Position numbers and translations under genes: made by a program. Of a stretch of 64,000 bases of DNA, positions 1 to 64,000 are shown one piece after another. The notes below the pieces were generated by a model. That model saw nothing but the letters and a program-made list of their open reading frames with translations. It ran no database searches and had not been told where the DNA came from. This stretch comes from Gnetum montanum. Taxonomy: Eukaryota > Plantae > Gnetophyta. The stretch spans positions 298,531-362,530 of the forward strand of contig MNCI01000472.1 of NCBI GenBank assembly GCA_015680685.1, read 5' to 3'. The stretch's first letter is position 1. The number at the start of each line of letters is the position of its first letter.

Positions 1-1830
1 TTGACATGGTAGTGTTGGAAATTTAGATGAACTCTAAGCATCTAGATGAGACTTATTCATCTAGATGCAATATTGGAAATTTCATGATGCCAAAACTGAA
101 AAAAATGAGCTAAGTAATAAAGCTATTAATGGAAGCACTAACCCCATACTAAACCTTTAAACATGTGAGCTCTTCTTATAAGCTTCATGATAGTGATTTG
201 ACCGAGGTGTAGTTTATATTAGAACTTGAAAAGAGTCCACAATACATCAAAGCAATTCTAAATGCTGATGGGGCATAGGATGATGTGGCAACGTAGATAA
301 TTAAGATGAGCCAAAATCATCTAGAGGAGTTAATCTCATCTAGATGAAAAAATAATTTACCAACCTTCCCCTCCCCACACCCCTCCCCCAATAAAGCCAA
401 TCGTTAAGCTACCATTATTTAGCTTTATTTCAATCTCACTCAAATATTTCTTATGAGAGCTTCATCTGTAAGAGTTTGTGGGGGTTGATTTATTTCTGTT
501 AAGCTTTTCCAGCTAGCCATTATGACCATGAGCTAAGAAAATTGATATTGACTTTTTAGACTCTTTTATTTCATCTTTGATATTTCTACTAAGCTTTCTC
601 TTAAACTAATTTTACCTTTATGATTTCAAACCCTAATAGTGAGGAGTTGATGTGATAGGATCAAAAGCTACAAGTTTTCCATTGTATGAGACAAACAAAG
701 CTAAAAGGGCTAGCTTACTAAAGCTCCTTTTTCACAAGTATTCTTGTGGTTAATGAGCTTCCTCTAGTAGTAATCATAAATGTTAGTGTAGTTGGTGTAG
801 GAACACCTCTTTCGATTCCCTTGTGCTTATCCTACAAGTTGTTTTTGCAAATTTTGTGGTTGGAGAAGACCTAGATGCATGTGTTTAGTTTTTGTGTGTG
901 TTCTTATGTTGAGTTTTTATGATGAATATTCTTGGATGTTTTTGCATATGTGGAGGTTTTTGGATTATTTTGATGAGTTTAGGAGGTTCCAAAGTCTATG
1001 GGCACATGTTGGAAGGCATTTGAAGGATCTTGGCATAAAAATAAGCACTTTTATTTTTAGAACTTGTAGAAGAGACACCTCCCTAGAGATGTCTCCCTTG
1101 AAGTATAGATGTCCCAAGTCCAAAGGAGACATCTACCAAAAATAGTAGACATCTCTCCTTAGAGACAAGCTTTCATAGAAGATGTCTATATGAAACCAAA
1201 GATGTCTATGTTGGTGAGGAAAAAAAGCTTCAACATGACATTTCAATTTGGAAACATCCAAAAGACACTAGATCCTTGGAAAACCATCTAGGAAGGTAAA
1301 TAAAAAGCTTCCTAGGATTTGGAAACTCTATAATTATGTATTCATTCATCCATGAGAACAAGAGAAGAGTTGGTATGCAAAAAGAAAGCTTGTATGTAGC
1401 AAGAGTGAGAGAAGATGCTCTAGAAAGTGGAGAGCTAGGTAAGAGAGACTGGGTGAGCACATTGGATGAGTGCAATAGGTGATTGCAATTCCAAGATTAG
1501 TTTGTGGTGTGTTGATCGACGTATTCTACTCCCTTGTATCTCACTTGTGAGGTGAGATCTCATTCCTGGGTTGTGGGAGAGATTTCTATTAGTTGTCTTA
1601 CATTGAGAACAACCATTGTGTGGTTGTAGAGCCTCATGCTTTACAATATTTTTTAAGTGTGATAGGTTTTTGGATGCTTGTGGGTTTTGTGAACCATGAT
1701 GTAATCTTTTGCTAAATTTAATTGAAGTTAGCTAGTTTTCTTATTTTCTAGCAAATGATTTTGTCTTTTCATAATATCTAGATTTAATGCGTTGAATGTG
1801 ATTTATTTGTGGAGTGAACTTGCTCCAACA
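1..1830 (+). repeat. 5' LTR of Ty3/gypsy element A (start probably outside the window)
   Basis: Ends ...CTCCAACA at 1830 just before a tRNA-Met-type PBS; 1470-1830 is repeated at 4851-5211. Confidence 0.75.
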
Positions 1831-1834
1831 TTAT

Positions 1835-1846
1835 TGGTATTGGAGC
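1835..1846 (+). promoter_or_regulatory. Primer binding site (degenerate initiator tRNA-Met type) of element A
   Basis: TGGTATTGGAGC versus canonical TGGTATCAGAGC, 4 nt after the LTR end. Confidence 0.7.
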
Positions 1847-1896
1847 ATAGTTTTATTGTTGCTTGGATTTTGGTTGAGGATTTTGTCAATTTTAAA

Positions 1897-4850
1897 TGAC
1901 ACCCAAGAAGAAATAGGTGCAAGATCTGAATCAAAACATGAAGATCATGAAGTGAACCTTCTAGATGATGGTTGCTCTATTGGATGAAATTAGCACAAAG
2001 GTGGATAGACAAGTTAGTCCTAGCCATATCAAGACATGTAGAGGTGAAGAGCATGTATGTTTAGATGAAGAAGTTTTGCAGCCAAGTGGAAATTGAGTAG
2101 ATGAAGAGGAAGGTTAATCTAGCTAAGTGTAGGAAACCATTAGCCAAGGATTCCAATGAGAGGGTATCTTATTCCTTATAATAACTCCAAGGGCTCCAGC
2201 AGTGCTCAAAACTTCTTCAAGTAAGCTTGACAATGAAGATGAGACAAGGCTTACTAGAGCATATAGAAATGATTCAAAACTTTCATATGTAGAATTGAAG
2301 AGTTTCAATGATGTAGGTGTACCAATGCTTTTGTGAGTTGGCTAAAGGTACTTGAGAAGAATTTTCTATTAGAAGAGGTACCAAATAACTTGAGGGTAGC
2401 TATTGCTAAATCTAGATTAGAAGGTATGACCTCTACATGATGGGAAAAGGAGTTCTAGGATTATGAAATATGAAATGGTCAGCATATTAGAGATTGGGAT
2501 ATGATAAAATATAGGTTTGAAAATAAAATTTGAATAGTCTCGTTGGAGACAAAAAACCATTATGAGGTTAAAATTCCTAAGGCAAGGTGACAAGGACATC
2601 AAAGAATTTTATATCGAATTTTGTGATCTATTCCATCAATTTAAGGTAAATTGGGAGGATTATGAGCAAGTTTCAATCTTTTTAGAAGGTCTCAAAATGG
2701 CATAGCAGCAAGACTTATCCTTTTATGAGCCACAAACCCTTGATGAGGCTTATGATTTGGCACTTAAGGCTAAGAAGAAATTTGGTGGATTTAGAAATTG
2801 GAGCAAGCAAACTTCTAAGGGTAGGAAGAAGGGATCTAGATCTAATAAGAGATCCAAATCAAAATTTGAAGACAAGGAGGATAGCCAAGATAAGAAGACT
2901 AAAGAAGGTGATGAGAAGGGTAAAACTAGGGAGGACCTAAGCAAGGGGGTCAAGGTAGCAACTCATCAAAATTTCAATGCTTCAAGTGTGGAGAATGAGG
3001 ACATAAGCAATGGAAATGTTCACTTTACAAGGTAGCCAAGGGAAAAGATTTGTAAACAATGGAGGTTGAGGAGACATCAAGACAAGCTCTTCAAAGAGGT
3101 AATCCTAATGCTCCAAAATTAAGGATGTTTATAAATTAAATTCTTGTGCATTCATGGAGAATGTCAATAAAGGAGATCATCCTTATAGGAAATTAATGTT
3201 TTGAATTGAGGCTAGTTGTTTCCATAGTGGGGAATGAATTCATGTTTTGAATGATCAGGAAGCCCAAGAAAATGTTATTTCTATTAAGGAAATTACTAGA
3301 TTGGGTTTGGTAACTAATCCTCATCCCATAAGGTGCATTGGTTATCTAAATATTTTTCCCAAGAGGTGAAGGAAGAATGTACTTTGAAATTTAAAATTGG
3401 AATTTTTCATGATGTTGTGAGATGTGATGTGCTTCCAATAGATTGTGTTGATGTAATTCTTAGTAAACCTTGGAATTTTGACAATGGTGCTTAGTTTGAT
3501 GGAGCAAGAAACATGTGGAATGTTGTTAGACTTGATGAAATCCATGATTTGATTCCTATGACAGCTAAATCAGTGAGGTATCAAAGCTCACTTAATGTTT
3601 CCTTAATCTTTCTAAGAGAGAGAAAATATATTAAGGAACATGATGAAACCAATTTTTCTTTTGTTGTTATGATAACAATTGCTACTAATCATGAGGATGT
3701 GTAGGTTGAACTTCCTACAAGTGTGCTAGGCTTGAAGAAGAAGTTTTCCAAGGTGTTCAAAGGGCAATTAGATAGACTACCATGGAAGAGGAATGTACAG
3801 CATCATATTGACTTCATTCTTGGTGCTACTATTCCAAATGAGAGAACTTACCAAATGGCACCAAATTAGAGGGCTAAATTGCAAAGGCAAGTAGAGGGGT
3901 TACTTGCAAATGGCTTCATGAGGGGATCCAATTCACCTTGTGTAGTTACAATAGTGCTAGTGCCAAAGAATGACAATGATGAATTGAGGATGTGCATTGA
4001 TTCTAGGGTAGTGAACAAGATAATAGTGAGGTACAAGTTTCCTATTCCAAGGATGGATGATATCCATGTTGTCCTTATTAATGTTGAAATTTTTAGCAAA
4101 ATTGATTTGAAGAGTGAGTACCATCAAATTAGAATTAGGCCTAGTGATGAGTGGAAGATAGCTTTAAAAACACAAAATGAATTATTTGAGTGGTTGGTGA
4201 TGCCATTTAGGCTCATGAATGCACCTGCTACATTCATGAGGTTGATGCATGATGTATTAAATAACTTGATTGGTAAGTGTTTTATTATCTTTTTTGATGA
4301 TATTTTGGTGTATAGCTCTAATGATAAAGAACACTTGAATCACTTGAGGATGGTGTGCCTTAAGTTGAAGGAGGCATAGTTGGTGACCAATGTGAAAAAA
4401 AGTCATTTCTTCAAGAGGAAAATCACATATTTGAAACATGTGATTTCTAAAAATGAGATTTGGATGGAAGCTAGTAAGGTGAATGCTATAAGGGATTGGC
4501 CAACTCCTAAGAATGGTGGGGAGGTAAGATCATTCCTTGTTTAGGAAGTTTTTATAGATGATTCATCAAAAATTTTCATGGTATTTTGTGGCCTATGTTT
4601 GCTTTGTTAAAGAAAAATAAGAAATTTAGGTGGAATAAAAAAACCCAAGGGAGCTTTGACTTGTTGAAACAAAATATTACTAGTGAATCAGTGCCTGCAA
4701 TTCTAGATTTTCATAAACTTTTTCAAGTGGAGGTGGATGCAAGTGGAGTTACCATTGGTGGGGCACTTTCACAAGAAGGTAGGCCTGTTGCTTTTCTTTT
4801 TTTTGAAAAGTTAATGAGTCAAGGAAAAAATATAGCATATATGAGAAGGA
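1897..4850 (+). pseudogene. Degraded gag-protease-RT-partial RNase H of CRM-like chromovirus A
   Basis: ORF 3879-4379 has RT motifs (SPCVVTIVLVPK, RMCIDSRVVNK, YKFPIPRMDD, FFDDILVYS); 4586-4888 has RNase H start (FQVEVDASGVTIGGALSQEGRPVAF); many stops and frameshifts. Confidence 0.9.
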
Positions 4851-5211
4851 GTGAAATAGGTAATTGTAGCTCCCATATCAGTTTGTGATGTGTTGATCTA
4901 TGTGTTCTACTCTCTTGTATGTCACTTGTGAGTTGAGATCTTAGTCTTGGGTTATGGGAGAGATTTCTATTGGTTGTGTCTTTCATTGAGAACAACCATT
5001 ATGTGGTTGTAGAGCCTCATGCTCTACAATATCGTTTGAATGTGATAATTTTTTAATGTTGCAGTTTATGTGAACCCTAATGTAATCTTCTGATAATTTT
5101 AATTGAAGTTAGCAAGTTTTCTTATTTTCTAGAAATTAATTTTGTCTTTTCATAATACTTGAATTTAGTGCATTGAAGGTGATTTTCTTGTGGAGTGAAC
5201 CTACTCGAGTA
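4851..5211 (+). repeat. Truncated 3' LTR of element A, fused directly to RNase H
   Basis: Colinear with 1470-1830; integrase, PPT and the rest of the LTR are missing. Confidence 0.85.
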
Positions 5212-6694
5212 GTGCATATTATGCCTTTATAAAAATTTTATTCATTGCAAATTAAGGCCAAAAAGGAACTTAGAATTGAAACTTTAGCTTATGTGCAATA
5301 AGCTTAAAAGGAGCATTTTTTAACTTATCTTTGGGCTTGTTCCCCATCAGCTGATACTTTAAAAATCCTTTGATATTCATTCTGTACATATCCTTTTTGT
5401 TCTTCAAAAAAACTCAAAGAAATTGGTGTATGGATATTTATCATAAATTTGATTAAATCAAAACCTAAAGAGGATGAACTCACTCTTTGAGTTTAAGCTT
5501 TTCTTTCCTTAAAATGCATAAAGCGTTTTCAACAAGATAATTACTTAAAGTCTTGCTCCATTAAATGGTCAAAATGTAACAAAACTAGGCATCGATTTGA
5601 ACAATACCAAATCAATATTATTGCTAACATATCAATTTTCACTAATGTCATGATAGGAATCAATATGATTGTTAACCACTAGTTGTTGCTCCAGTGATTG
5701 AAATCAATATATTTGTTCTCATCTTGTGCAACATTAATCCAGCAATAAAGTTTTATAAGTTTGCAAAAAATTCTAGAGAGCTTGTCACAGCTATCTTGCC
5801 CCAATGATAAAGTTCAGCATGCATAAATAGGATCTTGATTCTAATCATACTAGGTAACATCCAATGATAGCATTATTTTTATAAGTGATTTCTTGCCATT
5901 GGGGCTAGATCATGAGCATTTTAATTTATGACTTTTGCTACTTATATTCTACTATTGATCTCTAATAAATATTGGTACTAGTAACAATTTTATTTCACCA
6001 AATTTGTTAAAATAATTAACCTAACCTTACCTACAAAATAAGGTTATTAAAGCTGAACTTGCATATGGAACAACTATGAGTAGGCATACCAAGTATAATG
6101 AAATTAACTTTACTCTTCATGAACCATTTTTTGGATGAATTTTTCAAATTTGAATTAGGAAATGTAGATGTAATACTAAAAATGTCAATTTTTCAAAAAT
6201 TTAATATTACTACCCACTTTGGGACCCATGTATTAATAGTACCAACTAATGATGAAGTTAGGATTTTAAGGGAGGCAAGAACATCAAAGATGATTCACAC
6301 CATAATCATCAAATAGGCCAAAAAACCTATTTAAAAAAGGCACTACTATGTTCATTGTAAAAGTAACTCAACCTAAAAGACATATAGACATTGAAATTTT
6401 AAAAGAACTAAAGGAATATAGAAATTTGATATTCAATGAAACTAGAAAATTAGTACGTAAAAAAACTATAAAAGATGTGATTAATATCTTTCAAGGAATA
6501 GAACTAGCATCAAAAGCCTCTTACTAGTTTTCCACCTTGAAACTAAGAAAATTACACATAAAATTAGATTAATTATTAGAGAAAAAGAAAATACATCTTA
6601 GATTTTTACCTTGGGAAGCATCAATCTTGTTTGTTAAGAAGAAGGATGGTACCTTATGGTCATGCATTGATTATAGAATGTTAAACAAGGTAAT
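5212..6694 (+). pseudogene. Chromovirus element B segment 1 (gag end, protease, RT start)
   Basis: Decayed zinc knuckle near 5570, protease remnant near 5960-6200, RT start [24 protein letters not shown] ending at the C insertion. Confidence 0.8.
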
Positions 6695-6780
6695 TGATGA
6701 GACGTGATTTGCACTAGGCCGTGATATCGCATCTTCTCTTGCGATATCGCATACGCGATATCGCGTCCCGCCGCCATTTC

Positions 6781-6787
6781 TATAAAT
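6781..6787 (+). promoter_or_regulatory. TATA box of the C LTR
   Basis: CTATAAATAAG directly after the palindromic GCGATATCGC repeats; candidate poly(A) signal AATAAA at 6955-6960. Confidence 0.7.
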
Positions 6788-6898
6788 AAGAGGCGGCACT
6801 CCCTTCATTTCCCAATCCTGGCTAGTGTAGCGAAGCTCTGGCAGATTGATCACTCCAGAGTTAGAATTTTTCCCCATGTGCCCGCAGTAGGAGTCCTA

Positions 6899-7453
6899 GA
6901 GTGAACGGCTCTTTATTCGAGCAGCTTGTAACCTGAACCCAAGTTGTGTACGGCAATAAAGACGAACTTGTTTGGATAAACCTTGCAGCACGTGGTTTCA
7001 TTTATTGCTTTATTTCCTGCTTTCCTAGTGCGTTCAAGTACGACTTGATTACGAGCGTCTACGGACGTGTACGGCTAGTCAAGGAATCGGCTGCTTGACG
7101 CAATGCATGAGTACGACTCAATTACGAGCATTGGATGCTTGGTAACCCAGTAGCGTATTCCAGGATTCTGCGCTTGGTAACTCCCGGGTCTAATGTGTAC
7201 GGCTAGTTGAGGAATCGGCTGCTCATTGCTAGGCTAGATCGTGTGATAAGTACGACTTAGTTACGAGCACCCACGGGTGTGTACGGCTGGCTAAGGAATC
7301 GGCTGCTTATCACACGTAGGCTAAATAGGTGCCTCAGTACGACCACTTCGAGCACTTGCGTTACGTGTGGCGATCCCAGTAACGATTAGCGTTTGGTAAG
7401 CTGCAGTTGCATAGTTCAGGGTGTGTCCGGTAAGTGGGAACGGATGCTGACGC
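6899..7453 (+). ncRNA. Putative cis-acting structured RNA array in the C 5' LTR (5 hairpins, 10 copies of one internal loop)
   Basis: Hairpins at 6899-6969, 7029-7102, 7105-7229, 7240-7316 and 7331-7453; loops conserved, stems covary, G-U pairs favour the + strand. Confidence 0.75.
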
Positions 7454-7735
7454 TAGTTAATTTAGACTTAGATCTTAGTTAGAGTTAGTTTAGTTTTCTC
7501 AACCCTTTCTCCTGGTAGCATAGAAGATAAGCCAAAAATACCAAAAAAATCACATACCTCAGACTTGCTTAACCATACACCGTGACACTTACAAGCAAGC
7601 CTGGGAAGACAACGAACGATTAACCCCAAGTGTTTCTTGTGGTGTTAAGGCATTTAGTCTGCGGAGTTCGACCGGATCGCGCGTGCACGCTCGTATTCGT
7701 ATGGTTGAGTGTAGGGGTACCTCGCCACTCATCAT

Positions 7736-7753
7736 TGGCGCCGTTGCCGGGGA
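7736..7753 (+). promoter_or_regulatory. PBS complementary to tRNA-Asp (Athila type)
   Basis: TGGCGCCGTTGCCGGGGA, 1 nt after the LTR end. Confidence 0.92.
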
Positions 7754-7856
7754 CTAAGTGTTTTTACGCCAATTGAACATAAGGGATATCACTCACATCG
7801 TTGTGAGCCTAAAACGAACCTTAGGGTTAATCAGTTAATTCAGAACATAAATAACG

Positions 7857-10800
7857 GTGAAAATTAGCACACCATTAGAAATGGCTTCTTCTCATGCAAT
7901 CAACTCACCTAAGGACAATACAGGAGAAAGTCAGGATCATACGCATAACCGAAATCAACCATGTCCTCAACAATCCAAAGTCACATATACTCATCCCGAT
8001 GAGTATGTGCCGGATTTTACCTTTGTTTTCCATCAAGATGAGCAACTGCGGTGGAGAGACATGCAAGGTAACATCGTGTTACCCCCAGATCGCTCTGCTC
8101 CCAACATGCTTTTCCGTGCCTTGGTACAGATTGGCATGCATGAGCTGTTCGCTGAATACGTTTTGGATGACTATGACACAAGGGATTATCATCCCACAAA
8201 TGCCCAACGTATTCGGGATGCAAGGCAGGAGAGCCAACATTCACTATTGAAGGGCAAGGTTCCCCACGTCATTAGTGAAATAGGAGAAGAGGAACCCCTC
8301 ACGATGGGTTTCTTAGAAAATGATGTTCCTCCTCCTCACTCTAGTGAAGAGGTTAGGCATCAGGGCCTTAGATCAACGATACATATTCCAGGCTCTGATC
8401 CCCGTGAGCACCAGCTGTTCACGGCAGGAACAATCACTCGCACTAATGACGGACTCGTTGATCGTCACAACGATCGGGGCCGAAGCAGCCGAAGAGAAGG
8501 CAAGAAACATCACCATGGTGATGGATCCCCTTCTTCTTCCCCTTCATCACATCATTCACCCTCTCCTTCCACATCTGGGCGCAGCCACCATGAGCATAAC
8601 GCGGAAAGTAAAGGTAGAAGAGATGAAATGCCTCGACAAGAAGGTCGAGAGGAGTTAGGACAAGGACAAGGACGTAGGGAGAATAGGGAACCACAACGTA
8701 GACATCACAGACGTCATGAAAGAGATGATCATGACGAACCCCTATTCGCAACCCGAAGTATGCTTGACATTAGAGAGGCAGTTAGGATTCCCACAAGGCA
8801 TTTGAAAGACAGTAGGATCAAGCGTTTGGATATAAATAATATCCCACGTTTTGAAGGGGGATACAACGCTGATCCTCAACATCATTTACAGGCATTCCAC
8901 GACGCCTGTGCCTTGCAGAACATAGACAATGAGTGGCAGAAACTCAAGTTGTTCCCAAGGACACTCACTAAAGAAGCGGAAAGCTGGTACCGGTCCTTAG
9001 AACCGGAAACCATCAGGAGGTGGAGTACGATGCTCGAATTGTTCAACAACAAATATCAAACGTACTCCAGAGTGTCTAACTTGCGTAAGCAGATCCAAGG
9101 CTGGAAACAAGGAGCTCATGAATCCTTGGATGCTGCCATGGCCCGTTACTACACATTGCTACATCGTTGCCCGGGCCATGGGTACGCTAAGCGGGATCAA
9201 CTTCGCCACCTCGTGGATGGGCTACGAAATGAAACGAGAAGAACTCTTGGGACTTACGCCCAAGGGAGACTCTCCCAACTAAGAGCCCATGAAGTTGAAG
9301 TATTGTTGGAACAAGTAGCGCAAGAAGAGGGTGAGCTACGGAAAAGAGAAAGTGCGGAGGAATACAACCGTGATCCCTCCCTTCGTAAGAAGGGAGTGAA
9401 ATTCTGTGATGAGGAGGATGAGTCACCACTCGAAGAGTTGGTGAACAGGAAAACTGTGCCGATCCAAAAGTTAACAACGGAGGTATCGGCTAAGGTAGAC
9501 CAAATGTGGGATTCCTTAGACTCACGAATAGAAACAGTCCTGAAAATAGTAGAAGAGTCTAAGGATGAGCAAAGTAGTGATAAAAGCAAGAACATGCGGA
9601 GAAACTTTAACCCTGCACATAACAAGGGTAAGGGAAAAATCTCTAACTCCGATGAGGCTGAAAATTCTGATTCAGACAATGACGGTGGATGTGAGGTCTG
9701 CTATTATGACCATCCTAAGGGATGTTGTCCAATTATCTCACATCTGCAGGAGTCTGGGGTGTATGCATTAAATCCAAGACTTAATCAACGGCAAACACCC
9801 AGAAGGTTACCTTATCCACAAGGTAACCCGAGGCAGTTCCACCAACCCTTGACGTATTATCCAAGTGGAACACCTCCGCAGCCCATCGAGCAACATCAGC
9901 AGTGGCAATACCCACAGTCATGGGGGATGCCACAGCCAACACATCGATACCCTTACCGGCAGCCTGATCCTTATGGTTATTATGTGCAGCAGCCAGTTTC
10001 TCCAGGTGACGCTATGAGTCACACTCCACGCCGTCACTACTACGCTCGGGAGTACTTCAGAAGGACTCCTTCTCCTCCGGGAGACATTCCACATTCTGTC
10101 CATCCTCTAACTCCACCCGCACCTTTTCCTCAAGTAGTTCCCATAACACCTCCTGCTCCAACAATGCAAGGGGAATTACCTACCCAACCGCAGCAACGTC
10201 ACGCCGCGAGATCTGTAAATATTCAGAGTGTAAATATCCAACCGGACACTAGTTCTGGCGATAACTGTACAAAAAGGAGACCCTTTTTCAGAACTAGGAG
10301 CCCGGATAGGCTCTCGCAACAACAAGCGGACGGGTATATGTATAGGCCTCTAACTACTAACACTTCGGAGCACCCTTCAGTCCAAGGGAATGTAACGCAT
10401 ACGGTTATGCTAACACATACCGTAACTGACTGGATCAAGGTAGGCCACCTTCCCAGGAAACTAACTGATCCTGGGAGTCCCTTTATTCATTTGCAGATCG
10501 CTGGGAATGCACCACATCGAGCTCTTCTTGACTCAGGTTCCGGAGTCAACTTAATTTCGCGAAAGATGTATCACGCCTGGAACCTGCCCCAACTTAAGAA
10601 GAGCAACATCCAACTAGAGCTGGCAGACCAGTCCATCACTATTCCCTTGGGTTTGGTGGAGGACGTTATCACCACTGTGTGTGGTTGGTCCTACCCAGCG
10701 GATTTCCTAGTGATCGATGTTAACAACAACGAAGGGGACTTCCCAATTATAATGGGAAGGGCATGGCTAAGCACAGTAGATGCATGCCTTAGGATCCGTG

Positions 10801-11225
10801 ATCTTTCCTTGGAAATCTCCAAGATAAACATATGTGGAAAGATCGAGAAGAGGATAGTTCCATGCATCACATACAGTGATTCATCGGGTGATGACACGGA
10901 GGAAATGTCTCCATGTCACAGGTGTGCCCAGGAAACTCTGCAACAAAGATGCCTGTATGTAGCAACCACACAAGAAGTAGTAGACACCCCGTGGTTGACA
11001 GCTTCTCATAAGAGCAAACAAATATGCATGGAACGAACTGAGGAAACTCATGCCAACAACCGTGGCATAGATACATTGGAACGTGAGCGTCGCCAACTTC
11101 CAACCCTGAATTTAAGATCATCAATTGGGAGAAGTTGGGCACTGCTTAGAAATTCAAATAGGCGCTCACTACTTCGGATCTCTCCCTCACAACTCAGTCA
11201 TGGGGGAGATGGCCACCTATGCTAA
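7857..11225 (+). CDS. gag: Intact Gag-aspartic protease polyprotein of C (first ATG at 7881)
   Basis: 1122-codon ORF: retrotransposon Gag core (IPRFEG..DPQHHL..F, LKLFPRTL..EAESWY, QGAHESL..A..RY), CxxCxxxHxxxxC knuckle (CEVCYYDHPKGCC), Athila-type KLTDPGSP and protease ALLDSGSGVNLI...PIIMGRAWL; no RT motifs. Confidence 0.92.
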   Translation: MKISTPLEMASSHAINSPKDNTGESQDHTHNRNQPCPQQSKVTYTHPDEYVPDFTFVFHQDEQLRWRDMQGNIVLPPDRSAPNMLFRALVQIGMHELFAEYVLDDYDTRDYHPTNAQRIRDARQESQHSLLKGKVPHVISEIGEEEPLTMGFLENDVPPPHSSEEVRHQGLRSTIHIPGSDPREHQLFTAGTITRTNDGLVDRHNDRGRSSRREGKKHHHGDGSPSSSPSSHHSPSPSTSGRSHHEHNAESKGRRDEMPRQEGREELGQGQGRRENREPQRRHHRRHERDDHDEPLFATRSMLDIREAVRIPTRHLKDSRIKRLDINNIPRFEGGYNADPQHHLQAFHDACALQNIDNEWQKLKLFPRTLTKEAESWYRSLEPETIRRWSTMLELFNNKYQTYSRVSNLRKQIQGWKQGAHESLDAAMARYYTLLHRCPGHGYAKRDQLRHLVDGLRNETRRTLGTYAQGRLSQLRAHEVEVLLEQVAQEEGELRKRESAEEYNRDPSLRKKGVKFCDEEDESPLEELVNRKTVPIQKLTTEVSAKVDQMWDSLDSRIETVLKIVEESKDEQSSDKSKNMRRNFNPAHNKGKGKISNSDEAENSDSDNDGGCEVCYYDHPKGCCPIISHLQESGVYALNPRLNQRQTPRRLPYPQGNPRQFHQPLTYYPSGTPPQPIEQHQQWQYPQSWGMPQPTHRYPYRQPDPYGYYVQQPVSPGDAMSHTPRRHYYAREYFRRTPSPPGDIPHSVHPLTPPAPFPQVVPITPPAPTMQGELPTQPQQRHAARSVNIQSVNIQPDTSSGDNCTKRRPFFRTRSPDRLSQQQADGYMYRPLTTNTSEHPSVQGNVTHTVMLTHTVTDWIKVGHLPRKLTDPGSPFIHLQIAGNAPHRALLDSGSGVNLISRKMYHAWNLPQLKKSNIQLELADQSITIPLGLVEDVITTVCGWSYPADFLVIDVNNNEGDFPIIMGRAWLSTVDACLRIRDLSLEISKINICGKIEKRIVPCITYSDSSGDDTEEMSPCHRCAQETLQQRCLYVATTQEVVDTPWLTASHKSKQICMERTEETHANNRGIDTLERERRQLPTLNLRSSIGRSWALLRNSNRRSLLRISPSQLSHGGDGHLC

Positions 11226-11557
11226 TCATATGGGGCCCTCAGTTCTTTTTCAGTTTTTGTTTTACACATTTTTGTTTTACAACGTTTTTGTTTTTCACAT
11301 TTTTGTTTTACAATTTCTTTAACTTTTCTAATTTTTGTTTTACAAATTTCTTTAACTTTTCTTGTTTTTGTTTTACAACATCGTTATATTTTTCTATCTT
11401 TTTGTGTGTGTGTGTGTGTGTGTCATCCATCATGTAAATTCGTCACCCAATAAGTGTTCGGGCCGATGGGATGAACTGTTTTTCATTAATTGCTAATGTT
11501 TGGTTTTTACCTTTAAGTTACATTGTTGATACTAAGGTATGTTCTTTTGATATGGCA

Positions 11558-12292
11558 GGCAATGAGATCACTTCATCCATCCATCCATCAAGTCTATGGT
11601 TTCCCTTGGCTTGGAAATGTACAGTTCCCTTCCAATAAGAACTTTAACGAACCGGTGACTGGGCATTTATCAAACTAAGGATGGACTCAAGGATTTGAAA
11701 TGGGTATGACTTCAAGGGAACTTGGTGCTCTTGTGTTGGTCATTCACTTGGGTGCTTGGATGTTTTCTTCTTGGGTTTTCTTACCGTTCCGACGTAACCC
11801 AATAATCGGAAGCTAAGACAATAAACATAAAGAAGTCTTTGCATGGTGTGGTCCCCACGCATAAAAACACAAAACATGAAAAAGAAGAAAAAAAATGGAA
11901 AAAAATGAAAGAAGGAAAAAGGAAGCTAAAAAGCTAAAAGTGAGGATTCAAAGCACACCCCTTAGATGGAATAAATTTGGGCTACAAGCACTGGTTATGG
12001 AACCAAAGTGTTCCCTCTAACTAAGGCCCTTCTCACTTCCCATTCTCTCTGTTGTTTCGTCGGAATGGTGTTGGCTTCTCGAAGTTGCATCCTTGTTACC
12101 CAAGTGGATGATTTCACCAACTGCATTGATGCGAAGTCACTGGAAGTGGTTGGTTTGAGCCCAGAGTTGGAATGAGACTCGCCAAGTCACATTAATCATG
12201 TAACACACAAGGGGCTGTCCACCACCTTGTTCTTGGGATTCCATTCCACTTCTCTTCTTCCCATCCTTCTCTCCATTGTTCACCTCATTGCC
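11558..12292 (+). ncRNA. Putative long-range paired RNA domain in the C 3' non-coding region
   Basis: At least seven nested complementary segment pairs; the homologous region in H keeps pairing with a different sequence. Confidence 0.6.
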
Positions 12293-13210
12293 GGTTGTAT
12301 CATTGTATATACTTTGGTTGATGCTTTGTTTTCTTTTTGGTAAATTCTTCCAGTTAAGACTTTAACTCTTGTTTCCAAAGGACATTCCCCGAGCCCACGG
12401 ACTCTTTGAATGTGGGATTGTTAGGGCTTTAAGGGCATGAGCCTGCTTTGGGGAGGACCCACTGACATTCCTATTTGGGAACATTAGTTAACTTCTTTTC
12501 CTTAACGTTTTGCAATTAATTAACATTTTTGTTCATTTCCATCATGACATCCTTTTTCTCGATGAAATAGTTGTCCCTTTTTACCTATCATTCCTATTCC
12601 TTTTCTCTCTCCATTCTAACGCTACCGGAGGTTCGCAATTAGTCATGGGGGTACGGGGCCTAATTTTTCGATCTTTATCCTAAGCCCCGGATTTTTTCGT
12701 TTTTCTTCCTAACCCCTATACCTTCGGTAATCATCCTCTACATTTTCCCAGATCCATATCAACCATACCACACCTTAGCCAGTGAACTTACACCGAAGCA
12801 AGGTATGCTTTACTTAATGATTCAATTACCCTTGCTAATATATGATGGTGTTGTGTGTACAGATGGCAATCATACAACAACAGAATGGATCTGGCGCAGA
12901 CACTTGGAATGGAGTAGCGCTGAAGCAGCACGCAAGGAGTGGAATTGATAATGCGCTTACAGACGGACAGCGAAAGGCGCAATCTAGGCAATGGCAGTAA
13001 CAAGACTCCTCTCTCCTCTTTTCTCTCAAGCTGCCAACTGTGGCCTGATGTCATTGTAATAAGGTGTTCACCCATATTGTCATGAACACCAGTTTTTGTC
13101 ATGTCTTGTAATAAAGACCGTTCACATGTCATCCCATTAGTTCCATTTTCCCTAATAATCCCATACCTACCTGATATCATTGTAAGGAACTCGAGGACGA
13201 GTTTTCATTC

Positions 13211-13222
13211 AGTCATGGGGGT
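13211..13222 (+). promoter_or_regulatory. Polypurine tract of C
   Basis: AGTCATGGGGGT just before the 3' LTR; an equivalent motif lies before the LTR of H. Confidence 0.85.
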
Positions 13223-13223
13223 A

Positions 13224-14243
13224 TGATGAGACACGATTTGCACTAGGCTGCGATATCGCGTACGCGATATCGCATCCCGCCACCATTTCTATAAATAAGA
13301 GGCGGCACTCCCTTCATTTCCCAATCCTGGCTAGTGTAGCGAAGCTCTGGCAGATTGATCACTCCAGAGTTAGAATTTTTCCCCATGTGCCCGCAGTAGG
13401 AGTCCTAGAGTGAACGGCTCTTTATTCGAGCAGCTTGTAACCTGAACCCAAGTTGTGTACGGCAATAAAGATGAACTTGTTTGGATAAACCTTGCAGCAT
13501 GTGGTTTCATTTATTGCTTTATTTCCTACTTTCCTAGTGTGTTCAAGTACGACTTGATTACGAGCGTCTACGGACGTGTACGGCTAGTCAAGGAATCAGC
13601 TGCTTGACGCAATGCATGAGTACGACTCAATTACGAGCATTGGATGCTTGGTAACCCAGTAGCGTATTCTAGGATTCTGCGCTTGGTAACACCAGGGTCT
13701 AATGTGTACGGCTAGTTGAGGAATCGGCTGCTCATTGCTAGGCTAGATCGTGTGATAAGTACGACTTAGTTACGAGCACCCATGGGTGTGTACGGATGGC
13801 TAAGGAATCGGCTGCTTATCACACGTAGGCTAAATAGGTGCCTCAGTACGACCACTTCGAGCACTTGCGTTACGTGCAACGATCCCAGTAACGATTAGCG
13901 TTTGGTAAGCTGCAGTTGCATAGTTCAGGGTGTGTCCGGCAAGTGGGAACGGATGCTGACACTAGTTAATTTAGACTTAGATCTTAGTTAGAGTTAGTTT
14001 AGTTTTCTCAACCCTTTCTCCTGGTAGCATAGAAGATAAGCCGAAAATACCAAAAAAATCACATACCTCAGACTTGCTTAACCATACACCGTGACACATA
14101 CAAACAAGCCTGGGAAGACAACGAACGATTAACCCCAAGTGTTTCTTGTGGCGTTAAGGCATTTAGTCTGCGGAGTTCGACCGGATCGCGCGTGTACGCT
14201 CGTATTCGTATGGTGGAGTGTAGGGGTACCTCGCCACTCATCA
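13224..14243 (+). repeat. 3' LTR of C (1020 bp), including a second copy of the hairpin array (about 13408-13962)
   Basis: Direct repeat of 6695-7734, followed by the TSD. Confidence 0.97.
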
Positions 14244-15722
14244 GTAATGATTAAAAATACCTATTTCTTACCTAGAATTGATGATTTGTTCAATCAACTT
14301 ACATGAGCATGGTTTTTTGTTTTGAAAATTAATTTAAAATATAGCTACAACCAAATAAGAATTAAAAAGAAATAGAAAAAACTACATTTAAAATAAGGTA
14401 TGAATTATATGAATTCATAGTAATGTCATTCAGGTTGACTAATGCACCTGCAACATTTATGGCTCTTATGAATAAAATCTTTAGAGAATATTTAGATAAG
14501 TTTATCATTGTATTTATTGATGATATACTAGTATATTATAACATAAGAGAGGAACATGTTGATCATGTGGAAACTATTATCGAGATTCTAAAACAAAATC
14601 CATTAAAAGCCAAACTAAGTGCTTGTGAGTTCTTTAAGGAAGAAGTATCTTATCTCAGTCAGATTGTATCAAAATAAGGATTTCAAGTACATTCATCCAA
14701 AGTAAGTGTAGTCAAAGAATGATTAATATTTAAGGATGATATGGTAATTTGTAATTTTCTTTAACTAACTAGATTTTATCACTACTTGATAAAAGATTAC
14801 ACTACCTTGATAATATAGTTGACTAATATTTTACAAAAGAAACATGTATTTAATTTTGAAAAACAAATGCATGGAAGTATTTCTAAGGTTAATGATGCAC
14901 TTAATAACAACTTCTATCTTGAGGATTCTAAACAAATCTACCATTAGGAGTATCTACAAATGCCAATGAAGTGGGAAATAGTATAATTCTTTCTCAAGAA
15001 GATAAGGTGGCATGTTTTGAGTCTTGTAAACTACAAGGAACTATGGTAAATTATTTAACTCATGATCTAGAATTATTAGCTATTATTCATGATTAAAAGG
15101 TTTGAAGACATTATCTTTCTGGGAAAATTTTATTTTAAAAACTAATCATAAAAGTTTAGAATACCTATGAAGACAACCAGTTTTAAATATATCACAACAT
15201 AGGTGGGTGGAACTACTTATAGAATATAATTTCAAGATTAAGTACATTTTTGAAAAATAAAATGTAGTGGCTAATGCCCTTAGATGAATCTAGAACCACA
15301 TGAGTAATGTTATGATAATCCCTATGAAAAAAGAAAATAAGAATCATATAAAGAAAGACCCTTATTTTAAACATGTTTTGACCAACATAACTTCTAAATC
15401 AAACTACCAGCATTCCTCACAAGGAATGTTGATGAAAGATGAGAGAGTATGTATTCTAGAAGGAGTGTGGAGGTATAAGTTACTTAGCAGATCTCATGAA
15501 GTTTCATATGCTAGGTACCCTAGTTATATCAAGACTTATGTAATGCTACACAAGTTTGATTTTTGGCTTGGCATGAAGAATGATATAACTTTATATATCA
15601 AAAATTGCCCAATGTGTCAAAGAGCTACAGCTAAGCAAAGTAAGCCTAGTGCCCTATTACAACCATGAGAAGTCCCAACACAAAATTGGGCAATGTCAGT
15701 ATGGAATTTATTTTAGGATTAT
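14244..15722 (+). pseudogene. Element B segment 2 (RT, RNase H, integrase N-terminus)
   Basis: LPRIDDLFNQL, MSFRLTNAPATF..FIDDILVY, integrase zinc-binding region (YIKNCPMCQR..LLQP). Confidence 0.88.
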
Positions 15723-16226
15723 TATTAAACTTAACATAGTATTATATAAAACAACTTATGAAGGAAATGACATAAAGAACTTAACACTTTGCAAGGAGTT
15801 TATAATATGATAAAAGTTTTGTAACTAGTAACTCTTTTTCAAGAAATTCTTCTAAAAACTTGACTTGGACCTTTTAGTTGTAACAATTTATTCCTTTTAG
15901 ACAACTCTTATTACTACACTTGTACACTTTATAACTTCTTCAACTTAACTTACTTATAGACTTAGAATTGGCTAGAATTTTAACTTGATGAAGGATCGTG
16001 ACTCACTAAAACAACACAATGTAACACATTAATTATGAATTTTTAAGGCCATTTTAATTAGTCTTTATGAATTATTTTATTTAGTAACACATATACTTAT
16101 GAATGACTTTGTTGTGTTACAAATTAATACCATGAGTAATAAATTAGCTCATAGTACTTGGGAATACTAACTTGGCTTAATATGATACTTTACAAATCAA
16201 GATAGTGTATGAATTACTACCTAACC
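15723..16226 (-). repeat. 3' LTR of Copia D
   Basis: Diverged direct repeat of 40781-41317; purine tract (rc) adjacent at 16227-16235. Confidence 0.85.
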
Positions 16227-16399
16227 CTCCTTCTTAATTCATAGATTGTCTTTATTTTGATTCTTTAGAATTTTTCTAAGCAATGTAAAGTGAAAAGAAT
16301 TATGATGAGGATGTTGGAGGATACCAACTATGAACATAACATCAAACTTCTTTTATAATTTTCACATTCTTTAGATATTACTTCTCCTCCTAACTTCAC

Positions 16400-17515
16400 A
16401 TTACAAGAAAGTGGAAATAGAGAGAGATATTCTCAAAATGCATCAAATTATTATTTAGCAAGGACCTTCATGAATCCATAAACTTTCTAAGACTTGGTAG
16501 AGATATACTGCACATCAGCATACTAATCTAGATACTTTTGTTGAACAAAGTAAATGTTGATTTCAAGATTTTTAATTTTTTTCATGATATACAAGATTAT
16601 GAATAATCTTGATTGTCATTTGGTCATCTCAATGGATTGTAATAGGTTTGAAAACTTCAATACTAATTTTCGTAAGAAGCTACTCAATTCATATAACATC
16701 TTGAACCAGCTCTTATAAGACATGATATTTAGCCTCCATAGATGAAAGAGACACCACTTGTTGCTTATTGGTTTTCCAAGTAACAAGTTTTTCAAAAATT
16801 TGAATTAAGAATCCATTACAACAATTTATATCAATGGTATCACCTTCCCATTATGCATTTTTATATACTTTCATAACTTTTTTTTGATGTAGTCTTAAAT
16901 ATTAGTCCATAGAAAATTGTACTTTTAATGTATCGTAAGATCTAGAAGGCTACCCCTAATAATTTTTTTAACAACATATTGAAAATCTAGACTTTTTTTT
17001 ATAAGATACAAAAGAGCACCAATAACTTGTCGATATTAGGAAGGATCAATAATTTCTCCTTCAATGCTAATTTTGAATCCAAGAGACATAAGAATCTAGG
17101 ATTATTTTCACTCCTCCATATTATATTTATCCAATAAATTAGTTATTTACTTTGTTTGAGATAGATATATTTCATCCTTACTCTATCTCAACTACATTCA
17201 TAGATAATAATGTGATAAGCCAAGATATGAGATATCAAGTCATAAGAATAATTGTTGCTTAAACTTCTCTAAGATTCTTGTCTTGAATTTTTCCACAAGT
17301 ATATCATCTATATGAAAGGTTAGGAGCATCTAAATCTTTCCTTTATCCTTGACTATGTATAAATCACCATTCTTTTAAGACTTTATAAATCCATAGTTGA
17401 TCAATCTTTTGATGCCATACTCTAGATGCTTGCTTAAGAAAATATATTTCTTCTCATAACTTACATAAAAAATTTTTATTCTTGACAAATTATTCTACCT
17501 AATGCATGTAGATAC
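16400..17515 (-). pseudogene. Copia D RT C-terminal half and RNase H remnants
   Basis: Reverse-strand LKQASRVWHQ near 17430, DDILV near 17305, decayed RNase H toward 16500. Confidence 0.75.
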
Positions 17516-19407
17516 CATTGGTGACCATTTGGGATGTGATTGTCAATGAAGCTTCTCCAATCAAGGTTTAGGTGCTTGCTAGTCTTTGGCAACACTAAGG
17601 CCCAAATACCTCCAAACAAACTTAGTGGTTGTGAAATGTACTAAACGTGAGTATGTGTTTGCTATTGAAAATGTTGAAATGGTTGGTTCATGTATAAAAC
17701 TGTAATTAGCTATCATAAAGAGATTCAAATAACTTTGTCAAATACTATGAGTTGTTGGAGATTCCTATTTTGTCCAATCACTTAGTCTATATGGTCCTTA
17801 TAATACCTACTTGTAACAAATAAAATTTTACAAAAACATTTGAGCATAATTCTACTAATCTACCCCTAATTTCCCCTAGATAGAAAGTTCCATAAGAAAA
17901 TTAGAAATAGAATGATATTCAATGAACTTAGAAAGAGAAAGAAAAGAAAACAAATTTTTGTAAACTCTCAAATATTTAAGCAAGATAAATTAATACGAGT
18001 AAACACTTCACAATAAAGCTATTACTAATTCAATAACTACAAAATGTCAAAACTTTTTAAACTCAACAAGCAATTTTATAAGGAAAATATTATTATACTA
18101 CCAAAAATTGTTGTGTAAATGACAAAGTATGAGTCTGTATTTTGGTTAGTTAATAGATGTCAAAGATTACATTCAACAAAGCTTTCAAAAAATTTGACAA
18201 TTTCTTAATTGAAATACCAAGGCAATAAACTTTAAAAATAAAGAATTCATTTTAGTCACATCAAAATACCAAAAATTTTCTAGATCCTCTATGCTCAAAA
18301 TAGGAAATTTTGTTAAGATACTACTATTAAATTGCTCTTGAGGCTTCCAACAACATGAGCTCTTCTATGAAAAATCCTAATAGGAGCCTAATATTGCACA
18401 AAAGCAAAGCTATAAAAGCAACCAAGGAAAAATCCAAAAATTAATTTCCAAGCATGATGCTATCTAAACCATTAGCTAAGCAACTAAAATAAAATGGAAA
18501 GAAATGAACTCATAGGATTAAAACAAAGTGGCTGAATTGGTGTCTTCAACAAGCTATCTTACAAGAATTCTTTAAATTTATTTTCCAAAATATTCTCCAA
18601 AAATCCTTTTCAAATCTACCTTTGAAGGTCCTTTTATAGTGACCTTAAGGTAGTGAAAATAATCATGAGAAGTTATAGGTCTTACAAATATCTTAGGCAC
18701 ATAAAATTATAGCCACCATAGGAGTTATAGCTTCCACGAGAATTTAAAGCCACATTTGGCAAGTGTCTTCTTGGTAATGGAAAATCAAAATTAACCAAAA
18801 ATAACTTGAAATTTTAATTGTAACTATCATAAGAAGTTACAACTTCCATGAGGAATCTCAAATCCAATAGAGAATTACATTTGTCAAATGTCTCATTCAC
18901 ACAAATATCTCATAAATTCCTTCTTTTCCATAAGTGACAATATGTTTCCTTTCTTTTATATATGTGAATTATTATCAAAACTCACATCTTATCCTTATGT
19001 TTTTCTTTTTAGTCAAACTCGGTTGCATCAGTGCACAAAACTTTTTATCCTTGTTTTAACATTTGATCATATTTCTTATGCAAAGATGTAACAGGTGTTG
19101 AAATGAGGGTTTGCATTTCATTGCATTGCATCTATCATGTTCTTGATGCCGTAGATGCCATTCTTTATGAGTCTAGGTAGCAACAACAATTTTTTGTGGC
19201 AAAAACCTTGATGGTGCATTTGGAAGTAGAGGCAGTTTTTTCCTTGGGCTCCATCACCATCATTCCAAGAATGATTGTAGAGTATGGCCTTTCTAGATTT
19301 TCCTACATCACATGTATTTTCTAATGATGAATTAAGCTCTACACCAATGTTAGTATTATTAGAGAAAATTCTCTTATCCAAGTTTCCATTGGTTTGATCG
19401 TTTAATT
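17516..19407 (-). repeat. Surviving part of the E 3' LTR
   Basis: Colinear with 34913-36799; similarity stops abruptly where F begins. Confidence 0.9.
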
Positions 19408-20346
19408 CTTATAGCAACCAAAAACATTGGTGGCTGGGATATCGAGGGGTTCACAGGTGCATAGTCCTAAGCTTGAGCTCGCTTAAGGGCCTACTTGAGG
19501 TAGAGATGGGGTGTCCAAAATAGTCTTGTCGATTGAACAGGGACTTACCAAATTGATGCCAAGTAATGCTAAGTGTTTGCATAGTGTAAATGGTGTTAGT
19601 GGTGTCAATGAGGATGAGCATAATCAAGGGTTTTTGCTGAAAAATGGAGGTTTCTGTGCACAGCTATGTGTAAAAATAGTAGAAAATGCAAGTAAAATTT
19701 TGAAAATGCACAGAAAGAGAGTGAGAGAGAATAGAACACCACCCTAAATGGGGTTTAGCATAGTTAACTTTAGAAGTGGTGAGAAGGTACGTAGTGTATA
19801 ATAGGTGTAGTGGACAATGTAGTTACATTCTTAGGGGTGTTTGGCCACAAAGACTAATGTCCCACCATGGTGTTTGTAATTGTTGGATTGGTCGTCATGT
19901 GTGCAATGGGTTGTAGTGTCCTACAGTGAGCTAAGGTGGTGTGTAGCCTTACAAATGCTAATCCAAAATTTGCGAATGCCTTAACTTGCTAGAATGCCAA
20001 ATTCACTTCAAATTTTCCAACCCCTAAAATGTTGAGAATGGGGGTATTTATAAGCCTAGGTTTAGTGTGAAATGCATATCAACTGCCACATGGTAATGGG
20101 ACAGTTGAGACTACGTTGCACCCAAACTACACTCTCCACTAAGACTAGTGGTGTTGTGCTCTACTATGCTCTGAAGGACTCTTCAAGACTATGAATATGC
20201 TACCAACTGCATGTGCATGTCCTGAGAGGACCATAATGTACATAAAAAAATGCAACTTTAGAGACTACACTCTCCATTGTCTTCTGTGGGGTTGAGCATA
20301 ATTACAATTTTGGGACAAAAAGGGGATACAAAAAAGATGCATTTTT

Positions 20347-23300
20347 TGTAACAACGTTGCCCCGACATTGCCCGGCACCCCAAGGAATTCATGAAGATCC
20401 AATGGATCTGGGGACGAAGACCTGGGAAATACTCCTCAAGAAAGCAAGCATCTCACAAGTGCAAGCAGAAGAGAACCAAGCAAACAAGCACACACACAAC
20501 CTTGTAGACCACATCGGTGGGAGGGGAGACAATGCATTTACAAGGGAAGGTACCTCACCCGTAGATCCCTCACAATTTGGTACAAGGTGTGGCATGGCAC
20601 CACACCAAAACTATCCAGTCTTGGCTGCCTACATATCTACGACTGTTGTAGAATCAGGGCCATGTAGTTCTCCACAGTGAAGAGGGGAATGAAGAGGACT
20701 TAGAAGAGAGTTGCAACAGGAGGGTTTCCTATTGCTAGCTTGGTACCACCAAGCGGGGGTGGGTTTTGTAACACTTGAGAGCCACCCAAGGGCACCTTAG
20801 AGTGTTCCATGGCCCCCGAACCATGGGGAGAGCCCAAGAGAACCACCATTCTGGGACATCTCTCACAATCCTCCCCCACATAAAGAAGCGATGTCCTCGG
20901 AGCAGAGACTAGGATAGCTTTGAGTGTACACTTCTAAATGGGTTTGGAACTCCATCAATTCTGGGGATCTGTCAACTCCTTAGACGCCAGGCTTGAAGGA
21001 AGGTACCAACCCCAACACCTGATACGTCCTTCCATCCAATGCCTTGCATGAAATGCAAGGGAAATTGGAGGAAGCCCAAGACTTCCCTTCTCTATACAAG
21101 CAGGAGAGTCCAACCCAAAGGGCCAATGTCTCTAAGGCGTCCCCTAGATCTGTCCCTTCTAAGGGTCTAGAGACATATCTTCTTGCGTAAATCCATAACT
21201 TATGCAAGAAGACAGCTCCTCTTCCACAAGTCCCACCGAGTTCCTCTGTGAATGACATCTTAGCACCATTGATTTTTTTTTATTTTTTTTTATTTTTTGA
21301 GGGCTCAGCAGGGCCACTACCCATGGTGAGGGACTTGGGAACATCACACCGAGAGGGAGGACATGCTTCTAAGAGCCATGTCTCCACAAGCAACTCATGC
21401 TTGCCAAAACTCCATGTTCTTCTACGTGCATTGAGATCAAAACTCCATGTTCTACTACTCGCATCGAGATCCATGGGGTCTCACCAGTGCAACCATCTAA
21501 GCACTGATTCCACATGCATCGGTACCATGTGCATTCTCTTTTTCTCATCATGTTTGTTCAAGCTGGCATGAAGGACGTTAAGCATGTTCACCCTTACAAA
21601 CAAGGTACAATAATAGATCTTTGAGCTTGACCTTGTCATTTGTAGACACCAGCATCGCATGCCTCAATTCATCATTCATCATTCCATAGTATTCCAACGA
21701 GAGAGAAGATCCAAAAATCTATTTGGAAACTTCTCCAGGAGGCTAACATACAAGAAGCCCCAATTTCCAGCAACACCTCTTGTGATTGTCCAGCATCGAG
21801 AATGCCTACTCGAATGTTAGAACAAGTGGAGGGTCAATTGGGCAGCCAACCCCATGACAATCCTCCATCACCTGTCTCATATCATCCGTAAGCACATCAT
21901 CGGATGCCACCATAATATCCCGTTCATGGAGAAGGATCACCCACATTTACCACTTGCAAGCCATCCATCAACTCCAAGTTATGGGACAAGCACCATTTTC
22001 TGAACACAAGGTCTAGGAATGAATATAGAGTCATCTTAGAGAGTAACCAGATCATGAATTCTCCAAGGAACATTAACGTTCTTAGAATTTTCATTTCCCC
22101 ACTATATCAAGAATGACTGCCAATCTCATGATCAACACCTTTCAATAGATTTTGCACTTGCAGGAAGGATCCTCTTTGGGAGGTTTCTTCCAAAAGTAAG
22201 TATAGCAGCCTAGCTACACCTTACCCCTCATACATGCCCAAGTAGTCAATATAGCCAATAGAACCCATATCGTGGAACTGTCACTAGCTGAGGGAAGACA
22301 TGGGTTCATAAGTCTTACCCAAATTCAATTTTCACCTTGAGAACAACTCGAGACACCAAGCATTTTTTTTTCATCTTGGGAGATCTAGGTTTTTGTTTCA
22401 TACATCCCAGTCAAGCCCGTTTACATCAATTTGTGGTGGACAAGGCCGTACCACTACCTATTATCACTCAACCCTGAACAACAGACACAAGTTCACAACA
22501 ACATCTCACCCATAGGAGGACCAAGTCCTCAAGATAGTTTTACATGGAATGGACTTTCATCAACATCATTTACAACTCAAACAAAAAATGAATTAACCCC
22601 GAAGGGTTTACAATAAGGATGGTCTACTAGAGAACCCCAACAAGGAAGTTCCTTTGAAGACCCCAAAACTGAGAGTACACAATATCATGCCCTACTGACA
22701 CAAAGAGTAGTATGTACCTTTAATTTACATCAACAACACGACCTCACAGAGGAGGTTTCATGAATTTCACCAGGGTAACAACATTCAGTCTCGGAGAACA
22801 AGCCTCATGAGTTCACGGACATGGGACCATAGCTAGAAATAAGTCCCAAACATCAACTGCTTCTAGATCCCAAATAGGAGACAACCATCTCAATACCACC
22901 TGCCTTATTATTTCAGGAACTGAAGAGGGCATCCATTGAAAAGGAGAATGATCCCTCATGATCAACTCTGCTATCCCACCAAGGAGGCGAGAACACCAAC
23001 ATGAATTAACCTCACACCAGAGACATGGGACAATACATCTGAGAGGGACTATGTGATACATCAGTGTACATAAGGGACAAGTTACATAGGAAAATTCTGC
23101 AAGACACCATAGCCTATTAGGCACAACGAGTGCCCAATCACAGAATCACACCATAGACAATAATCACATCAATAAGTCTCAATCTATGAGAGGGCATCAT
23201 AGCTCTCCAAAGCACCAAAGGAAATTAGTCACGAGAGCCCACCAACATGCACAAATCATTAGAAACCCCCAATCATGAGAGCATCGGCTCAAGTGTTTTG

Positions 23301-26300
23301 GGCACATTCAAGCCCACCAAGNNNNNNNNNNNNNNNNNNNNGATCCAGGCACGCCAACATCATCAAGAACACATGGCACCAGTTCACGAGCATAATGGGC
23401 AAGGACATGCCCTGGCCCATTCATTATAACACTGTATCACAACTGAAGCATTTCTCATGAGGTTTTCAGCAGAATTATACATCAAGGCACAAAGTCCATT
23501 TACAACATATAGCAAGGGCGCTTTAAAACAAGCACCAGGAAAACACCATACATCAAGCTTGGCCTTGTCATAGTGTGTGGCATAGTCCTACAACCAAGAT
23601 ACAACTAAGTCACATAGGTAATACATCCAGCACTTTTAAGTGCATACAATCGAACTGAGAATATCACAAGGATACATTTCACACACCCAAGGATAGGATT
23701 ACATTCATGTATGGGAACACACATGGTATTTGGAAATGCTACCCAAGCCTAGAAGGCTACAGGAAAACTACCTAAACCCTTCCTAGGCTGGAAGATTTAG
23801 GCCACCAAGAGCATACCAAGAAAGAACCATGTTGTTTTGAGAAAAAAATGTCTCTATCATGAAGCATAAACGATCATCTGTCATTACAGCACTGTCTCAA
23901 AGATACATGATCTACTGTCACACTGAACCAACTGCACGGGTAACCTCGAACGAAAACGATTCGAGACATGAATGCAACGATCAAATAACGAAACCCACCA
24001 ACTGAGTATCCACCATCCTGCCATAGTGGGACCTCATTTCATTGGCCACTCTTGGGCCATCAGTATCTAGCATGGCCAAGGATACCATTTCATGCCATCT
24101 ACTAGCCCAATATCTGTAGGGTCTAGGACAGATCACTATCCTCTGTTAGTGCTCCCCCAGCACTAAGAGGCAAACAAATCATGATGTACCTGCTGATCCA
24201 TCACAGCCAAGGTACTGATAAATCCACAACCCAATGTTGGGATTTTGAGATTAAATAATCAGTTCATGAAGGTCTCAGGAGCACATATCTTCCCCATAGA
24301 CATAGTGCTCATAGAATCAACTGAGGTCACCATTGGCTGCATCTTTATACCTATGCTACCTACAAACACTGAGACATAAGCTCAGAAACATAGAAGTTAG
24401 TAGGAACATGATAAGCACATCAGCCTCATTCACAACCATCAAGCATGATCATATAACAAAGAGATATCACTCTTGCACATCATAAAATTCAAGACCTCAA
24501 CAACATGTATAGAGATCAATCATGCAAAACATTGATGGAGGAATATGATCCCCACTCAAACAAACGATTTCATCATGAGACACACTAAGAGAGAGATAGC
24601 ACACTCTCAGAATTTCTAGATTCATACACAACAATCATTCCCAGCAACTAACATTGGCCTCAACCAGGACCAAAATTTCAACACACTCGTATGAGTCATG
24701 GGCAATAGACAATTGTCAACTCAACCCAAAATAAGGAGGAAGACCAAGGTCTATCCAACAACAAGTCTGCATCAAACCAATTCTCGCAACAACGAGCAAC
24801 ATCACAAAGGATGCGTTCACAAGAAGACTCTCTTCAAACGAGGTGCGGTCTCAACAAGAACCAACAATAAGATGACCCACACCAGTAGTCTTCAAATTAG
24901 AGTGACCAAGAATGTCACTAATCAAAATAGTGATGCCACAAGCAACACCACCAGCTCAACAAGGAGCACAACTCGCAAGGATCAACAATAAGGGTAATCA
25001 TGCCTCATGCACAATAAGTTGTCAAATAAGACAACAACCATTTGGCTTTGGAATGACACAAACAACCACTTCATCCTCAATGTTCCCAACAATAATTCAT
25101 CATACCGTGTAAAACATGTAAGCCTTGTGCTACGAATCATAGATGCAACCACAATAACACGCATGCAGAATTTGAAAGCGCAACCAAGAAGACATGCATA
25201 CACAAATAGGCAAACAACACTCGCAAACACAAACGTACAAAGTCTACCAACAACAGGCTTAGTCCACCTAGAACAAGGCTCACCAAGAGCACATGTCTGA
25301 AAGACCTCCATCCTGAGGTACCTGGGAACCATCTTGTTCCCTTTTGTATTTTCCCATACTCACTATATCTAGGGTGAGTGGGAGTGCCAAGGATATCATA
25401 TCCTACATGATTCAACAAATGCCATCTCGAAACATGACATCTGGGTGGAAATCGAAGCAAAGACTTGGTCTGATTCATCCCAAATGAATCACTAGAGACT
25501 TGAGATGGGAGCTCCTTGAGCAACAAAATTCCTGAGTTGCCAGTAGAACTCCTCTCAACCATATCGCATACAATCACAACTAGTCCAACCACAAGTAAAC
25601 AAGGGGAGGACATCACCAAGATGCCATTATTTCTCTAAACCAGGATGGGCTAAGGCCTCAAAAACTACCTTGACATGATCCCATAACATTTGGTTTGCTA
25701 AAGAGAGCTTTAGCACAAGACCACCCTCCAAGAGAGTGGTTAGAAAAAGTTGAGAATGGGGTTAGCTAGTTTCTATCGGAAACCTCACAAACCACAAACC
25801 CTGATACCCACTTAGCGAGAAACTTTTACCAATAACTGAAACTGTATGCTCTGATACCATCTATAACAACGTTGCCCCGACGTTGCCCGGCACCCCAAGG
25901 AATTCACGAAGATCCAATGGATCTGGGGCAGAAGACCTGGGGAATACGCCTCAAGAAAGCAAGCATCTCATGAGTGCAAGTAGAAGAGAACTAAGCAAAC
26001 AAGCACACATAGAACCTTGTAGACCACATCGGTGGGAGGGGAGACAATGCATCTACAAGGGAAGGTACCTCACCCCTAGATGCCTCATGATCTGGTACAA
26101 GGTGTGGCATGGCACCGCACCAAAACTATCTAGTCTTGGCTGCCTACATATCTACAACTATCGTAGAATCAGGGCCATGTAGTTCTCCATGGTGAAGAGG
26201 GGAATGAAGAGGACTTAGAAGAGAGTTGCAACAGGAGGGTTTCCTATTGCTAGCTTGGTACCACCAAGCCAGGGTGGGTTTTGTAACACTTGAGAGCCAC

Positions 26301-26382
26301 CCAAGGACACCTCAGAGTGTTCCATGGTCCCCGAACCATGGGGAGAGCCCAAGAGAACCACCATTCTAGGACATCTCTCACA
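20347..26382 (-). mobile_element. Element G: LTR element with 521-bp LTRs and no recognisable gag-pol (LARD-like)
   Basis: LTRs 20347-20867 and 25862-26382, TSD TTTTT on both sides, PBS rc TGGTATCAGAGC at 25848-25859, PPT rc GGGGGAGGAT at 20868-20877; internal N gap. Confidence 0.9.
23322..23341. other. Assembly gap (20 N); another single N at 61914
   Basis: N characters in the sequence. Confidence 1.
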
Positions 26383-26469
26383 TTTTTACTAACTACACTT
26401 GCTAGAGGTGTGTTGGAGTTAAGCTGAATGTTAGGGCAGCATTATGAAGGCCTTTGGATGTTGTTTTGG

Positions 26470-26870
26470 CTAACTATGCTTAACTATGCTCTAGATTGGG
26501 GGAGAGCATAGTCCAACACTTAGAAAATATTTTGCAAAAAATGGCTATGTGATGACTACACTATCCATGGGAGGCTAACTATGCTCCTAACGAGGGTCAA
26601 GCATAGTCCAAACACTTATCAAAACTTGCAGAAACTAGCTTCCAGTTGTCCACAATTGATTATACTCTAGGTTAGTGGAAAACATAGTCTCAACACTTAG
26701 AAAAAGAATCTACAAAAATAGGCCCTTCATGCTAACTATGCTTGACTATGCTCTAGGGTAGTGGAGAGCATAGTATCAGAAGTTAGAAAAAATATACAAA
26801 AGCTAAGCCTTCATGCTAACTATTCTTGACTATTCTCTAGGGTAGTAGAAAGTGTAGTCTCAGCACTTAG
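26470..26870. repeat. Tandem ~85-bp units with internal inverted repeat in the F LTR
   Basis: ACTATGCTCT-N10-AGAGCATAGT variants at about 26483, 26578, 26660, 26745 and 26829. Confidence 0.75.
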
Positions 26871-27959
26871 ATAGATTTACAGAAAGTGGCCTCATGATAA
26901 CACTTAAGCAAATTTGTAGTCAAGACACAATAGCGCAAATTTGGTGGTGTTTCATTGGCCCCTCTTTATTGATGTCTAGAGGAGTGTCTTGAGAGACATT
27001 GACAAAGAATAGCAAAACACCATAGTAGGCCTAACACCAACATTGCTCTTCCATGTGTGGTCAAATGTCATTGCACTGTGCTCAAGAGTGCTATGGATAG
27101 TGGTATGCTAGGGGTAATAGGTGTAGGTAATGTGTTTGGAATAAAAGGGAAGATGAAGTGCAAACAGGGTGTCATGATGTAGGATGTAGAGTTAGCACTA
27201 TTGATGGTGACCATGGCACCAGGGTGACTTGCCTTTGAAAATGTTAACCTCTCGTTGGAGTTCTCATGAGAAAGTTAATGTGGATTCAAGGCCTAACTGG
27301 TTGCAAAATTATAGCTCTACTGATTTGCTTGGGGACATGTTTTTCCCCCTTCACTCTTTGTTTTTTCTTTTTTTTCTTTTTTGCATTTTTGCTTATTTTT
27401 GTTTTGCTGAGGGATGAACCATCTTTGGGTTCTACACATTTCTAAATGCTAACTACATGATGCTTTCCATTAAGTGGATTACATGCCATTAGATGGACTT
27501 TTCTTTTATGCTTGTGAAATAGTGTCACATTTTTAGGACAAGTCTTTTCTCCCCAAGATGACTTATGTTATATTTTCCTAGGCTTTGACCAGCCAACAGA
27601 GACTTTCCATGAGACAACTTATGTTATGTCCACCTTAGGTTTTATGGTCTAACTTGCAAAGGGTGCCATGTGGTCACAACACATATGTGTTGGAAATTTT
27701 GCAATCTTGACTATGTAGGGGAATGCAAGGGTATGGAGACATAGGAATGGGTGTAGGTAGGCTATAGTGGGGTAATAGGGATGTGCACTTTTGAGAGGCT
27801 TAGCTACTCTGATCATGAACATTTGAGCAATTCGATGACTTGCTGCTGTGATGAGATGTGTCTTTGCACAACTGCCTTAGGGCTTTGTCCTACAAAAAAA
27901 ACTCTAAGAAGACAAGAAAAAATACACAACACATAATGAAAATAAAATGTAAGGGATGA

Positions 27960-28720
27960 TGATGCCATAAGTGCTCCAAAGGATACGCCAATTGTAGGTG
28001 CTCAAAAAGCTAAAAAAATGCCTAAGGGTAGTGATGCTACGAGTGCTCCAAAGGTCGAATTGATAATAAGTGCTTTGAAAACCAAAAAAATGGTGGGGGG
28101 TCATAATGTTGCAAGTGCTCCAAAGGATAAGCCAATGGTAAGTGCTTCAAAAACCAACAAAATGGCAGGGGGCCATGATGCTGCAAGTGCTCCATTCTAG
28201 GATTGCAATATCTCTAACCATGTGGTGTAGAAAAGAGTGGGGGGTGGGAGGCAGGAGTTAGAATTATTCTTTCTCACTTGCTTGTAGAACTATGTGTAAC
28301 TAATGGCAAGCCTAGTTTAAGACCTTAGTAGACCATGGCATGCTATTTATAGTCCTAACAAAATATTATGTGCTAGTTTAACATTGTAGTAGACATATGC
28401 TATGCTAGTTTATAGTCATAGTAGACTACTATGCCAGCTTAGCATCGTACTGGACGAGCTATGCCAGTTTATAGTCATAGCGAACTGCTATACTAGTTTA
28501 GTGTCATAGCAGAAAAGTTTTTGTGTTAGTTTAATGGCGTGACCTAAGGACAGGTTGTGCCAATTTAGCATCATGGTAGACAAATAGTGTGTGTGTGCTA
28601 GTTTAATGTCATAGTGGATGAATGTTATGCCAATTTAACATCATAGTAGATGTGTGGTGTAAGTGCTAGTTTAACATCGTAGCAGATGTACTATGCTAGT
28701 TTAATGTCATAGCAAACGTA
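27960..28720. repeat. Two degenerate minisatellite arrays in the F 3' non-coding region
   Basis: AGTGCTCCAAAGG-type units at 27960-28195; TGCTAGTTTAATGTCATAGTAGAC-type units at 28305-28720. Confidence 0.8.
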
Positions 28721-28779
28721 TGCTTACCTTGTTGGATTGATGTGCAGTGTTGCATGTTAGGCATAGTACAACTTTAGGT

Positions 28780-31167
28780 ACAAATGGTTTACTGTATTGG
28801 CAAACTCATTACCATCTTGATTAGCAAGCTTTAATGCTTCATTACGATAGGCCTTGGTGACCAAGAAAGGTCCTTCCTAGTTGGTTGAGAATTTGTCTAC
28901 AGGTTTGCGAACAACCTTGAGAACTAGGTCCCCTTTCTTGATTAGGCATTGATGCTACTTGTGATGGTGTTTTTGTTGTTTCTTTTTTTGGTACCATTCA
29001 ATGTGATCAAGTGTCTACATGCACTCCTCCTCTATTGAGTTGAGGTCTACGATTCTCAACTCGTTGTTTTGAGCTTCATCGATGAAGTTCAAGAGGATCA
29101 CCTAGAGCAATGAAACCTACAATTCAAGCAGAAAAATTTCTTTAGATCCATAAACAAGGCTGTAAGGAATCTTACCTATCATTTTTTGGCATGTTGTGTG
29201 GTAGGCCTAGAGTGTGTAGACTAGTTACTTATGCCATCATCATTTGCTATTTCTTAGCATCTTCTTCAAAAGGTTGACGATGACTTTGTTAGTGGCCTCC
29301 ACTTGGCCACTTGCCTAAAGGTAGTATGACAACGAGAAGGAACATTTGATACCAAAGCGCTCACAAAAGGCTTTAGTTTTGGCACTACTAAATTGTGGCA
29401 CATTGTCTATTACTATGGTCAAGGATAAGCCAAAACAAGTCACTATGTTATCAAGCACGAATTTGAAAACTTGTTAAGATGTTGTCTTCCTAAGGGGAAT
29501 AGCCTCAACCCACTTGGTGAAATATTTGGTTGCAATTATTATGAAGCTATGCCTTGTAGAGGACTTAGGCATGATGGGTCTAATGATGTCCAAACCCCAA
29601 CTTTGAAATGGCCATGTGATCTATGTTGTGTGCAGTTCAGTTAGTGGAACATGCATTGGGTTGTCATGTCATTGACAAATGTTACACATTTTGATCTTTA
29701 AGACACAATCCTGCTTCATGTAAGGCTAATAATAGCCTAACTGTCTAATTTACATTATCATTACCCTAGGTGCTATGTGACCTCCGCATAGTCCCTTATG
29801 AACTTGTTCAATGATTATTTGTGCTTCATTGTAGCTCATGTAGGTTAGAAGTATGCCATTGTAGGATCTATGACATAACGTGTTATCATTCATGATGACA
29901 TATTGCTATGAATGTTTATGCACTGCATCTTTTTATGTAGTAGTTAAATGTTGTAGAGGCTCACCTTGTAGAAGGTATGCCTTAATGTTATCATACCACT
30001 CTCTTGTGTGGGTTGTGCTTACTATGGCTATGGATTCAACGTCAACGTTTTACATGATAGGCATAGTAAAATCACTAGCAAGGTGGGAAATGCATGGAAC
30101 GTGTTACGTGTGATGCTTACGGATAATGTTTCTAGTGCATTAGCTATGGCATTTTCATTATGGGGAATGTGTTGGACATTAGCTGTTGCAAAGTTCTTGA
30201 GAAGTTCTTTGCTAGGTCATAGTAAGGCTATAAATGTTGGGCCTTGTAGGCCTAATCCTTTTTCACGTAGTTGACTACTAATTGTGAGTTGCCTCAGATC
30301 GCTAGGTGTTCGACCCCTAGGTCTCATGTTGTAAGGATGCCTTGAAAGAGACCTTCGTACTTCACCACATTGTTAGTGTAAGGAAATGCAAAATGATATG
30401 TGAAGGGTAAGATCTCCCTAGAGGGAAATGTGATAATGGTAGTGGTGCTACCCCCTTAGGAGGTTAAAGCTTCATCAAAATGTAGAAATGCCTCATAGTT
30501 GTCAAGCACTTGGCTAATGTTGTTAACATGCTCATTTTGGAACTCAGAGTCAATGGTTGCTTGATCGTTTACAAATGAAGCTGTGAGTTGTGTAGCTATA
30601 GCTTGACCTTTAATTGAGGCTTTCATAATGTAGTGTAGGTCAAAATCCACTATTATTGCTTTCCATCATGCAATGTAACTACTTTCGTAGATATTCATTA
30701 TGATTACTTAGAGTATGTTTTTTTTTCTTTTTTGGAAATGATATTCACTTAACTACAAAAACGGTAATGCCTCCACTTCTTCAACGAGAATACTAAGGCA
30801 AGGAAATGCTTTTCCACATCATTGTATTTTGCTTCATGGGCTACTAATACTTGGCTAAAGTAGTAAACTAGGACCTCTATGGCATCATCTTACTTTTGGC
30901 GAAGTAGAGAAGTGATGGACATGTCAGAAGTCGCAAGGTAGATGTAAAAATGTTTATTTCCTTGCAAAGGGTAAACCATAGGAAGTTGCATTAGCTCTTG
31001 CTTAAGGTTTTCAAATGCTTGTGGCATTGAGCTGTCCACTCTAAGTCGGCTCCTTTCTTGACCAAATGTTGCATTGCCTATCACTTGTTAATTAATTGTG
31101 CAATAAACCTATGTATGAACTGCAGTATACCTTGTAACCCTCATAGCTCCTTCAGGTTGGCCGATGG
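28780..31167 (-). pseudogene. F pol remnant: RT connection, RNase H, archaeal-type RNase H, integrase
   Basis: FYIYLATSDMSITSLL (RH), IKGQAIA and LHFDEA..TNNVVKYEGL (aRH), WPFQSWGLDII and YFTKWVEAIPL (INT). Confidence 0.85.
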
Positions 31168-31324
31168 TGTTGCAAATGCCCCTTGGTCTTTGAAAAGTAC
31201 ACATCACGACCCTCAGGGCATGTAATTCCCCTTGCCCCTACCCTATGCCAAAATGCAAAAACACAATAAATGCACCCTAGTGCCAATCGCACCCCCTACC
31301 CCGCAGCCACTACAACTATAGGGC

Positions 31325-34300
31325 ATAAAGTACAATGAATTCCCTATTAAACCTTTAAAGGCTAAATCCATTGGTCTTTGAAAAGTAGCTCTGGCATTTG
31401 ACAATCCAAATGGAATTCCTTGGTAAGCAAAAGTTTCCCACTTGGTGATAACTATTGTTTTATATTTATGATTCTTATCTGCCACAATTTGATTATAGCC
31501 TAAAAAAACATCTAAGAAAGAATATACTTGATAAATTGATACTTTAATCAACATTTCATCAATTCTAGAAAGTTGGTATTTATCTTTTTCCAAGGCTTCA
31601 TTCAAATTTCTGAAACCCACACAAAGCCTAATATCACCATTCTTCTTTCTTATTGGTACAAGGTTAGCAAGCCATGTCGAATATTGGATTGGATATATAA
31701 TTCAAGCTTGCATTAACTTCTTAATCTTGGCTTCCATAGCTAGTTCAAATAATGGATTAAATGTTCTTTGTTTTTGCTTAACTATCTTACAACCATCTAC
31801 CAAAGGAATTTTATGTGTCATCACATTTGGTCAAAAATTTTTAAGATCACCATAAGACCAAACAAAATTTTCCAAACTATTTTTTAGGAGTAATAGTAAA
31901 TTTTTCTTGAAGACTGAATCTTTTTCCTATGTGATGTTTAACATCTTTGGCATCTCAGTAGATCTAAAATTTACTGCTTCATAAGCTTGGTCATCTAGAT
32001 TCTATATATCCTTTCAAGTAAGTTGATTTTTACTAAATTCATGTTCATGATCAATCACTTTTTTGGGAATGGAATTTGTCTTAAACCTTGACATTATTTC
32101 AAGTATGATTTGACCTTCAAATTCTTATTTATTTCTTAAGAATCTAAGCAATTAACCATCATCTTTAAATACTTGTAAATACTTTATGTTATTTGGTATT
32201 GATAACTGATGTTCATTCTCAATCTTTACACCTTCATAACTTTCTATCCTTTTTACATCTAATGATGATGCTACTTTTGCTAAGTCATATGCTATGTGAT
32301 TATCTTCTTTACCTATATGTTCTGGTAGTCATGAAATTGATCCAACATTTTGCCAAAAAAAACTATTTATAGGGTTGCAAGAATGAACTCTTTACTACAA
32401 AATTACCTTTAATTTTTTTGCAAACTAATCTTGAATCTCCCTTTATGGTGATTACCTTTATTCCTTTTCCCAATGTTGTTTTGATTCCAATACACAAAGC
32501 TTCATGTTCAACTTTATTATTAGTACAAGGGAAAGATAGATGAATTACTTTGAATACTTTTGGGGAATCCTCTTTTAGTAAAACTAATCCAACTCCTACA
32601 CCTTTGTAGTTACATGAACCATCAAAGTACAGTTCCCACTTGCTCTCACCTTGAGATTCTTCTTTCTCCAAGTTATAAATTTCTTGAAGTGTAAATTTTG
32701 GTTTTGAAAGCTCTTGTTTCAATAGTCTTGTTCTTTCCATTTGAAATAAAGTTTTCAACCATTAACAGTTTACTATATATGTAAATTTGATTTGGTTCCC
32801 CTTTCCAAGGTAGCCACATGTGTGAATAATCTATCGATATATAACCTGAGAAACTATTACTCCAACTTCTACTCAACAAAAGACTATGTGAATCTAGTAT
32901 ATCTTCCACTTGAATAGTTACTCTAATCTTGACACAAGGTTCGAAAGTAATTTCTAATAGAACATTAGGTAGTTGACCTAGAATCTTCATTGTACTCTTG
33001 TTTACTTGAATAATCTTCTTATTTGATTTTTCAAGAATCAAACTAGGTTTTCTGCATATAGATAATGGCATAATAGTAGAGGTAGCTCTATAATCAACCA
33101 AACAATTGTGAAGATATTTGTCCTTTAATTTCATTATCAAAAGAAAAGGAGGATCTTCTTTATCAAGAGTACAAGCATAGCTAGTTTCTTTTATCTTGTC
33201 AATGTTAGATCCATAGCTTAACTTTGATTCTCCAACTCCCTTATTATCTTTAATAAACTCTATAGCCTTTCTTTGTAGATCACCTATCTATAACAATTGA
33301 TGTATGATAATATTTACTCTAATGTGTTTAATATCTTCAATTAAATCATATTCTCCATCTCCACAAAAGCTTGGTTTCTTCATCCATTTATTTAAAGATT
33401 GATTTTGAGTAGTTTACTCTACTTGATTTTCTTTATTTTTATTTTTTCTCTTCTATTTGATTCAAAAACCTTACTCTTAGTAGATGGATCAAAATAATGT
33501 TTGTAGGACTAGAAGTAGTGAATCTTTCTTTTGATCTCATATTATACCCATTTTCTTCATTGGTATAACACTTTTCATCTAACAATATTTCTTTGAAACT
33601 TGATAGAGAAGAAGTATCACTAGATCCATTGTTAGAATATTTGCATGAATAATGAACACTAGATAGCTCATTATCTAATTCGATATCAAGAAAGTTGGAC
33701 ATGATAAGATGGCTTTCATCCTCATCTTCCACTAAATTAGTATCTTAATGTTTATGTTTTCTATTTTTCTTTTCCTCGATTTTAACTTTTGCCAAAGCTT
33801 TTTCTAGTTTCACTATTTTGTTGGATAAGTCTCTCATCAACTGTCCTTTTACAAATTCTTTGCTTTTAGATTCTTACTCTATCTTAATGTGAGATGGACC
33901 TGGTAATGCTTTAAGTTGAGAAAAATCTTGCATAGGAATCATCATTTTCTCTTCTCTTTTTTGAGTTGTGATAATCTCTTCATTGCTCAAATTCAGTTGT
34001 TTTCCTACTTGTATAGCTTCACTAAAGTAGTCATTCAGTGTTAACAAGTTTGGACTTCTTCTCAACCAGATTGAAATATTGGGATTCATAGCTTTAATAT
34101 AAGTATCTCTAAGCACTTCATATGATGATCTATATTTTCTTTGAAAGAGTCCACAAATTCATTGAAACTTAATATTGAAATCTCTAATTGACTCTTTAAC
34201 TTCTTACATAACTTGTACTAGCCCATAGTATAGTTGTTGCTGATCTAATTGATTGTAAAATTGGACCAAGAAAATAATTTTCATATCATCCCAACTTGTG

Positions 34301-34790
34301 ATATTGTTTCTTGGAAAGTTTGAATACCAAATTTAAGCCATATCCTTTAAATTTTCTTCAAACAACCTACAAGCTTAATCTTGATGTTGAACATTTGCAT
34401 AAGCTAAAGCTAACTCAAATATGTGAATGTATTCTTTAGCCAAGTAAGCTTTTTCACGAATAAAAGGCTCAGGAAAATATTTGTAAACTACCTTGGGAAT
34501 ATTGTTGTAGTTTTGAAATCCTAATGGTGTAACTCTTTGCCAAGGATTTGCCATCTTATTAGAATTTCTTTTGATCATTGAACTCTTATACTTCTTTGAT
34601 CTTCTCTTATAGACTAATAAAAAAAATAGAAGGAGTGATCTTCTTATTCTATTGGTCTTTACTCCACTACTTGTGCCAAATTCAAAAACCTTTTTCTTTT
34701 GCTCTTTTTCTAATGAAAAATTAGTCTTAAAATCAAGAATTTCTTTGGAACCTTTGAAATCTTCCAGACTATCGCTCTATTTGGTCATGA
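31325..34790 (-). pseudogene. E gag-protease-aRH-RT(N-terminal) remnant
   Basis: Gag fragments 33874-34578, protease HNCLVDYRATSTIMP, aRH WELYFDGSC..CTNNKVEHEAL..IKGDSRLV, RT YSFLDVFLGYNQI..PFGLSNARATFQR. Confidence 0.88.
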
Positions 34791-34912
34791 ACTAAGAATA
34801 GTATCTAGTTTCTAAGCCCTACTAGCAATAAAGAATTGTTGGTGTGCTAGGACTATTAGGCTTATGAACATAGAGGACAAATCTTTAGTCCCCCTTCTAG
34901 CATCAAAAGAGT

Positions 34913-37799
34913 TGTTGACAACCATTTGAGATGCAACCACCAACGAAGCTTCTTGAAATAAGGTTTAGTTGCTTATTGGTCTTTGGCAACACCAAGGCCC
35001 AGATACCTCCAAATAAACTCAGTAGTTATGAAATGTACTAGATGTGAGTACGTGTTTACTGTTGTAAATGTTGAAATGGTTGGTTCATGTATAAAATTGT
35101 AATCGGCTATCATAAAGAGATTCAGCTAACTTTGTCAAATACTGTGAATTGTTGGAGATTTCTATTTTGTTCAATAACTTAGTCTATATGGTCCTTATAA
35201 TACCTACTTGTAACAAATAAAATTTTACAAAAATATTTAAGAACAATTCTACTAATCTACTCCTAATCTCCACCAAAGAAAAAGTTATACAAGAAAACTA
35301 GAAATAGAGTGAGATTCAATGGACTTAGAAAGAGAAAGAAAAGAAAGTATATTTGTGTAAAACCTCAAATATTTAAGCAGGATAAATTAATACAAGTAAA
35401 CACTTTATAATTAAGCTATTCCTAATTCAATAACTACGAATTTTCTAAATGTTTTAAGCTCAAGCAATTTCATAAAGACAATCTTGTTATACTACCAAAA
35501 ATTGTTGCGTAAGAAAGAAAGTACGAGTCTATATTTTGGCTAGTTAATAGATGTCAAAGATTGCATTCAATAGAGCTTTCAAAAAATTTGACAATTTCTT
35601 GATTGAAATACCAAGGCAATAAAATTTAAAAATAAAGAAGCCAGTTCAGTCCCATCAAAATACCAAATATTTTCCTAAATCTTCTATGCTCAAAATAGGC
35701 AATTTCATTAAGACACTAGTATTAAATTGCTCTTAAGGCTTCCAACAACATGAGATCTTCTATGGAAAATTTTATAACAATCTAATATTATACAAAAATA
35801 GAGCTATAAAAGCAACCTAGGATAAAAACCAAAATTAAATGCCAAGCATGATACTATATAAACCATTAGCTAAGCAACTAAAACAAAATGGGAAGAAATA
35901 AATTCATAGGATTAAAACAAAGTAGCCAAATTGATGTCTTCAACAAGCCATCTTACAAGAATTCTTTAGATGTCTTTTCCAAAATCTTCTTAAAAAATCC
36001 TTTCCAAATCTACCTTTGAAGGTCCTTTTATATTGACCTTAAGGTAGTTACAATAATCATGAAAAGTTATGGGTTTTACAAATATCTTAGGCACATAAAT
36101 TTATAACCACCTTAGGAGTTATAGCTTCCATGAGAATTTTAAGCCACATTTGGTAAGTGTCTTCTTGGTAATGAAAAGTTAAATTAGCCATAAATATCTT
36201 GGAGTTTTAGTTGTAACTATCATAATAAGTTACAAATCCCATGAGGAATTTCAAATCCAATAGAGAATTACATTTATCAAATGTCTCAATCATACAAATA
36301 TCTCATAAATTTCTCCTTTCTGTAAGTAACCATATTTTTCCTCTCTTTTGTATATGTAAATTATTATAAAAACCCACATCATATCCTTATGTCCATATTT
36401 TTAGTACAAACTCTTTTGCATTAGTACACAAACCTTTTTACATTGTTCTAACATTTGATCATATTGCTTTTCACACATGTGACAGGTGTCAAAATGAGGG
36501 TTTTCATTTTGCTACATTGCATTTGTCATTTTCTTGGTGCTACAAATGTTGTTCTTTGTAAGTGTAGGTAGCAACAACAATTTTTTGTGGTAGAAACCCT
36601 GGTGGCACATTTGGAAGCAAAGGTAGTTTTTTCCTTGGGCTCCATCACCATCGTTCTAGGAATGATTGTAGAGTATGACCTTTTTAGATTTTCTTGCATC
36701 ACATATATTTTCAAACAATGAATTAAGCTCTACACTAGTATTAGTATTATAAGAGATAATTCTCTTGTCTAGGCTTCCATTGGTTTCATCGTTTAATTTT
36801 GGTGCTTACAAGGAGCTTTTTTTTGTTTTGTAGTTGCAATAACCAATGGCTTTGATTTTGCAATGGCAAAGTAGCTGGTTCAAGGTGAATTTAAATAAGA
36901 GGCATGACAAGAGGCAGGATCTACCACTTGTCTCCAATAGGTAGGGCCATCTTAAGATGAACGTTGTGGTTGTTTCTTGTTAGGAATCTTAATGGGACTG
37001 GTTGCAACAATCTTGGCTACTGAATCTTCATAACTTTTGAAAAATTCTGATATTTTTTAAAATCCATTTTTAGTGTAATTTAACTAGGAAATGGTAATAC
37101 ACAAGATTGACCAATTGTTTGTTTTTTCTTCTTTTTATTGATTGCCTTGTAATATTGATGGCACAACGTTTCTATGAAACTTCCCATTTTTTTATCATTT
37201 AATTAAAAGTTGTATGATATTGTAGAGGTGATCTTTAGATATATTATGGATAGATATGAAACTTGAAATACCTAGCAGTAAATTACATATAAAATTATTC
37301 CCTCTCATTTAAAATTCATGAAAAATAGTTCAGTAAAATTAGATACTTGAACATCATAATCCTCCAAACAAAGAGTCATTTTGTTGATGTAACTCTTAAC
37401 CTTCATCACATCAATTAGTGCAATACATGATAATATAAACACTATATTTTCTTGCAAAAATCAACATCAATAATCATGAGTTTTCCTAGATTCAACGTTG
37501 TTGGAGTTTGCAATCTTGGAAACTTCCAAAACAATATAATTTCTACATAACCTTTGCAACAATCAGTGTACATAAACCAATTGGAACTTTTCATTTTTTC
37601 CACCTAAAACAATTTCTTTTTCAATCTTTTTAGTGGGAGAATCTAGTTTCATGTTTTTAGATGAAATCCCACTCAATTCAAAATTCATATTAACTTCCTA
37701 AGACACTTCTCATAAATTCTTAGATGTATCAATCTCATTTGGTTATTTAACTACATTAGCTTCAAGTGCTACTCAATGGAATGGTTTGATGTGACAACA
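34913..37799 (-). repeat. 5' LTR of E
   Basis: TGTTGAC...GACAACA termini, flanked by a PBS-like sequence and the TSD. Confidence 0.8.
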
Positions 37800-40640
37800 G
37801 ATATCTACTTGTAAATCTTCATAAATAAAAGTTAACATGACATTAATTTAACAAATTTTCCATTTCAAGTTAGCATATATGTATATCATTATCCTAAATG
37901 TAACCATTTTTGCTGTAGAAGAGAATTTTTCTTCATAGTTAATACCTTTAATTTGTAAAAATCCTTTTGCAACCAGTCTTACCTTGTATTTATCATATGT
38001 TCCATCTTCTTTCAACTTAGTCCTAAAAACACAATGATTCTTAAGAATTATTGTTCTTTTGAATATGAAACTAATTCACATACTCCATGTTTTTCCATCA
38101 TTGCAGTTTCTACCTCCATTGCCTTCTTCTAGAGATCCATCATAAAGGCTTGTACAACTAATTTAGAAATCTCTTTGTCAAGTATTGTAATGTTAGTAAT
38201 AATATCATTACAATGCAATTCATTATGTTGAATTCTCATAAGTCTTTGTTTAGTTGTATCCAAACTTTCCCGATCTCCCAGATTTTTAATTATCTGCTTC
38301 CATTCTCTAGATCTCGTTATCTTGATAGCTTTAGCATTTTCAATGTTCCTAGAATTATTTTCTATGGGCGAATCATCCAAGGGTCCTTTCTATGTTTTGA
38401 TTATCATGTTGATTATTAGGAATGCACTCATCTATGCATACTTCTAAGTAATGATTAGTACTAATTTTAGTATCATCTTTGTAAGTTCATTGTTGGATCT
38501 TTCTTCTAATATTTCTTCTTTGTCAAATACCATATCTCTAGTAATTACTAATTTTTCTAATTTAGAACATACCTTATAAAATATCCTTCAATATCATTTT
38601 GTATGTAGACCATACCCTACAAAATACCCTTCACTTGGGTGTTTGCTTAATTTAGTTTATGATGGAATATGATAGTACACTCTACTATTAAAAATTTTGA
38701 AGTGTTTTAGATTGGATCTCTTTCCACTTCACACTTTATCAAGATACTTAAAACATAAGTATAATGTTGGACTTCTATTAATAATATGTACTTTAGTTCT
38801 GGTAGCTTCTCCTGAAAAACTTTCATCTAGTTTTGATTACACTAATATACATTGAACCATTTTACCTATTATTTGATTATTATATTCTTCTACATAATTA
38901 TATTCATGGTAGTATGGAATAGTCTTTTGATGAATAATCCCTTCATTTGTAAGGTAATCTTGAAACTTTTTATTCATATACTTTGTTTCATTATCAATTT
39001 GTAACTGCTTGAAAGTTTCAAGAACTTTATTTTTGAATTTGATGATATATACCCAAAGTTTGTGTGTGTAGTCATTGATATAGGTTATAAAATATTTATC
39101 TCTACCCAATGATATTACAATGTCATACAAACCCACATCTAAATGTATAATCTCTAGCACAGATTTTATAGTAGTATTTCTTGTGCGTGAAAAGGTGGTT
39201 TCGGTTTGTTTACACATGGAAAATGATTTACATAATATATCACTACTTAAGTTTAGGTGAGATAATCCATGAGAAGATTGTAATAATTTGGGAATGTATC
39301 CTCTATTCATATGACCAAGTCTAGCATGACATAGTTTTTCTTCTTGAGTTTTATGAGTTGGTGTATAGATAACCTCTCTAACTAAATGTAACTTGAATAC
39401 TTCATTTGCTTCTTTGGTTTTAACTATTTTCTTTTGTGATCCACCTTCTAATCTAGTATATTTAACATTCTTACTTTGATCTTTTTCAAAGATAATCTTG
39501 TGTCTAGCTTTCCCCAATTCTAATACTAACAATAAATTATGCTCTTTTAGTGCTAGGGTATAATATACATTGTTAATCCAAATTAATTAGTCTACAATCT
39601 TCATATTGATGCCTTCAATGCCTATGTACTTGCATATAGCCCCCTCTAGGTGTCATAGCTTCACCAACATTTATACTGGATAGATTCTTGAATAGCTTAT
39701 GATTCCCTTATACATGTTTGGAACATCTAAAATCAATGCACTAAGTATTAGGCTCCACTTTAATCACGTTATCTTTGTTTGTAACATCTTTAATGATAGA
39801 GACTACTTTATCTTCAAGTAGATTAGCTTCATTCTTGTGATAATTACTTTGATTATCATTATTGTTCGTATTTCAATTTTGTCAATCCATATTTTCTCTG
39901 ATAATTCTTCATTGAACTATAAAGGATTCTGAAGATTGAACCAATAATCCTTAAGTTCGTATTCTCATTTTTTACAAATAGAATAAGTCTTGACTTGATT
40001 AGAATGATTATCAAATCTTGATCCCTATTTATCATCGTAATGCTAATTCTATATTCAACATTCTTCTTGTCTATTCCTTGGAATGTACATAACGTGTTCT
40101 ATATTCTTCAATTTTTTATAAATCCATCTTAGTTTCTTGTAACTACAGTTTGGCTATTAATGTTGGAAAATATGGTTTTTCCCCCAAGGCATCAAGTGCT
40201 TGGGTAAATCTTTTATACATGTTATGAAGTTCTCATAAGAGACAACTTACTCTTCTTCATTAATTACTTCTTCATCTCTACATTCAAGCTATAATATGAT
40301 TTCTTTCATATCCTTGATGAAGTTTGTGAATTTTTTATCTACACCCATTTCTTGATCTAAGAATCCAAACATCTAATATAGGTATTCCCAAATCTTTATA
40401 GTTGTGTTAATCCCATAAACCAAATAACACACCTCACCTGATATACTTGTATAAAGAATTCTTAGAGCCATATCATTTTAATCTCTTTTCCAGTCATCAT
40501 CAAGTTGGAAATTGAAATTAGAAACAACATGCCATAATCTACTTGCTCATAAAATAATCATCATCCTTTGTTCCTAGGTTGTATAATCCTTCATCATAAA
40601 ATTTTAAGTATATATAATTGTAATCTTATTTAATTAATGA
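37800..40640 (-). pseudogene. Copia D gag-protease-integrase-RT(N-terminal) remnant
   Basis: ORF 38837-39532 has LCHARLGHMN, LEIIHLDV, YFITYINDYT (GAG-pre-integrase/rve); RT YKVRLVAKGF near 37970; INT precedes RT. Confidence 0.88.
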
Positions 40641-40780
40641 CCTCAAGAGATTTTTTGTCTTCATCTTTCAATATTATGATGTACATGAAATTGGTCACAT
40701 CTTCAATATTTTCATTTCTATTTTCCTAGGAGATTCTTACTTATTACTTTATCTTTTACCTTTTCCTTACTCTGATACCA

Positions 40781-41317
40781 TGTTAAACTTAACATAACAT
40801 TGTATAGAACAACTTAGTAAGGTAATGGAATAAAGAACTTAACACTTTACAATACGTTCATAATACTATAAGAGTTTTGTAACTGGTAACTCTTTCTGGA
40901 TCAATTCTTCTAAAGAACTTTGCTTTGATCTTTTTATCATAATAATTTGTTTCTCTTGGATAACTTTTATAACTACACTTGTATACTTTAGAACTTTTCT
41001 AAATTAACTTGCTTACAAACTTAGGACTAGTTAGACTTTTAATTTCATGAAGACTCATGACTCACTCAGATGACATAATGGAACACATACATTATGAATT
41101 CATAAGATTATTTTAATTATTCTTTACGAATTATTTTGTTTCATAACAAAAAAACTTATGAATGAATTTTTTTCGTAATACACAAACTTATGAATGACTT
41201 TGTCATGTTAAAAATTAATACTAGGAGTAAGAATTTGACTCACTGTAGTTAAGAATACTGACTTAACTCAATATGACACTTTACAAATCAAGACAATGTA
41301 TAAATTACTATCTAACA
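40781..41317 (-). repeat. 5' LTR of Copia D
   Basis: TGTTAA...CTAACA, adjacent to the PBS. Confidence 0.88.
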
Positions 41318-42514
41318 ATTGTTATTGACTAAGAAGGAGAATGAATCAATCCTAGTAGTTGTCGACCTACTATCAAAGATGTTTCAATTTATATCCTTAA
41401 GATCTATCAACATGATAGATGAATTACTCTTGTAGTTTATATGAGAAGTATTTCATTTTATGAATGTCCCAAATTGATCATATTATACTAAGAATCAAAG
41501 TTCATTTCAAAATTTTAACAAAACTTTTCTAAAAAGCTTGGAACTTAATTAAGGTTTAGCATAATGTACCACTAAGAAATAAATGGTTAAATCAAGCAAG
41601 TTAATCAAATTTTGAAAGACATTTTAAGAATTTATGTTTGAAGTAGATCCACAACTTCAAAAAATTACTTACACTTGGTAAAATTCACTTGGAATAAAAA
41701 TTGTCAAGGATTGATTCATAGGACCACATTCGAAGTTATGTATGGGTAAAACTACTAAACATCATTAACTTAGGCTAATCCTACATTTAGAGTGGAATAG
41801 AAAGACGAAGAATTAAATATTATAGAAAACATCATTATGAAAGTAAAACAAAACTTATAAGCAACCCAAGATAAATACAAAGGATACACAAACTAACATC
41901 ATCTTAATAAGGACTTCTAGATTAGTGATTAAGTATTGTTGCGATTCAAGCCAAAACAAAGTTCTTTAAAGTTAGAAAAATACACAAAATTGGTCCCTTG
42001 ATATTGTGGATCCTTTGAAATTTTAGAATGAATTGATGAAGTAGCATACTAATTAATCCTCATAGCAAACCTAAAAATCCATATTGTATTCCATGTTAAC
42101 CCATTGAAGAAATTTGATAAAAATGGTGTATCCTATGTACTAGAATGAAAGAAACTACCCCTAAAATCAAAGATGAGTTTCAAATTTAAACATCTTGCAA
42201 CAAAGATCAAAGAATGAAGAAACTTTAAAATAAAACTATTACAAAAGTATGCATTCGATAGTCAAACTATGATCAAGAAACATGAGAAAACAAAGAGTTC
42301 ATTCTAAATTCTTATTCTCATCTTTCTGAACATAATGATAATTAATAAACTTATTTATTAAGTTAAATAAGTATTATAAACTAATATAAATAGTTTTATG
42401 CAAATGATAATAATGATGTAGTTAAGATGATGAGCAAATGAAAAATACAACTATTGAGCAATTAGATATCTAAGAGGAGCTCGAAGATGAGCACGTCTCT
42501 TAAGGAAGGTAGAT
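41318..42514 (+). pseudogene. Element B segment 3 (integrase core, chromodomain remnant, PPT)
   Basis: SILVVVDLLSKM, YCGSFEIL, IVFHVNPLKK, decayed chromodomain near 42250; PPT AAGGAAGGTAGA before TGTAACA at 42515. Confidence 0.8.
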
Positions 42515-43733
42515 TGTAACATCTCATTCCTAATTACATAGTGGAGTTGTATTATATGTAAATAATATAATTAACAACTAAATGAAGAGTTTCCTCATTA
42601 TGAGAAGTTTTAATCATTTGTGATACCCTTTAGGGATTTGACCTATGGCATTTAGGACTGGCAACTTAGAAGTCATGCTTGCATGGAGTTGTAGAGCTAA
42701 CAATGGTAATATGAGCCAAGTGAAGTAGGATAAGAAGGGACAAATCATTCCTTCAATCTTAGGACATAATTGTGGTGGAAGTGCTAGATTGCCTCTAAGG
42801 CTCCTAAGTATCACAAGAAGACAACCTTAAGGCTATTATTATCATCATCATCAAAGTTATTTTCTTCTTTATCCATTTAATTGAAATGTCATTATTTTCT
42901 ATTATTCATATTATTTAGGTTAATAATGAAAATTTTCCATTATCATTGACATTTAAAATTGGAATATCACAATTAGGCTCATAATTGACTCAATAGTAGA
43001 TCTTATCTTCCTATTTAGGAAATTGGATTCTAACTCACTTTTACATTTTAACTAGATACTGTTAGTTTTCTACTAAAGGATGCTTGGATGATATCTTCAT
43101 CTATCATATCTACAATGTTCATCATGGGTTATGATGGTTGTTCATCAGAACTTCCATGAATCATTAGAATCCATGTCTTACTTCACTTACAATGTTCAAC
43201 CTTTTATTATCTTTTTCTTTCTTTTCTTTTCTTTTTCATCTACTTATGGATTTCTTAATTACTTTTTATTCTTCTTATTCTTTTTCTTATCTCTTACACA
43301 CCTCATAAAAGAATAATACTTCTTGATTTTGTAAGAGGGTTATGATGCTTTCAAATTAAACATTATGATCATATATTAAGAGTGGTTATGAATCATCACA
43401 TGAAGTTACAAAACTAATGATTGTATATAACTACTTACTTGAAGTCTAACACTCTTCTTCAAGCATTAGCTTCATAAATTCATTTGTTACTTTTGCAAGA
43501 ATTCAATGAGCATGACGAATTATGAATATATAATTATCTTCATGATGGCTAATCACAAAGAATCATACACATGTAAATAGGCTCCCCTTCACTTCTAAAT
43601 TTTTTGATAAAGATAAAAAATAAAAAAATTATATCACTACATCCTAGTCTTATTAAATTTATGTTTGTTAGAAATGGTACAACATTTGAGGAGTTCCAAT
43701 GATTAGGATGGTCAAGTATTCATCCATCTACTT
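42515..43733 (+). repeat. Probable 3' LTR of B (right boundary unresolved)
   Basis: Begins TGTAACA after the PPT; no partner LTR in the window. Confidence 0.5.
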
Positions 43734-44572
43734 TGATGAGCAGCGAGCAATCCCTATGCCCAACCATATGAATCACTAGCATTCACTAAGCAAACTGATC
43801 AAATTTTATAGACTTTAGCTTTCTATGTACACTAGGACTAGGTAGTGAATCTAATGGATGTGATCGTTGTCTTCTCAATTTCACTTGTGAAAGTGCAAAG
43901 GTATAGTTAAGTGTAACTGAGGTATATGATTTTTATCATTTTATGTTTTTCATTAATTCTCCTAAGTGCTTAAGATAAATTAATTAAGTGTTTAACTAAT
44001 CTAACTAACTAATCCTAACATAAGAATTTGTTCCCACTTTCTATACACATCCTAAACACATTGCAATGCTACTAGGTTATCAAGCATTAGGCATTACTAG
44101 GATTACCAAGCGTTAATGTATGCTCAAAGTGGTCGTACTTATGTGTATTAATTATCCAAAATTAATTAATTAATCAAATGCATTAAAGTAAAATACATAA
44201 ATAATAAATGCGTAAAGTAAACATTAAGCTAAGTCCAAGTGTTGTAAGGTTCATGAAGAAAGCTCATCTTTATTGCCATTCGCATTGAGGTGCTTAAGTA
44301 CATCAGTGCTTGAATAAATATCCCTACACTTCTCACTCCTACTATGGGAACTTTAATATTCTAACTTTGGGAAGACAAAAATGCAAGAGTTTAGCTAGCA
44401 ACTAATGTTTCAATGCTATAAATGTGGTGGATGTATGCATATTTATAGGTAAAAATAGACACTGCATTGACGTATACGCATCAACACAGCAAACCATGCA
44501 TCAATGCAATTGAGTTGACGGGATCACATCGACATGATCCTATTGATGCAAGTGAATGAGAATGACTCATCA
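43734..44572 (-). repeat. 3' LTR of H (839 bp)
   Basis: Terminal 40 nt align with the C LTR end; rc CATGGGGGTA precedes it. Confidence 0.85.
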
Positions 44573-46299
44573 TACCCCCATGATAGAATGAAAACTCATC
44601 CTCAAGTGAACAAACAGAGAAACAAGTGTCTTGCAAAATTTTAGGCAAGTATGGGATTATTGACTAACTAACTGACACACAAACTGACTCAAACAAATGC
44701 TAGGTGCCCAAGTGTATGAATTTATAATTTTTACAAAAATATGTATTCATGACAACAAAATTGAACACCATGATAAAAACTAACAATACAACTTCCTTGG
44801 TGGCTTGAAGAAGAGAAAGAAAATCAAACGATCCCAAACAATGGAGGTTCCTAAAATGCCTACCTCTAGTACATGCAACTATTATGGTTGAGGCTATGGT
44901 TGTGGCTATTTGACTATAGTTGCAACTACTAGTGGAAGACAAAACGAATCCAAAAATGCTTGCAAATTCTCCTCCTTACTCTGAGAATCATACATGGTCC
45001 ATGCAGCATCACCAATGTGGGCTAGTACAAGAATATCCCATGGACAAGTCATTACAAGGAACTACTCCTTAACATTGGTGAACTATACTGCAAATTTTTT
45101 GTATTCCACATCAATGCCTTGAGTACAATTTATAGTTCCTAGCATTCATTCATTCCTTGGGCTAGGTTCCTAGTAGTTGATCTCTAATCAATGAAGAACC
45201 CTCTAAGAACATCAAGTTAAACATTTACCATTTCTAGCTTATTCTTGGTCTCCTTGTGATGCATGAACATGGCCTGATACAAGTATGAGCTAGTTACATA
45301 CTTCTCCAATTCTAACCTTGGCCTTTTGGTAGTTAGAATTTCCAAGTTTTCGTATCAAAGGTTGATAAGCTCTATGTATTTTGTCATCTCCTTAATTTTT
45401 AAATTCTTAAGGTGGATTTCTATCTTATTGTATGCATTCATTCCATCAAAGATGGGCTACCACACATCATCTCCTTGTTGGAGCTATTGGAGGACCTCAT
45501 TCACCTGTGCCCTTACCATTTAATCTCTTTTTCATTGATTTCTTTTTAAAGGTAAACTTGGTCTCTATAATGGTTCTTGATCCTTTCAAATTTGAGGGTC
45601 TTGTTCTTTTAGGTAGCGATCTCAATTGTAGATTTTTGGCAAAGGACATAGACCTCCTCCATCGAGAGATTATGGTTTTTGGTGATCAACCTCCTCAGAT
45701 CCATGGTCACCTTAGCAAGTTGCTCCTATTTTTGTCTCATTTATTCAATCATTTATTCTTTCTGAAGCTCAACATTATGCAAGTGATGATTGTCCTTGGT
45801 TAGAATGGCATTCTCCTAGTGAACCTTCAACAAGTCCTTCTAAATGTTGTAGATGGTGGCATTTACTAAGAACCAGTCGAACATTGTCAACTTCTTTATG
45901 TACACATCCTCTTGATGTTTGGACTAAAGCTACTAAAAACCTTCATCCCTATTTATACCTCGGCTAAGTATAGTGGGATTAGCAAGGAGATCTCTAAGTT
46001 TTACAACTTCCATAGCCAAGTGTTGATTCTTAGCTCTAGTTATTTCAAGTCAATCCTCTGCAATGATGCACTTGCTCTTTGCCTTTAATAAAGTTGACTA
46101 GGTAGCAGTGATATCATCTGAAAGGTCAAAGACATTTAGAATCGATTATCGAGTTACCACTAATTGTTCTAGTAACTCCTTGTGCTAGGCTACACTAAAT
46201 CTCCCACTTGGCACTCCTACGGACATCTACACATCTCTGAATATAGCACTATCTAGCATAGATGTTGCATGAACATTAAGGGCTTTGGCCACTCTATCA

Positions 46300-47660
46300 A
46301 CCACCACCTTGGCCGTTGTTTCCTACCCTTGATTTACCATCACCAAAACAATTACTCCATCACCTTACTCAAAGCATATCAAGAAGGTAGCAATGTTTCT
46401 AAAGATTTCTAGAAATTGCTGCTATCTAGAAATGGACATCGTTACCTCCCAGGCACTAGGATTCGAGGGCATGGATGACTACATTCTTTAGGTAGAGAAA
46501 GTTAACACTGTGTCTTCCAACCAGCTTATAGTACGAGTTATCTTATTCAAGTGACCAAGGGCTGGTCAGTAGACAAACAAATCACCACTTGGAAATACTT
46601 GCTACTATTGCAAGAGTTGCTCATGAAGCTTCTACATGCACTCCATGGTAGCATGAGCCTTTAGCATTGTTTCATTAGTGGATGGTGGTGGTGGTTGATC
46701 CTCTTCTTTCATTATAGTAGGAACCTTATCTTTCATCATTTCAGCCCAAGAGGCATTAGGAGCATGTGTGAGTGTATCATTGGAATAGCAAGCTATTCCT
46801 CTTCTTTTGCACAATTTTTTGATGAGGCATGGGAAGGAGAGTGCCTTTCTCCCATGCTTATTTTTCTTGAACTGCTTCTCTATATTAGAATAGATCAGCT
46901 TTGGAAGGTTGACGGGGAATTTCCCACTTAGAGCAATGTAAGCATGGGTAGAAAAGGTTGTCATCTTCCTCTTCCTCACCATCGAATTGAGGTGGTAAGT
47001 TGCTATCTTGAAATAGGCATGTTCTACCATTGCGAGTGTACCATACTCCTTATGATCCACTCCATAGCATTGCTTAACCCACTTCTTTTTGACCTCTAGG
47101 TTCACTTGTGTTAAGATCTCTGCCAAACTGGTTCCATTTTTATGCAACCCAAGTTCCTGAGAGATGGCCTCCACCAAGCAGGACACATTAATGTCCTTGA
47201 TCTTCACAGTGATATCTCACTGCTTGTTGTTCCAGAAGAGATATGTCTCTCCCATGTACCACTTCTTGCTAGATGTGATGATGGGCCACATGGGATAGCT
47301 TTGAAACTACGTTCTAACATCTTCTAGGGCAAAGACTAAGAAGGAACCAAAGTTTAATTCTTGGAGAACTGAACATTGGATATCCCTAGACTAAATTTTC
47401 CTAGGGTAGACATTTGTCAATGTGACCTCAAGGCTTGACCTTCTTTCTAGTGCCTCATCCTAGTGGGATTACTTTGTTTCAACTTGAGGAATTTGATGAA
47501 TAGATTCCACTTTGGGCTCTTTCCAAAGAGGTCCCATTGCATGGATTTTAGCTACCTACTCTTGGGCTTGTTCTTATTAGTCCCTTCTAGTTCTAGGTCG
47601 CTTGTCCCTTGGTTGGGATGGTCTTCTTTCTTGCAAATGCTTAGGTCTTGGTGTCCTCTA
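46300..47660 (-). pseudogene. Athila env-like / extra ORF remnant
   Basis: ORF 46632-47207 with PVNLPKLIYSNI and LSFPCLIKKLC motifs typical of Athila accessory ORFs; lies between pol and the 3' LTR. Confidence 0.65.
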
Positions 47661-49679
47661 TAATTACAACATGATCAAGGATTAGCATTTGGTGTGTAAC
47701 TTTATAACACTTAAGTACCTTATCTCTTTGGATTAATTACACTTGGCTAAGTTTTGATAATGGTAAGTTTGATTATTTTAATATTATTTTATTTGAATGT
47801 CTACTAGAGTTTGTTGAAAAGATTTAACACCATTAAATTAGTGATTTTAATATTATCTTATTAGTTAAACCTTGTGGGAGTTAGAAAAAAAATTAAAGAA
47901 TTTTTGTCAAAAACCTAAGGTTTATGACCCCCACAATGTAGAGCTTACCTCCAATATTTGCAAGAACAAAAAAAGGAAAAAGAGGTTAATCATAAAATTG
48001 GTTTGAAAGAAATGGGCTCTAGAAGGTTTTGGGCTTTGAAAATTGCAAAACTCCTTCCCTATTTGAGAGAAAATGACAAAACTTTGATAAGTGTTGGATG
48101 TTATTTATAGAATATTTTCCTTGCATCGATAGGATTATGTCAATGTGGCTAGCTACATCAACGGGATCCCGTCAACGTAGTGAATAGACAAAATTTTCAT
48201 TATTAAAAATAAGGGGAAAACAAAGAGTTTTAACATGAAATTGAAGTCCAAAACAAGCCCAAGAATCCTAGAACATGATGAAATGCATGAAAAGGACTAG
48301 ATATTTCACAAAATAGGAGATTTAATTAGGAGAATAATAGAGAAATTCCATGAAGGAGTGCACAACTAGATGTAATAAACATGGAATGCAAAATATTTGA
48401 ATGCAAACATGCCTAAAGGATGAAGAACTTAACTAGCTAAACCAATGGGTATGCAAGTGGGTCCTCCCCATAGCAGGCTCATGCCCTTGATTCCCTTACA
48501 TGCCCTTAAACTAAGAAGTCCATGGGCCCCATGGGTGATTAATGGTTATGGTTAGTTAAGTATCAAATCACCAAAGAAACTATTAAAGAACTTTGACACA
48601 TCAAACTAAGACATTGAACAAAACATCAAAAGAGGCATTGAGGTGAGATATGGAAAGCATAGATGGATGAGGTGGAGAGTTGAATGGAGTCTCATATCAT
48701 GGTTACATGAAGTTCCTTGTTGATTTCATGGTTAATATGTCCTGATAACACCCATCCTTAGTCTAAATCAAAACCAACCACTTTTAGTGACTTTGCATCA
48801 ACACACTAAGAACAGTCCACCCCCTTAAGGCGCAAGAGCATCCCCATAGATCAATCACCATTCTTAAAAGAGAAGAAAAGTGAAGAAGGAAGTGGGATGG
48901 GCCTTAGTTAGAGGGGACCTTCAAGCATGGGTAACATGTATTTCTAATTCCATAACCAGTGCTTATAGCTTGTTTTTTTCCTAAGGGGTGTGCTTGGAAT
49001 TCCCATTATTATTTTTTTTTATGGGAACCACACCATGTAAAGACTTAACTTGCTATTATTGGTCAACAACAAAATGGCAAGAAATCCATGAAAAATTCAT
49101 GCACCCAAGAGGGTAGGAAAGTACAAAGATCATCAAATCCCCTTGAAGTTACATCCTTATCTATCCATTTAATCCTTCCTAAGTTTGAAAACTACCAAGG
49201 CCACAAGTTCTTTTAAAAAGTTTCATTTAATAAGGGACCGCATATTTCCAAAATAAGGAAATGCCATAGAGCTTCATGAATGGGTGGATGACATGGACTC
49301 ACTACCTATTATCATGAAAAAGAAACCATGTCTTAGTTATTAACACCAAAATTCAAAGATAGAATCTAGACATTAGCAATCAAATAACATTACACTATAA
49401 ACTACCACCAATTGACAACTGTAGTTGCAATTAGTCTTGGCAACAATAAAGAAGAAAAATAAAATTTAAAAAAATCATAGAATAAATCCAACCCAATTAA
49501 AGTAAAATATAGAATAAAGTGTAAAATATTTAAGAAATGGAAGATGTACTAAAAATAATGTAAAACAAAAAAAAAGAAAAAAAAATGAGAAGCCACACGT
49601 TTGATTAACATGGATGGTCATCTCCTCCATGACTGAGTTGGAAGGAGGAGATTCAAAAAATTATGCATGCATGTCCATC

Positions 49680-51270
49680 CATTTAGGTATTTTTGTCACC
49701 GGCTCTTTTGGGTTCATGGAAGGGTTTTATTTGTTGCATTTTGACCAGAAACTTTTTATTTGAGCTTTTAGGTTTGTATATTAACATGGCCCTAGAGGAA
49801 AAGGTTTCATAGATAATATAAGGCCCCTCCCACAACATTTGGAACTTGGTTCTTTATGGCATGTGTGTGGGATTTTGGTATAGGATCCTATATCCTAGTT
49901 GAAATTTTACTTTCCTAATTCTAAGATCATGTCATTTCTTGTTGAATGTCTTGTGCACATCATTAGATGACAAGGCTACCAAATGATTCTTGTCTAACAA
50001 GTTTAGATTCATTAGTATTTCCTTTTGTGCTAGACTTAGGTTAAGGTCAACATTACAAGTTGTTGATAATGTATAGAGCTTTATTTGGATTGGAAGTGTT
50101 GGTAATTTTCCATACACAAGCTTATAGGAAGAGTAGCCAATAGGAAGCTTCCAAGTGGACTAGTAGGTCTAAAGGGAATCATTGAATTTTGTGCCCTAGT
50201 CTCTCCTATATTTACTAATAGTTCTTGTTAGTATTTTTGTAATTTCTCTATTTGTAACCTCTACTTGATTGTTGGCTTGGGGGGGTAGTAAGGTGTTATT
50301 AATTTATGTTCAACTCCCAAACATTGCATGAGTTTTTGAAAGGTAGTGCTTGTGAAATGAGTAACATTATTAGAAATAAGTGTATGCAACACCCCAAACC
50401 TATTTACAACATATTTTTTGTACAAACAAAGCAATCATAGAAGATGTGCAATTGATGATGGCTGCAAATTTTACCCATTTTGTATAGTAGTTAACAACTA
50501 CTATAATATACTCCTTTCTACTTGACATGGGAGTGATAAAATCCATGAAGTTAATGCCCCAAATATTGAAGGGCTTTAGTGGTTGGATCCACTACTAAGG
50601 CTTCCCCATATGAGCGGTCATTCCACCATCATGTTGGTAATGTTCACAGTAGTGGATGAAGTGGTGAGAATCCCTAAAAAGTGTTGGCCAATAATACCCT
50701 ATCATGAGTATCTTGATGGTTGTGCATCTCCCAACATAGTGGCTTCCACAAGAACCCTCATGAGCATCTTCGAGCATGTGTAGTTGATTAGCATCAGGTA
50801 CTACCAACGAACTAGGCCATTAGTGCACACCTTATAAAGGTGTCCATTGATTTTCATGAAGTGCTTTTCTTAGTGAAGAAACTATTGTTCCACTCCTGTG
50901 ACATCTCCTAAGTAAGCAGGTAGATGAGAAAGTCATTGTACTAGTTTTTTGCAATGGGCATTTGTTCAGTTATAACACTGACAAAGAGGATTTCATCAGG
51001 AAACTGATCTAAAAGTGGTTTCTCCTCCTCTTTGTTGTACCATATCAATTGAGACAAGTGATCAGTGACCACATTCTTGGTTCCCTTTTTATCTATCATA
51101 GTGTGATCAAATTCTTGTAGGATCACTAGCCATCATATGACACAGAGACTCACCGTTGGCTTATTCATTAGGAACTGGATTGCACTATGGTCTGTGTGTG
51201 CAAACACCTTGTACAAAAGCACATGGTGCCTAAATTTTCCCAAGAAAAACATCATCATCATTATATCTTT
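49680..51270 (-). pseudogene. H RNase H C-terminus and integrase remnant
   Basis: LQEFDHTMIDKKGTKNVVTDHLS, HEGSCGSHY..GYYWPTLFRD..CEHYQ, YGKLPTLPIQI, WEGPYII. Confidence 0.9.
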
Positions 51271-51934
51271 CTCCATTATGATGTAGATGTTAAATTTAAA
51301 GGTATATGCTTACATTAAACTATCCCCACAGGTGGTAGTACAAGCCTATGAAATTATTTTGGTTACAACATTTCTATCTTGTAAGCATGGACATCACTTA
51401 TTTTGGTGTGATTTTAGGTTAGTGGAAAATTTTCTTTTGCCTTTGCAAATTCGAAATGCCCTTATTCTAATAAAATTAGAAAATGTCTTTTTCAACTTAG
51501 TAGACTTTGATCATGAGCAAAAAAGTTAAAGAACATGAAAAAAGAGCCATCAGGGTTCACATCAATTGGTTGTTGTGGTTTTTTGTCAGCTTAACTTCTT
51601 TGAACTTATTTGTAGTTCTTTGGAATTTGGAATTGAAGTAAAAAAAAAAGATACCTTAACTACAATTATTAGTGTATGGAAACGATGCTTATTACAGGGG
51701 TGAGTGTACCTTTCACATCCATTAGCATTTTTTGTCAAGTTAGAATAGTTTCGTTTGATATCATACAAAATATAGATTTGATATTTTATTGCTCAAACTT
51801 TAGCCTTTAACCTTCAGCCTTTATGCAAATTAATGGTAAATATTATTTTAGTCTTTTTGGAGTGCTTTTGCACAAATATTTAAGTGAAATGATCTGAAAT
51901 TGTGAAAGTAATAATTGAATCAATTTTCAACCAA

Positions 51935-52095
51935 CCATACCTACTACCTTGACTTTTGATAATCACTTTTAATTATAGGTACCTTAAAATTTTCTTAATC
52001 ATTTTTGTTAATTTTTTTTACTTACCATACCTACTACCTTGACTTTAGTTATTTTTTCTTTAGTAACTATATCTGCTACCTTCACTTTTGTTACT
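51935..52095. repeat. Three dispersed copies of CATACCTACTACCTTGACTTT
   Basis: Copies near 51936, 52026 and 52068. Confidence 0.7.
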
Positions 52096-53565
52096 TTTTC
52101 TTTAGGATTCACATAAGATAGGGTAATCATTTAATCATTTTGATATATGTTAATCATTTGTCTATCTATTTTGTACTTTTCATGACAACTTTCTTCTCCA
52201 ATATGTCGTAAATAAAAAAACATTTTCCAGAAAGGAACTTCTTTACTTTATCTTCATTATGTAGACCTTTATGTAATCATCTTTGTGCAAATATTTCTCT
52301 ATCTTCTATCCTCTAAATAGAAACCAAGCTACAAATTTTCCAAGATGACTTTTGATGTGATCCTTGAGCATAGAAATGCTAGTTTCTACTAGCTCATTTG
52401 AATAGATCTTTCTAGCACACCATTAGAAAAAAGGAAAAATAAAAAAGATAGCTTCTACAAGAGGTTCACTATCATGATGTTTGATCATGGGGAAGACACA
52501 TGAAAAAATAAGAGAAAACTATCTTTGTCCTGGTGCATTCATATCCTAAAATTATGCTTAGAAGACGAGGATCATGAGGTGTATTTTGTGTTTTTTTATA
52601 CCTTTGCAAATTATATTTTACTATCTTTTTGACAATAGCCTCATTCTATTTTCTACTAGTTAATTGTATATTCCTTGGTCACTCTACTAATAGTTGTTAA
52701 GGCTTTGCATATGTGCAACTAGATACATGTTATTTGCAATTGGCATATCATAAGTTCAATTTTAACAAGAATGCTAATTTGACACATTGTTATATTTAAA
52801 TAAAAAATTATAAAATTTTGTGTTCATTATATGTCTTGGAGCTATACATGGTAATCTAGTTTTAATTCTAGCCCTTCCTCCCCATACCACAAGCAACACA
52901 TGCATGAAAGGATGTCTACCTAGACATTAATTGTTATAGGAAGCTCCTACAATATCTTTTAAGTTTGGTGGAATGAGTAGATCCCTAATTGACCTAAGTT
53001 GGCTATAATTATAGTTACAGTTTACCTCCACCACCTTTTCTACAACCTCACTCTTTTGGATTTTATAGAATTTTTTTAAATTCCATGACACAATGCTACT
53101 CACTTTAAATCTAACTTCAGGTTTATAAACTAACATTTTTATCACTAAGTTTAACACCTCATTGTTTAATGTCATAACATTGAGAAACTATTCTACCACA
53201 ACTTATGTGTCAAGATGCTTGGGCCTATGTTAAAAGAGAGGCTATTAAAAGATCTCATCTATTGTGATTTTTGGAATAGGTTCACTGAGGCCATTAAATT
53301 GATTAAAATTAGTGAAATATAAATTTAATAAAAATTACTTTAACATTTAAGTGTTAGTTTAGTGGTAGAGTCTCGTATTAGGTTTGATTTTAACATATAT
53401 AATTTTTATGAAGCATACCTTATCCAACTAAAAGTACTATGTTTAATGTTCAATACCACTAGCACCACTACTAACTTGATGGTAATTCTTCCTTGCAAAT
53501 AAAACATTGATCACACTATTGAACCTTTTGAAAAACACTTTCCCAAAGAACTAAGTAGAACCATA

Positions 53566-53657
53566 CATGTTGTACCAAAAATAATTATTTCAGATAGATG
53601 TGAAAAATACCCTGCATGTTGTACCAAAAATAATTATTTCAGATAGATATGAAAAAT
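53566..53657. repeat. 49-bp tandem duplication
   Basis: CATGTTGTACCAAAAATAATTATTTCAGATAGAT at 53566 and 53615. Confidence 0.9.
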
Positions 53658-54280
53658 TTTCATTGACCATAGCATTAGCAAAATTTAAGTGGCACCCTGT
53701 AACCTTCATGCATACTAAACATAATCATTTTGAAAAGATATGAAAAATTTTCACCTAGCATAACATTAGTAGCAACCTTCATGTGTAGTTGTGTGTTGAA
53801 AATGTTGGCCATGGTTATCATGATAAAATAGCTGTGAAGTGGCAAATCATAGCAATGAATTAGCAATTTATTATTCATGAACTACATTTTCTGTTTCTAC
53901 CATCTGATAGTTTTAGAATTTTCCCTAAAGATGAGATAAGACTTCTAAATGTATTGTGAAGATCTATCTCAGTTAATTTTAGATGTTTCCAATTCTATAA
54001 CCCTAGATGTGGCTATTTAAGTCTGTCTTGGGATTGGTCATATACACAAGAGTTGAGAGTTGAATCTCTGTGATTTCCAAGAAATACAATAAAACTTTCT
54101 ATTATTGTTTTTTGATTTTCTACATCTACAGAAGAAGATTAAGTTGTTTTACTCTATCAGAAGGGACCTCCCTCATCTCAATTTAGATCCCTCATATATC
54201 CCCTTTCCATAATAATGGTATCAAAGCCCAGGTTCATACTTCACGGAAGTGTTTCAGATCATGCATACAAAGTTTCCAAA

Positions 54281-55060
54281 ATGGATAGAAAATAAAAAAT
54301 AGAGAAGTTCAATGGAAGCAACTTCACATTGTGGAAAATAAAGATACAGGCAATTTTGCATAAATATAATTACCTCGCGACTATTGGAGAAAGGCCGTGG
54401 GAGGTCATAGATGACAACAAGTGGAATGAAATGGATAGTAATGTTATTGCCAATTTACACTTGGCACTAGCAGATGGGGTTCTTTCAAGTATTGTAGAGA
54501 AGAAGAAAGTGAAGAAAATATGGGACACTCTAATGAAGTTGTACAAGGCTAAATCACTCCACAACAAAATCTTCTTGAAGAGAAGACTTTACACTCTTCG
54601 TATGGCAGAAACCTCATTGGTAACTAAACATATCAACACCCTAAATACTTTATTTACTCAACTCACATCATTGGATTATAAAGTAGATGCAGGTGAACAT
54701 GTAGAAATTCTACTTTAAAGTCTACCTGATTCATATCATCAACTCATCATTAACTTGATCAACAATGTCCTTCTAAATGATCTTGTCTTCGATGAGGTTG
54801 TAGTTGTGGTTCTTGAAGAAGAAAGTTGGTACAAGAACAAGGAAGATAGGTTGGCAAACAAGGTAGAGGCCTTAACAATGATGAGAGGGATATCCATGGA
54901 ATGTGATCCCAATTGGAACCAAATTCATGGTAGATCCAAGTCAAGAAGAAAAAAGAAAAAAATTACTTACTACAACTATGGAAAGAGAGGATACCTAAAG
55001 GAGTGTTGGAACAAGAAGAGTAATGAAAAGAATTCTCAAGGAAATATGGTGAGTACCTCA
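54281..55060 (+). pseudogene. gag: Copia I gag
   Basis: IEKFNGSNFTLWKIKIQAIL, ANLHLALADGVL, SLHNKIFLKRRLYTLRM, decayed zinc knuckle YYNYGKRGYLKEC. Confidence 0.9.
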
Positions 55061-55423
55061 CATCCATCTAAAAGTCCCGTACACTTTGGAGCTCTATTAT
55101 ATGGACCGCAGGATTGATGACTATCGTGCCTCTGCAGGAAAGGAAATCAAACTTTATCTTGTTGGCGAGCACTCAGAAGAATCTAATGATAGCACAGACA
55201 GCACGCCTAATGATTCTCCCGGACAATATGATTACAGCTCTGAAGACTTCCACAACCATGCAGACGATTCTGATGGACATAGTGTCGATTTTGGTCCAAA
55301 CAGTCCACCGTCATGTTAAAAATTTGTCTGCCACAATCTCTTAAAGTGGATCCGAATCCTAAAAAGTAGATCGTCCCAGTTGGCATCCATTAATGTAAGG
55401 CGGTTTGTAAGGCAGTTTGTAAG

Positions 55424-55773
55424 CTATAAATAGCAGTGTGTGTGTGTGTGTAAGGGAATATAGATGCAAGTAGCATAAGTGAGTCAAGTAGTCTGCAAGT
55501 GTGAGTTTATTTCTGCAAGAGTGAGTAGTTGTAAGGAGAAGATATTAGTTTCTTGATGCTCTCTGCTCAGAAACTAAGCATTCTCTCCGCCACTGAAAGA
55601 GAAATCATTCTGTGATGCGCTTTGCTCTAGAACAAGCATTCCTTTCAGTTCTGTAAATGTTGGTGTGTGCAATAAAATGATTTGTTTTGGCATATCTGTG
55701 TGTTATTTGGTCTGCATTCAAATGAGCGTATGTGTTATGTGAACGCTGCGTACTTTGAGGGTGGTATCAGAGC
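55424..55773 (+). promoter_or_regulatory. Viral intergenic region: TATA (55425), leader, AATAAA (55671), tRNA-Met PBS (55762)
   Basis: CTATAAATAG, TGTAA upstream element plus AATAAA, and TGGTATCAGAGC in the order expected for a caulimovirid pregenomic RNA. Confidence 0.85.
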
Positions 55774-55838
55774 CTTTGAGGATTTGGGATTTGGGATATG
55801 GCATATCTGTGTGCAATAGTACTTTCTCTGGTGTGTAA

Positions 55839-56460
55839 GCAGGTTATCAATATATCCATCTTGCTGAAATTGTTATTCACCTTCATCCACACTTCAACTA
55901 TCGTCTCAAAAAGCCTTACTGGATTGCATTAATAGATAGGAGATTTAAATCGTTTCAAGAAGCCATTATAACCGAAGCTAATGGTAGATTAGTATCCGAT
56001 GCTCTGATTATAGCGATTCCTAACTTTACTCTCTCGCTTTCAGATCGGCATTTGTTTAATAGTTTAATGCTTATTACTTATATTCCCGTTGATATTGTAG
56101 ATCGTAGTGTTTATTGCACAATAGGTACAAGGTTAAGTTTTAAATTATTTAGTTCAGTCAGTATCCAAACACTCTTACCTTTTGGCCAACAAGCTCTCTC
56201 TGTTGGTTCAACAAATTTAGAATATAGGACACAGATTAACACAGGAGATCTTCCGATCCATAGGCTCTTCCCAGACCTAGAAGATCCTTTAAAAGAATAC
56301 TATGAGCAAAAAAGACCTAAAAAATCTTTATTCAGATCATCATCCAAATCTCGAAAATACTATGTAGAACTACAACCACCAAAACTCCTTCCTTATGATC
56401 CATAAGCTCCCAAACCTGTAAAACCCACAAAACCATTAATCCTGTTTAAAAAAAAAAATC
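55839..56460 (+). pseudogene. Viral 30K-family movement protein domain
   Basis: Frame of ORF 56052 extends upstream: GYQYIHLAEIVIHLHP..IALIDRRFKSFQEAII..PNFTLSLSD; no in-frame ATG. Confidence 0.8.
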
Positions 56461-56494
56461 AACTTATGAAGAATAGGAGGAGAAAATACAAAAG

Positions 56495-59400
56495 ATGGGA
56501 AAAATGTTCAAAGAACTAGGTATCACTTTAGATCCTAGGAGAGTCATAAAACAAAAGGGAGAAAAACCTGTACCCATTACTGAACAATCAGAAACAGATC
56601 AAAAAGGAAAAATAGTTTTAGAAGATGTCTCTACATCTAGTGCTAGTTCTGACGATGATGTATCATGCTCAATTAAACCATCACAAAGTTGTACACATAA
56701 GAATATACATAAGATAGATCATGACATTAGGTGTGTTGATTGTGATGAGTTATTAAGGATCAACATGAATACGGAAGAACAAAAAGAAGTAGCACATATG
56801 ATGCAATACAAGCCATCTATAGAACAACCCTCTGAAGTCATTAAACTCCATAACTGGACTAACCATAAGTTATCCTATGTAAGTGACCAAAATTTAATGA
56901 CATATGCAGAAGTAAAAGAAGTACAAAGAGACGTACAAGATTTGCATAAGATATGGGTTCCTAAGAAAAAAAATGGAAAATCTAAAGGTAAAGAAAAGAA
57001 ACTTGATCCGTCTGATCTAGATGGTATTTACTTAGATTCACCACCTATCACTCCTCCTAAAGGAAAGAAAAAATCAACAACAACTTATGTACCAAAAAGA
57101 CGACCGGTACATACAATTCCAAAATCTGAAAAAGGGAAAAAAGAGGAGGAAGAGATTAATGCTAATGAAGAAGATAACGAGACCCTTTATATTGGAAGTG
57201 AAGGATCTTTAGATGAAGAAGAAAAGAAAATGTTACAAAAACAAGGTATGATCTTCCAAGATCCTAAAGACTTGACAGCTATGCAAATCCGAAAGACATC
57301 AGAAAAACCACCACCATATTTTAGTATGGACAACAAATCTATTAGAGAAAGACAAAAAGAGATTGATAAAATCAGTGGTTTCATCGCTAGACAAATTGTC
57401 TTAGAAAAGAAAACATATGAACATGCCATACTCAACGCAACGTTAAATTTCGAAGGTATGTTAAAACGTTGGTGGAATTTCATAGAAGCTCCCGTACGTA
57501 AAAAATTATTAAACAATCCGCATGTTATTTTCTTAAATGCTATTACGAAAGAATTCTTAGGAAATAAAGCTGATAGGGATAGTGCATATAGGACGTTGTT
57601 TTATAGTTCAAGATTACATAAGATTCAGGACATGTCTCCATTCCTTGACATCATGGAAGAATGGTATTATTATGGAAAACTCATACATGACGTAGGTGCA
57701 AAAGAACATCTGTTAGGATGTCTTCCAACGCCTTTTGCTAGTTATTATCGAGCTCAACTTCAACATGAAGAAAAGGATCTCGAGGAAATGAGTTTTAGTG
57801 CCATCCGCCAATTCCTTGAAAAAGTCACAAGGGATCTGTGTGTCCAGCAAAAAACACAAAAATTAGTAGGATCCTTAACTAAACAAATAGGTAAAGACTT
57901 ATGTTTATAAATGTGTCCTGAAGATAATTTTGGACAGCTAAGTAGGAATAGAAAACAACAGACTGAGCCATGTGTATGTAAACCTACACAATGTACATCA
58001 CAGAAATATTCAAAACCAAAGAAAGTCTAGAAACGAAAATTTCAGCCAAAAATCAAACGAAAAAATTGGCCACAAAAACCTTTTAAAGGTATGTTTAAAC
58101 GAAAACAAGGGCCATATAAAAACAAGGAAGTCAGATGTTTCATTTGTTTAGGGAAGCATTATTCTAACCAATGCCCAAAAAAGGATAATCATCCTCAACG
58201 CATCAATTTCATCGAAACAATGAAACTTACGGAAGATGATTTTTTCCTGACATATGATTCTGACTTATCATTTTCAAACGGGGATATTTACTTAGAATCT
58301 TCAGATCAATATTCCAGTGAAATGGAATTCGAAGATATTCCTGACTATCCCAACGAACCAGGTGATTTAAATTATGATACAGATTCTTCAGGGTATATGT
58401 ATCATGTTTACATGAATGAAGAATCAGAAAGTGATGATCTCTATGAAAGAGATCCAACATATTCCATGTTAAAAACCCAACTACGCCAATTAGAAAAGAA
58501 ATGGCAAAAGGTTCCTTTAGAAGAATTACATAAATTTAGGGCTTACAAACACAAAGTAAAATCTAAACGAAATGAGATAGAAACACATAAGCAAATGCTC
58601 GAGGAATCATTCGGTATATATCAAGATTCCCAGAATCCAAATATTGTAGACTTTAAAGATGAAACAAAAACACCACATAATGAAGAAAGAGAAGTTACAC
58701 CAGATATACAAACTTCTATGTGGCGACAATTTCGCATCAAACAACTAAAGAAGTATCTTCAACAGGCCTCAAAGGAACTTGAACGCTTAGAACAACAAGA
58801 AGAGAGTTGGCAACAAGCAGAATATGAAAAGGAAACAAAACAGGTAAGCGTAATACTAGAAGTAAACTGTAATACTTCACGACCAATCTTACCTGCCTGT
58901 TCCTTTATGATATCATGGCCTAAGTATCATAGGTATACTATAGATTTTTTATTTGACACAGGCGCAGAAGTATCACTTGCTAGAGAAGAAACAATTCCAA
59001 CATGTTTTTGGGAAGAAAAGGAACCATCTCACATTTCCTTCAACACCCAGAAAAGGTTGTTAACAAAGCAAGCTAAGTTACCTATTCTAATGCCTGATAA
59101 AAAGATAATGTATTTTACAGTCTGTCAATTTCCCTCACCTTCTTATGATTGTTTAATAGGATCAAACAATTTACAAAATTTTGATATTACGATTACCAAA
59201 CAATTTATCAAATTAAACTAAGATGAGTTTACTAGGATAAATGCTAGACAACAATTTAGAAGTCAAAAAATCCAAAAATATAATCAAAAAAGGGAAACTT
59301 GGATTGTTAACCAAATTGAAAAATATCAACCAAGTTTTGAAGACATAAAAACTCAATTATTCCAATTCGCAAATGACGACCCTACTATATTTCGTCACAA

Positions 59401-60670
59401 AAAAGAACATTGGTGTCAGATCGAATTACAAGATGGAGTAAAAGTAAAGTCTACTGCACAACATATAGGAATGTCTCCTAATCTCAGAAAAGAATGTGAA
59501 TCTGAGATCAAAGAATATTTACAAAGAGGTTTAATCCGACCAAGCACCAGTATGTTTGCTTGTGCGGCTTTCTTTGTAAACAAACGAGCCGAATTAGTCA
59601 GAGGGAAAAAACATTTAGTGGAAAATTATAAACCTCCGAATGATATTATTAAATCATTTCAACATCCCATTCCAAATAAAGACGATCTGTTTCAACGACT
59701 ACCGCATACTAATATTTACTCCAAGTTTGATTTAAAATCAGGATTTTGGCAGATCCAGGTTCAGGAATCTGATCGTTGGAAAACAGCTTTCACAGTACCC
59801 GGCGGGTTATATGAATGCAACGTCTTGCCGTTCGGCATCAAAACTGCTCCATCCATATTACAAAAGATGATGGACTCTATTTTCCATTCTTATCCGTTTA
59901 TATTAGCTTACATAGATGATATTTTAGTTCTTAGCAAATCAGTAAAAGAACATCTAGATCATTTGCGTATTTTTTCTGACCTCATAGATAAAAATGGACT
60001 TGTCCTCTCACCAACAAAAATGAAGATCGGACAGTCTAATATCGAATTTTTAGGTTTAGAAATCTCTGCCGGTATTATAAAATTACAACCGCATATAGTC
60101 CAAAGTATTATTAAGTTTCCTGATATCTTAGAGAATAAAGTCCAGATACAACGATTTTTAGGATGTATAAATTATGTTTCTGGTTTCTTTAAGAATATAG
60201 CTAAGGAAAGAGATGTATTAAATATATTATTACAAAAACATTCTCCTCCATGGACTCCTACATGCACTGAGGCTGTAAAAAAGATCAAGCAAGCATGCCA
60301 AGAATTACCTCCGCTCTTTCTTCCAGGAGAAGGTAAATTTATCCTTAAAACAGATGCCTCTGAATGTTTTTGGGACGCCACTCTAAAACAAGAACAAAAC
60401 CATACGATCAGGATCTGTAGATATGCTTCTGGAAAGTTCAATGAAGCACAACAGAAATATCACAGTTCTCACAAAGAACTTCTAGCCATTGTCAAGGGCA
60501 TAGAAAAATTCCTTCTATTCCTCCAACCACAACGTTTCATCGTCCGGAGTGATTTAAAACATTTTGATAAGTATCTACAATCCAAAAATCTTACAAAGGT
60601 GTCTCATACACGTTTGATCCGATGGAGTTTATTTTTAGCAAACTTTGAATTCGATAGTGAGTATACTGAA
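56495..60670 (+). pseudogene. Viral polyprotein: coat protein, zinc knuckle, aspartic protease, RT, RNase H (single frame, several stops)
   Basis: ORFs 56495, 58091 and 59471 share one frame; CFICLGKHYSNQC, FLFDTGAEVS, YSKFDLKSGFWQI, YIDDILVLS, LKTDASE, KELLAIV. Confidence 0.93.
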
Positions 60671-60864
60671 CTTGACTCACTTATGCTACTTGCATCTATA
60701 TGCCCTTACGCACACACACACTGCTATTTATAGCTTACAAACCGCCTTACATTAATGGATGCCAACTGGGACGATCTACTTTTTAGGATTCGGATCCACT
60801 TTAAGAGATTGTGGCAGACAACTTTTTAACGTGACGGTGGACTGTTGGACCAAAATCGACACTA
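60670..60864 (-). repeat. Inverted copy of the viral promoter region
   Basis: Reverse complement of about 55280-55489, including the TATA box and following leader start. Confidence 0.92.
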
Positions 60865-60892
60865 GTACTAATGAATTTTAGTTTTATTTTCA

Positions 60893-61831
60893 GAATTACT
60901 CCGTAGCGAAGGATGGACTCTTCGTTCCTCAAGGAGGTTACGTCCTAGTTTGCCTAATGAAAGGTTTCTCAGTTTTCCCCAGTATTTTAGTGAAACTAGT
61001 AGGTTTGAACAAGAGTGGACTGATTTTTGTAATAGAACAAGATCTCAGAATTCTGATGCCATCATTTCCCAGAAGGTTTTTACAGCCCTTCCTCTACCTG
61101 CAAGAAGGACCCAATGGAACCAAGTTCCTGCTCCATACCTTTTCTTGGCCACAGACGTGAACCTCACCAACCTTGAATTTCGCAACTAGTATTCTACTAA
61201 TTGCTTAAATTGGCCTTATTACCAACCGAGTGATTTTCATGTCTACCGAATTTCTTTCAGTCCTCTCAGTGAACCTCCAGACAATGATGATTTGTTCTGG
61301 TCCTGGTGAGCTAAATTTGGTCATTCCCCTTCTCACTTACCAACTAATTATCCCGATCCACTTCGCACAAGTCTCTATGGTTACCGGGGTGATTTCTTGT
61401 TTTATGGGAATCCTGATCACATGGCTTGAAATTTTTTGCATATGGCTTCCAACCCAGTCTATTTCCTCATAACCTGCATTTCCAAAAGGAAAAACTGGCA
61501 ACTCACATGGGGGCAAGCTTTTTATCAGGATGTGTACACTGCTAATGCCTATGATATCCAGCACCACTGTCACATCCATCTAAAAGTCCCGTACACTTTG
61601 GAGCTCTATTATATGGACCGCAGGATTGATGACTATCGTGCCTCTGCAGGAAAGGAAATCAAACTTTATCTTGTTGGCGAGCACTCAGAAGAATCTAATG
61701 ATAGCACAGACAGCACGCCTAATGATTCTCCCGGATGATATGATTACAGCTCTGAAGAATTCCACAACCATGCAGACGATTCTGATGGACATAGTGTCGA
61801 TTTTGGTCCTAACAGTCCACCGTCACATTAA
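60893..61831 (+). pseudogene. Viral downstream ORF of unknown function (about 310 codons, 4 internal stops)
   Basis: ORFs 60950 and 61436 are one frame ending ..GPNSPPSH*; its 3' part is duplicated at 55058-55319. Confidence 0.7.
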
Positions 61832-62229
61832 AAAGTTGTCTTCCACAATCTCTTAAAGTGGATCCGAATCCTAAAAAGTAGATCGTCCCAGTTGGCATCC
61901 ATTAATGTAAGGCNAGCTATAAATAGCAGTGTGTGTGTGTGTAATAGCATAAGAATGCAAGTAGCATAAGTGAGTCAAGTAGTCTGGAAGTGTGAGTTGC
62001 TTTCTACAAGAGTGAGTAGTTGTAAGGAGATGATATCAGTTTCTTGATGCTCTCTGCTCAGAAACTAAGCATTCTCTCCGCCACTGAAAGAGAAATCGTT
62101 CTGTGATGCGCTTTGCTCTAGAACAAGCATTCCTTTCAGTTCTATAAATGCTGGTGTGTGCAATAAAATGATTTGTTTTGGCATATCTGTGTGTTATTTG
62201 GTCTGCATTCAAATGAGCGTATGTGTTAT

Positions 62230-64000
62230 GATGATCATCTTCTATACAGTGAGGTAATTATTGTTGAAGGTAGACAAAAGCTCATTGATGTTGAATCTTG
62301 GATTCAGGAGCAACATGGCACAGGACCTCTCAAAGAGAATGTTTTCATCACTACAAACCAATCTTAAAAGGATCTATGTACATGGGAAATGATCATGTTT
62401 TGAAAATTGCTAGTAGTGGTACTATCAAGATAAAGACATATGATGGCACTACTTGCATCATACAAGAGCTACAACATGTGGAGGGCCTGAAGAAAACTCT
62501 ATTGTCTTTTGGGCAACTAGATGATGTTGGGTGAAAAACTCATATAGAGAATGGGACCTTGAATATTACCAAAGGTGCACTTGTGGTAATGAAGGTAGAA
62601 AAGGTTGTTGCAAATCTGTACATGCTTCTAGGGGACATACATTAGGTAGGAGAGTCTTCTGTTGCATCAACTAGTTCAAAAGAAGAATCAATGATGTTGT
62701 GGCATCAAAAGCTTGATCATATGTTAGAACAAGATTTGAAGATTCTCTCTAAACAGTGACTACTTCCTAGGCTCAATTCAATATGCTTACCATTTTGTGA
62801 GCATTTTGTTACTAATAAGTAGCATAGATTAAAATTCAGCATATCAATAGCTAAGAGTAAAGGCATCTTGGACTTGATGCACTTTGATGTTTGGCAAGGA
62901 CTAGTCACTTCCCTAGGAGGAGCAAGATACTTTGTATCTTTCATTGATGATTACTCTAGGAGATGTTGGGTGTATCCAATCAAAAGGAAGGCGGATGTCT
63001 TTTTAGTCTTCAAATTTTTTAAAGCACGAGTAGAACTTGAGTTCGAACAAAGGATCAAGTGTCTAAGGACGGATAATGGAGGAGAATATACAAGTGATGA
63101 ATTTGATGCATTTTGTCAACAACACGGTATCAAGAGGCAATTCATAGTAGCTCACACTCCTCAACAAAATGGAGTGGCAAAATGGATGAACAAAACCGTG
63201 TTGGAAAAAACAAGATCAATGTTGAGGGCTGCAAATCTTACCAAGTCATTTTGGACAAAAGCAATCAATATCACCTGCTATTTAATCAATTGATCTCCAT
63301 CAACTACGATTGATCTAAAAACACCAATCGAAATGTGGACTAGTAAGCCAGCAGTTTATTCTCATCTCCATCCATTTGGAAGTTTTGTGTATGTGATGTA
63401 CAACAACCAAGAAAGATCGAAGTTGGATCCAAAGTCCAAAAAATGTATCTTATTAGGGTATGATGATGGAGTTAAGGGGTAATGCTTATGGGATCCCACT
63501 ACCTACAAGGTTTTCATCAATAGAGATGTGATATTTACAAAAGATAAAATTTAAGAGAAGGGAGATGATAATACTTCAAAGGAGAATTCAAAGACTACTA
63601 GAATTTAGGTAGAAGATAAGACAAAAGCTAAAGATCGAGTTACTTCTAAAGAAATGTCAATGTATGAAGAGAAAAAACCAGTTAAGTATGAAGCCTATGA
63701 AGTCTATTGGTCATCTTGGGCAAAACATTCACCAAATTAGCACTCAGATTATGTTACTGAAAGCAATGTTGCATACTACCTTTTAACGGAGGATGGAGAA
63801 CCCTCAATTTTACATGAGGTGCTCAAAATTTTAGATTTGTCTTTGTGGATGGTAGTAATGTAGGAAGAGATTGAAGCTTTACACAAAAACAAGACATGGG
63901 ATCTTGTTACACTATCACAAGGAAGGAAGGCTATTAGAAACCAATGGCTCTACAAGATCAAACATGATAGTAACAACCAAGTGGAGTGATATTGTGCAAG
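62230..64000 (+). pseudogene. Copia I protease, integrase and RT start
   Basis: DSGATWH, MHFDVW..YFVSFIDDYSRRCWVY..CLRTDNGGEY..TPQQNGVA, EEIEALHKNKTWDLV. Confidence 0.93.

Follow-up and report, generated by a model that had tools for sequence, protein, structure and literature searches.

The window analysed here, a 64,000-nucleotide stretch of the Gnetum montanum contig MNCI01000472.1, contains an intact 7.5-kb LTR retrotransposon with GTAAT at both flanks. Its 5' LTR (6695-7734, + strand; 1040 bp, beginning with TG and ending with CA) is preceded by this target-site duplication at 6690-6694, and its 3' LTR (13224-14243, +), which is followed by it at 14244-14248, differs from the 5' LTR by 26 substitutions in 1017 aligned bases and one 20-base indel. 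A TATA box, TATAAAT, lies at 6781-6787 (+), and transcription is inferred to start near 6810. The 5' LTR is followed by the primer-binding site TGGCGCCGTTGCC (7736-7748, +), which is of the Athila, tRNA-Asn/Asp type; the junction reads CATCA-T-TGGCGCCGTTGCC (7730-7748), a primer site beside an LTR end like TATCA, and the motif is printed as the Athila primer-binding site in the ATHILAfinder preprint (10.64898/2026.03.20.713144). A polypurine-tract-like motif (13214-13223, +) precedes the 3' LTR. The flanks are read as those of a decayed reverse-transcriptase gene (match at 14366) into which the element would have inserted. The polypurine-tract-like sequence CATGGGGG occurs at three sites in the element (11196-11206, at the end of the open reading frame, 12644 and 13214). 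The U3 region of the LTR holds repeated palindromic GATATCGC-type units (6720-6766, CpG ratio 1.8), and the 5' LTR has one more 20-base unit of this palindromic region than the 3' LTR. CTAG has nine occurrences in the LTR, a density of 8.7 per kb where the window as a whole has 4.6 and the open reading frame 1.5, and several of them are in linkers that precede hairpins (6714-7453).

The open Gag-protease frame of the element (7881-11225, +) spans 1114 codons and encodes a Gag domain (PF03732, E 4e-12), an Arg/His-rich stretch (about residues 255-295 of P0001), a CX2CX3HX3-4C knuckle-like motif, and a protease-like domain that scored below the cut-off in the domain search (E 0.003) and was matched by tblastn to the protease of P0005 (E 2e-13). 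A search of the element for reverse transcriptase, RNase H and integrase domains gave no match. It is therefore a Gag-protease-only element, and non-autonomous, which an earlier first-pass annotation of this DNA had also held. Intact LTRs, a target duplication and a coding content of Gag and protease only agree with the description of the TR-GAG class (10.64898/2026.03.01.708851), and the element has in common with TR-GAG and Athila Gag-protease-only elements its two LTRs, a 5-bp target duplication, the Athila primer site and this reduced coding content. Protein searches for an autonomous partner found none, and the class of matches near in length was empty; the matches consisted of three close Gag fragments and one distant full polyprotein. 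The next relatives with names were distant flowering-plant Gags (nine of the ten looked up), and all Atlas matches were below 0.9.

Each LTR contains five hairpins, which we term U0 to U4, and these bear a single internal loop in ten copies, with CGA facing G-W-M-(U)-CGG-H. The first-pass annotation had placed five hairpins and ten loops in the 5' LTR, where we find them, and all five recur in the 3' LTR. In the 5' LTR the CGA strands start at 6918, 6963, 7041, 7052, 7114, 7125, 7253, 7264, 7340 and 7349, and the long strands opposite them are GUACGGC (four copies), GAAUCGGC (three copies), GAACGGC, GAACGGA and GUCCGGU. Hairpins U1 (7030-7101), U2 (7105-7229), U3 (7240-7316) and U4 (7331-7453), all on the + strand, have two loops each. 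U2 and U4 possess long apices, that of U2 with a two-fold repeated element, and U3 is the most stable unit, with pair probabilities of 0.7-1.0. A conserved tetraloop was rejected as a part of the motif because the caps differ, true UNCG being present in U1 only and U3 having CACG (CAUG in the 3' LTR). In U0 (6899-6969, +) two loops in mirror orientation flank a helix that contains AAUAAA (6955-6960). The first-pass annotation had counted both of these loops without remarking that the outer one is inverted: its 5' arm supplies GAACGGC and its 3' arm CGA. The 3' arm of the intervening helix is AAUAAAG, and the bases of the hexamer are predicted to pair with probabilities of 0.51-0.99. In the predicted fold of the loop, one strand has a G-W-M bulge and a G-H bulge with two C-G pairs separating them, and the first G of the long strand is predicted to be unpaired (0.82-0.99) in all six loops checked.

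A second repeated element is found in the apices of U2 (7137-7190) and U4 (7362-7402), and again in an older LTR of the same window (44111-44068, - strand). A quasi-palindromic unit, which reads GCUUGGUAACCCAGUAG in U2, is present in it as two direct copies that could form two small hairpins or one rod, and a G-C pair in one hairpin is swapped for A-U in the other. This element is a possible dimerisation site. The U5 region contains two more hairpins without the loop module (7552-7611 and 7650-7710). The inverted loop, the AAUAAA in U0, the apical repeat and the older LTR go beyond the first-pass annotation.

Several lines of evidence indicate that the loops and their stems are maintained as RNA. 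All of the 80 pairs that flank the loops, four on each side of every loop, can form, 15 of them as G-U and none as A-C, which points to a signal on the + strand at the RNA level. A scan for the loop pattern together with its stems returned 12 matches on the + strand of the 5' LTR, namely the ten loops and two cross-pairings between neighbours, none on the - strand of that LTR, and none beyond the two LTRs. With this pattern, which was fitted after the data had been seen, 995 of 1000 dinucleotide shuffles of the LTR gave no match and five gave one. When U1-U4 of the two LTRs are aligned, 99.5% of the 184 cells are paired and ten of 24 pairs show two-sided change; the covariation score was reached by none of 500 shuffles and slid controls pair at 27-39%, controls that are flattering because the eight rows are four units taken twice and the structure was derived from the same sequences. 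Among U1-U3, 19 of 40 stem columns vary and none of 21 loop columns does (Fisher p 7e-5). Furthermore, in each of the five hairpins the stem 2 5' arm forms more Watson-Crick pairs with its own 3' arm than with that of any other unit. The first-pass annotation had described near-invariant loops on stems that differ yet pair, and this description holds; its assignment to + strand RNA holds by way of the G-U pairs, and the UNCG-like tetraloops it had cited in support are reduced to the one in U1.

The loops might alternatively be sites recognised in DNA, or the product of neutral tandem duplication and repair between inverted arms. The units are clearly derived from duplication (U1 and U3 are 84% identical), the loops are rich in CG, a trait that DNA motifs linked to promoters can share, and the array folds no better than shuffled sequence: over 6880-7470 there is no excess stability (z 0.07), and among the individual units such an excess is confined to U3 (z -4.2) and U1 (z -2.2), with none in U0, U2 or U4. 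Arm repair, however, should erase mismatched loops and G-U pairs, yet 15 G-U and no A-C pairs are kept, and every loop is split over two strands at a varying distance. Additionally, RNA energies favour the + strand in five of five units while DNA energies differ by less than 2 kcal/mol, and the array has an observed/expected CpG ratio of 1.2, compared with 0.34 for the window. We consider an origin at the DNA level or by neutral duplication very unlikely. Between the two LTRs of the element, four of the 26 differences lie in loops. This is close to what neutrality would give, as should be the case once an element has inserted, and two of the four hit the tolerant last position. Partition functions computed over the whole leader give U0, U1 and U3 a fair to high chance of forming; U2 and U4 compete with other folds, U2 reaching 0.04-0.15 in global and about 0.5 in local folding and U4 being near zero; taken alone, U4 lies only 0.8 kcal/mol above its own best fold.

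The first-pass annotation had proposed a covariance model as a check, and such a model, built from U1-U4 and searched against the window with E up to 5, returned 14 matches. Eight were the training units, two were the U0 hairpins (E about 0.02), three were weak, and one was an unseen related hairpin at 44017-44144 on the - strand (45.5 bits, E about 2e-9 under a rough calibration). The latter resides in an old related 3' LTR (43734-44572, -; 839 bp, 66-69% identical in the aligned parts) that also has a TATA box and bears two hairpins, one of U0 type (about 44331-44256) and one of U4/U2 type (44144-44017); U4 is orthologous to this sole U5 hairpin. Upstream of the old LTR are stop-ridden RNase H and integrase remnants (51210-50217), a region resembling the 3' non-coding part of the intact element, and a PF20167 frame. 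Together, 51210-43734 (-) represents the 3' part of an old pol-bearing Athila-like element, with the PF20167 frame at 47216-46632, a polypurine tract and the LTR.

In the old LTR, 29 of 32 loop-flanking pairs can still form, including one that is swapped from C-G to U-A. Stem 1 of the U4-type hairpin is ACAUAAG/CUUAUGU, and stem 3 is GCAU/AUGU where U4 has GCAC/GUGU. The AAUAAA within the U0-type stem is also kept. The four loops differ from the motif at nine positions, eight of them transitions in a CG or CGG context, and all 16 non-CG core positions are intact; the old LTR is CpG-poor (ratio 0.43 against 1.09), so the CG letters of the motif are not confirmable there. A relaxed two-loop scan recovers the U4-type hairpin, misses the U0-type one, and finds nothing in six shuffled windows. 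The unseen match and the kept pairs give the module depth in time.

Copies of the family in public contigs provide a further view of the array. The LTR or a part of it is present in 20 of the 24 public runs listed, spanning 12 studies, and one run may be the source of the window itself. Eight runs were aligned to the LTR in two comparisons, with variants taken from the best 40 of 223 and the best 40 of 85 rows, and shares given as summed, unphased contig depth. Four DNA runs yielded 116,485, 77,094, 101,965 and 587 contigs, and in three of the four unlike flanks start behind 7734 in 380-777 contigs per run. These contig numbers and hundreds of unlike flanks indicate that the family is very abundant. 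In the first comparison, 20 of the variant rows listed fall in 6895-7460, and the only loop variant among these 20 is 7427 C>A in U4, a change towards the common form at 40-54% of depth in all four DNA runs. The GUCCGG variant that the first-pass annotation noted in U4 is accordingly present here as one state of a polymorphism.

Among the rows listed, five variants fall in loop-flanking pairs and all keep pairing. In U1, 7057 G>A (56-61%) and 7066 C>T (48-61%) convert G-C to A-U, both at CG sites and unphased; the variant at 7289 changes U-G to U-A, and those at 7119 and 7120 give wobbles and may be U1-type stems aligned on U2. Variants at 7098, 7135 and 7316 break terminal stem pairs, with no change of the partner among the rows listed. 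Through 6909 C>A (35-72% in three runs) the inverted loop of U0 becomes a loop of the form that U4 has. The change 6951 C>T, which comes mainly from one contig, abolishes a loop. One inverted loop and loop variants that move between the forms of other units argue for modularity. Joints in the contigs reveal copies with fewer, more or recombined hairpins, for example a U0-U4 fusion and tandem joints that lead from the end of U1 back to its beginning. None of the joints listed (15 of 31 in one comparison, seven in the other) is of the GT-AG type, which leaves an intron across the array without support. One run recorded as RNA has 104 contigs and covers 6961-7374 only, with DNA carry-over possible; missing contig cover beyond these limits is not evidence of absence. 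Two contigs of a single study, from a run whose RNA status is guessed, end at 6990 and are not counted as evidence for poly(A) addition.

The array corresponds to no RNA family in Rfam, which gave no match in the window at gathering scores and, at E up to 10, three weak matches in 6695-7900, none of them over the array. A pattern of the U1-U3 3' strand had no match in viral contigs and six in metagenome contigs, which are taken as chance since they lack the hairpin layout and any similarity to the element. No published description of the motif was found in the open literature, as distinct from subscription journals and preprint supplements, by searches that included its literal sequence, and two preprints on related elements (10.64898/2026.03.20.713144 and 10.64898/2026.03.01.708851), when searched for 'hairpin' and 'secondary structure', gave no mention of a repeated RNA module. 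The array is a real, selected and apparently undescribed RNA module, present ten-fold in an Athila-type LTR, whose function is putative. A kink-turn consists of a 3-nt bulge followed by tandem G-A and A-G pairs on the bulged strand; the loops here have extra bases 3' of GA on the long strand, and five of ten long strands begin with GU. The statement of the first-pass annotation that the motif matches neither the hammerhead nor a plain kink-turn is thus upheld.

Each loop or hairpin could in principle be an unknown self-cleaving ribozyme, a function that the first-pass annotation had offered beside protein binding. A single internal loop between covarying stems can suffice for cleavage (PMC11620745), and ribozymes are found in plant LTRs (PMC6765202). 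The minimal twister-sister-like ribozyme nevertheless has a 5+6-nt internal loop and is cleaved at a CA of the long strand (PMC11620745), while the loops described here are 3+7/8 nt and none of the ten long strands has a CA step. Retrozymes carry a hammerhead in every LTR of about 350 bp, lack an open reading frame and generate a 4-bp target duplication (PMC6765202); here there is no hammerhead or other Rfam match, the LTR measures 1040 bp, the open reading frame has 1114 codons and the duplication is 5 bp. In addition, ten cuts upstream of the primer site would remove the template for strong-stop DNA and be self-destructive. We regard cleavage as the most improbable of the explanations.

Invariant loops on stems that are free to change yet remain paired, in a unit that is repeated, invertible and variable in number, are the signature that would be expected of independent binding sites. 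We consider it probable that the loops form a docking array for a protein, either Gag or a host factor, so that of the functions offered in the first-pass annotation a multimerised protein-binding signal stands as the best reading. The closest analogue in layout is the CTE of type D retroviruses, a hairpin with two near-identical, invariant internal loops, each bound by Nxf1, whose duplication raises activity (PMC4338338). The first-pass annotation had named the CTE as a precedent, which applies to layout and to nothing further: the sequence is other, there are ten putative docking loops rather than two, and the setting is a plant LTR. No CTE match over the array appeared in Rfam at E up to 10, a family-level search and not a direct comparison of loop letters.

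By analogy with the CTE, a host protein could dock on the loops and promote export, stability or translation of unspliced RNA, or control the poly(A) signal of the 5' LTR. Seven AUGs lie ahead of the Gag start, making plain scanning unlikely and calling for an unusual translation route, and the AAUAAA predicted to pair between the mirror-image loops of U0 is kept in the old LTR. The U1A polyadenylation-inhibition element, which serves cellular autoregulation, likewise has two mirror-image asymmetric loops in one helix near a poly(A) signal; U0 is alike in layout and differs in loop sequence. Plants, however, are not known to have an NXF1 orthologue, and the array matches no Rfam family. A host factor is nearly as likely as Gag, and taken alone is a possibility of limited weight.

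Among single candidates we tentatively favour Gag, with the loops acting as a multi-copy docking array on the RNA leader that would most likely be bound by Athila Gag for packaging. Gag is the first candidate because the open Gag frame is kept together with its Arg/His-rich stretch and knuckle-like motif, because the close relative P0002 has a similar Arg/His stretch, and because retroviral Gag, through NC, recognises unpaired guanosines and internal loops of the leader (PMC4576207, PMC7599994). Judging from the TATA box at 6781 and from the AAUAAA at 6955, which sets a putative R/U5 border, U1-U4 would lie in U5 and U0 in R, so that the finished transcript would carry U1-U4 at its 5' end only. 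The eight tandem sites of U1-U4 would permit avid binding by a Gag lattice, and in R two mirror-image sites would flank the AAUAAA helix. It seems that the array expanded from a form with two hairpins as units were duplicated, with the diverged stems keeping every arm paired with its own partner, and a non-autonomous family might gain by multiplying a signal common to itself and its helper. The old LTR beside RNase H and integrase remnants has two hairpins against five here, which counts for the Gag reading, a link between hairpin number and autonomy that comes from one decayed relative while the number varies among copies of unknown coding status.

Other observations weigh against Gag-mediated packaging. 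The HIV-1 packaging hairpin is downstream of the primer-binding site (PMC7599994), whereas the array ends at 7453, upstream of the primer site that starts at 7736. The low whole-leader probabilities of U2 (0.04-0.5) and U4 and the terminal-pair breaks at 7098, 7135 and 7316 also argue against it. The Arg-rich stretch is weaker or absent in distant Gags, with 4-6 Arg per 20 residues in six of six checked against eight here. The HIV-1 leader and its SL1 packaging signal resemble the array in having 5' leader hairpins, internal loops and predicted unpaired G, and the HIV-1 poly(A) hairpin similarly encloses AAUAAA (PMC4576207, PMC7599994); the difference is that one motif is repeated here almost letter for letter. 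In the Rev response element an arginine-rich protein assembles on a number of purine-rich bulges (PMC4488727), yet the sites of that element are mutually different and lie in env, and no separate Rev-like gene is seen here. The ENE (Evade) places internal loops on a hairpin in plant LTR-retrotransposon RNA, but its loops are U-rich, bind the poly(A) tail and reside in the 3' UTR (PMC12501189), whereas those described here are CG- and purine-rich, with at most two U in 10-11 loop bases. The array seems to resemble a multiplied CTE, Rev response element or packaging signal without being a member of any of these.

The loops could also act as RNA alone. They would then serve as fixed bends or docking sites, either making the leader more compact or linking two copies of the genome. 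Neighbouring hairpins can swap arms, the 3' arm of U2 and the 5' arm of U3 giving two inverted loops like those of U0. The twice-repeated apical element is present in U2 and the old LTR, one 18-nt apical copy has a predicted self-dimer energy of -12.2 kcal/mol against -2.5 for the hairpin, and Ty1 dimerises via palindromes in its 5' UTR (PMC6844567). The number and order of hairpins, however, vary freely among copies, a pattern easier to reconcile with independent sites than with a fixed tertiary fold, and there is no conserved tetraloop partner; we consider a purely architectural role unlikely. Within the protein-docking reading, a more specific and rather speculative scheme, to which we give little weight, is that one element protein reads the module in both polarities. 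The mirror pair in R would clamp the AAUAAA helix and couple Gag to the choice of poly(A) site, the U5 tandems would provide packaging avidity, and non-autonomous families would raise the number of sites from four to ten, on stems that are not identical, to out-compete the helper for particles and enzymes. If so, the array would be a natural counterpart of engineered multi-hairpin tags.

How LTR retrotransposons choose RNA for packaging is little known (PMC6844567), and the array touches on the question of how plant elements that are non-autonomous and depend on borrowed enzymes can attain very high copy numbers. As an object for testing it is sharply delimited, a two-strand motif of 10-11 nt that brings its own natural controls in the form of invariant and tolerant positions, compensatory stems, an inverted copy, and two- and five-hairpin forms. 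Should a protein bind it, the motif would amount to a defined code of RNA-protein recognition in a plant Ty3 element, and possibly to a new RNA tag. With no ligand at all it is still a candidate for a new structural module of RNA.

The window contains other repetitive elements. The covariance model search found no loop module in a pair of direct repeats of about 1.9 kb (17524-19380 and 34921-36771), which are 17.4 kb apart, 83-89% identical, and probably the LTRs of an older element. An endogenous caulimovirid-like insert (55058-62228, +), which by the host range of such viruses would point to a vascular plant, encodes a movement protein, protease, reverse transcriptase and RNase H in interrupted frames. 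Its primer site at 55762 is of the tRNA-Met type, and it has direct repeats spaced by about 6.5 kb.
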